NCBI RefSeq assembly: GCF_040278685.1
Contig: NZ_JBEOKT010000001.1
Location: 223,398-263,397, forward strand
Source: Pontibacter populi
Lineage (GTDB): Bacteria > Bacteroidota > Bacteroidia > Cytophagales > Hymenobacteraceae
Reading direction: 5' to 3'
DNA length: 40,000 bases
Part shown: positions 1-40,000 of the stretch, in pieces
Layout of the letters: the number at the start of each line of letters is the position of its first letter
Numbering within the stretch: position 1 is the stretch's first letter
Position numbers and translations under genes: made by a program
Notes under the pieces: generated by a model
What the model was told of the DNA's origin: nothing
The model's database searches: none
The model's input: the letters and a program-made list of their open reading frames with translations, nothing else

Positions 1-429
1 GCCGATGTGGTGATGTTTAAATTTGGGGTGCCTTACGAGCATATGTTCGGGCACAGGGGCTTTTCACATTCACTGGTGTTTGCGCTTTTACTGGGCGTTA
101 TAGTTACTGCCGTATTCTACAGAAGCATAAAGCTTACCTCAAAACAAGGTCTGTTGTTTATCCTGTTCTTTACGCTTTGCACCGCGTCGCATAGTTTGCT
201 GGATGCCCTGACCAATGGAGGATTAGGTGTGGCTGTGTTCTCCCCTTTCGATAACACACGTTACTTTCTGCCGTGGCGCCCGATACAGGTTTCTCCAATT
301 GGAGTTAGCAACTTTTTTAGTGAGTGGGGCTGGCGCGTAATTAAAAGCGAATTGATTTGGGTAGGTGTGCCGGCTGTGGCCTCCTATGTTTTTGTCTCTA
401 TCTTTAAAAGGACAGCCAGGAAAAGTTAA
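1..429 (+). CDS. membrane-bound metal-dependent hydrolase, YdjM/DUF457 family (N-terminus outside window)
   Basis: The reading frame is open to the window edge. It has a GHRGFSHS motif and several hydrophobic helices typical of DUF457. A terminator follows. Confidence 0.6.
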   Translation, partial: ADVVMFKFGVPYEHMFGHRGFSHSLVFALLLGVIVTAVFYRSIKLTSKQGLLFILFFTLCTASHSLLDALTNGGLGVAVFSPFDNTRYFLPWRPIQVSPIGVSNFFSEWGWRVIKSELIWVGVPAVASYVFVSIFKRTARKS

Positions 430-443
430 GACTGCAGTAAAAC

Positions 444-472
444 AAAAACGGACTTCCGAAGAAGTCCGTTTT
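444..472. terminator. bidirectional rho-independent terminator
   Basis: 10-bp stem AACGGACTTC / GAAGTCCGTT with a CGAA loop, an A-run upstream and a T-run downstream. It lies between convergent genes. Confidence 0.75.
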
Positions 473-506
473 CACAATAATAAGAGGGTTTGGGTAAGGG
501 TAAAGC

Positions 507-1307
507 TTATTTACACTGGTAAGTATAGTTCGTTTCGTACTCCTCACCGTTAAATGTCTCGATAACTCTGGTCGGGAAACCTTTGTCATTATAGGTATAG
601 CTATAGTCTACTTCGTAAGAGTACTCCTCACCATCCATCTCGAAAGTAGTCGTAATTTTACCAGGATTGTTTTTGCTTGAGCCCATCCATGGTTCAATAA
701 AACCTTTTACAGCCGAGAATGGCGTATTCTTGTTATCATAACCAGAATATGTGTCGGTGTATTCTAATTCACCCTCATAAAAACCTTCTGACTTAGAGAT
801 ATTGCCCTGGCTGTTGTAAGTGAAAGTAGTTTTGTACGTTTCGCCATCGTACGACTCAGTTATTTCGATAATGCGCTTGCTGGCATCATACTTAAACGTT
901 TCTACACCATCCGATACATTCTCAGCATCAAATTCTTCTCTTTTGCTAAGCACACCATTTGAGTAAGTATAAACTCTGTATTCATACAGCTCACCGTTCT
1001 CAAACTCTTCTTCCTTCACTAAGCGGTCGTTGCTGTCATAAGTAAAGGTGGTATAGCCTTCTATCTCTTCCTCGCCATCCGAGTAACTATAGGTTACTTT
1101 GCTTATCAGGCCTTTTGCGTTATACTCAACAACGTTGTTACTCTCATCGCCTTCACTATCGCCATACATTATATTGGTTAGTTTGCATGCAGCTTCAACA
1201 CCGGTGCCTGGTTGCGGATTGTCGTCGTCATCGTTGCCGCATGATGTAAGGGTAAGCGCTGCTACTACAAACAGGCTCAGGAATTTGCTGGTAAGGTTTA
1301 ATTTCAT
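507..1307 (-). CDS. lipoprotein with YD/RHS-like short repeats (DUF4595-like), function unknown
   Basis: Signal peptide with lipobox (LTSCG). Repeated xYxYDxxxRL/EEF motifs. 266-aa ORF. Confidence 0.6.
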   Translation of the reverse strand: MKLNLTSKFLSLFVVAALTLTSCGNDDDDNPQPGTGVEAACKLTNIMYGDSEGDESNNVVEYNAKGLISKVTYSYSDGEEEIEGYTTFTYDSNDRLVKEEEFENGELYEYRVYTYSNGVLSKREEFDAENVSDGVETFKYDASKRIIEITESYDGETYKTTFTYNSQGNISKSEGFYEGELEYTDTYSGYDNKNTPFSAVKGFIEPWMGSSKNNPGKITTTFEMDGEEYSYEVDYSYTYNDKGFPTRVIETFNGEEYETNYTYQCK

Positions 1308-1528
1308 TGTTTTATTTTGTGATTATAGATTAATATGCCACAAAGTTCATATTAATATAGCATTTATACAATACCTACTTCTGGGTACGCTCATATATGC
1401 TGGTTCTGCCTGTTAACATTATTAAGCTATAGTTGTTAAAGCGTATTGGTAGCAGGGCTTAAAACCATAAACTATAGCACTCTGGAAAATAAACCTGAGT
1501 ATCTTGCTACTTTATATTACCGAATATC

Positions 1529-1924
1529 ATGAAGTTAAAACACATACTTATAGTAGCCGCCGTTGTACTGGTAAGCTGGTTTGTTTACGATTCTTTTTCG
1601 CAGCCAAGTGTTGATGACCTGGAAGGGGATTTTAAAGAAGTAGCTTTTTACCGGAACGAGAACAATACCGGCCCTATTGTAAGGGTTTATGCCGTAACGG
1701 TAGCCGATACCTTGTGGCAGCAAATGCATCAGTACGGCGAGTTTATGCCGCACACCAAATACGGTAATACCAAGGTCTATTTCTTTTTAGAAGGCAGCCC
1801 GGCACCAGATAAAGTTTTTGCCGGTGAACAGAATTTTGAAGCACGATTCCGGGAATTTGCTGTAGCCAAATACGAAAAAGAGTCGATGGGGCAGGTTTCG
1901 TTTGTACAATACCCGTTCCGGTAG
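1529..1924 (+). CDS. hypothetical membrane-anchored protein
   Basis: 131-aa ORF with an N-terminal hydrophobic helix. I recognise no family. Confidence 0.5.
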   Translation: MKLKHILIVAAVVLVSWFVYDSFSQPSVDDLEGDFKEVAFYRNENNTGPIVRVYAVTVADTLWQQMHQYGEFMPHTKYGNTKVYFFLEGSPAPDKVFAGEQNFEARFREFAVAKYEKESMGQVSFVQYPFR

Positions 1925-1990
1925 TATACTTGTCGGTTTGCTTCGTGTTTGCGTAACAGGAGATTAGCGTTTTACTAACTCCAAAGCTGC

Positions 1991-3610
1991 ATGAAGCATC
2001 CTTATTCTATCCTGAAACTATACCTGCTACTGGTTTTGTCTTTTAGCCTTATCCTGTCGCCTGCTCAGGCGCAGCAACTATACCGCCCTGCACAAGACCT
2101 GGGCGAGTTGTTTGAGCAGGTGCAACTGCAACGTGTTTTCCCTGATTCCAAGACCTTCCCGGATTGTGTACCTCTCTCCGATCCCGGGCAGATCTTACAG
2201 GCTTATGAACAACAAAAACATCAGCCCGGCTTTGAGTTAAAGGCTTTTGTGAAGCAGCATTTCAGGTTACCACCGCAGCCCGACACCAGTTTTACCACTA
2301 ACGACACGCATACTATAGTTGAGCACATAGAGCGCCTCTGGCCGGAGCTTACCCGCCAACCCGGAGATAACGGCGGCTCGCTTATAGTGTTGCCAAATGC
2401 CTATGTGGTGCCTGGCGGTCGTTTCAGAGAGATCTATTACTGGGATAGCTTCTTTACCATGTTGGGCCTGCAGGCAAGCGGAAAAACGGAGCTGATTCAA
2501 AGCATGGTCGATAATTTTACGCACCTCATCCAAACTATAGGCCACATACCTAACGGCAACCGCACATATTACCTTAGCCGCTCGCAGCCACCTTTTTACG
2601 CACTTATGCTACGCGTGCTGGCCCAGCAAAAAGGCCGTGAAGTGCTGCTCAACTATAGGTCTGCTTTAGAAAAAGAATATGCCTTTTGGATGGATGGATC
2701 CGGAAGCCTTTCGGTAGTTAACCCTGCGCACCGCCGCGTGGTTTTAATGCCTGACGGAAGCATCCTGAACCGCTACTGGGACGATAACCCGCAACCGCGT
2801 CCCGAATCTTACCTGGAGGATGTGGAACTGGCTGAACAATCTGGCAGAAATCCCGAAGAAATTTACCGTGACATAAGAGCCGCCGCTGAATCCGGCTGGG
2901 ATTTTAGTACGCGCTGGTTTGCTGATGGCGAAAATCTAAACACTATACAAACCACCAGCATTATCCCCGTAGACCTGAACGCGCTGCTTTACCACATGGA
3001 GCTGACCCTGCAGGAAATGGCTGTCTTGGCCGGCAACAGAACTGAAGCCCGCCAGTACGAGAAACTGGCCAAAGCCCGCCGCGATGCAGTGCTGAAATAC
3101 AACTGGAACGCTGAACAGGATTTCTTTTACGACTATAACTATAAAACCAAGGCTACTACCAACATCCCTACGCTGGCTGCAGTTTACCCGCTGTATTTCC
3201 AGATGGTGAAGCGCAGGCATGCAAAAGCTGTGGTACAAAAACTGAAGGCTGATTTCATAAGCCCGGGTGGTGTGGTAACTACGCTTAACCAGAGCGGGCA
3301 ACAATGGGACACACCAAACGGCTGGGCTCCGCTGCAATGGATGACGATACAGGCCCTCCGCAACTATGGCTTTACCGATGAAGCAACAACTATAGCTACC
3401 AACTGGGTGCAGCTCAACAACGACGTTTACCAATCTACCGGGAAGTTGATGGAGAAGTATAATGTCGAGAATCTAGGTTTGCCTGCCGGTGGAGGTGAGT
3501 ACCCTAACCAGGATGGTTTTGGCTGGACCAACGGCGTGTTGCTCAAGCTGATCTCCATGTACCCTGAGCTACATAAAATAACAGAAGCTGAGCCCGAGCT
3601 GCAAAACTAA
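1991..3610 (+). CDS. treA: periplasmic trehalase (glycoside hydrolase family 37)
   Basis: Signal peptide plus GH37 signatures (PGGRFxEIYYWDSFF, QPPF, ESGWDFS, GGEYPNQDGFGWTNG). Confidence 0.9.
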   Translation: MKHPYSILKLYLLLVLSFSLILSPAQAQQLYRPAQDLGELFEQVQLQRVFPDSKTFPDCVPLSDPGQILQAYEQQKHQPGFELKAFVKQHFRLPPQPDTSFTTNDTHTIVEHIERLWPELTRQPGDNGGSLIVLPNAYVVPGGRFREIYYWDSFFTMLGLQASGKTELIQSMVDNFTHLIQTIGHIPNGNRTYYLSRSQPPFYALMLRVLAQQKGREVLLNYRSALEKEYAFWMDGSGSLSVVNPAHRRVVLMPDGSILNRYWDDNPQPRPESYLEDVELAEQSGRNPEEIYRDIRAAAESGWDFSTRWFADGENLNTIQTTSIIPVDLNALLYHMELTLQEMAVLAGNRTEARQYEKLAKARRDAVLKYNWNAEQDFFYDYNYKTKATTNIPTLAAVYPLYFQMVKRRHAKAVVQKLKADFISPGGVVTTLNQSGQQWDTPNGWAPLQWMTIQALRNYGFTDEATTIATNWVQLNNDVYQSTGKLMEKYNVENLGLPAGGGEYPNQDGFGWTNGVLLKLISMYPELHKITEAEPELQN

Positions 3611-3928
3611 CTATAGTTTAAAAGTATGTAGATCAGCCATCTAACTATAGGACTCGCAAACTATAACCCACCAACTGGCTCCCGACGTACAACAGACATC
3701 AGAGAGTTCCTTTTTGGGTCTATGCTATTCTTAATTTCCTGCGGAACGAACCATGGCGGAGGCGATTAACTTTACACGCAGAACGAGAACGTTGGCGATG
3801 GCCCTGTAGAAGATGATATCTCTGAAGACACGACCACTTTATGAGATACAACCACTACGATGTAGGCATACAAATCAACTTACACCTGAGAGGTTAAGTA
3901 TAAATAAGATAACCTAACACGAAAAACA

Positions 3929-4168
3929 ATGAACAAGAAACTGAATATACTAGCTGCCGCATGCATCACCTCTACCATGTTACTGGCATCGTGCGGTGAG
4001 ACCGGCGATAACTCTGATATGCCATCTGAAAGCACAACCGGCGATACCCAGGAAACAGGTGTGGAAGGAACCGGCGACCTGCCCGGCACAGGTGCTGATG
4101 ACACTACGCAATATGTGAACGAAGCGATAGGAGACGACAACGCCGCTGCCGGAGACAGCATTGAATAA
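3929..4168 (+). CDS. small acidic lipoprotein, unknown function
   Basis: Lipobox LLASCG, low-complexity D/E/T/G-rich body, and its own terminator directly downstream. Confidence 0.55.
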   Translation: MNKKLNILAAACITSTMLLASCGETGDNSDMPSESTTGDTQETGVEGTGDLPGTGADDTTQYVNEAIGDDNAAAGDSIE

Positions 4169-4192
4169 AAATATGAGTTAAGATAACTGAAA

Positions 4193-4222
4193 AGGACAAG
4201 CGCTAAGCCTGTCCTTTTTTTT
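4193..4222 (+). terminator. rho-independent terminator
   Basis: AGGACA / TGTCCT stem followed by a T8 run. Confidence 0.6.
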
Positions 4223-4282
4223 GTACCTGATTCTGGCACTACGTTTGCAACTGCCACGTTATAGCAAAAACGCATATCTCAC

Positions 4283-5410
4283 ATGATCAGATTAAAATAC
4301 CTGGCAACTGCCTTCTTACTTTGCTGCGCAACTATAGCCGCACAGGCGCAAGGCGAAAGAAATAACTGGTACTTTGGCAAAAGTGCCGGCATCACGTTTA
4401 ACGGCGACTCAGCGGTAGCAGTAACCAACGGCCGACTAATAACTGAAGAAGGCAGCGCCACTATATCTGATAAAAACGGTAACCTGTTGTTTTACACCAA
4501 CGGCATAACGGTCTGGAACCGCAACCACAAAGTTATGCCCAACGGCAACGGCTTGCTGGGTGGCAATTCCTCTACTCAATCGGCTCTTATAGTTCCTAAA
4601 CCGGGCTCCGAAACCATTTACTACATTTTTACAACCGATATACAGGCACAGTCTGATGGGTTGCGCTATAGTATTGTGGATATGAGCAAGGATGGGGGCA
4701 ATGGCGACCTTGTGTTTAAAAATACTTTTATGATTGCGCCTACCACCGAAAAGCTGACCGCTGTGCGCCACAGTAACGGCAAAGACTGGTGGGTTGTAGC
4801 GCACCGTTGGAACAGCAATGCCTATTTGTCTTACCTGGTTTCAGAGAACGGCGTAGAGACCATGCCTGTCATGAGCAATGTGGGTACCGTTCATGGCGGC
4901 TCAAACCGCAAAGCCATCGGGTACCTGAAACCATCTCCGGACGGCACCAGACTAGCCGCAGCGCTCTGGAACGATAACAGCAACTTCGAACTTCTAAGAT
5001 TCGACCGAAGCACTGGCAAAGTATCTGACCCGATTTTATTTAAAGGCTTTTCGGAAGCCTATGGTATTGCTTTCTCGCCAGATGGCAGCAAACTATACGG
5101 CACCACTAATAACAAAGGAACCGGCAAAGGGCAGATCGTACAGTTTGATTTGAGAGCCGGCGGCCCGGAAGAGATAATTAAATCAGCAACTATAGTGGCT
5201 ACATCCGGCAGCCCAACTATAGGCGCATTGCAACTCGGCCCCGATGGCAGAATTTATGCTGCCCGCAAAGACAACATACACCTGGGCGTGATCTTTAACC
5301 CTAACGCAAAAGGTAAAGCCGTACAATACAAAGACAATGGTTTTAAACTAGCCGGCAGAAAAAGTGACCTCGGGTTACCAAACTTCGTGCAGGATGTAAA
5401 AAGATTATAA
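4283..5410 (+). CDS. secreted beta-propeller protein (PD40/lactonase-like blades), unknown function
   Basis: Signal peptide. The NNWYFG..AGITF N-terminus is common in Bacteroidota surface proteins. SPDG/GPDG blade motifs repeat. Confidence 0.6.
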   Translation: MIRLKYLATAFLLCCATIAAQAQGERNNWYFGKSAGITFNGDSAVAVTNGRLITEEGSATISDKNGNLLFYTNGITVWNRNHKVMPNGNGLLGGNSSTQSALIVPKPGSETIYYIFTTDIQAQSDGLRYSIVDMSKDGGNGDLVFKNTFMIAPTTEKLTAVRHSNGKDWWVVAHRWNSNAYLSYLVSENGVETMPVMSNVGTVHGGSNRKAIGYLKPSPDGTRLAAALWNDNSNFELLRFDRSTGKVSDPILFKGFSEAYGIAFSPDGSKLYGTTNNKGTGKGQIVQFDLRAGGPEEIIKSATIVATSGSPTIGALQLGPDGRIYAARKDNIHLGVIFNPNAKGKAVQYKDNGFKLAGRKSDLGLPNFVQDVKRL

Positions 5411-5423
5411 CCGCCAACTATAA

Positions 5424-5464
5424 AAACAGAAAGGCCAGCCCGGTTAAGGCTGGCCTTTCTGTTT
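5424..5464. terminator. bidirectional terminator
   Basis: Perfect 17-bp stem AAACAGAAAGGCCAGCC / GGCTGGCCTTTCTGTTT with a 7-nt loop, between convergent genes. Confidence 0.8.
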
Positions 5465-5485
5465 AACTATAAACTATAGTTTCCT

Positions 5486-6889
5486 TTAGATGATCTGTGG
5501 TTTCCCGATCTTAAATCTCAGGAAGCCCATCGCGAATGATGCACCGGGGTTGTTTTTAGTGAACGGAGCCGTAACGTCGCGCATACCAATACCAAACTCA
5601 TACACCGGCGATGTGATCGCGAAGCCAAACGGTATGTTTAGTTTGTCGCCGGCACCAGACGAAACACCAGAGCTTAAACGGAATACCGGGATTGGAGAAA
5701 AGTCTATACCCAAGCCAACAAAGTCTGATGCGATATTGCCTGGTGCTTTGTTAAGTGGCGCCACGTAATCCACACCAACTTCAACGCGCTGACCAATTTT
5801 AACACCAGCACCAAAACGGAAACGGGTCGGCAGGTTTACTTTCATTTCGCTTACAGGGGTAAACACAAGAGCACTGTCAACTATAGCTCGAGCCATTTTG
5901 CCGGCGTCTTTCCAGAAATCATTGTTATTTGCTCCGTCTTCTGCCATTTGCTCCAAGGTAAAGCCTTTGTCCTGTCCTTCCAGCAGGTTCTCTGTCCACT
6001 TAATGTTACCTAGGTCGGTTACAGAAGCGCTTACTTTTACAATTTTGATGATCTCGGCAGATAAACCTAAATCCACACCATGGCCACGACCAACCGGGTT
6101 CAGTAAACCGTCTGCGCTATCGTAGTTGAATTTCGGATCGTCAAGGTAATCGTCGTAGTTGGCGTCCAGCACCGGCGAGAAAGCATTATAAGCTTTAACC
6201 TTGCCATCTTTCGCACTGAACTCATATAAACCCAAGCCCTGCATGTACTTGTAACCGAAACCGCCATAAATATTAATAAAAGGCAGTTCCATGATCTTGC
6301 GGCCATAAGCAAAGTTCCACTCGTTTACCCACGACATCTTAATTTCAGAACCATCAAATATCTCCGAAACATAAAGCGTTTCATCCGGGTCCACATCGTT
6401 AAACATGGAAGCATCCTGGCCTAAGAAAAGCAGCTCCGAAAAGTTTTTATTGAAGCCTGCATGGCTCAGCATGCGCTGCCTGTTGCTAACTGCAAAGCCA
6501 CCAATTTTAGGCACGCTCACCGATATTGCCAGCGTATTTACATCGGCACCAAGGTTTAGCACGTTGTCGGAGGTAAAGGCGCGGGCAAGTTCCATTCGCT
6601 CTTCCATGCCAATGGAGGTGTCAGAAGTAAGCTTTATAGCACTCGACAGTGTCTTGCGGGTAAATGCCTGCGAACTATAGAATGCGCCAAATTCGGCTAC
6701 AGTAAACGAAACCAGCGATGTGCTGCGGCCAAGGTTTGCGGGGTTTATACCGATTGCCTGGTAGTCGTGCACGAATGTGTTCTGTACACCACCACGGCTT
6801 ACCACCGAGTAACTGCTGCTCTCAGACTGCGCAAGCGCTGTAACCTGCCCTACAAGCAAGGTTGCGGCAGCCAAAAGTACCTTCTTCAT
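5486..6889 (-). CDS. putative outer-membrane beta-barrel protein, family uncertain
   Basis: Signal peptide and an alternating hydrophobic beta-strand pattern with G/S/N-rich loops. 467 aa. Confidence 0.5.
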   Translation of the reverse strand: MKKVLLAAATLLVGQVTALAQSESSSYSVVSRGGVQNTFVHDYQAIGINPANLGRSTSLVSFTVAEFGAFYSSQAFTRKTLSSAIKLTSDTSIGMEERMELARAFTSDNVLNLGADVNTLAISVSVPKIGGFAVSNRQRMLSHAGFNKNFSELLFLGQDASMFNDVDPDETLYVSEIFDGSEIKMSWVNEWNFAYGRKIMELPFINIYGGFGYKYMQGLGLYEFSAKDGKVKAYNAFSPVLDANYDDYLDDPKFNYDSADGLLNPVGRGHGVDLGLSAEIIKIVKVSASVTDLGNIKWTENLLEGQDKGFTLEQMAEDGANNNDFWKDAGKMARAIVDSALVFTPVSEMKVNLPTRFRFGAGVKIGQRVEVGVDYVAPLNKAPGNIASDFVGLGIDFSPIPVFRLSSGVSSGAGDKLNIPFGFAITSPVYEFGIGMRDVTAPFTKNNPGASFAMGFLRFKIGKPQII

Positions 6890-7114
6890 AAAATGGTCAG
6901 ATAGTAAATAATTTGTATGGATAATGTGGTTGATAGCTTTTCACAACTAACCAGAAGCAACTATATCCGAAGTAGTTAGAAGTGTCAACACTATAAACCG
7001 GGCCGCAATTTCCATTTTTTTACTGAATATCAGAATATAGTTTCTGTAAATTATAGTGCAATAAGATTTTATAGTGGGTTGTAAGCTTCGGGTATGATGT
7101 ACCACACATTCTGT

Positions 7115-7122
7115 TAACTTTG
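7115..7122 (+). promoter_or_regulatory. candidate Bacteroidota -7 box (TAACTTTG)
   Basis: Matches the TAnnTTTG consensus, 33 nt upstream of the meaB ATG. Confidence 0.4.
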
Positions 7123-7154
7123 TGTAGTAAGGCGGCAGCTTTAAACTATAACCT

Positions 7155-8135
7155 ATGGCCAAACGATTCTCTGTTGACACATATGTAAACGGCATCCTGA
7201 ACGGAGACCGTGTGCTGCTGAGCCGTGCCATTACGTTAGTAGAAAGCAGGCTGCCACAGGACCATGAACTTGCCCAGGAAGTAATTGCCAACGTGTTGCC
7301 CTATTCCGGAAATGCAGTGCGGATAGGCATAACCGGTGTGCCAGGTGTAGGCAAAAGCACGTTTATTGAAGCTTTTGGGAACTATGTAATTGAGCAAGCC
7401 GGTAAAAAACTGGCCGTTTTAGCCATAGATCCCACCAGCCAGCGCACCGGTGGCAGCATTTTGGGTGACAAGACCCGCATGGAATCCCTGTCTATAAACC
7501 TTAAAGCGTTCATCCGTCCTTCGCCGGCTGGCAAGTCGCTGGGCGGGGTAGCAAAAAGCACCCGTGAAACTATAATTTTGTGCGAAGCTGCCGGTTTTGA
7601 TGCCATTATAGTTGAAACGGTAGGCGTGGGTCAATCAGAGACGGCTGTGCATGCTATGGTAGATTTCTTTTTGCTGCTGATGCTGGCCGGAGCCGGCGAT
7701 GAGCTGCAAGGCATCAAACGTGGCATCATGGAAATGGCTGATGCCATTGCCATCACTAAAGCCGACGGCACCAACACCAACAAAGCCAAAGCCGCCCGCG
7801 CCGAATACCAGAATGCCCTGCACCTGTACCCCATGAGTGCCTCTGGCTGGCTACCTAAAGTATCTACCTGCTCCGCCCTGCAACAAACCGGCCTCGACAT
7901 GATCTGGCAAACTATAACCGATTACCTGAAGCTGACAAAGGAGAATGGTTATTTCGAGAGAAAGCGCCGTGACCAGAACTTACAGTGGATGTACGAAGCC
8001 ATACGCCAGGGCCTGGAAGATAATTTTTATGCGCACCAGCAGGTAAAGGAGCAATTACCAACTATAACTGAACAAGTAAAATCAGGCCAAAAGTCAGCGT
8101 TTGCTGCTGCAAGCGAATTGCTGAAGTTGGTGTAA
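7155..8135 (+). CDS. meaB: methylmalonyl-CoA mutase-associated GTPase MeaB/ArgK
   Basis: P-loop GVPGVGKST, ETVGVGQSE and NKAD-type motifs. The length is typical of the family. Confidence 0.85.
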   Translation: MAKRFSVDTYVNGILNGDRVLLSRAITLVESRLPQDHELAQEVIANVLPYSGNAVRIGITGVPGVGKSTFIEAFGNYVIEQAGKKLAVLAIDPTSQRTGGSILGDKTRMESLSINLKAFIRPSPAGKSLGGVAKSTRETIILCEAAGFDAIIVETVGVGQSETAVHAMVDFFLLLMLAGAGDELQGIKRGIMEMADAIAITKADGTNTNKAKAARAEYQNALHLYPMSASGWLPKVSTCSALQQTGLDMIWQTITDYLKLTKENGYFERKRRDQNLQWMYEAIRQGLEDNFYAHQQVKEQLPTITEQVKSGQKSAFAAASELLKLV

Positions 8136-8150
8136 TCAATTCCTGCTTTA

Positions 8151-8174
8151 TCATTTCGACGAAAGGAGAAATCT
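8151..8174. repeat. hairpin cassette TCATTTCGACGAAAGGAGAAATCT
   Basis: Exact 24/24 reverse complement of 27223-27246. A related variant lies at 23321-23348. Confidence 0.7.
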
Positions 8175-8243
8175 ATCTCAGCTTATAGTTCTATAGTTTG
8201 TGCCTTCCTTTGTTTTTAGGGGAAGACTGGGATGGGATAAAAC

Positions 8244-8276
8244 AAAAACAGCCAGCCCATTTCTGAACCAGCTGTC
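8244..8276 (-). terminator. possible terminator of the WD40-DivIVA-folB operon
   Basis: Imperfect ACAGC..GCTGT stem with wobble pairs, followed on the minus strand by TTTTTGTTTT. Confidence 0.4.
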
Positions 8277-8310
8277 TCTGCATCAATAAGTATCTTTAAT
8301 AATTTTCGTT

Positions 8311-8667
8311 CTAACGAGCTTCCTCCAAAGTAACTTTTGCCCATTTGCAAATGCCACCCAGCGGCGGATTGTACTTGTAAACATTCACTTTCACCGTCTG
8401 TACAAACGGGAAACGCTCGTAAACTTTATCGATGATGCGGTGGCCGAGATGCTCTAACAGGCGAGCCGGAATTTTCATTTCTTCCAGCACCAGCGCATAC
8501 AGCACTTCATAGTTTACAGTTTCGTCCAGGTTATCAGATTCGGCGGCGCGGCGAAGGTCGGTGTTTATGGTCAGGTCGATGCCGTACTTGTTTCCGATCT
8601 TCTGCTCCTCGTCGTAGAACCCATGGAAGGCAAAAAATTCCATGCCCTCCAGTGTGATCTGTCCCAT
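8311..8667 (-). CDS. folB: dihydroneopterin aldolase
   Basis: Typical FolB N-terminus (ITLEGMEFFAFHG..EEQ..G) and a size of 118 aa. Confidence 0.85.
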   Translation of the reverse strand: MGQITLEGMEFFAFHGFYDEEQKIGNKYGIDLTINTDLRRAAESDNLDETVNYEVLYALVLEEMKIPARLLEHLGHRIIDKVYERFPFVQTVKVNVYKYNPPLGGICKWAKVTLEEAR

Positions 8668-8673
8668 TTCAGG

Positions 8674-9651
8674 TTAGCCTATCTCGTCAAAAAAAGAACC
8701 ACTGCTCTTAACAGTTGCGCCGTTGGTTGCATAGGCGTTACGTGATGGCTCGGTTAGCGGCGGCTGAATTTCCGGCTTATCTGGCTGCACAGGCTTAATT
8801 TCCGGAACTGGCTGCTCAATATCCGGTGCCGGCACACGACCCGGGTAGTCCGGCGCTATAGGCTCTATTTCCGGCGACGGCGGGTTTGGCACAGGCGTTA
8901 CCGGGTTCGGAATTTCCGGGTGTGGCTGCGTAACATCTGGTGCCGGGTCGCCAAGTGGGTTATATTCTCTGCCGTTAGCTTGCACGGCAATCGGTGCATT
9001 AGCTGTAGTTGAAGCCGGTATCTGCTGTTGTATCGTTTCTGTTGTAATGTCCATATCTTTCAAGGTTTTCAGCAGCTCTGTGTTGTCTATAGTTACATTC
9101 GCTGCTCTTGAAAGCATACTGTTTACGCCACCCTTTGGTTTAGCTTTTGTACGCTCCACCTTCTCAAGAGCTTCATTAGCAAGGTTCTTCAGGTCACGCA
9201 CCATGGTGTCCAGGTAACCTTCCATTCGCTGGTATTCCTGCTCCAGGCTTTTAACCTCTTCCTGCATTTCCGATACCATTTTTTCTGTCTGGCGGGCAGC
9301 ATCTTCTAAGGTCTGGCGGGCCTGATTACGAGCTTTATTCAGCAGTTCGTTAGCTTGTAGTTCAGCTTCGCGGGCACGCAGCTCAGCCGACTTGGTCGCC
9401 TGCTCCAGTATATTGTTGCCGGTATCTTCGGCGGTTTTAAGCGTTTTGTAAAGCGATGATTCCACTTCGCGCAGCTTCTGGGTTTCGCGGTTGGCGGCAT
9501 CCAGTTTCATGCGCAAGTCTTTGTTTTCATCCATCATTTTCTCCCACTGCTGCGACAGCGTAAGCAAAAATGCGTTTACTTCATCCTTGTCTAATCCTCT
9601 AAAAGCCTTCTCAAACGTTTTTTGCCTGATATCTAACGGTGTAATCTTCAT
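8674..9651 (-). CDS. DivIVA domain protein with coiled coil and Pro-rich C-terminus
   Basis: N-terminal ITPLDIRQKTF..FRGLDKDEV DivIVA motif, a long coiled coil and PEI/PDI proline repeats. Confidence 0.8.
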   Translation of the reverse strand: MKITPLDIRQKTFEKAFRGLDKDEVNAFLLTLSQQWEKMMDENKDLRMKLDAANRETQKLREVESSLYKTLKTAEDTGNNILEQATKSAELRAREAELQANELLNKARNQARQTLEDAARQTEKMVSEMQEEVKSLEQEYQRMEGYLDTMVRDLKNLANEALEKVERTKAKPKGGVNSMLSRAANVTIDNTELLKTLKDMDITTETIQQQIPASTTANAPIAVQANGREYNPLGDPAPDVTQPHPEIPNPVTPVPNPPSPEIEPIAPDYPGRVPAPDIEQPVPEIKPVQPDKPEIQPPLTEPSRNAYATNGATVKSSGSFFDEIG

Positions 9652-10577
9652 AATGCATCAAAATTTATATCCCAAACCGAAATGGTGCGGTCATCGCTAC
9701 ACGAAACTAACTGATTCTTGTGAGCCGACCAAAATAATTTATTAACCGATGTGCCGTGGCTGGCGTTCCGCACTTTATCGATCACTTTCAGCAATTTAAA
9801 GGTCTCGGCATCCCAAAGCTTCACCGATTTATCCATGCTGCAGGTGGCAAAATAGCTGCCATCCGGGCTGTAAGTAATGTTGTTGATCGTATACATGTGC
9901 GCGATCACGTAGCCACGCTCTTTGTAGTTGTTCTGAGCTTCCCAAACCCTGAGATGTGCATCGCGGCCTCCTGTTAAAAGCAATTCGCCATCAGGTGAGT
10001 AAACTATAGTAAACACCGAATTGGTATGGTTCTGCAACTCATATTTCATGTCCATGGTGGCGGCATCAAAAATGCGCACGGTGTGGTCGCTGTAGCCGGC
10101 TGCCAGCTCGTTGGTTTTGGAATTATAAGCCAGACTGCGCACGCTTTTCTCCGATTTCCGAACTATAGTTTCCAGCTCAAACGTGTCGGCAGCAACTATA
10201 GCAATACCGCCGTTTTTCAGACCCACGTAAACTTTATTCAGGTCAGCAACATAGGCAATGTCAAAAATGGGCACCTTCGGCAGTGGCACCGACTTAATTA
10301 TAGCTTTCTGTTTTACATCTAACACGTGCAGGCCTTCGTTGTTCTGGCCAACCAGCAGCAGGTCGCGGTCCGGAATATACTTGATGGCGTAAACAGAGCT
10401 TTCGGTGCGGGCAATCAGTTCGCCTTGCTCCGGGTCGTTAAAGTCCCAGCGCACGATCATTCCATCACCGGCAGCCGAATAAAAATGGGTATCGCTCCCA
10501 GATTGCTCCAAACTATAAACGCAGTCGCGGTGACCGGTTAGGGTAGCTATTTTCTGTACTTGTACCTTGCTCGCCAT
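9648..10577 (-). CDS. WD40 repeat protein
   Basis: Multiple GH..WD-like blades (e.g. VWD, LWD, VRIFD). The stop overlaps the DivIVA start as ATGA. Confidence 0.8.
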   Translation of the reverse strand: MASKVQVQKIATLTGHRDCVYSLEQSGSDTHFYSAAGDGMIVRWDFNDPEQGELIARTESSVYAIKYIPDRDLLLVGQNNEGLHVLDVKQKAIIKSVPLPKVPIFDIAYVADLNKVYVGLKNGGIAIVAADTFELETIVRKSEKSVRSLAYNSKTNELAAGYSDHTVRIFDAATMDMKYELQNHTNSVFTIVYSPDGELLLTGGRDAHLRVWEAQNNYKERGYVIAHMYTINNITYSPDGSYFATCSMDKSVKLWDAETFKLLKVIDKVRNASHGTSVNKLFWSAHKNQLVSCSDDRTISVWDINFDAL

Positions 10578-10661
10578 TAGTAAAATCAGCGTAAGTTAAA
10601 TTTTAGCTAAATTTACAAATCCCCGGTTGCCCATCAAAGAAGCACCGGTTATACTTTGCTT

Positions 10662-11312
10662 ATGCCCCTACTCATTTCACGCCAGCTAAACGAGCATACT
10701 ATACTTGGAACGTGGTCTATTACAGAACGTACCGATGAGCTTTCGCTTGCCCTGCCCGTCGGAATTTCTCCTGACCTGATGCTGGAGCAGGCGCACCCGC
10801 GCCGGCAGAAAGAGTGGCTGGCCAGCAGGTTGCTGGTTTATAATTTGCTGCAGCAGTTTACTTCTGACATGCCTGTACTTCAGCGCAATGGGCATGGCAA
10901 ACCGGTATTTGAACAGGCACCATATTTTGTATCTATCAGTCATTCACCGGAGCTGGCGGCCGTTATAGTTTCAGATAAATATGAAGTTGGCATAGATGTT
11001 GAATTACTAAGTCCGAAGGCGCTGCGTGTGGCTCACAAGTTTTTAAACGAAGACGAGAAGAACTATACTTGCGGCGAAGCGGACAAAACCTGTTTGTACT
11101 GGAGCGCCAAAGAAACATTGTATAAAATGTATAGCCAACGGCAACTGATATTTAAAGAGAACCTGCTGCTACAACCTGATCCCGAAACAGAAAATTTGCT
11201 TTTAGGGCGTGTGCAGACGGATAATTTTTCTAAATTGTATCAGGTACACCACGAGGTTCTACAACAACACGTACTTACTTATTGTATTGATATTTCTACT
11301 AACGAACTATAA
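10662..11312 (+). CDS. 4'-phosphopantetheinyl transferase (Sfp/EntD type)
   Basis: GKP..SISHS..GIDVE and W(S)AKEA/TLYK motifs. An alternative TTG start lies at 10656. Confidence 0.75.
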   Translation: MPLLISRQLNEHTILGTWSITERTDELSLALPVGISPDLMLEQAHPRRQKEWLASRLLVYNLLQQFTSDMPVLQRNGHGKPVFEQAPYFVSISHSPELAAVIVSDKYEVGIDVELLSPKALRVAHKFLNEDEKNYTCGEADKTCLYWSAKETLYKMYSQRQLIFKENLLLQPDPETENLLLGRVQTDNFSKLYQVHHEVLQQHVLTYCIDISTNEL

Positions 11313-11313
11313 C

Positions 11314-11904
11314 ATGAAATTTTTAGCAACTCTTGCCGCTGCCCTTTTGCTTACGGTAAGCGGATTTGCACAAAGCAGCAGCTACAAACTTGGCGATAAG
11401 GTATCTGACTTTACGCTGCAGGGGGTGGGCAACACAACCGTATCACTGAACGACTTTGCCAACAGCAAAACCGTGGTGCTGGTGTTTACCAACAACACCT
11501 GCCCTTACGCCAAACTATACGAAAACCGACTGGTAACATTATCGAGTGCTTATGCCAGCAAAGGTGTTCAGTTCATCTTCGTTAACCCGGGCGTAGGCCT
11601 TGGTGAAGGCAGCGAGACCCTGGAAGATATGGCTACCAAGAACTATAGATTCCCGTACCTGGCCGACGAAGGACAGAAAGTTAGCTCACGTTTTGGCGCT
11701 ACTAAAACCCCTGAAGTATTTGTACTACACAACACCGGCAACGGCTTTGTGCTGAAATATAAAGGTGCCATTGACGATAACCCACAGGTGGAAAGCGGCG
11801 TGAAAAACCCATACCTGAAAAGCGTGATAGATCAGGTTTTAGCCGATCGTACTGTAACCGTAGCCGATAAACGCGCCACCGGCTGTTTGATAAGGAAATA
11901 TTAA
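11314..11904 (+). CDS. secreted thioredoxin-fold (redoxin/AhpC-TSA family) protein
   Basis: The signal peptide starts at the internal ATG 11314. It has an FTNNTCPY thiol motif and KTPEVFVL. I rejected the upstream extension to 11209. Confidence 0.7.
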   Translation: MKFLATLAAALLLTVSGFAQSSSYKLGDKVSDFTLQGVGNTTVSLNDFANSKTVVLVFTNNTCPYAKLYENRLVTLSSAYASKGVQFIFVNPGVGLGEGSETLEDMATKNYRFPYLADEGQKVSSRFGATKTPEVFVLHNTGNGFVLKYKGAIDDNPQVESGVKNPYLKSVIDQVLADRTVTVADKRATGCLIRKY

Positions 11905-11925
11905 ACTATAGTTTGAACTATAAAA

Positions 11926-11968
11926 GCAGAAGCCGCTCTTAGAATATAGGAGCGGCTTCTGTGTTTTT
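11926..11968. terminator. terminator, probably bidirectional
   Basis: 12-bp stem CAGAAGCCGCTC / GAGCGGCTTCTG followed by a T5 run. Confidence 0.7.
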
Positions 11969-12392
11969 AATCAATTCTAAATGTTATTGGAATACTCATC
12001 CTAGTTCTTACCTTTTTTCCCTCCACAATTCCTGGCTGCCATCTGTTCATCATTGAAGCTACTCGCATTGCTTCTTCATCAAATTTAGGACACAATCTCT
12101 TCAAGTATTTACTATCACTAACTGAGCCGTCAACTTCTACTATAAATGAAATGACTACAGTCCCAGAGCAATCCATTTGCGGATCAGGCCACATTAAATG
12201 TTTTCCAATGAATTTCTTTAGCTTTTTGATTCCGTAATTACCTTCAGATGTAACAAGGATTGGATACACATCAACATCTACAAAAACTGTGCTATCCGGC
12301 CGTATTAGATTAGGTAAATACTGTTGAGCTTGAGTGTTTAATGTAACACCTAATACTATACTTAATAAGAGCAGTAAAATCTTTCTCATCAA
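11967..12392 (-). CDS. secreted TonB C-terminal-domain protein
   Basis: Signal peptide plus a TonB_C-like block (GTVVISFIVEVDGSVSD...W.PG...GK.V). It lies in the low-GC islet. Confidence 0.6.
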   Translation of the reverse strand: MMRKILLLLLSIVLGVTLNTQAQQYLPNLIRPDSTVFVDVDVYPILVTSEGNYGIKKLKKFIGKHLMWPDPQMDCSGTVVISFIVEVDGSVSDSKYLKRLCPKFDEEAMRVASMMNRWQPGIVEGKKVRTRMSIPITFRID

Positions 12393-12446
12393 ATTTAATT
12401 AGTATGAGTAGCAGGTATAAACACCATCAACTTTTTTAATTTAAGT

Positions 12447-12641
12447 TTAGAAATGGATTACCTCTCCTGGCTTAGATTCCTTAATCAGAGCAATTATTTC
12501 TTCTCCATGCTCTTTTGAACGACAAGGGATTATAATCTTGTTTGGCGCATTTTTTATATCATTAATGACAGCAAGATTTCCAGCCATCATTTCCCGAATT
12601 GTTAATGTTCCAATAATTTTTGGTCGAACAAGTTTACCCAT
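12447..12641 (-). CDS. hypothetical small protein (64 aa)
   Basis: ORF only, with no recognisable family. Low-GC composition. Confidence 0.35.
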   Translation of the reverse strand: MGKLVRPKIIGTLTIREMMAGNLAVINDIKNAPNKIIIPCRSKEHGEEIIALIKESKPGEVIHF

Positions 12642-12655
12642 AGTTGTTCTTTCTA

Positions 12656-13513
12656 TTACTCCGGTTGAATAGCCGGATCATCGTCCGTAATAGCCGTTAG
12701 CAGTTTGGTTACTTCGGTGGCTTTTTCCAGGTCTTTCATTTTCTCGAAGGAGAAAGCCAGGTTGCGTAGTGCGCGCTTGATGATCTCTAGGTTAGAAGTC
12801 GGCTCGTAGAAAATATCGACCGGGTTCAGGTTCAGTTGCAGAATATAGTTGTCGATATCGGCTTTAGAAAGAATAAGGCCTTTGTTGTAGACGTTGATGT
12901 AGAACTGCACCCCGTCCATTTTGTAGGTAAGTATAAACAGGTTAGGAAGGTTTACGCCATATACCGGGAAGCCCAGCCTCTGCGCAATCACCATATAAAT
13001 AACGCAAAGGGTAAGCGGGTTGCCACGTTTGGTCTCCAGGGCCAGGTGCAGCATAGAGTTTGCCGGCGAATGGAAATTTTTGGTATTGGCTGAGAATTTC
13101 TGCTCCCGGAACAGCACATTGTTCAGCGATTTTACCTGGTCGTAAGGGTGCATCTCATCCTTCATGTGCGTCCAGGCATCAAAGTATAGCTGGTCCATGG
13201 TTTTAGAGATAGCCGCAAAATCGACGTCGGGGTACATATAAGAGTTTACCAGCCACATGCCTTTCAGCAGATCGGTAGCGCCTTCTTCTTTCCATTCCTG
13301 CAAACGGTGCAGCACAACATTAAACTGCATGTCGTGTATCAGGTCTTCTATCTTTTTCTGCAGGTCAGGGTTCAGGGTTTCTTCCCACTCCTCTTCCAGC
13401 AGCGGAATAGCGCCTTCACCCAACGAGATTATTTTCTTCTCCACATGCTGCGCCACCTCATAATCCGAATCGTCCAACAGCGAGATAAGCGCCTTTATTT
13501 CCTTCTTTGTCAC
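12656..13513 (-). CDS. transglutaminase-like/SirB1 (UPF0162) family protein
   Basis: Core motif KRGNPLTLCVIYMVIAQRLGFPVYGVNLPNLFIL is typical of SirB1-like proteins, and the tail is TPR-like. Confidence 0.65.
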   Translation of the reverse strand: MTKKEIKALISLLDDSDYEVAQHVEKKIISLGEGAIPLLEEEWEETLNPDLQKKIEDLIHDMQFNVVLHRLQEWKEEGATDLLKGMWLVNSYMYPDVDFAAISKTMDQLYFDAWTHMKDEMHPYDQVKSLNNVLFREQKFSANTKNFHSPANSMLHLALETKRGNPLTLCVIYMVIAQRLGFPVYGVNLPNLFILTYKMDGVQFYINVYNKGLILSKADIDNYILQLNLNPVDIFYEPTSNLEIIKRALRNLAFSFEKMKDLEKATEVTKLLTAITDDDPAIQPE

Positions 13514-13518
13514 GTATG

Positions 13519-13625
13519 TTATAATTAGAAATGCAAAATTAGAAATTAGAATTGTTTGCGATTATACCAGGCAGTATTTTGCCCCAAACCAATTTCTAAT
13601 TTCTAATTCATAATTTTTAATTTCT
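13519..13625. repeat. inverted pair of degenerate heptad arrays (AATTNNN type); probable terminator/attenuator hairpin
   Basis: AATTTCT AATTTCT AATTCAT AATTTTT AATTTCT at 13591-13625. The left arm at 13519-13553 is its imperfect complement, giving a ~18-bp stem with one bulge. Confidence 0.6.
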
Positions 13626-13629
13626 CAGA

Positions 13630-15258
13630 TCACGTTTGTATCACACCCACATTGTAAGGCTTCTCTATTGGGGCGTGGTTTGCCGCTTCAATACCCATAG
13701 ATATTACCTTGCGGGTTTCCAGCGGATCGATGATGCCATCTACCCATAAACGAGCGGCCGCATAATAAGGTGACAGTTCTTCGTTATACTTTGCTTTAAT
13801 ACGCTCCAGTAATTCCTGCTCGGCTTCCGGAGTAATTTCTTCACCTTTGCCTTTTAAAGCTGATACCTGGATCTGCAGTAGCGTATTGGCTGCTGCTGCA
13901 CCACTCATAACTGCCAGCTGTGCAGTTGGCCAGGAGTAGATCAGGCGTGGATCATAAGCTTTACCGCACATGGCGTAGTTACCGGCACCATAGCTGTTAC
14001 CTATCAATATAGTTATTTTAGGAACTACCGAGTTGGCCATGGCACTCACCATTTTAGCGCCATCTTTTATAATACCGCCGTGCTCAGACTTGCTACCAAC
14101 CATAAACCCGGATACGTCCTGCAAAAACACCAGCGGAATTTTCTTCTGGTTGCAGTTCATGATAAAGCGCGCAGCCTTGTCAGCAGAGTCGGAGTAGATT
14201 ACGCCGCCCATCTGCATTTCGCCTTTCTTGCTCTTTACTATTTTGCGCTGGTTGGCAACTATACCAACTGCCCAGCCATCAATGCGGCCCAGGCCACAGA
14301 TAAGCGACTGACCATATAGTTCTTTGTAAGGCTCAAATTCAGAGTTATCTACCAAACGGTTGATGATGTCCATCATGTCGTATGGCTTCACGCGGTCCGC
14401 TGGCAGTATACCGTAAATTTCCTGCTCGTCCAGCTTTGGGGCAACAGGCTCTACACGGCTAAATCCGGCCTTCGGGTTATCGCCCAGCTTATCGAAAATA
14501 GTGCGGATATGGTCCAGCGCTTCTTTATCGTCTTTGCATTTATAGTCGGTTACACCAGATATTTCGCAGTGCGTTGTAGCGCCGCCCAGTGTTTCGTTAT
14601 CAATCGTTTCGCCTATCGCAGATTTTACCAGGTAAGAACCACCCAGGAATACCGAACCAGTACCTTCCACTATAAGGGCTTCATCGCTCATAATGGGCAG
14701 GTAAGCGCCACCGGCTACACAGCTTCCCATAATAGCGGCAATCTGCACTATACCCATCGAGCTCATAACCGCATTGTTGCGGAACATACGGCCAAAGTGT
14801 TCTTTATCCGGGAAGATCTCGTTCTGCATCGGCAAAAACACACCAGCACTATCTACCAGGTAAACTATAGGCAGTTTATTTTCAATAGAGATTTCCTGGG
14901 CTCTTAGGTTTTTCTTGGCAGTTATCGGGAACCAGGCGCCGGCCTTTACAGTGGCATCGTTGGCAACTATCACGCACTGGCGACCTGAAACATAACCTAT
15001 ACCTGTAACTACACCGCCGCTTGGGCAGCCACCTACTTCGGTATACATGCCATCGCCGGCAAAAGCGCCTACTTCCAGAAACTCAGAATCTTCATCAATC
15101 AGGTAAGCTATACGCTCGCGGGCAGTCATTTTGCCTTTTTCGTGCTCTTTGGCAATGCGCTTTTCGCCACCGCCCAGGTATACTTTCTTTAGTTTAGTTT
15201 TAAGCTGATAAGTAAGCTGCTTTAGGGAGTCTTCGTTTTTGTTAAATTCGATATCCAT
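13630..15258 (-). CDS. acyl-CoA carboxylase carboxyltransferase subunit (methylcrotonyl-CoA carboxylase beta-like)
   Basis: 542 aa. Both carboxyltransferase halves are conserved (GGGEKRI..HEKGKMTARERI, VANDATVKAG, GNSYGAGNYAM). Confidence 0.85.
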   Translation of the reverse strand: MDIEFNKNEDSLKQLTYQLKTKLKKVYLGGGEKRIAKEHEKGKMTARERIAYLIDEDSEFLEVGAFAGDGMYTEVGGCPSGGVVTGIGYVSGRQCVIVANDATVKAGAWFPITAKKNLRAQEISIENKLPIVYLVDSAGVFLPMQNEIFPDKEHFGRMFRNNAVMSSMGIVQIAAIMGSCVAGGAYLPIMSDEALIVEGTGSVFLGGSYLVKSAIGETIDNETLGGATTHCEISGVTDYKCKDDKEALDHIRTIFDKLGDNPKAGFSRVEPVAPKLDEQEIYGILPADRVKPYDMMDIINRLVDNSEFEPYKELYGQSLICGLGRIDGWAVGIVANQRKIVKSKKGEMQMGGVIYSDSADKAARFIMNCNQKKIPLVFLQDVSGFMVGSKSEHGGIIKDGAKMVSAMANSVVPKITILIGNSYGAGNYAMCGKAYDPRLIYSWPTAQLAVMSGAAAANTLLQIQVSALKGKGEEITPEAEQELLERIKAKYNEELSPYYAAARLWVDGIIDPLETRKVISMGIEAANHAPIEKPYNVGVIQT

Positions 15259-15296
15259 GAAGGGTAGGGTTGTATTGAGGAACTACTTACAAAGAA

Positions 15297-15319
15297 AAAT
15301 CCGCCCAGAAAGCGGATTT
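15297..15319 (-). terminator. rho-independent terminator after the MlaD gene
   Basis: AAATCCGC / GCGGATTT stem. On the minus strand it is followed by TTTTTCTTT. Confidence 0.65.
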
Positions 15320-15344
15320 CACAAATATACAATTTTATATAGCC

Positions 15345-16403
15345 TTATTTAACTTTAGTTGTATCCGGTTTGATCGGAATTTTAAGTGTGTCCGGCACAG
15401 GCCTCATGAACTCATCCGGGTTCTCGTCCTGCATCTCTTTCACTTCTTCCAGGGTTATTACGCGTCCGGTAGCATCTACTTTATACTTGTCTTTTCTGCC
15501 GATAAGCGAGAACTGCACGTAGCGTTTCGGGTAAGCCTGTATGTCGCGCAGCAGCATGTTCAGGGCTTCCGTAGACCGGGTCATGTTCTGGTACAGGGCG
15601 TCGTCGTTCATCAGCTTACCCATCGAACCCTCATTAGAGTTAAGCTTGGCAACGGTCTGCTGCATTTCTACCACAGCTTTGTTGGCATTGTCAACCAGTT
15701 TGTTCACTTCAGCCTGTTTCAGGGTATCCGTTATTTCGGCCATGTTCAGGGCAATGCGGTCTATGTAGCGCTGCGTCTGCAACAGAGAAGTCATCAACCT
15801 GTTTGTATTGGCTGTTATCTCGTTGATGTTTTTCTGGTTGTCACGCAGCATCTGGTTCATCGCTTCAGTTGTAGCCTGTGTATTGGCAAGTATAAGCTGC
15901 AGGTTCTCTTTAGCTTCGCTGTCGAGCAAACGGTTCACGCGGGCCAGTGTTGTATCAACTTTATCAATAACCGGTACAGCCTTGGTTGTCAGCATATCAG
16001 CTATGCTCTTTTCATTATAAGGGATCAGGCGTTCGCCACCTTTATAGATTTTCTTGCTGTTACCCAAATAGAGGACGATTGCCTTACTACCTAAAAGGTC
16101 AGAACTGGCAAGCGCCGCTATAGTTGAGTCTCCAACCTGGATATCATCCTGCACTTCGATCTCAACCATGATATGATTGTGTTCTTTTGGCAGGAGCCGC
16201 ATTTTCTGCACAGAGCCTATTTGCACACCGTTAAGCATAACAGGGTTAGAAGCTGTGAGGCCATCTACGTTTTCGTATACTATACGGAAGCTTCTGGTAT
16301 CAGAGAACAGGTCTGCCCCTTTCAGGAACGTAAACCCGAAGTAAAGTACAACGAGTGCTACTATACCAAGTAGCGCTACTTTTATTTCTTTTGATATTTT
16401 CAC
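15345..16403 (-). CDS. MlaD/MCE family protein
   Basis: N-terminal TM helix, an MCE domain (VDGLTASNPVMLNGVQIGSV) and a long helical C-terminus. Confidence 0.8.
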   Translation of the reverse strand: MKISKEIKVALLGIVALVVLYFGFTFLKGADLFSDTRSFRIVYENVDGLTASNPVMLNGVQIGSVQKMRLLPKEHNHIMVEIEVQDDIQVGDSTIAALASSDLLGSKAIVLYLGNSKKIYKGGERLIPYNEKSIADMLTTKAVPVIDKVDTTLARVNRLLDSEAKENLQLILANTQATTEAMNQMLRDNQKNINEITANTNRLMTSLLQTQRYIDRIALNMAEITDTLKQAEVNKLVDNANKAVVEMQQTVAKLNSNEGSMGKLMNDDALYQNMTRSTEALNMLLRDIQAYPKRYVQFSLIGRKDKYKVDATGRVITLEEVKEMQDENPDEFMRPVPDTLKIPIKPDTTKVK

Positions 16404-16424
16404 GAAGGGATTTTAAGTACTGTA

Positions 16425-17207
16425 TTAGTTCATGGCTTCCAGTTCTCTTTTATAATCCTTGAAAGCACGATATATACCTGATGCCATATACGATTGGCCG
16501 GTCTTATCGTTAAGAAATTTTTCTTCAGTAGGATTTGTAAGGAAACCGCACTCAATCAGTACGCTAGGCATATAGGATTTCCAGAGCACCAGGAAGCCTG
16601 CCTGCTTTACGCCACGGCTGCTTCTGCCCACTCTCGCTTTAAACTCATTTTCAACTTTCTGAGCAAAACGAAGGCTGTTATCCATGTATGCGCTTTGGTG
16701 CAGTGTAAACAGGATATGGCTTTGTGGGGAGTTCGGGTCGAAACCGCCATAGTTCTCTTTGTAGTTGTCTTCGTGCAGAATTACGGAGTTCTCGCGTTTG
16801 GCAACATCCAGGTTACCTTTAGACGTATGAAGACCCATCGCGTAGGTTTCGGTGCCATGTGCGGCTGGCGGACCTGCGTTCAGGTGGATAGAAATAAAAA
16901 GATCAGCGTTGTTTTTGTTGGCGACACCGGCACGGTCTATCAGTTCGACAAACGTGTCTGTTTTGCGGGTATAAACTACCTTAACATCCGGGATATTTTT
17001 CTCGATCAGGCTGCCTACTTGCAATGCAAGACTCAGAGCAACATCTGCCTCATGGGATACTTTGCCGTTACACCCTACATCTTTACCTCCGTGGCCCGCG
17101 TCTATAACCACCGTACGAACCTTATAGTCTTTGCGGTACTCCAGTTTATTGGAGGATAATAAGAAGAATACCAGGGCTAAAACTGAAATAGTAACAATAT
17201 TTCTCAC
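16425..17207 (-). CDS. N-acetylmuramoyl-L-alanine amidase (Amidase_3)
   Basis: VIDAGHGGKD, SIHLNA and ECGFLTN motifs. Confidence 0.85.
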   Translation of the reverse strand: MRNIVTISVLALVFFLLSSNKLEYRKDYKVRTVVIDAGHGGKDVGCNGKVSHEADVALSLALQVGSLIEKNIPDVKVVYTRKTDTFVELIDRAGVANKNNADLFISIHLNAGPPAAHGTETYAMGLHTSKGNLDVAKRENSVILHEDNYKENYGGFDPNSPQSHILFTLHQSAYMDNSLRFAQKVENEFKARVGRSSRGVKQAGFLVLWKSYMPSVLIECGFLTNPTEEKFLNDKTGQSYMASGIYRAFKDYKRELEAMN

Positions 17208-17234
17208 AACGCTCGTTAGTTAAAAGTTAAACAA

Positions 17235-17242
17235 TAACTTTG
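17235..17242 (+). promoter_or_regulatory. candidate -7 box (TAACTTTG)
   Basis: TAnnTTTG match 38 nt upstream of the TTG start at 17280. Confidence 0.4.
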
Positions 17243-17279
17243 TACAAATTAAATAAAACTTTAGGGAAGTCTGAAGAAG

Positions 17280-19958
17280 TTGCGACACATTTTGATTTTT
17301 TTGCTGCTCGTGCAGCTCGCCGTACTTTCTCCTCTGCTGGCGACAGGCCAGATCATGCCGCGTACGCTGCGTTCTGCAAATGCAAAACAAGATACGGTAA
17401 AGCAGGATTCTGTTAGACTGGCGGCACCGCAAGGCGACATCGAGACCACAATCAAATATTCGGCCAGAGATTCCATTCAACTGGAGGCTACCAGCAAAAT
17501 AGTTCACCTTTACGGCGAAGCCAAGATCAACTATGGCTCCATGACCTTAGAGGCAGCCTACATCAAGATCGATTACGAGACCAACACACTTACCGCTACT
17601 TCCCTACCCGACTCTGCTGGCAAAGACATTGGCGTTCCGGTTTTTGTAGATGGTGCCGAATCTTACTCTGCCAAACGAATAGCCTACAACTTTAAAACCA
17701 AGCGCGGCCGCATTGCTGAAGTAGTAACGCAACAAGGCGAAGGTTATATACACTCCGAGCTGGTAAAAAAGAACGAAGCCAACGAAATTTTCGGGTTACA
17801 TAATAAGTATACTACCTGTAACCTGGCGCACCCGCACTTTTACATCAGTGCCGGCAAAATAAAAGCCATCCCGAATGATAAGGTCATGTCGGGTCCGTTT
17901 AACCTGGTGATCGGTGATATTCCTACGCCGCTGGGCTTCCTGTTCGGTCTGTTTCCTACGCCAAAAAACAATCGCTCGTCGGGGGTTATAGTTCCAAGCT
18001 TCGGGGAAAACTCGTTGCGTGGCTTTTTCCTGATGAACGGCGGATACTATTTAGCTTTGAACGATTACATAGGCGCCAGCATTACCGGCGATGTATACTC
18101 GCTTGGCGGATATGATGTTCGCGTAAGCGCAGACTATAGAAAACGTTACTCTTATCAGGGCTCTTTCGGCATTGATCACACCTATTTTAAGCTCGACGAA
18201 GCAGACAGAGGCGGTGGACGTTCAACAAACGAGTTCCCTGGAATTTTACCTCCTTCAGAAAGAACGTACAGGATAAGATGGTCGCATAGCCCTGTAACAA
18301 AACCGGGTAAAGGCCGCCTTACAGCCAGTGTTGATGCAAGTACAGGCCAGCATAACCGTGTTGCCGGCTATAACTCCACCGCCGACAGGTTATCTGCTAC
18401 CTTTAACTCCAGTATCTCTTACCAGAAAAACATACAGAACTCGCCTTTCAGCTACTCTGTAAAGTTAAGACAAGGACAGACCTCGGGCGGACTGATGAAC
18501 TTTGTATTGCCGGACATAAGCTTTGGTATGACCTCGGTTAGCTTATATGAGTTTTTAACGAAGAATGTGCCTACAGGCCGCTGGTACGAAGACTTCACCT
18601 TTGGTTATAACTTTACGGCAAGCAACGATATATCGCAGCGGATAGAACCGGGCCGGGACAGGTTTGGTGCTACTAACAGGTTTGGAGATGTAGGCATTAT
18701 AGGTGCCAGTAATGAGGCTGATACAATAAGCCTTAATGATTTCGAGGCTTTATGGGAAAACGGTCGCCGGTCTGCTACGCACAACTTTAACATCGGTCTG
18801 GGCAGTTACAAACTATTTAAATACTTTAACTTATCGCCGAGTGTAAGCTACAGCGAAAGATGGGTTGACAGGAAATTCACCTACACTTATAACCCGGACT
18901 CTAATGCTGTAGATGTTGATACAACCAGATTTGGACGAGTTTACAACTATAGTGCAGGCGCATCCTTAAGTACCAATATTTATGGTACGGTTTACGTACG
19001 CGGCAAACGTGTGGAAGCGATCCGCCACATGATCAGGCCATCCTTATCTTATAGTTACCAGCCCGATTTCGGAGATCCGTACTTTGGATTTTATCAGAAC
19101 TTGTACCTGGGCGAAGATGTTAACGGCAGACCGATCTACCAGCAACTGAGCCGCTTCGAGTCTGGGGCACCGGGCACTGGTCTGCAAAGTTTCCTGAGTT
19201 TCGGTGTTCAGAACAACATCGAGATGAAGGTGAAAGCCAAGACAGATACTACCGGCAAAACCTTTGAGAAAGTAAGCCTTATAGATAACCTGGGCATACG
19301 TGGTGGTTATAACTTTGCGGCCGACTCCCTTAAAATGAGCCAGATCTCGTTAAACATGAACACCCGCCTGTTCAAGATCATAAACGTAGGTTTCACCTCC
19401 TCATTCAACCCTTACGAAACAGACTCGCTGGGCAGAAACATTGACAAATACCTGCTGAACGGACCAGGCTTCAAACCAGCCCGGCTTACCAATGCAGGCC
19501 TACAGATAAGCGCCAGTTTAAATCCGCAGGCCCGCCGCTCCGATACATCTGTCCCAAGCAACCTGCCTACCCTGGGCCAGGATACAAACCCGTTCGAGCC
19601 GCAATATGTAGACTTTAAAATTCCGTGGACGCTGAGCATTGACTATACTGTTAACTTCAGACGCGGCTTAGGCAGAGCTGAAAACACGATAAACAATACT
19701 TTGGGCGTAGATGGCGACCTAAACATTACCGACAAATGGAAGATCAGTTATTATGCCCATTATGACCTGGTAGAGCAGCAGATAGCAAGTGCCCGCCTTA
19801 ACATTCACCGGGATCTGCACTGCTGGGATATGAGCATCAGCTGGACACCGTTCGGGTATGTGAGAGGCTATAACATAACTATAAATGCCAGGTCGTCACT
19901 GCTGCGCGACCTGAAATTAACCAAGAGGTCATCCTCATCAGGCATAAACTACAGATAA
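17280..19958 (+). CDS. putative LPS-assembly outer-membrane protein (Bacteroidota LptD-like, OstA N-domain)
   Basis: 892 aa with a signal peptide, an OstA-like N-terminal region and a large beta-barrel-like body. The start is TTG, and no in-frame ATG would retain the signal peptide. Confidence 0.65.
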   Translation: MRHILIFLLLVQLAVLSPLLATGQIMPRTLRSANAKQDTVKQDSVRLAAPQGDIETTIKYSARDSIQLEATSKIVHLYGEAKINYGSMTLEAAYIKIDYETNTLTATSLPDSAGKDIGVPVFVDGAESYSAKRIAYNFKTKRGRIAEVVTQQGEGYIHSELVKKNEANEIFGLHNKYTTCNLAHPHFYISAGKIKAIPNDKVMSGPFNLVIGDIPTPLGFLFGLFPTPKNNRSSGVIVPSFGENSLRGFFLMNGGYYLALNDYIGASITGDVYSLGGYDVRVSADYRKRYSYQGSFGIDHTYFKLDEADRGGGRSTNEFPGILPPSERTYRIRWSHSPVTKPGKGRLTASVDASTGQHNRVAGYNSTADRLSATFNSSISYQKNIQNSPFSYSVKLRQGQTSGGLMNFVLPDISFGMTSVSLYEFLTKNVPTGRWYEDFTFGYNFTASNDISQRIEPGRDRFGATNRFGDVGIIGASNEADTISLNDFEALWENGRRSATHNFNIGLGSYKLFKYFNLSPSVSYSERWVDRKFTYTYNPDSNAVDVDTTRFGRVYNYSAGASLSTNIYGTVYVRGKRVEAIRHMIRPSLSYSYQPDFGDPYFGFYQNLYLGEDVNGRPIYQQLSRFESGAPGTGLQSFLSFGVQNNIEMKVKAKTDTTGKTFEKVSLIDNLGIRGGYNFAADSLKMSQISLNMNTRLFKIINVGFTSSFNPYETDSLGRNIDKYLLNGPGFKPARLTNAGLQISASLNPQARRSDTSVPSNLPTLGQDTNPFEPQYVDFKIPWTLSIDYTVNFRRGLGRAENTINNTLGVDGDLNITDKWKISYYAHYDLVEQQIASARLNIHRDLHCWDMSISWTPFGYVRGYNITINARSSLLRDLKLTKRSSSSGINYR

Positions 19959-19993
19959 ACAATAACAGCCACCTCTGCGTGGCTGTTATTGTT
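19958..19993 (+). terminator. terminator hairpin
   Basis: 13-bp perfect stem AACAATAACAGCC / GGCTGTTATTGTT beginning at the stop codon. Confidence 0.65.
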
Positions 19994-20032
19994 TCGGAAG
20001 TTTTATAGTTTTACAAAAAATTACGAAAGCAC

Positions 20033-20854
20033 ATGTCAGTTCAGAAAAAAACCGATGTAAAAGTGATCACCACGCACCAGTTGCAAAACATGAAGGAGCG
20101 CGGCGAAAAAATATCGATGCTTACCGCCTACGACTTTTCCATGGCTACTATTCTGGACGCGGCCGGAATCGATGTAATACTGGTGGGTGACTCGGCATCA
20201 AACGTTATGGCTGGCCACGAAACTACGCTACCTATTACCCTGGACCAGATGATCTATCATGCCCAGTCAGTGATAAGGGGTACAAAGCGTGCTTTTGTAG
20301 TGGTAGATATGCCATTTGGTTCTTACCAGGGCAATTCATCTGAAGCGCTTCGTTCAGCAATCCGAATCATGAAAGAGTCCGGGGCGCATGGCGTGAAACT
20401 GGAAGGCGGTGCTGAGATAAAAGAATCTATTACACGCATACTGAGTGCAGGCGTTCCGGTAATGGGGCACCTGGGCTTAACACCGCAGTCTATCTATAAA
20501 TTTGGCACTTACACTGTTCGCGCTAAAGCAGAAGCCGAAGCACAGAAACTGATAGAGGATGCACAGCTGCTCCAGGAGCTGGGTTGTTTTGCTATAGTTC
20601 TGGAAAAGATACCATCTGAGCTGGCAAAACGCGTTGCTGAATCGCTGGAAATCCCGATAATTGGTATTGGCGCCGGTCCGCACGTTGATGGCCAGGTGCT
20701 GGTAGTACACGATATGCTGGGTATTAACAAAGAATTTAAGCCCCGCTTTTTACGCCGCTACGCTGACCTGCACACCATTATGACAGATGCTGTGCAGAAC
20801 TACATAAAAGACGTAAAAGACCGCGATTTCCCGACCGAAAAAGAAGCATATTAG
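20033..20854 (+). CDS. panB: 3-methyl-2-oxobutanoate hydroxymethyltransferase
   Basis: Full-length PanB similarity (LTAYD, VGDSxxxVxxGH, KLEGG, GHxGLTPQ, GIGAG). Confidence 0.9.
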
Positions 20855-20893
20855 AGTTTAGGAGTTTGAGAGCTTGGGAGTTAAAGATTTAGT
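20854..20893 (+). repeat. octad array AGTTNNNN x4-5, almost C-free
   Basis: AGTTTAGG AGTTTGAG AGCTTGGG AGTTAAAG ATTTAGTT. It starts on the last base of the panB stop and runs into the next ORF start. Confidence 0.55.
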
Positions 20894-21554
20894 TGTACTT
20901 TTTGAGGATAACCATGTGCTGGTAGTAAATAAACCGGCAGGCTTGTTGGTGCATGGCGATGAGACAGGCGACATTACGCTGGCTGACCTTGCAAAAGAGT
21001 ACATCAAAGAAAAGTATAACAAGCCCGGTAATGTGTTTATTGGTGTCGTGCACCGCCTCGACAGGCCGGTAAGTGGCGTAGTGCTGATGGCCAAAACATC
21101 GAAAGCACTGGCCCGACTGAACGAGCTTTTCAGGAGCAAGAAAACCCGCAAAATTTACTGGGCTATAGTTCTGAATAAACCGCAGCAGGAAAGCGGTACA
21201 CTGGTACACTGGCTTGTGAAAGACTCTTCTAAAAACGTAACAAAGGCTTTTTTTAAAGAGAATGCGGCAGGCCAGCGCTCGGAGCTAAACTACAAACTAC
21301 TTGGCGCACAACAAGGCAAATACCTTTTAGAAGTAAACCCGATCACCGGTCGCCCGCACCAGATTCGCGTTCAGCTTGCCTCGATGCGCTGCTCTATAGT
21401 TGGCGACCTGAAATATGGCGCTCCTCAGCCCCTTCCAGATAAAAGCATAGCGCTGCATGCCCGCCAACTACAATTTGAGCATCCTACCCTTAAAACAACT
21501 ATAACCGTTAGTGCCCCTTTGCCCGCCACAGCCGCCTGGAAACCGTTTATTTAA
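20874..21554 (+). CDS. RluA-family pseudouridine synthase
   Basis: VVNKPAGLLVH and HRLDRPVSGV catalytic motifs. The start is uncertain (TTG). Confidence 0.8.
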   Translation: MGVKDLVVLFEDNHVLVVNKPAGLLVHGDETGDITLADLAKEYIKEKYNKPGNVFIGVVHRLDRPVSGVVLMAKTSKALARLNELFRSKKTRKIYWAIVLNKPQQESGTLVHWLVKDSSKNVTKAFFKENAAGQRSELNYKLLGAQQGKYLLEVNPITGRPHQIRVQLASMRCSIVGDLKYGAPQPLPDKSIALHARQLQFEHPTLKTTITVSAPLPATAAWKPFI

Positions 21555-21660
21555 TGAATAGATATTAATGAGCAATGATTAATGAAATGACTGTAAAGTT
21601 CGGGTAATTCTCCCATAGTTTCCCGCATTAGTCATTAATCATTCCTCCATTATTCATTCG
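21551..21660. repeat. inverted pair of heptad arrays (AATGNNN / CATTNNN)
   Basis: AATG recurs at 21553, 21567, 21574, 21581 and 21586. CATT recurs at 21626, 21633, 21640, 21648 and 21655. The 12-bp perfect pairing AATGATTAATGA (21574-21585) / TCATTAATCATT (21632-21643) is flanked by the 8-bp outer pairing 21553-21560 / 21651-21658. Confidence 0.6.
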
Positions 21661-21709
21661 AAATGTTGATTCTCGTCACCTTTCTGAACTTTTATAGCAA
21701 CCAGGCTAT

Positions 21710-21737
21710 TTTGATTGTGAAACCTGTTGTAATTTTG
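21710..21737 (+). promoter_or_regulatory. candidate promoter (-33 TTTG, -7 TAATTTTG) for the desaturase gene
   Basis: TTTG at 21710-21713 and TAATTTTG at 21730-21737, 70 nt upstream of the ATG. Confidence 0.35.
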
Positions 21738-21806
21738 CGGCAGTTAGCTCAAACTATAGTTTATAATTACCCATTCAATTACATATAATTCAATCCATCT
21801 GCTTTA

Positions 21807-22553
21807 ATGGCTATCCTGATTTTCTTTTTAGTACACTGGTACTTATCACTTTTTGTACAGACGTTTTTCCTGCACCGCTATGCAGCACATAAGATGTTTA
21901 CCATGAACCCGTTCTGGGAGAAAGCATTTTACCTGCTGACATATATTGCACAGGGTTCTTCGTTTTTATCGCCACGTGCATACGCTATTTTGCACCGCAT
22001 GCACCACGCCTTCTCAGACACTGAGCGCGACCCGCATTCGCCGCATTTCTCTAACAATGCTTTCACGATGATGTGGAAGACCAAGAATATCTACAACGAT
22101 GTGCTGAACAATCGCGTGGAGGCAGAACGCCGTTTTGAAGGCGATTATCCGGTTTGGAATGCTATCGAGAAACTTGGTGATTCTTACTTCTCACGTATTG
22201 GCTGGGGTGTAGTATATGTGCTGTTCTACATTCAGTTTGCTGAGTTCTGGTGGATGTTCCTGCTGCTGCCGATTCACTTTCTGATGGGCCCGGTGCATGG
22301 CGCTATCGTAAACTGGAGCGGCCATAAATACGGTTATCAGAACTTCGATAACAACGACAAATCAAGAAACTCCCTTTTCTTCGACTTTTTAACCGGCGGC
22401 GAATTGTTTCAGAACAACCACCACAAACTGCCTAACCGCGTTAACTTCGGCGTAAAGTGGTGGGAAGTAGACCCAACCTGGCCGGTTATCTGGACATTGA
22501 ATAAGCTAAGCATTATAAAACTGAAGCCTGCCAAGGTAAAAGTAAAAGCATAA
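21807..22553 (+). CDS. acyl-CoA/fatty-acid desaturase
   Basis: Three histidine boxes (HRYAAH, HRMHH, NNHH) and a TM topology. Confidence 0.85.
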   Translation: MAILIFFLVHWYLSLFVQTFFLHRYAAHKMFTMNPFWEKAFYLLTYIAQGSSFLSPRAYAILHRMHHAFSDTERDPHSPHFSNNAFTMMWKTKNIYNDVLNNRVEAERRFEGDYPVWNAIEKLGDSYFSRIGWGVVYVLFYIQFAEFWWMFLLLPIHFLMGPVHGAIVNWSGHKYGYQNFDNNDKSRNSLFFDFLTGGELFQNNHHKLPNRVNFGVKWWEVDPTWPVIWTLNKLSIIKLKPAKVKVKA

Positions 22554-22559
22554 AGAAAA

Positions 22560-22587
22560 GCCCTTCGGAAACGGAGGGCTTTTTTTG
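22560..22587 (+). terminator. rho-independent terminator
   Basis: GCCCTTC / GGAGGGC stem with one G:U pair and a GGAAAC loop, followed by T7. Confidence 0.75.
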
Positions 22588-22647
22588 TTTGTCATATCCC
22601 CAGCCCTCTCCTAAAAACAGGAGAGGGAGTTTAAGTAAAACTATATT

Positions 22648-23352
22648 TTTATAGTTCACTTCAGCTGGCGCGAGTCTCCAGACTCGTGACTTACGATGGT
22701 GTTGAGTCTCCTGACTCAACTGTCCCTGCAGGGACAAGACCAGTAGTATCTGTGGCTATAGTTCTATAGTTACCGATATCCAACCACCCAAACCCTCAGA
22801 GCTATGCTCGCTACCTTCGAAATCTCTTCTCGGTAGTCTAAGGTGGGAATTTTTTGGCCTTTTACTTTGTCATCTCGAAGAGCGTGAGAGATCTGATACA
22901 GTTTGTCATCCCCCTTCGCCCCCTTCAAAGGGGGACTTTCTGCTGTTGTTATAGTTAGCTTTATAGTTCTATAGTTACAGCCTGTCACGCGGACAGGTCG
23001 CGACCTGTCCCTACGGAAATACAGCCACGATAAATCTCGAAGCGTGAAGTTTCAAATTATAGATAGAGGTTGCTATGCGAAACGTATCAGTCTTTGGGTT
23101 GAGCGCCTTTGATTTGTTGCGGTGGCGCAGCCAACCCGAGGCACGAGGGTAGCTTCAAATCAGCAGCGCGATGCCCAAAGACGGGGCCTCCCGGCCGTGA
23201 GGGCACCTAAGCTGGTTTGAAACGATAGGTAACTAAAGCTCCCAGCATTAGAAGCAACTATGGAAGTATAGCTTGTGTCAAGCAAGTACAGGCTCAAGCT
23301 ATAGAACTATAAGCTGCAATAGATTTCTCGCTCAAGCTCGAAATGACAATAG
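22648..23352 (+). repeat. ORF-less mosaic stem-loop element, copy A (~705 bp)
   Basis: Colinear with 26576-27252, roughly 75-85% identical in shared blocks by eye. It contains at least 6 hairpin cassettes separated by TATAGTT motifs. Confidence 0.8.
23049..23223 (+). ncRNA. candidate structured RNA core of element copy A (strand not established)
   Basis: Closing helix GTTTCAAA (23049-23056) / TTTGAAAC (23216-23223). Invariant 9-bp helix GTCTTTGGG (23090-23098) / CCCAAAGAC (23174-23182). The inner helices differ from copy B but remain complementary. Confidence 0.3.
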
Positions 23353-23432
23353 AAAAGAATCTACCTATTAAATCAACTATAAATCTGTAACTTATAAAAG
23401 CATGAACCACAAAAATGACACACTAACTATAG

Positions 23433-23463
23433 TTTGATATTACCTAAACAATACTTACCTTTG
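23433..23463 (+). promoter_or_regulatory. rpsP promoter (-33 TTTG, -7 TACCTTTG)
   Basis: TTTG at 23433-23436 and TACCTTTG at 23456-23463, with a 19-nt spacer, 53 nt upstream of the ATG. Confidence 0.55.
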
Positions 23464-23477
23464 CGGTTCTAAAAACT

Positions 23478-23494
23478 GGCGGACGGGTTCCGCC
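23478..23494 (+). promoter_or_regulatory. 5'-leader stem-loop of rpsP
   Basis: GGCGGA-CGGGT-TCCGCC hairpin just downstream of the predicted transcription start, followed by an A-rich leader. Confidence 0.3.
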
Positions 23495-23515
23495 GACGTT
23501 AAAAAATTATACAAA

Positions 23516-24070
23516 ATGGCTGTTAAAATCAGACTGGCCCGCAGAGGCCGCAAAAAAGCCGCTATCTACGATATCGTAGTAGCAGACGCTCGTTCGCCAC
23601 GTGATGGTAAGTTCATCGAGAAACTGGGTACTTACAACCCTAACACTAACCCTGCGTCTATCGACTTCTCTGACGAGAAGGCATTCCAGTGGTTGATGAA
23701 TGGAGCGCAACCAACTGACACTGTAAAAGCAATGCTTTCTTACAGAGGTATCCTTTTCAAAAAACACCTTCAGATTGGTGTAAACAAAGGTGCTATCACT
23801 CAGGAAACTGCTGATGCTCGTTTCGAAGAGTGGAAGAACGCGAAAGATGCGAAGATCGCAGGTAAAGTTGAAAGCCTGGGTTCTGCTAAAGAAGCTGCTA
23901 AGAAAGCTGCTCTTGAAGCTGAGACCAAGAAGAAAGAAGCTCGTGCAGAAGCTATCCGTCAGCGTGATGCTGATAAGGCTGCTGCTAACGCACCTGCTGC
24001 TGAAGAAGAAGCTACTGAAGCTCCAGAGGCATCTGCCGAAGGCGAAGCTACTACTGAAGAGCAAGCATAA
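23516..24070 (+). CDS. rpsP: 30S ribosomal protein S16 with long K/A/E-rich C-terminal extension
   Basis: [14 protein letters not shown]...YNP core. 184 aa against about 80-90 aa for a canonical S16. Confidence 0.9.
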
Positions 24071-24081
24071 TTTAATTTGCC

Positions 24082-24663
24082 ATGAATATTGATGCTTGTT
24101 TTCAGCTTGGATACATCGTTAAGACGCATGGCATAAAGGGGCAGGTTGTCGCGTTTTTTGACGTGGACTTCCCCGAAGATTACGAAGATCTGGAATCAGT
24201 TTTCCTTGAACAACAGGGAAGACTGGTTCCATTTTTTATTGATGCCATGGAGCCCCAGCAAAAAGGCCGCTTCATTATTAAGTTCGAAGATATAGATACC
24301 ATAGAGCAGGCTGAGAAGCTTCGTAATACGGCTTTATACTTGCCGCTTAATGAATTACCCGAACTGGAAGAAGGCCAGTTTTACTTTCATGATGTAATAG
24401 GCTACAAAGTAGTAGATGCACAGCATGGCGAACTTGGCATCGTAAAAGACTTTTATGACATGCCGCAACAGCAGCTAATGGCCATGGAATACATGAACCA
24501 GGAAATGCTGATACCGGTGATGGATGAAACCATGCTACGCGCTGACCACGAAGGCAAAATACTACATGTAAGTCTGCCAGAAGGATTGCTCGAAGTATAT
24601 ACCCAACCTAGCCGCCCCGAAGATGCAGATGATGCAGACGAGGACACGGAAGAGGAGAAATAA
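24082..24663 (+). CDS. rimM: 16S rRNA processing protein RimM
   Basis: The G.I.K.HGIKG N-terminus, a PRC barrel region and synteny between rpsP and trmD. Confidence 0.85.
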
Positions 24664-25340
24664 TGCGTATCGATATTATCAGCTGCCAGCCAGACCTGCT
24701 GGAAAGCCCCTTTAGTCATTCTATACTTAAACGCGCGCAGCAAAAAGGCCTTGTAGAGATACACGTGCACGACCTCCGCAAGTATGCCATCAATAAATAT
24801 GGCCAGATAGACGATTATGCTTTTGGTGGTGGCGCAGGCATGGTGATGATGATTGAGCCGATTGATAAGTGTATTTCTGAGTTACAGGCTGATCGCACCT
24901 ATGATGCCATTATTTACATGACACCGGACGGGCAGACCTTGAACCAGAATACAGTTAACCAGTTTTCGCTGCTGCAGAACATACTCATACTTTGCGGACA
25001 CTATAAAGGTGTAGATGAGCGCGTGCGCCAACGGTTTGTAACGCACGAGATCAGTATTGGCGATTACGTTTTGTCGGGTGGCGAATTAGGTGCAGCTGTT
25101 TTAACTGATGCCATTATCCGGATCTTGCCTGGTGTGCTGAACGATGAATCTTCGGCCTTAACGGACTCTTTCCAGGATGGCTTGCTGGCCCCACCGGTTT
25201 TTACCAGGCCCGCAGACTATAAAGGCATGAAAGTACCCGACATCCTTTTATCGGGGGATGGGCCTAAAATTGAACAGTGGCGCTTTGAGCAGGCCATTGA
25301 ACGAACAAGGCAACGCCGGCCAGACTTACTGAATGAGTAG
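24663..25340 (+). CDS. trmD: tRNA (guanine37-N1)-methyltransferase
   Basis: TrmD motifs ([35 protein letters not shown]). The TAATG overlap joins it to rimM. Confidence 0.9.
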
Positions 25341-25440
25341 AACTATAGTTCGAATCTGCAACAAAAGGGCCTGTTAACAGATTATAACACAACAAAAAAT
25401 ATTTTTCGGAGCAATTATTCTTATGTAAAAAATAATTACA

Positions 25441-25448
25441 TATCTTTG
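25441..25448 (+). promoter_or_regulatory. candidate -7 box (TATCTTTG) for rplS
   Basis: TAnnTTTG match 43 nt upstream of the ATG. Confidence 0.5.
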
Positions 25449-25490
25449 CAGTCCGAATTCAAGAAGATACTTTAGCTTTAGAACATAGCC

Positions 25491-25844
25491 ATGAGCGAAT
25501 TAATTAAATTTATCGAGCAGGAATACACTGACAAACGCGCTTCTTTCCCTGTTTTCCAGGCAGGTGATACTATCAATATCCACGTTAAAATCCGTGAAGG
25601 TAACAAAGAGCGTATCCAGCAGTTCCAGGGCGTTGTTATTCAGCGCAAGAACGTTAACACAAACGGCGAAACTTTTACTGTTAGAAAAATCTCTAACCAG
25701 ATTGGTCTAGAGCGTATCTTCCCACTTCTTTCTCCATCTATCGAGAAAATCGAGCTAGTTAGAAAAGGTAGAGTAAGAAGAGCAAGACTTTACTATCTGA
25801 GAGGCTTGTCAGGTAAGGCTGCAAGAATCAAGGAAAGAAGATAA
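25491..25844 (+). CDS. rplS: 50S ribosomal protein L19
   Basis: Conserved L19 sequence (F..GD.I.V..KI.EG.KER.Q.F.G). Confidence 0.9.
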
Positions 25845-25877
25845 TACCTGTTTTCACAAATTTTCCATAGTTAAAAA

Positions 25878-25906
25878 GGAGCTGTTCGAACAACAGCTCC
25901 TTTTTT
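25878..25906 (+). terminator. rho-independent terminator
   Basis: GGAGCTGTT / AACAGCTCC stem followed by T6. Confidence 0.8.
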
Positions 25907-25958
25907 ATTTATACCCGTTTCACAGTCCGGAACTTTAGCATCGTTCTAACCCGGTTTT

Positions 25959-25966
25959 TATATTTG
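25959..25966 (+). promoter_or_regulatory. candidate -7 box (TATATTTG)
   Basis: TAnnTTTG match 20 nt upstream of the ATG at 25986. Confidence 0.4.
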
Positions 25967-25985
25967 CACTACAAGACCCAAACCT

Positions 25986-26573
25986 ATGAATCGCGTTACC
26001 ACTGCCCTATTCCTGCTTATCACTCTGTTGCTATATAGTTGCCAGACAGATTATGCCACATTACCCACTTACTCCGGAGCCAGGCAATTGCAGGCTGTTA
26101 TAGAAACTCCTGCTGGCTCCAGCCAATCGGTTATTTATAACCTAAGAACAAAGGAGTTCGCGAACGAAAAATTAGCCGGGAAAGATAGAATTCTACAGTT
26201 CTTGCCTTACCCGGGTAACTATGGCTTTATACCATCTACAGAGGTTGGCGCAAACGGAAGAGGATTAAGCACCCTGGTACTGGCAGAGCGCGCCGAAAGC
26301 GGAACAGTAATGGAGGTATTGCCTATCGGAACCATTATGCTGGAAAAACCATCCGGTGATCTGTATCCTGTCATTATCTCGGTACCAGCCCGCCCAAGTG
26401 AGCGAACTATAAAAGCCACCAACTTTAAAAGCCTGACCATAGAACACCCGGTTGTCAAAAATATACTACAGCAGTGGTTTGTAAATCACACCTACCCTAA
26501 CCAGTTTAAGTTTGTAGGTTGGAAAGATGAGCAGTTTGCAGAGAAAGAGATACAGCGCTGGATGAAGTTGTAG
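25986..26573 (+). CDS. lipoprotein with inorganic-pyrophosphatase-like fold, probably catalytically degenerate
   Basis: Lipobox LYSC. The VIETPAGS and YPGNYGFIP motifs align to family I PPase, but the DGDPxD metal site reads NGRGLS. Confidence 0.6.
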   Translation: MNRVTTALFLLITLLLYSCQTDYATLPTYSGARQLQAVIETPAGSSQSVIYNLRTKEFANEKLAGKDRILQFLPYPGNYGFIPSTEVGANGRGLSTLVLAERAESGTVMEVLPIGTIMLEKPSGDLYPVIISVPARPSERTIKATNFKSLTIEHPVVKNILQQWFVNHTYPNQFKFVGWKDEQFAEKEIQRWMKL

Positions 26574-26575
26574 TT

Positions 26576-27252
26576 TTATAGTTCGTGCTGCCGCGAGTCT
26601 CCAGACTCGTGATTTAGGATAGTGTTGAGTCTCCTGACTCCATTGGCCCGGTAGGGCCAAAGCCAGTAGTAGCTTTGGCAATAATACTATAGTTGGCGTT
26701 ATCCAACCACCCCCAACCCCTCAGAGCTACGCTCGCTACCTTCAAAATCTCTTCTCGGTAGTCTAAGGCGGGGAGATTTTGCGACAATAGCTTAAATTGC
26801 TGTTATCGTTCTATAGTTGGCAAACACACCCCTACCCCTCTCAAGAGGGGAATTTCTGCTGCTGTTATAGTTGGCTTTATAGTTCTATAGTTACAGCCTG
26901 TCGAGCGGACAGGTCGCGACCTGTCCCTACGGAACTATAGCCACGATAAAGCTCGGAGCTTATCGTTTCAAACTATAGACAAACCATAACTATGAGAAAT
27001 ATCACAGTCTTTGGGTTGAGCGCCTTGTGAATATCTGGTGTCGCAGGCATTGCGACGTAGGAGCAAAAGAGATTCGCACAGCGCGATGCCCAAAGACGGG
27101 GCCTCCCGGCCGTGAGGGCACCAAAGCCTGATTGAAACGATAGGTAAGTAAAGCTCCCAGGATTAAAAGTAATTTGAAACTATGGCTTGGTTCCAGTTAG
27201 AAACATCGCAACTATAGAACTCAGATTTCTCCTTTCGTCGAAATGACAAGAG
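26576..27252 (+). repeat. ORF-less mosaic stem-loop element, copy B (~677 bp)
   Basis: Direct repeat of 22648-23352. It starts 3 nt after the stop codon at 26573. Confidence 0.8.
26961..27142 (+). ncRNA. candidate structured RNA core of element copy B (strand not established)
   Basis: 11-bp closing helix TATCGTTTCAA (26961-26971) / TTGAAACGATA (27132-27142). 9-bp helix 27007-27015 / 27089-27097. Inner hairpin GTCGCA-GGCAT-TGCGAC at 27040-27056. Confidence 0.3.
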
Positions 27253-27265
27253 AAGGCGAAAACAA

Positions 27266-27297
27266 AGAAGCCAGTTGCATTGCTGCAACTGGCTTCT
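27266..27297 (-). terminator. rho-independent terminator of the 27334..28044 gene
   Basis: 14-bp perfect stem AGAAGCCAGTTGCA / TGCAACTGGCTTCT. On the minus strand it is followed by TTTGTTTT. Confidence 0.75.
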
Positions 27298-27333
27298 GAT
27301 GTCAACTATAGCTTTAACTGCCGACTATAGCTA

Positions 27334-28044
27334 CTACTTTACTTGTAAAAGCTTAGCGCGAACAGTTTCAACAGCTTTCTCCATTTCCTGCACCTGCTGC
27401 TTGCTGGCTTCCTGCTTTTTAATGTTGTTCTGTACTTCCTGCTCCAGTTTCTTTAGGTCTTCGGCGTTCTTTACCAGTTCAGCTTCCAGTTCCAGTTTGC
27501 GTTGCTGGTTCTTGGTAATACCTGTTTGTATATCGTTGGCTTGCTTTACTACACGCTCCTGCTCCTGTTTGGTAGCTTTTAAAACTTCCTCAGCCTGGTT
27601 TATCTGTCTGAAAATATCTTCTTTGTAAGCTTTGCGAGCGAATGCCTGCATAAAACCTTCGGCGGCGGCATATTCTTTTGGCGTAGCGGCTTTATCTACA
27701 TACGCCACACCCATATCCAGCGACCACCACACATAGCTGCCTTCCGGATCGCTGCCGACCGTAGAGATAATGCGCATCGGGGTACTTGTTATAGTATCCA
27801 GCACAACACCATCCAGGGTATAAACGCCTTTGGTGTGTTTCATTTTAATTTTACCGGATTTCTCGGTGAGTTGGGCCTTCCAGAGCTTTTCTACAAAAGC
27901 GGGATCCAGCTGCACGGTTAGCTGCTGTCCTCGCCTGTTTACACCGTTCACGGTTTGCTCTTTCTCCTCTACCCGCCCGGATTGGGCATAACTCAAACCA
28001 GCTACCATACATAGTAGCCCCAGTAGTAAAGCTTTCAGTCTCAT
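27334..28044 (-). CDS. secreted protein with C-terminal coiled coil, unknown function
   Basis: Signal peptide and a K/E/Q-rich heptad-like C-terminal third. 236 aa. Confidence 0.55.
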   Translation of the reverse strand: MRLKALLLGLLCMVAGLSYAQSGRVEEKEQTVNGVNRRGQQLTVQLDPAFVEKLWKAQLTEKSGKIKMKHTKGVYTLDGVVLDTITSTPMRIISTVGSDPEGSYVWWSLDMGVAYVDKAATPKEYAAAEGFMQAFARKAYKEDIFRQINQAEEVLKATKQEQERVVKQANDIQTGITKNQQRKLELEAELVKNAEDLKKLEQEVQNNIKKQEASKQQVQEMEKAVETVRAKLLQVK

Positions 28045-28155
28045 AAATATAGGTTGGATTAAAAAATTGATACAGTTGGAATGTAACGCTACGAAAATAA
28101 CTAAATCAAATGAAAAACATCATGCTCACCCAGACTAATTTAGCTAAAAAATTGA

Positions 28156-28185
28156 TTTGCCTTTCGGCAGTACTGCCTACCTTTG
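28156..28185 (+). promoter_or_regulatory. candidate promoter (-33 TTTG, -7 TACCTTTG) for queD-folE
   Basis: TTTG at 28156-28159 and TACCTTTG at 28178-28185, with an 18-nt spacer. Confidence 0.5.
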
Positions 28186-28262
28186 CAAACTTAAAAGCAA
28201 CGTATATAATTTCTGTATCTTTGAAGGATAACAATTAGGTACCAGGAACTGTTGGTGATACT

Positions 28263-28670
28263 ATGAAAGTAACTGTTTGTCGGAAAGAACACTTTAATGC
28301 TGCCCACCGGTTGTATAATGCCCGCTGGAGCGATGAACAGAACGTGGCTGTATTTGATAAATGCAGCAACCCGAACTTCCATGGCCACAACTATGAATTG
28401 ATAGTGAAACTTACCGGACCTGTAAACGCAGAAACCGGTTATGTGTATGACCTGAAGCAACTGAGCCAGCTCCTGAAAAAGGAAGTCATCGAGCGCTTCG
28501 ACCATAAGAACCTGAACCTGGATACCGAAGAATTTAAAGAATTAAACCCCACTGCCGAAAACATCGCCATCGTGATCTGGAATATACTCCGGCCACAGAT
28601 AAGCGACACCTACGCGCTGGGAATTACACTGTATGAAACTGAACGAAACTTTGTTGAATATAATGGATAA
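28263..28670 (+). CDS. queD: 6-carboxytetrahydropterin synthase / 6-pyruvoyl-tetrahydropterin synthase
   Basis: F.AAHRL and C.N.NFHGHNY motifs and a size of 135 aa. Confidence 0.8.
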   Translation: MKVTVCRKEHFNAAHRLYNARWSDEQNVAVFDKCSNPNFHGHNYELIVKLTGPVNAETGYVYDLKQLSQLLKKEVIERFDHKNLNLDTEEFKELNPTAENIAIVIWNILRPQISDTYALGITLYETERNFVEYNG

Positions 28671-29328
28671 GCAGGACACGGAGAACGATTTTGAAGCCAT
28701 GGATGACCACATGATGAGCTCACTCGAGACACCGCTGCGTCCTGATGCTTTTGACCTGACAGACCAGGAGAAAATCACTATTATTGCCGGTCATTTTAAA
28801 GAGATTATGCACACGCTGGGCCTCGACCTGACTGATGATAGCCTGAAAGGTACGCCGCACCGCGTTGCTAAAATGTATGTGAAGGAAATTTTTCAGGGTC
28901 TGCATCCGGATAATAAGCCTGTGATCCGCCGCTTCGAGAACAAGTATATGTATAACCGTATGCTGGTGGAGCGCGACATCACATTGTATTCATCCTGCGA
29001 GCATCACTTTGTACCGATCATTGGCAAGGCGCATGTAGCCTATATCCCGGGAGAGCACGTAATTGGTTTGTCTAAGCTGAACCGAATTGTGCAGTACTAT
29101 GCCCGCCGCCCGCAGGTGCAGGAGCGTATGACCATGCAGATAGCCAATGAACTGAAGCAGGCACTGCAAACAGAAGACGTAGCCGTGCTGATAGAAGCCG
29201 ATCACCTTTGTGTAATGAGCCGTGGTGTGAACGATGTAACCAGCAGCACGATCACCGCCGAATATGGAGGACTATTCCAGGAAGAGCATTACCGCAGCGA
29301 GTTCTTAAGCCACATCCGTAAAAAATAA
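28663..29328 (+). CDS. folE: GTP cyclohydrolase I
   Basis: GTPHRVAKMY, SSCEHHFVP and RPQVQERMT motifs. The start may be ATG 28663 (8-nt overlap with queD) or ATG 28633 (38-nt overlap). Confidence 0.85.
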   Translation: MDKQDTENDFEAMDDHMMSSLETPLRPDAFDLTDQEKITIIAGHFKEIMHTLGLDLTDDSLKGTPHRVAKMYVKEIFQGLHPDNKPVIRRFENKYMYNRMLVERDITLYSSCEHHFVPIIGKAHVAYIPGEHVIGLSKLNRIVQYYARRPQVQERMTMQIANELKQALQTEDVAVLIEADHLCVMSRGVNDVTSSTITAEYGGLFQEEHYRSEFLSHIRKK

Positions 29329-29438
29329 GTATAGTTAGCACGTTATATACAGCATAAAATACGGTGTGCACAACGAAACTATACCTGTATTACGTATAGT
29401 GTACCTCCTATATAAAGCAGCTTTTTTAAAAACTGATT

Positions 29439-30356
29439 ATGCCCGAAAAAATACTCATTACAGGTGGCTCCGGCATGATAGGCACACGCCTGTCCGAGAT
29501 GCTCATCGACCAGGGTTATGAGGTGGCGCACCTAAGCAGGAACTCCAGCAAATTCTCAAAGTATAAAACGTTCCGGTGGGATGTAAAGGATAGCTACATT
29601 GATGAGAATGCCATAACCTACGCCGATTACATTATACATTTGGCAGGTGCAGGTGTAGCCGATGAAAAGTGGACAGAAGAGCGTAAACAGGAAATATTAA
29701 GAAGCCGGGTAGATAGCGCCAGTCTGCTTTATAGTTGCCTCCAGAAATCCGGGCATCATGTAAAAGGCTTTATTTCGGCATCGGCGATTGGTATTTACGG
29801 TAACTCCGGTGACCAACTGGTGTCTGAGGAAAGTATTTTAGCTGATGATTTTCTGGCTGAAGTATGCAAAGCCTGGGAAGCATCCTCGTGGCAGATAGCT
29901 AATCTGGGTTTACGAACTGTAATTTTGCGTTTAGGTATTGTACTGAGTAACATGGGTGGCGCCTTGCCGCAACTTGCCAGACCTGTAAAAATGATGGCTG
30001 GGGCACCGTTGGGTTCAGGCAAACAATTTATGTCCTGGATACATATCGACGATGCCTGTCGCTTGTTTATAAGAGCCATAGAAGACACGCAGTTTGAAGG
30101 TGTATATAATGCCGTTGCACCGCACCCGGTAACCAATAAAGAGTTTACCAAAGAGCTGGCCGAAGCCATGCACAAGCCGCTGGTTTTACCTAAAGTGCCA
30201 GAATTTGCCCTTAACCTGATGTTAGGCCAGAAAAGTGGTGTAGTGCTGGACAGCCAGCGCGTGAGTGCCAATAAAGTGCTGCAGACCGGCTTTACATTTG
30301 AGTATAATTACCTCGACGAAGCACTACATTCTTTTTATGACCAGAAAATAAATTGA
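29439..30356 (+). CDS. TIGR01777/YfcH-like NAD-dependent epimerase family protein (DUF1731)
   Basis: ILITGGSGMIG Rossmann motif, with family-typical length and C-terminus. Confidence 0.75.
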   Translation: MPEKILITGGSGMIGTRLSEMLIDQGYEVAHLSRNSSKFSKYKTFRWDVKDSYIDENAITYADYIIHLAGAGVADEKWTEERKQEILRSRVDSASLLYSCLQKSGHHVKGFISASAIGIYGNSGDQLVSEESILADDFLAEVCKAWEASSWQIANLGLRTVILRLGIVLSNMGGALPQLARPVKMMAGAPLGSGKQFMSWIHIDDACRLFIRAIEDTQFEGVYNAVAPHPVTNKEFTKELAEAMHKPLVLPKVPEFALNLMLGQKSGVVLDSQRVSANKVLQTGFTFEYNYLDEALHSFYDQKIN

Positions 30357-30371
30357 TTCAGACCTATCTAT

Positions 30372-30415
30372 AAAACAGAAGAGCCGGCTATAGTTGTAGC
30401 CGGCTCTTCTGTTTT
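30372..30415. terminator. bidirectional terminator
   Basis: Perfect 19-bp stem AAAACAGAAGAGCCGGCTA / TAGCCGGCTCTTCTGTTTT. CTATAG (30388-30393) spans the stem-loop junction. Confidence 0.85.
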
Positions 30416-30426
30416 ATACGCTATAG

Positions 30427-32796
30427 TTACTGCGAGCTGTCGGTGTTAGTACCGGAATTTAGTTGCTCCAGAATATCGAATAGTTGCAGGTTCGGGTCTA
30501 GCAATGTAGAATCGGTTTCTACTTTGCGTGGCAGTACGGTGGTGCAGCTATATTTCTTACTGATCTTGACAGATGGCCCCGGGAAACGGCCCATCGTGTA
30601 GCCCAGATCTTTATCCTGGTATATCTTCTCCATGTACAAGCCAAACACAGGCAGCGCTGTTTTAGAGCCTTCGCCTAAGTTAGAGGTACGGAAGTGGATA
30701 CTGCGGTCTTCGCCACCAACCCAAACACCGGTCACTAAGTCTTTGGTTACACCCATAAACCAACCATCCGAGTGGTTCGAGGTTGTTCCGGTCTTTCCAC
30801 CGATCTCGTTTCCTTTCCAGAGGTCATATTCCCAAAGTGCCTGCGAGGTACCGCCTGGTTCTTCAATACCGCCTTTCAGCATATGCATCATCAGGAAAGC
30901 CGTTTCTTCGCTCAATACTTTTTTCTGCTTCGGTACAAACTGGTGTATCAGGTTGCCGTTGCGGTCTTCGATGCGGGTAATGAACATGGGCTTGGTATGG
31001 AAACCGTTGTTCGGGAATGTACTGTAAGCTCCCACCATTTCGTAGATAGAAACATCGCTTGGCCCTAACCCTATAGATGGCACAGATTCCAGCGGACTTG
31101 TAATGCCCAGGCGGTGTGCATACTTCACTACCGTTTCCCAGCCTATTTTTTCGGTGAGCTGTGCGGTAACAGAGTTAACTGATTTACCCATACCACGACG
31201 GAGTGTCATGGGTGCGCCGGTATACTGCCAGTCGGCGTTTGTTGGCGACCAGGTCTTCTTCTCCCCTTTCTCTACATAGTTTATAGTGATGCGCTGGTCT
31301 ATAATTTTATCGCATGGCGAGTAACCATTATCAATAGCAGCAACATACACAAAAGGCTTAAACGTTGAACCCGGCTGACGACGTGCCTGTTTCACGTGGT
31401 CGTATTTAAAATACTTAAAGTTGATACCACCCACCCAGGCTTTAATATGGCCAGAAAACGGATCCATGGTCATCATACCGCCATGCAGGAAACGCTTATA
31501 GTAGCGCAGCGAATCCAGTGGGCTCATCGTTACTTTCTTCTCCAGCGAGTCATTATCCCAGGTAAACACCATCATTTCGCGCGGCGTATTCAGCTCACGG
31601 TTAATAGCGGCCACATCGTTTCCATGCTTTTGCTTCAGGCGCTGATAGTACGAGGTACGTTTTATAGTTTCCTCAATAAAGCCAGGTATTTCGTTATTAT
31701 TCTCATCAACCCACGGGTTTTTGCCTTGCCAATGGTTGTTAAAGCGGCGCTGCAAAGCACGCATTTGTTCTTCCATGGCCTCTTCGGCATGTTTCTGCAT
31801 CCGTGAATCTATCGTCGTATAGATCTTCAAACCATCGCGGTAAAGGTCATACCCGTTCTGCTTACACCACTCCTGCAGGTATTCAGCAACGGCGCCTCTG
31901 AAATAGGTAGCCGGGCCATCATAATGGTTCTCAACACTATAGTCCAGCACCAGCGGAACTTTGCTCAGCGAGTCGGCAGCAGCTTTGGTGATGTAGTTGT
32001 ATTTAGCCATTTGCTCCAGCACGGTGTTACGACGGCGGGTAGCATTTTCGGGATTAAAGCGTGGGCTATAGTAGGTTGGGGCTTTTAACAAACCAACAAG
32101 CGTAGCAGCCTGTTCTGTTTTAAGGCTGTCGGCTGATACGTTAAAAAATGTTTTAGACGCTACTTTTATACCAAACGAGTTTGAACCAAAATCCACGGTG
32201 TTCAGGTACATGGCCAGGATCTCTTCTTTGGTATAGCGCTGCTCCAGTTTTATGGCGGTAAGCCACTCTTTTGTTTTTGCAATAACCACGTTCAGTCCCG
32301 GAATATGGCCCAATACACCTTTAGAATCGTCGGTTCGGGTTTTGTAGAGGTTTTTGGCTAACTGTTGGGTAATGGTACTGGCTCCTCGGGCATCGCCTGT
32401 TAAACCACCATATACTGCCGAAACTATAGCCTGCGGATCGATGCCGGAGTGTTCGTAAAAACGTACGTCTTCGGTAGCAATAAGCGCCTTCAGCAGCATC
32501 GGCGACATCTTCTCGTACCCAATAGGGCTACGGTTCTCCTTAAAGTATTTACCGATCAGTTCACCATCAGAGGTGTATAGTTCAGATGCCTGATCATTAC
32601 GCGGGTTTTCCAGTTTATCCAGGCTCGGCGACGAACCAAACAGGTAAAACAGGTTAAACTCCACACTCAGCAGGTACCCGACAACTACAATAAACCCGAT
32701 AAAAAAGGTTTTCCAGGCAAAACGGATAAAGGTGCGATACGCCGAACGGTGTTTTGGCTTTTCTATTTTTTCTTGCTCTTTCAGCATTGTATGCAA
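30427..32796 (-). CDS. mrcA: penicillin-binding protein 1A (bifunctional transglycosylase/transpeptidase)
   Basis: GT51 motifs (EDxxFxxHxG, GASTITQQ, RKxxE-like) and transpeptidase motifs (STFKP, SxN, KTGTT). Confidence 0.9.
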   Translation of the reverse strand: MHTMLKEQEKIEKPKHRSAYRTFIRFAWKTFFIGFIVVVGYLLSVEFNLFYLFGSSPSLDKLENPRNDQASELYTSDGELIGKYFKENRSPIGYEKMSPMLLKALIATEDVRFYEHSGIDPQAIVSAVYGGLTGDARGASTITQQLAKNLYKTRTDDSKGVLGHIPGLNVVIAKTKEWLTAIKLEQRYTKEEILAMYLNTVDFGSNSFGIKVASKTFFNVSADSLKTEQAATLVGLLKAPTYYSPRFNPENATRRRNTVLEQMAKYNYITKAAADSLSKVPLVLDYSVENHYDGPATYFRGAVAEYLQEWCKQNGYDLYRDGLKIYTTIDSRMQKHAEEAMEEQMRALQRRFNNHWQGKNPWVDENNNEIPGFIEETIKRTSYYQRLKQKHGNDVAAINRELNTPREMMVFTWDNDSLEKKVTMSPLDSLRYYKRFLHGGMMTMDPFSGHIKAWVGGINFKYFKYDHVKQARRQPGSTFKPFVYVAAIDNGYSPCDKIIDQRITINYVEKGEKKTWSPTNADWQYTGAPMTLRRGMGKSVNSVTAQLTEKIGWETVVKYAHRLGITSPLESVPSIGLGPSDVSIYEMVGAYSTFPNNGFHTKPMFITRIEDRNGNLIHQFVPKQKKVLSEETAFLMMHMLKGGIEEPGGTSQALWEYDLWKGNEIGGKTGTTSNHSDGWFMGVTKDLVTGVWVGGEDRSIHFRTSNLGEGSKTALPVFGLYMEKIYQDKDLGYTMGRFPGPSVKISKKYSCTTVLPRKVETDSTLLDPNLQLFDILEQLNSGTNTDSSQ

Positions 32797-32848
32797 ACAG
32801 GGCTTCGGCCCTAAAAATTCCAGATGGCAGCTTCTTTCGAAACTAGTG

Positions 32849-32856
32849 CAAATATA
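32849..32856 (-). promoter_or_regulatory. candidate -7 box (TATATTTG on minus strand) for PBP1A
   Basis: The plus strand reads CAAATATA, 53 nt upstream of the start at 32796. Confidence 0.4.
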
Positions 32857-32939
32857 CTTTAAGTGTGTAACAAACGTGTTAAATAACTATAAAACTTAGT
32901 AAAGTGACTTTGAACATTATTTAATAGTAACGCGCTGCC

Positions 32940-32947
32940 TATCTTTG
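32940..32947 (+). promoter_or_regulatory. candidate -7 box (TATCTTTG)
   Basis: TAnnTTTG match 26 nt upstream of the ATG at 32973. Confidence 0.4.
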
Positions 32948-32972
32948 CCCTTATTCTCTGAAACTATACCGT

Positions 32973-33476
32973 ATGCATATGCCCGTACAAGAGGCTTTAG
33001 ATAAAATTACCGGCCTGCCCCTTACCAAAACCACACGCACCGAGCTGGTACAATATTTCCATTTTGGCAAAGCGCATTACCGCACACCTCAAGGGTTAAT
33101 TCTGGATGTAGGTGCTGTTACGCTTGCCCTGAACTGCCCCTGGCAACTGGTATTACCCAACGGCGACAGCATTAAACATAACGAAGTTTTCATGCGCAAA
33201 CGCGAAGCCGGACTACCCTCTCCAAAGTTCGACTGGAAATTACCGGGCGCTAACCTGCGCGACCAGCGCCTGCAGGAACTGATAAATGCCGGAGGAGCCA
33301 TGACGCCACAACGTTTTGAGCTGAATGAAAACAACGGCTTCACACTTTACTTCGAGTATGGTGCCAGGCTTATTGTTACCCCAGATACTACAAAAGAACA
33401 GGAACTATACTGGCAAATCTTCAGCAACACCGACGATAACTATAGTTTTATAGTTGGGAGTAAAACTAAGAAGTAA
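32973..33476 (+). CDS. hypothetical protein
   Basis: 167-aa ORF with coding-like composition. I recognise no family. Confidence 0.5.
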   Translation: MHMPVQEALDKITGLPLTKTTRTELVQYFHFGKAHYRTPQGLILDVGAVTLALNCPWQLVLPNGDSIKHNEVFMRKREAGLPSPKFDWKLPGANLRDQRLQELINAGGAMTPQRFELNENNGFTLYFEYGARLIVTPDTTKEQELYWQIFSNTDDNYSFIVGSKTKK

Positions 33477-33526
33477 GCCTTGATCAGATTATAGTTTTAA
33501 AGTCTATAGTTCGCATTGAGTGTCAG

Positions 33527-33574
33527 CGAGTCTGGAGACTCGTACACACCCTACGTCACAAATTCGGAGATTTG
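33527..33574. repeat. hairpin cassettes related to the mosaic element (inverted orientation)
   Basis: CGAGTCTGGAGACTCG (33527-33542) is the exact reverse complement of the cassette at 22671-22686 and 26594-26609. A second weak hairpin, CAAAT..ATTTG, lies at 33559-33574. Confidence 0.6.
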
Positions 33575-33653
33575 CGCCAGTACAAAAACTATAGCAGGTA
33601 ACCTAACCATAACTAAACAGCCGGATGCGCAGTATGTGCAATAAAAAAAGTAC

Positions 33654-34436
33654 TTGAACATCCGGCTGCAACTTTTTGAACTCGAGGACCAGCGTTGGTT
33701 CCCGCACGTGATCCGGCAAGGCATGCTGGATTTTTTGCGTTTTATGATCTCGAAACTGGGTGCTTATGAGGCGACCCTGCCCCTGCTACAAGAACTGCTA
33801 ACTAAAACCAAGCAAACACACATAACAGACCTTTGCTCCGGTGCCGGCGGCGGAATAGAAACCATACAGAAAGGCCTTAGCCAGCGCATGGGCCAAACGA
33901 TACACGTCACCCTCTCCGACCTTTACCCGAACATCAGTACTTACCAATATCTGCAAACGCAATCCGGCGGAACTATAGATTTTATACCTGAGCCTATAGA
34001 TGCTACTGCTGTGCCCGAAACTATAACCGGCGTGCGCACTATTTTTTCATCGTTCCACCACTTTCCGCCAACTATAGCCCAACGCATTTTGCAGGACGCC
34101 GCCGACAAGCGTGCAGCCATCGGCATATTTGAGGGAGCTCAGAAAAGCTGGGTTGAGATGATCTTACTATGGCTGGCCTTTCCTATAGTTATAGTTTTAG
34201 TTACGCCTTTCATCCGGCCATTTAAGCTCAGCAGGCTGTTTTTCACGTACATCATTCCTCTTATACCTATTGGCATTATCTGGGATGGCACCGTATCATT
34301 GTTGCGCATTTATACGCCAACACACCTGCAACAAATGCTGCAAACTATAAAAGCTCCAAACTATACCTGGCAAACCGGACGCGTCGGCAACAAACCCGGC
34401 AAGCACGTTATTTACCTAATCGGGTATCCTAATTAA
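33654..34436 (+). CDS. class I SAM-dependent methyltransferase with C-terminal membrane helices
   Basis: DLCSGAGGG SAM-binding motif, an FELEDQRWFP N-terminus and two hydrophobic helices near the C-terminus. TTG start. Confidence 0.65.
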   Translation: MNIRLQLFELEDQRWFPHVIRQGMLDFLRFMISKLGAYEATLPLLQELLTKTKQTHITDLCSGAGGGIETIQKGLSQRMGQTIHVTLSDLYPNISTYQYLQTQSGGTIDFIPEPIDATAVPETITGVRTIFSSFHHFPPTIAQRILQDAADKRAAIGIFEGAQKSWVEMILLWLAFPIVIVLVTPFIRPFKLSRLFFTYIIPLIPIGIIWDGTVSLLRIYTPTHLQQMLQTIKAPNYTWQTGRVGNKPGKHVIYLIGYPN

Positions 34437-34501
34437 TTTTGAATAACTGAATATTGGATGAGTGATTGTGCTGTAGCTGATTATTATTAACTGCTAACTA
34501 A

Positions 34502-35377
34502 ATGAAACCCTACCGCGACGCGCTTACTTTAATGCGAATACCTTTTTCAGTGTACCTGATGCCGGTATTCTGGTTTGCGCTTAGTGCGTTGCAGCAGGTT
34601 GATGTAAGCAGGGCTATAGTTGTTTTCCTGATTTTGCATTTACTGGTTTACCCGGCCAGCAACGGCTACAACTCTTATTACGACCGCGACGAAGGCAGCA
34701 TTGGTGGTTTGAAACATCCGCCTAAAGTTAACCGCGAATTGATGCATTTAGTGTTGATTTTTGATGTGCTGGCTGTGTTGCTGTCTATCTTTTTATCTCC
34801 CTTGTTCGCTGCGTTAGTGGCCTTGTACCTGCTCATTTCCAAAGCCTATAGTTACGAAGGCATCCGGCTCAAAAAGTACCCGATCATCAGTACTATAGTT
34901 GTTACTTTTTTCCAAGGGGCGTTTACGTTTGCGATGGTGCAGGTCGGTGTTGGCTTGAAACTACAGGAAGTGATGCAGATGCCTAATGCAGGTTTTGCTA
35001 TAGTTAGCACGTTGTTTCTGAGCGGCTCTTACCCGCTCACCCAAATTTATCAGCACGATGAAGACAGCCAGCGCGGTGATATAACGATAAGTTTGCTGCT
35101 TGGCATTACGGGTACTTATATTTTTGCAGCAGTCAGTTTGTTGCTCGGTACCGGTGTTTTGCTTTGGTTGTACTATACTACCGACCAGTTTCAGAACATC
35201 ATCATCTTTTTGATAGCTACGGCACCTATCCTCTACTATTTTACCAACTGGGCAATTAGCGCCTCCCGAAACAAAACCTTGGTGAACTATGAAAACACCA
35301 TGCACATGAACAAAATATCTTCTGTGTGCATTAGCCTGGCATTTATAACTATGCTGGTGTTTGAGGCTGTTTACTAA
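34502..35377 (+). CDS. UbiA-family prenyltransferase
   Basis: Polytopic membrane protein with two Asp-rich motifs (NGYNSYYDRDED-like and YQHDEDSQRGD). Confidence 0.75.
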   Translation: MKPYRDALTLMRIPFSVYLMPVFWFALSALQQVDVSRAIVVFLILHLLVYPASNGYNSYYDRDEGSIGGLKHPPKVNRELMHLVLIFDVLAVLLSIFLSPLFAALVALYLLISKAYSYEGIRLKKYPIISTIVVTFFQGAFTFAMVQVGVGLKLQEVMQMPNAGFAIVSTLFLSGSYPLTQIYQHDEDSQRGDITISLLLGITGTYIFAAVSLLLGTGVLLWLYYTTDQFQNIIIFLIATAPILYYFTNWAISASRNKTLVNYENTMHMNKISSVCISLAFITMLVFEAVY

Positions 35378-35441
35378 CTATAATGCCTATAGTACAACTA
35401 TGCTATGCAATTGCGTATAAGGGAAAAATTAAAAGTCATAC

Positions 35442-35915
35442 GTGAAGCTGATCTATGTAATATTGGCCGGGCTGGCTGGTGCTGCAGCTATGTCTGCCGT
35501 AATTTACCTGCTCTCTCTGGCAACAAACCGCGTTTTACGAATACCACTGGTGCTCGGAACCATGCTGCTTGGCAGAACCCACCCCGATGGTAGCCTGTCG
35601 AATGGGATGGCTGCTAAACTGGTAGGCGGGCTGGCACACTATACTGTCGGTGTTTTATATGCTATTGGCTACCTGGCTCTCTGGGAAAGTGGCGTAGGCA
35701 CTATTACTGCTTCGTGGGGCATGCTTATTGGTTTAGGAAACGGCATCTTCGCCATGATCATCTGGTATTTCTTTTTCATGATCCACCCCAGGCCACCACA
35801 CATTAAACTGGAAAGATACCTCATCGAAATAGTGTTCAGTCATGTATTTTTCGGCTTTGTCGTTACCTATGTGTATTATCACCTTACACATGTCGAGTAT
35901 CCGTTCTGGCAATGA
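35442..35915 (+). CDS. hypothetical integral membrane protein
   Basis: 157 aa with 4 predicted TM helices. The GTG start is uncertain. Confidence 0.5.
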   Translation: MKLIYVILAGLAGAAAMSAVIYLLSLATNRVLRIPLVLGTMLLGRTHPDGSLSNGMAAKLVGGLAHYTVGVLYAIGYLALWESGVGTITASWGMLIGLGNGIFAMIIWYFFFMIHPRPPHIKLERYLIEIVFSHVFFGFVVTYVYYHLTHVEYPFWQ

Positions 35916-35920
35916 TTTAT

Positions 35921-35991
35921 AGTTTAGGAGTTGGGGAGTTTATGAGTTAGAGAGTTAAAAAGTTTAGAAGTTAGAAAGGGATGAGTTTTAA
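35921..35991 (+). repeat. octad array AGTTNNNN x7 in phase plus one more out of phase; C-free for ~70 nt
   Basis: AGTTTAGG AGTTGGGG AGTTTATG AGTTAGAG AGTTAAAA AGTTTAGA AGTTAGAA at 35921-35976, then AGTTTTAA at 35984. An AATCCTG-type repeat x4 follows at 36018-36057. Confidence 0.7.
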
Positions 35992-36068
35992 CTTCTACTA
36001 AACTATAGTTTGGCAATTAAAATCCTGCACATCCTTTAATCCTGAAAATCCTGATTCAGACGAAAACA

Positions 36069-36104
36069 AAAACGGTCCCGCAGCTATAGTTGCGGGACCG
36101 TTTT
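36069..36104. terminator. bidirectional terminator (rho and the 35442 gene)
   Basis: 14-bp stem AAAACGGTCCCGCA / TGCGGGACCGTTTT with loop GCTATAGT. Confidence 0.85.
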
Positions 36105-36129
36105 CTTATAGTTGATACTAAACTATAGT

Positions 36130-37935
36130 TTAGCCATTCATCGAGATCAGGAATTCTTCGTTGCTCTTCGTGCCAACCATTCTGTCTTTCAGGAACTCCA
36201 TAGCTTCTACAGAATTCATATCTGACATAAACTTGCGCAGTATCCAGATACGGTTCAGTTCATCTCTGTCCATCAGCAGGTCTTCGCGGCGTGTTCCCGA
36301 AGCAGGAACATCGATAGCAGGGTAAATTCTTCTGTTGGCCAGTTTACGATCCAACTGAAGCTCCATGTTGCCGGTACCTTTAAATTCTTCGAAGATAACT
36401 TCATCCATCTTAGAACCTGTGTCGATAAGCGCAGTGGCGATGATAGTTAATGAACCACCATTCTCTACGTTACGGGCAGCACCAAAGAAACGCTTCGGCT
36501 TGTGCAGCGCGTTGGCATCCACACCACCCGATAATATCTTACCAGACGACGGAACAACCGTGTTATAAGCACGGGCCAGACGCGTGATCGAATCCAGAAG
36601 TATAACCACATCGTGGCCGCACTCTACCATTCGCTTAGCTTTATCCAGTACAATGCTCGATACTTTCACGTGGCGCTCGGCAGTCTCATCAAACGTAGAT
36701 GCAATAACTTCCGCTTTTACGCTACGTGCCATATCCGTTACCTCTTCTGGGCGTTCGTCAATCAGCAGGATCATCAGGTATACCTCCGGATGGTTCTCAG
36801 AAATAGCATTGGCTATCTCTTTCAGTAACACGGTTTTACCTGTTTTAGGCTGCGCCACGATCATACCACGCTGGCCTTTACCGATCGGGGCAAAAAGGTC
36901 CAGAATTCGGGTTGAAAGCTGACTTGGCTTGGTAGTTAATTTTAAGCGCTCCTCAGGGAAAAGCGGCGTTAAGTGCTGGAACGGAATACGGTCACGAATT
37001 TCTTCCGTGGTACGTCCGTTTACAGTCTCAACCTTAAGCAGGGCAAAATATTTCTCGCCTTCTTTCGGCGGGCGGATCTGGCCTTTTACAGTATCACCTG
37101 TCTTCAGACCAAATAATTTTATCTGCGATGGCGATACATAAATATCGTCCGGCGATGCCAGGTAGTTATAGTGTGTAGAACGCAGGAAACCATACCCATC
37201 CTGCATCAGCTCCAACACACCTTCGTTTAGTATTATACCATCAAACTCCTTAAAGATATTGCCACCCGCGTTTGCATTCTGCTGTTGTGGGTTGTTACGA
37301 CGCTGATTGTTGTCGTAGCGGTTATCCGGTCTGTTTGATTGCTGGTCGCTGCGTTGCTCGCGGTTATCCTGGCGTGGCTCCCTGTTTTCAGGGCGTTGCT
37401 CGCGGTTGTCGTTGCGGTTTTCAGAACGTTGCTCACGTCCGTCGTTACGCTCGCGTGGCTCGCGGCTTTGCGTTTCGGCACGTTCCGGCCTTGGCTCGCG
37501 GCTTTGGTTCTCAGCTCGCTCTGCTCTAGGCTCGCGGTTTTCTGTGCGTGGTTCGCTTGTTGTCTGTTCCCTGTTTTCGCGGCGAGGCTGTGTACGTTCG
37601 CGTTGCGGGCCGTGATCTTTAACGGGCGCTGAGGCAGGTTTTGGTGCACGCTCTGGTTGCTCGGCACGTGCAATTGGTCTTGCTGCTACCGGGGCTGGAG
37701 CTTCTTCTTCTATAGTTGCAATTTCAGGAGATGATTCGCTTGTTGGGGCGGCAGAACTGGCAGCAGGCTTGATCTTTTTGGGTAATTTCTCAGGAGGGGT
37801 TATGGCTTGCTGATCCAGGATCTTGTAGATGATGTCCTGTTTGCTCAGTTTTTTGAAGTTCTGAACGCCCAGGTCCTCTGCAATTTCCTTGAGTTCTGAA
37901 AGAAGCCTATCTTTCAATTCTTCAATATTGTACAT
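36130..37935 (-). CDS. rho: transcription termination factor Rho with ~180-aa low-complexity N-terminal insertion
   Basis: Rho_N helix bundle, a CSD-like RNA-binding domain, Walker A/B motifs and a conserved C-terminus. 601 aa against 419 aa in E. coli. Confidence 0.95.
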
Positions 37936-38189
37936 AAATGTGGTATGGTGGTTAATGTGATGCCGGAAGCGTGGTGATACGCAAACGCAGCGAGAGTCTT
38001 AAATTATAAATCAGGAAACAGAATAGATTGCGTAGAAATAGTGAGGCTCGGGAAGGGCCTTCGTAATAAATGCACTGCAATGTTATTGCAATAGCACCTA
38101 ATTAACAAATATTACGCGTCATTTTATGCAAAATGTTTCAGAAAACAGGTAAAAGATTTCGGAATTGCCACGTACTACGCAAAAAAGTA

Positions 38190-38197
38190 TATTTTTG
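38190..38197 (+). promoter_or_regulatory. candidate -7 box (TATTTTTG) for serS
   Basis: TAnnTTTG match 23 nt upstream of the ATG. Confidence 0.45.
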
Positions 38198-38219
38198 TAC
38201 CAATACTTAACACGCAACT

Positions 38220-39494
38220 ATGCTACAACTATCCGTTTTAAGGGAGCAGACAGACCTGGTAGTGGCAGGCCTCACCAAGAAAAACTACAAAAATGCAGCT
38301 GATGAAGTTGCTGCTTTACTTGACCTTGACCAGCGCCGCCGGCAGGTACAGAGCGAACACGATGAACTGCAGGCCCGCTCGAATAGTATCTCCAAAGAGA
38401 TCGGAATTCTGATGAAGAACGGCGAACGCGAGAAAGCCGAATCATATAAATCACAGACTACAGAACTAAAGCAGCAGGCTAAAACCCTTGCCGACCAGCT
38501 AACTACCCTGGAAGAGGACTTGCAGGCTGCCTTATATAAGCTACCAAACCTGCCCCACGAAAGTGTACCTGTAGGTAGAACAGCAGAAGATAACGAAGTG
38601 GTGCTGCAGCACGGCGAAATTCCGGAGCTGCATGCCGGTGCGCAACCACATTGGGAGCTTATCCAGAAGTACGACATCATTGATTTTGACCTGGGTAATA
38701 AGATTACAGGTGCCGGTTTCCCGGTTTATAAAAAGCAGGGAGCCCGTTTACAGCGTGCGCTTATCAACTTCTTTTTAGATGAAGCCATGAAAGCTGGCTA
38801 CACTGAGATACAGCCGCCTATATTGGTAAACGAAGCATCGGGCTACGGCACCGGTCAGTTACCGGATAAGGATGGCCAGATGTACCATGCCACTGAAGAT
38901 AACTATTACCTGATACCAACTGCCGAAGTACCAATAACAAATCTTTACCGCGATGTAATTGTGCCGGCTGACCAGTTACCAATTAAGAATGCGGGCCATA
39001 CGCCGTGTTTCAGAAGAGAAGCTGGCTCGTGGGGCGCTGATGTACGCGGCCTGAACCGTTTGCACCAGTTTGATAAGGTAGAAATTGTACAGATAACGCT
39101 ACCAGAGAAGTCGTATGAAGTGTTGGAAGAAATGAGCAGTTATATACAGGGCCTGTTGCAGAAACTTGAGCTGCCATACCGTGTGCTGCGTCTTTGCGGT
39201 GGCGATATGGGCTTTACCTCTGCCCTTACTTACGACATGGAAGTATACTCAACAGCACAGGGCCGCTGGCTGGAAGTAAGCTCTTGCAGTAATTTTGAAA
39301 CGTACCAGGCAAATCGTTTGAAGCTGCGTTACAAAAACGAAGCTGGTAAAACACAGCTGCTGCACACATTAAATGGTAGCGCCCTTGCCCTGCCGCGTAT
39401 AGTTGCCGCCATCCTTGAAAATAACCAGACACCGGATGGTATTAACCTGCCAAAAGTGCTGCACCCATACTTAGGATTTGAGAAGATTTCTTAG
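38220..39494 (+). CDS. serS: seryl-tRNA synthetase
   Basis: N-terminal coiled-coil arm and class II motifs (FRREAGS, GLNRLHQFDKVE, TLNGSALA). Confidence 0.95.
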   Translation: MLQLSVLREQTDLVVAGLTKKNYKNAADEVAALLDLDQRRRQVQSEHDELQARSNSISKEIGILMKNGEREKAESYKSQTTELKQQAKTLADQLTTLEEDLQAALYKLPNLPHESVPVGRTAEDNEVVLQHGEIPELHAGAQPHWELIQKYDIIDFDLGNKITGAGFPVYKKQGARLQRALINFFLDEAMKAGYTEIQPPILVNEASGYGTGQLPDKDGQMYHATEDNYYLIPTAEVPITNLYRDVIVPADQLPIKNAGHTPCFRREAGSWGADVRGLNRLHQFDKVEIVQITLPEKSYEVLEEMSSYIQGLLQKLELPYRVLRLCGGDMGFTSALTYDMEVYSTAQGRWLEVSSCSNFETYQANRLKLRYKNEAGKTQLLHTLNGSALALPRIVAAILENNQTPDGINLPKVLHPYLGFEKIS

Positions 39495-39532
39495 TTTGGA
39501 AATTTAGAGATGTGGAGATTTTAAAATTTTCT
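39493..39532 (+). repeat. weak octad array (RRTTNNNN x5), C-free
   Basis: AGTTTGGA AATTTAGA GATGTGGA GATTTTAA AATTTTCT, starting inside the serS stop codon. Confidence 0.4.
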
Positions 39533-39544
39533 CTTCTAAAGTAT

Positions 39545-39573
39545 AAAAGCCGCTGAGGTCATCAGCGGCTTTT
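39545..39573. terminator. bidirectional terminator
   Basis: 12-bp stem AAAAGCCGCTGA / TCAGCGGCTTTT with a 5-nt loop, between convergent genes. Confidence 0.8.
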
Positions 39574-39592
39574 ATTTTATAGTTTGCTATAG

Positions 39593-39997
39593 TTATCCGA
39601 ATTGTTCCTGGTATTGCTGGTAGTAATTCTTCAGTTTATACTTCTTCAACTCCCCTTCCTTAGCCGCTTTTATAGTTTCTTCGGTTATAGTTTGCTTCTG
39701 CAACAGGTTCATCAGGAGATCATCATCCTCTGATAAACCTTCCTGTATAGTTAGCGCTTCGTATTGCTGCAGGAAATCCGGGTTCAGGCCTAGCTTGTTC
39801 TTATTTATAGTTACCACCTTAGCAGCAACCAGCTTTAGCAGCGCTTCTTCCACTTCCTTCATTTCAAAAACGGTTCCGTCTGCAGCATCGGCCATCAGCA
39901 ACACTTCCTGTAAAGGTGCGCCGCCTTCACCACCTGTCGCTAATAGTATAGCTTCCAAAAATTGTATATCAGTCTCCTGCCAGTTATAGTTCTTCAT
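39593..39997 (-). CDS. hypothetical protein
   Basis: 134-aa acidic, helical ORF with its ATG at 39997. I recognise no family. Confidence 0.5.
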   Translation of the reverse strand: MKNYNWQETDIQFLEAILLATGGEGGAPLQEVLLMADAADGTVFEMKEVEEALLKLVAAKVVTINKNKLGLNPDFLQQYEALTIQEGLSEDDDLLMNLLQKQTITEETIKAAKEGELKKYKLKNYYQQYQEQFG

Positions 39998-40000
39998 CTC

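What the first reader, a model, noticed from the sequence alone, without database searches (positions are those of the whole stretch)
23049..23223. Conserved ~180-nt multi-helix core with compensatory changes: candidate novel structured RNA
The same architecture can be drawn in both element copies. A closing helix is present in each: GTTTCAAA/TTTGAAAC (8 bp) in A, and TATCGTTTCAA/TTGAAACGATA (11 bp) at 26961-26971 / 27132-27142 in B. An invariant 9-bp helix GTCTTTGGG/CCCAAAGAC follows (A 23090-23098 / 23174-23182; B 27007-27015 / 27089-27097), then a GCGC/GCGC step. The inner helix differs in sequence but stays complementary. In A it is TGATTTG/CAAATCA (23110-23116 / 23156-23162). In B it is GTGAAT..CT / AG..ATTCGCAC with bulges. 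The apical hairpin appears strand-swapped: TGCG-GTGG-CGCA in A and GTCGCA-GGCAT-TGCGAC in B. The 3' tail GGGGCCTCCCGGCCGTGAGGGCACC is identical in both. Structure retained despite sequence divergence is typical of a functional RNA or single-stranded DNA fold. I could not match it to any family I know, including 6S, SRP, tmRNA, RNase P, retron msr-msd and HEARO/omega-RNA. No RT, IscB or TnpB gene is adjacent.
Basis: partly seen in the sequence, partly recalled or inferred. Interest (0 to 1): 0.66.

Follow-up and report, generated by a model that had tools for sequence, protein, structure and literature searches.

The report
Structured core of a Pontibacter repeat
The flagged 175 bases are the conserved, folded core of a protein-less intergenic repeat present in roughly 7-30 copies per Pontibacter genome; its fold is well supported by compensatory changes and matches no catalogued RNA family, but it belongs to a familiar class (structured bacterial interspersed repeats) and its function is still unknown.

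Summary
Both window copies (A 23090-23207, B 27007-27122, + strand) fold the same way. The fold is backed by 71 homologues: 2 from the window, 62 from six Pontibacter genomes and 7 from metagenomes. In these, 92.8% of cells are paired against 36-51% for slid controls, 20 of 37 pairs change on both sides, and 0 of 500 shuffles reach the observed score.

The conserved fold is a 10-bp stem, a near-invariant UGA/GAU loop (tandem G.A), a GCGC stem, an ~11-bp stem in at least 5 sequence types, and a three-way junction with two short hairpins. A 3' hairpin follows.

No Rfam family matches, and there are no viral or plasmid hits. No protein gene recurs next to the element.

The core sits inside a ~0.55-0.65 kb composite unit with a fixed module order. 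Copies are old (72-78% identical within a genome). They lie mostly downstream of co-oriented genes (47 vs 13) and between convergent genes (24 vs 4 divergent).

Best reading: a new family of structured interspersed repeats of the bcr1/REP/ERIC kind, probably acting as RNA in 3' regions. A single-stranded DNA role or an independent ncRNA are live rivals.

The parts
22590..23357 (+). Composite repeat unit, copy A (between the desaturase-like gene ending at 22553 and rpsP at 23516)
   Evidence: A and B are similar over 22664-23257. The module order is conserved in other loci. The whole unit is inverted between Tf4 and P. humidus.
22604..22627 (+). Leftmost hairpin CCCTCTCCT-AAAAAC-AGGAGAGGG
   Evidence: I25. 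The same module sits at the left end of the units in L003, L011 and L114.
22919..22944 (+). Terminator-like hairpin CCCCCTTCAAAGGGGG followed by ACTTTCTGCT
   Evidence: 25 of 28 matches to this module lie within 700 nt of a core; the commonest positions, all co-oriented, are 250-400 nt upstream.
22991..23014 (+). P0 hairpin GGACAGG-TCGCGA-CCTGTCC followed by CTAC
   Evidence: It lies at a fixed distance of 177-194 nt upstream of the anchor in about 40 copies. It covaries with GGCAGGC-GCA-GCCTGCC, and a loop variant TTTA exists.
23090..23182 (+). Core hairpin, copy A. P2 23090-23099/23173-23182; loop UGA 23100-23102 / GAU 23170-23172; P3 23103-23106/23166-23169; P4 23110-23120/23152-23162; hairpin a 23123-23133; hairpin b 23134-23150.
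23183..23207 (+). 3' hairpin P8, copy A. CCC 23190-23192 / GGG 23201-23203; alternative or pseudoknotted GGCC 23185-23188 / GGCC 23193-23196.
   Evidence: The middle pair is C-G in 35 copies, G-C in 21 and U-A in 11. The GGCC helix is 98% paired with one double change.
23235..23247 (+). Conserved single-stranded tail motif AAAGCUCCCAG(G/C)A
   Evidence: Nearly invariant in alignment A2. It occurs only about 50-100 nt after the anchor (the 50-nt bin starting at +50), co-oriented.
23321..23349 (+). 3' module AGATTTCTC...TCGAAATGACAA
   Evidence: (I3) and 65: 21 of 21 occurrences lie within 700 nt of a core.
26575..27250 (+). Composite repeat unit, copy B (between the gene ending at 26573 and the convergent gene 27334-28044)
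26907..26930 (+). P0 hairpin plus CTAC, copy B
27007..27097 (+). Core hairpin, copy B (P2 27007-27016/27088-27097; a different P4 sequence type)
27098..27122 (+). 3' hairpin P8, copy B
27150..27162 (+). Tail motif AAAGCTCCCAGGA, copy B
27223..27249 (+). 3' module AGATTTCTCC...TCGAAATGACAA, copy B

Best explanation
What it is. The feature is the conserved core of a Pontibacter-wide family of dispersed intergenic repeat units that carry no protein gene. Each unit is about 0.55-0.65 kb. The window holds two units, which flank the rpsP-rimM-trmD-rplS operon.

The fold. The + strand of the core forms a T-shaped hairpin of about 95 nt:
- a sequence-invariant 10-bp basal stem ending in a conserved U.G pair;
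- a near-invariant 3x3 loop UGA/GAU, that is, tandem sheared G.A;
- a GCGC stem;
- an ~11-bp stem that exists in at least five interchangeable sequence types;
- a three-way junction bearing two short hairpins capped by GNA or GNNA loops, one of them with a second tandem G.A.
A small covarying 3' hairpin and a conserved AAAGCUCCCAGGA tail follow.

Most likely mechanism. The unit is carried on transcripts that read out of the upstream, co-oriented gene. It acts in cis as RNA: a stable, protein-recognised structural module that shapes 3'-end processing or decay of neighbouring transcripts. This is how REP/BIME/SMAG, ERIC and bcr1 repeats work. The units were spread in the past by machinery acting in trans. 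They now persist as old copies, partly at conserved loci, that exchange segments by gene conversion.

Shown: the family, its copy number and taxonomic range, the fold, the functional strand, the composite architecture, the genomic context and the age of the copies.
Inferred: transcription, the effect on mRNAs, the protein partner and the mode of spread.
For: Family:
- An exact 19-mer from the core finds 68 Pontibacter loci in six species-level genomes and one MAG, several of them at MAG contig ends.
- Seven further, more divergent copies occur in metagenomes.

Fold:
- 92.8% of cells paired, 20 of 37 pairs with double changes, 0 of 500 shuffles reach the score.
- P2 covaries only in the metagenome outliers L096 and L114.
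- P8 is supported.

Strand:
- The U.G pair that closes P2 is conserved in 70 of 71 copies.
- Elsewhere there are 44 G.U against 17 A.C cells.
- On the other strand the tandem G.A pairs and GNA loops would be pyrimidine mismatches.

Constraint:
- Mean pairwise identity is 0.80 in the core and 0.63-0.66 in the flanks.
- Unpaired loop and junction bases are among the most conserved columns.

Context:
- The upstream gene is co-oriented in 47 cases and opposed in 13.
- 24 copies lie between convergent genes and 4 between divergent genes.
- In tandem gene settings, 20 copies are sense and 9 antisense.
- No canonical Bacteroidetes -7 box accumulates on the + strand inside the unit, which fits read-through transcription.

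One unit: all modules occur only next to cores in 492 kb of held sequence.

Precedent: the review PMC3184786 describes bcr1 as transcribed, with compensatory changes that keep an RNA structure. It also reports REPs biased to convergent gene pairs, and SMAG repeats that alter the stability of upstream transcripts.
Against: - There are no expression data, so transcription and RNA ends are unknown.
- Copy A follows a gene that has its own strong terminator (22553-22586). The unit itself begins with terminator-like hairpins. Read-through into the core is therefore not assured.
- 13 of 60 copies are antisense to the upstream gene.
- The strict conservation of P2 and of the internal loop goes beyond what a simple exonuclease barrier needs.
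- GNA triloops closed by C-G, together with tandem G.A pairs, are also the signature of very stable DNA hairpins (general knowledge).
- No U-tract follows the hairpins, so the element is not an intrinsic terminator.
Confidence: 0.45

Rival explanations
1. The fold works as single-stranded DNA. The + strand hairpins (P0 and the T-shaped core) would be recognition and cleavage substrates for a trans-encoded single-strand transposase or recombinase, as in REP/RAYT or the non-autonomous derivatives of IS200/IS605. The unit would then be a non-autonomous mobile element.
For: - Hairpin loops are almost all C-GNA-G, G-GNA-C or GNNA, and there are two tandem G.A steps. From general knowledge, these are the hallmarks of unusually stable DNA mini-hairpins, of parvovirus ITRs (also T-shaped) and of Streptomyces telomere fold-backs.
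- P0 is a hairpin followed by CTAC, which reads GTAG-plus-palindrome on the other strand. That is the REP/SMAG signature (PMC3184786).
- In L018 the 5' arm has been converted into a perfect complement of the 3' arm. This quasipalindrome correction requires the hairpin to form in DNA.
- The same convergent intergenic site holds the whole unit in opposite orientations in two species.
- The window lacks the unit where the MAG locus L031 has one.
Against: - No near-identical copies exist: the maximum is 87% identity, with a mean of 72-78% within a genome.
- No transposase or any other recurrent gene lies within 2.5 kb in about 70 loci.
- No target-site duplication was found. The only inverted 'ends' are made of the genome-wide CTATAG palindrome.
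- CTAC is not kept in the P0 variants.
- Orientation does not follow local GC skew (a weak test).
- DNA and RNA energy models do not discriminate.
Confidence: 0.22
2. Each copy is an independently expressed ncRNA gene of about 200 nt, running from GCUAUCGAA through the core to AAAGCUCCCAGGA. Its product acts in trans, as a protein-binding scaffold or RNP component or as a self-processing RNA.
For: - The most conserved positions are unpaired: the UGA/GAU loop, the junction GG and A, and the GACGGGGCC linker. Distal stems vary freely. This is the pattern of specific recognition or tertiary structure.
- The most divergent homologue, L114, keeps the 5' GCUAUCGAAAGA motif, the core and a variant tail, but lacks P0 and most other modules.
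- Some loci hold a copy in several species.
Against: - No conserved promoter motif lies upstream on the + strand (the sigma-70-type scan found only weak matches).
- No terminator follows the core.
- 7-30 or more copies per genome is unusual for a trans-acting RNA.
- The bias toward sites downstream of co-oriented genes and between convergent genes is what passive or cis elements show.
- Hybrid copies with broken P4 stems (L041, L044) and a copy that has lost the loop (L018) are tolerated.
Confidence: 0.2
3. There is no selected structure. The pairing would be a by-product of inverted-repeat ancestry or of alignment fitting, or the region would be coding.
For: - The alignment used for counting was fitted to the model.
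- The copies are related, so shuffle controls overstate significance.
- P2 and P3 hardly vary within Pontibacter.
Against: - Slid-partner controls, which keep relatedness, fall to 36-51% paired and to 0.04-0.055 covariation.
- RNAalifold on an unfitted MAFFT alignment already finds 8 pairs with double changes.
- There are several independent pair types per position, for example C-G, G-C and U-A.
- No ORF of 60 aa or more covers the core.
Confidence: 0.03

Closest known systems
bcr1 repeat of the Bacillus cereus group
   Same: A dispersed chromosomal repeat of about 150 nt with no ORF. Its genomic distribution is not conserved. It has a multi-stem fold kept by compensatory base changes (PMC3184786, read).
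   Different: There is no sequence relation and the phylum differs. bcr1 has 5-bp direct repeats and is known to be transcribed; neither is shown here. The Pontibacter core is embedded in a larger unit with a fixed module order, and it has strongly conserved internal-loop bases.
REP / BIME / SMAG elements (with RAYT transposases)
   Same: Interspersed extragenic hairpins, enriched between convergent genes and downstream of genes. The upstream P0 hairpin with an adjacent CTAC (GTAG on the other strand) resembles a REP. SMAG repeats modulate upstream transcript stability.
   Different: REPs are simple palindromes of 20-40 nt, present in hundreds of copies and often paired as REPINs. This core is a ~115-nt branched fold present in tens of copies. 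No RAYT gene was seen near any copy. The GTAG is not kept in the P0 variants.
Bacterial MITEs (Correia/NEMIS, ERIC, Nezha and similar)
   Same: Small, non-coding, multicopy and intergenic, and able to fold into long hairpins in RNA.
   Different: There are no genuine terminal inverted repeats and no target-site duplication. No young, near-identical copies exist. The two arms of the fold are not IS-end copies of each other.
T- or Y-shaped single-stranded DNA hairpins (parvovirus ITRs, Streptomyces telomere fold-backs)
   Same: A long stem capped by two small hairpins, GNA loops closed by C-G, and sheared purine pairs. This is a resemblance recalled from general knowledge.
   Different: Those sit at the ends of linear replicons and prime replication. 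These elements are internal, chromosomal and multicopy. The resemblance is a lead only and was not tested.
Transposon-encoded guide or scaffold RNAs (TnpB/IscB omega-RNA, HEARO, IS110 bridge RNA) and the retron msr-msd
   Same: Structured non-coding RNAs of 150-250 nt associated with mobile DNA.
   Different: All of these are defined by an adjacent effector gene, and none is present in about 70 loci. The Rfam models for HEARO and the IS605-orfB RNAs gave no hit. No variable guide-like segment is present.

Membership tests
Any Rfam 15 family | A covariance-model score at or above the gathering threshold, or a consistent sub-threshold hit across copies | tested here: not met
   There were no gathering-level hits in the 40-kb window. 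No hit overlaps either core at E <= 10. No hit falls on the core in 16 further loci at E <= 5.
omega-RNA (TnpB/IscB), IS110 bridge RNA, retron ncRNA | An adjacent gene for the cognate effector (TnpB, IscB, IS110 recombinase or reverse transcriptase) | tested here: not met
   ORFs of 120 aa or more within 2.5 kb of 70 copies were clustered. The largest clusters have 3-5 members and are housekeeping families (OmpA-like proteins, response regulators, histidine kinases, ABC ATPases) at varying positions. In the window the neighbours are a desaturase-like gene, rpsP, a pyrophosphatase-like gene and a coiled-coil protein gene.
MITE | Terminal inverted repeats | tested here: inconclusive
   A 25-nt inverted pair, 88% complementary, lies at 22961-22985 / 23288-23312, and copy similarity tends to end there. 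It consists of CTATAG motifs, however, which are a genome-wide iterated palindrome. The right arm is only partly kept in copy B.
MITE | Target-site duplication and filled-versus-empty sites | tested here: not met
   No direct repeat was seen at the unit junctions in the Tf4/humidus pair. The one site that could be compared (window versus L031) is occupied by other sequence rather than being cleanly empty.
MITE (recently active) | Near-identical copies within a genome | tested here: not met
   Within-genome identity over 400 nt averages 72-78%, with a maximum of 87%.
REP / RAYT system | A short imperfect palindrome preceded by GTAG | tested here: inconclusive
   P0 reads GTAG-GGACAGG-TCGCGA-CCTGTCC on the - strand in about 40 copies. 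Variant P0 hairpins carry CCAC, CCAA or CTTT instead of CTAC. The core itself is not REP-like.
REP / RAYT system | A RAYT (Y1 transposase) gene in the genome, usually flanked by REPs | not tested
bcr1-like structured repeats | A dispersed non-coding repeat whose fold is kept by compensatory changes | tested here: met
bcr1-like structured repeats | Transcribed into RNA | not testable with these tools
   No expression data are available.

The most novel reading that the evidence does not exclude
The ~200-nt unit (GCUAUCGAA, the T-shaped core, the P8 hairpin and the AAAGCUCCCAGGA tail) may be a previously undescribed functional RNA class, encoded in tens of copies per genome in Pontibacter and relatives. 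It could be a scaffold for a specific RNA-binding protein or a self-processing RNA. The near-invariant UGA/GAU loop, the junction bases and the possible P8 pseudoknot would form the functional centre. The rest of the composite unit would be only its vehicle.
Probability: 0.15. Interest if true: 0.75.

Novelty: new member of a known kind. Interest (0 to 1): 0.42.

Why it matters
- It adds a well-supported structured nucleic-acid family from a poorly studied clade (Hymenobacteraceae, Bacteroidota). The family is absent from Rfam and comes with a ready covariance model.
- Its conservation pattern is unusual for a repeat: invariant loops, freely covarying distal stems and interchangeable stem "types". 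That makes it a good test case for whether interspersed repeats are kept for a host function or for their own spread, and whether the selected fold is RNA or single-stranded DNA.
- For annotation, it explains long conserved non-coding stretches and contig breaks in Pontibacter assemblies.

Tried and rejected
- Closing helix P1 as a family feature. Duplex energies of a copy's own 5' and 3' flanks are no better than those of cross-copy pairs. It was rejected as conserved, although a proximal CUAUCG/CGAUAG plus GAUC/GAU pairing exists in a subset of copies.
- Long-range helices closing a ~400-nt RNA. RNAalifold on 61 sequences of 400 nt predicts only P0, the core and P8.
- Genuine terminal inverted repeats. 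The candidate arms are CTATAG iterated palindromes.
- An 8-nt direct repeat TAAAGCTC flanking the core, considered as a target duplication. It does not co-vary between copies (read) and was dropped.
- A recurrent neighbouring protein: none found.
- Rfam at gathering and permissive thresholds: nothing on the core.
- Viral contigs and plasmids: no match.
- A replication-linked orientation. Local GC skew splits 28 positive to 29 negative, which is uninformative.
- A Bacteroidetes-type -7 box (TAnnTTTG). There is no positional peak on the + strand. A weak peak on the - strand at +40 to +60 in 11 of 52 copies lacks a -33 partner.
- DNA versus RNA energy parameters and + versus - strand MFE: all z-scores lie between -2.2 and -2.7, so they do not discriminate.
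- Of the 93 metagenome pattern hits, 86 were chance matches in GC-rich coding DNA and were discarded.
- Literature searches for Pontibacter repeats or RNA motifs found nothing specific.

Full report
**Setting**

The window is Bacteroidota DNA of Pontibacter type. The finding lies in a 960-nt non-coding gap between a desaturase-like gene (21807-22553, with a strong terminator at 22553-22586) and rpsP (23516-24070). A second copy lies about 3.9 kb downstream. It follows rimM, trmD, rplS and a pyrophosphatase-like gene, and it faces a convergent gene at 27334-28044. The two copies are 84-91% identical in blocks over about 600 nt, at 22664-23257 and 26587-27172.

**Checking the observation**

MFE folding of both copies gives the same long hairpin.

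To test whether this exceeds chance I collected homologues:
- An exact 19-mer from the 3' arm (GATGCCCAAAGACGGGGCC) found 70 loci in the genome collection. Sixty-eight are Pontibacter: about 15 in P. fetidus, about 10 in P. burrus, 7 in P. humidus, 6 in strain H259, about 27 in one MAG, 2 in Tf4 and 1 in P. aydingkolensis. Many of the MAG hits lie at contig ends, as expected for a repeat.
- A gapped pattern built on the internal loop found 7 further, more divergent copies in metagenomes, among 86 chance hits.

I wrote a structure by hand and used it to build covariance model R1. The model recovers every copy at E values of 1e-32 to 1e-52. It finds nothing else in the window or in 0.5 Mb of held loci.

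On the resulting 71-sequence alignment:
- 92.8% of cells form standard pairs, against 36-51% when the 3' partners are slid by 1-3 columns.
- 20 of 37 pairs change on both sides, in 290 cells.
- The covariation score is 0.285, against 0.04-0.055 for the slid controls, and 0 of 500 shuffles reach it.

RNAalifold on a plain MAFFT alignment had already shown 8 pairs with double changes. The structure is therefore real.

**Anatomy (copy A coordinates)**

- P2: 23090-23099 pairs with 23173-23182 (GUCUUUGGGU/GCCCAAAGAC). It is invariant within Pontibacter. It is compensated in the metagenome outliers (GCCUUCGGG/CCCGGAGGC in L096, GUCCUUGGG/CCCAAGGAC in L114). The closing U.G pair is kept in 70 of 71 copies.
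- Internal loop: a near-invariant 3x3 loop, UGA/GAU. It can form U.U plus tandem sheared G.A.
- P3: GCGC/GCGC.
- P4: 23110-23120 pairs with 23152-23162. This is an ~11-bp irregular stem that occurs in at least five sequence types. In the window, A has UGAUUUG/CAAAUCA and B has UGUGAAUAUCU/AGAGAUUCGCA. Eight of its ten modelled pairs show double changes.
- Junction: a three-way junction with hairpin a (UGGC-GCA-GCCA; the stem alternates UGCC/GGCA and UGGC/GCCA) and hairpin b (ACCC-GA-G-GCA-C-GA-GGGU). Hairpin b has a second tandem G.A flanked by pairs that flip between C-G and G-C.
- P8: a 3' hairpin whose middle pair is C-G, G-C or U-A in 35, 21 and 11 copies. It may form a pseudoknot with a GGCC/GGCC helix.
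- Tail: a conserved AAAGCUCCCAGGA motif.

The closing helix is not family-wide. The apical 'strand-swapped' hairpin is replaced by the two-hairpin junction.

**Strand**

Besides the conserved U.G, paired cells contain 44 G.U against 17 A.C. The G.A steps and the GNA/GNNA loops make sense only on the + strand. MFE z-scores do not separate the strands, and DNA and RNA parameters do not differ usefully.

**What the core belongs to**

Similarity between copies extends well beyond the core. The order of modules is fixed:
1. a CCCTCTCC...GGAGAGGG hairpin;
2. a CCCCTC...GAGGGG hairpin followed by AAUUUCUGCU;
3. a CTATAG-rich spacer;
4. hairpin P0 (GGACAGG-TCGCGA-CCTGTCC followed by CTAC), about 180 nt upstream of the anchor. 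It covaries with GGCAGGC-GCA-GCCTGCC;
5. the core;
6. the tail;
7. an AGATTTCTC...TCGAAATGACAA module.

In 492 kb of held Pontibacter DNA, nearly all occurrences of these modules (164 of 170 for the five core-linked ones; 184 of 193 over all eight patterns) lie within 700 nt of a core and at consistent offsets. This is therefore one composite unit of about 0.55-0.65 kb, not a mosaic of independent repeats.

The apparent inverted ends at 22961-22985 and 23288-23312 are built from CTATAG. That motif is a genome-wide iterated palindrome (70 copies in 40 kb), so I do not accept them as transposon ends.

**Neighbours and context**

No protein family recurs next to the element. I made codon-usage-filtered gene calls to score context:
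- The upstream gene is co-oriented in 47 cases and opposed in 13.
- 24 copies lie between convergent genes and only 4 between divergent genes.
- In tandem settings 20 copies are sense and 9 antisense.

No canonical Bacteroidetes -7 box accumulates on the + strand inside the unit.

**Age and dynamics**

- Copies within a genome are only 72-78% identical over 400 nt (maximum 87%). This is barely above between-species pairs at 70%. The core averages 80% and the flanks 63-66%. There has been no recent burst, and the core is under stronger constraint than the rest.
- Seven locus pairs are syntenic between species with the unit in the same orientation (three with both flanks matched, four with only the downstream flank). 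In an eighth pair (Tf4 versus P. humidus) the whole ~650-nt unit sits in opposite orientation between the same two convergent genes.
- Copies at syntenic loci usually carry different P4 types. They are no more alike than random paralogues. This points to gene conversion, replacement or saturation.
- Hybrid copies with mismatched P4 arms (L041, L044) fit recombination between copies.
- In L018 the 5' arm has been rewritten as the exact complement of the 3' arm. This is a DNA-level quasipalindrome correction.

**Interpretation**

The class is clear. This is a structured, non-coding interspersed repeat with a taxonomically narrow range. The closest described analogues are bcr1 of the B. cereus group, the REP/BIME/SMAG elements and ERIC-type repeats. 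The review I read (PMC3184786) reports for these the same hallmarks:
- compensatory changes that preserve an RNA fold (bcr1);
- enrichment between convergent genes (REP);
- effects on upstream transcript stability (SMAG).

I therefore commit to a cis-acting RNA module in 3' regions as the most likely mechanism (0.45).

Two rivals remain serious:
- A single-stranded DNA substrate for a trans-acting HUH-type enzyme (0.22). It is favoured by the GNA triloops, the G.A steps, the REP-like P0 and the L018 conversion.
- An independently expressed ~200-nt ncRNA or RNP component (0.20). It is favoured by the invariant unpaired bases and by L114, which keeps only the ~200-nt unit.

A structureless artefact is very unlikely (0.03).

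**Comparison with known families**

- No Rfam family matches.
- The effector-adjacency criterion for omega-RNAs, bridge RNAs and retron RNAs fails.
- The MITE criteria fail (target-site duplication, young copies) or are inconclusive (terminal inverted repeats).
- The REP criteria are partly met by P0 only.

The element is thus a new family of a known kind. There is a modest chance (about 0.15) that the core is a genuinely new functional RNA class.

Noticed in passing
whole window (e.g. 22756, 22764, 22969, 23299, 26885, 26935, 26973): CTATAG (extended consensus AACTATAGTT) is a highly iterated palindrome. It occurs 70 times in 40 kb, against 27 for the next commonest 6-mer palindrome. Its density is 5.0 per kb in non-coding and 1.16 per kb in coding sequence. 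This resembles the HIP1 palindrome of cyanobacteria.
   Followed up: partly
L018:4059-4197 (-), Pontibacter sp. H259: In this copy the 5' arm of P2-P4 is the exact complement of the 3' arm (GGGCATCGCGCGGTGTACATTTCT / AGAAATGTACACCGCGCGATGCCC), which erases the conserved internal loop. It looks like template-switch correction of a quasipalindrome, and so is evidence that the hairpin forms in DNA.
   Followed up: partly
L049:6242-6403 (+); L112:191-350 (-); L003 (unit left hairpin): Inserts of about 21 nt of the form ...GAGGGCCCCT(A/G)CCCCC sit inside hairpin loops: the P8 loop in L049 and L112, and the CCTCTCC/GGAGAGG hairpin in L003. They may be a separate tiny insertion element that targets hairpin loops.
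   Followed up: no
L003 (Pontibacter Tf4) versus L011 (P. humidus): The same intergenic site between two convergent orthologous genes carries the whole ~650-nt unit in opposite orientations in the two species.
   Followed up: yes
L004/L015, L018/L049, L026/L065, L024/L067, L036/L039, L038/L063: Copies at syntenic loci in different species usually carry different P4 sequence types. They are no more similar than random paralogues, which suggests gene conversion or replacement.
   Followed up: partly
window 8150-8200: A solitary, reverse-oriented fragment of the 3' module (GATTCGACGAAAGGAGAAATCT) plus CTTATAGTTCTATAGTT lies in the intergenic region. The MAG locus L031 has a full unit at the corresponding site.
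   Followed up: partly
window 22664-22750 and 26587-26670: Extra upstream hairpins are shared by copies A and B (GCGAGTCTCCAGACTCG, GTTGAGTCTCCTGACTCAAC, GTCCCTGCAGGGAC). The GAGTCTCC(A/T)GACTC motif gives 9 matches in the held loci and window, 8 of them within 700 nt of a core (5 at about -500).
   Followed up: partly
window 20843-20891 and 35909-35981: Short tandem arrays with an 8-nt period (GAGTTNNG-like units) lie in or near intergenic spacers. The first sits between panB and the pseudouridine synthase gene (family D1).
   Followed up: no
window 37456-37527: A 36-nt tandem duplication (75% identity) lies inside the long - strand ORF 36130-37935 (family D8).
   Followed up: no
+40 to +60 after the anchor, - strand, in 11 of 52 copies: TAGCTTTG, a match to the Bacteroidetes -7 box TAnnTTTG, occurs on the antisense strand just 3' of P8. 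I saw no -33 TTG partner in one representative copy checked by eye, so its significance is doubtful.
   Followed up: partly
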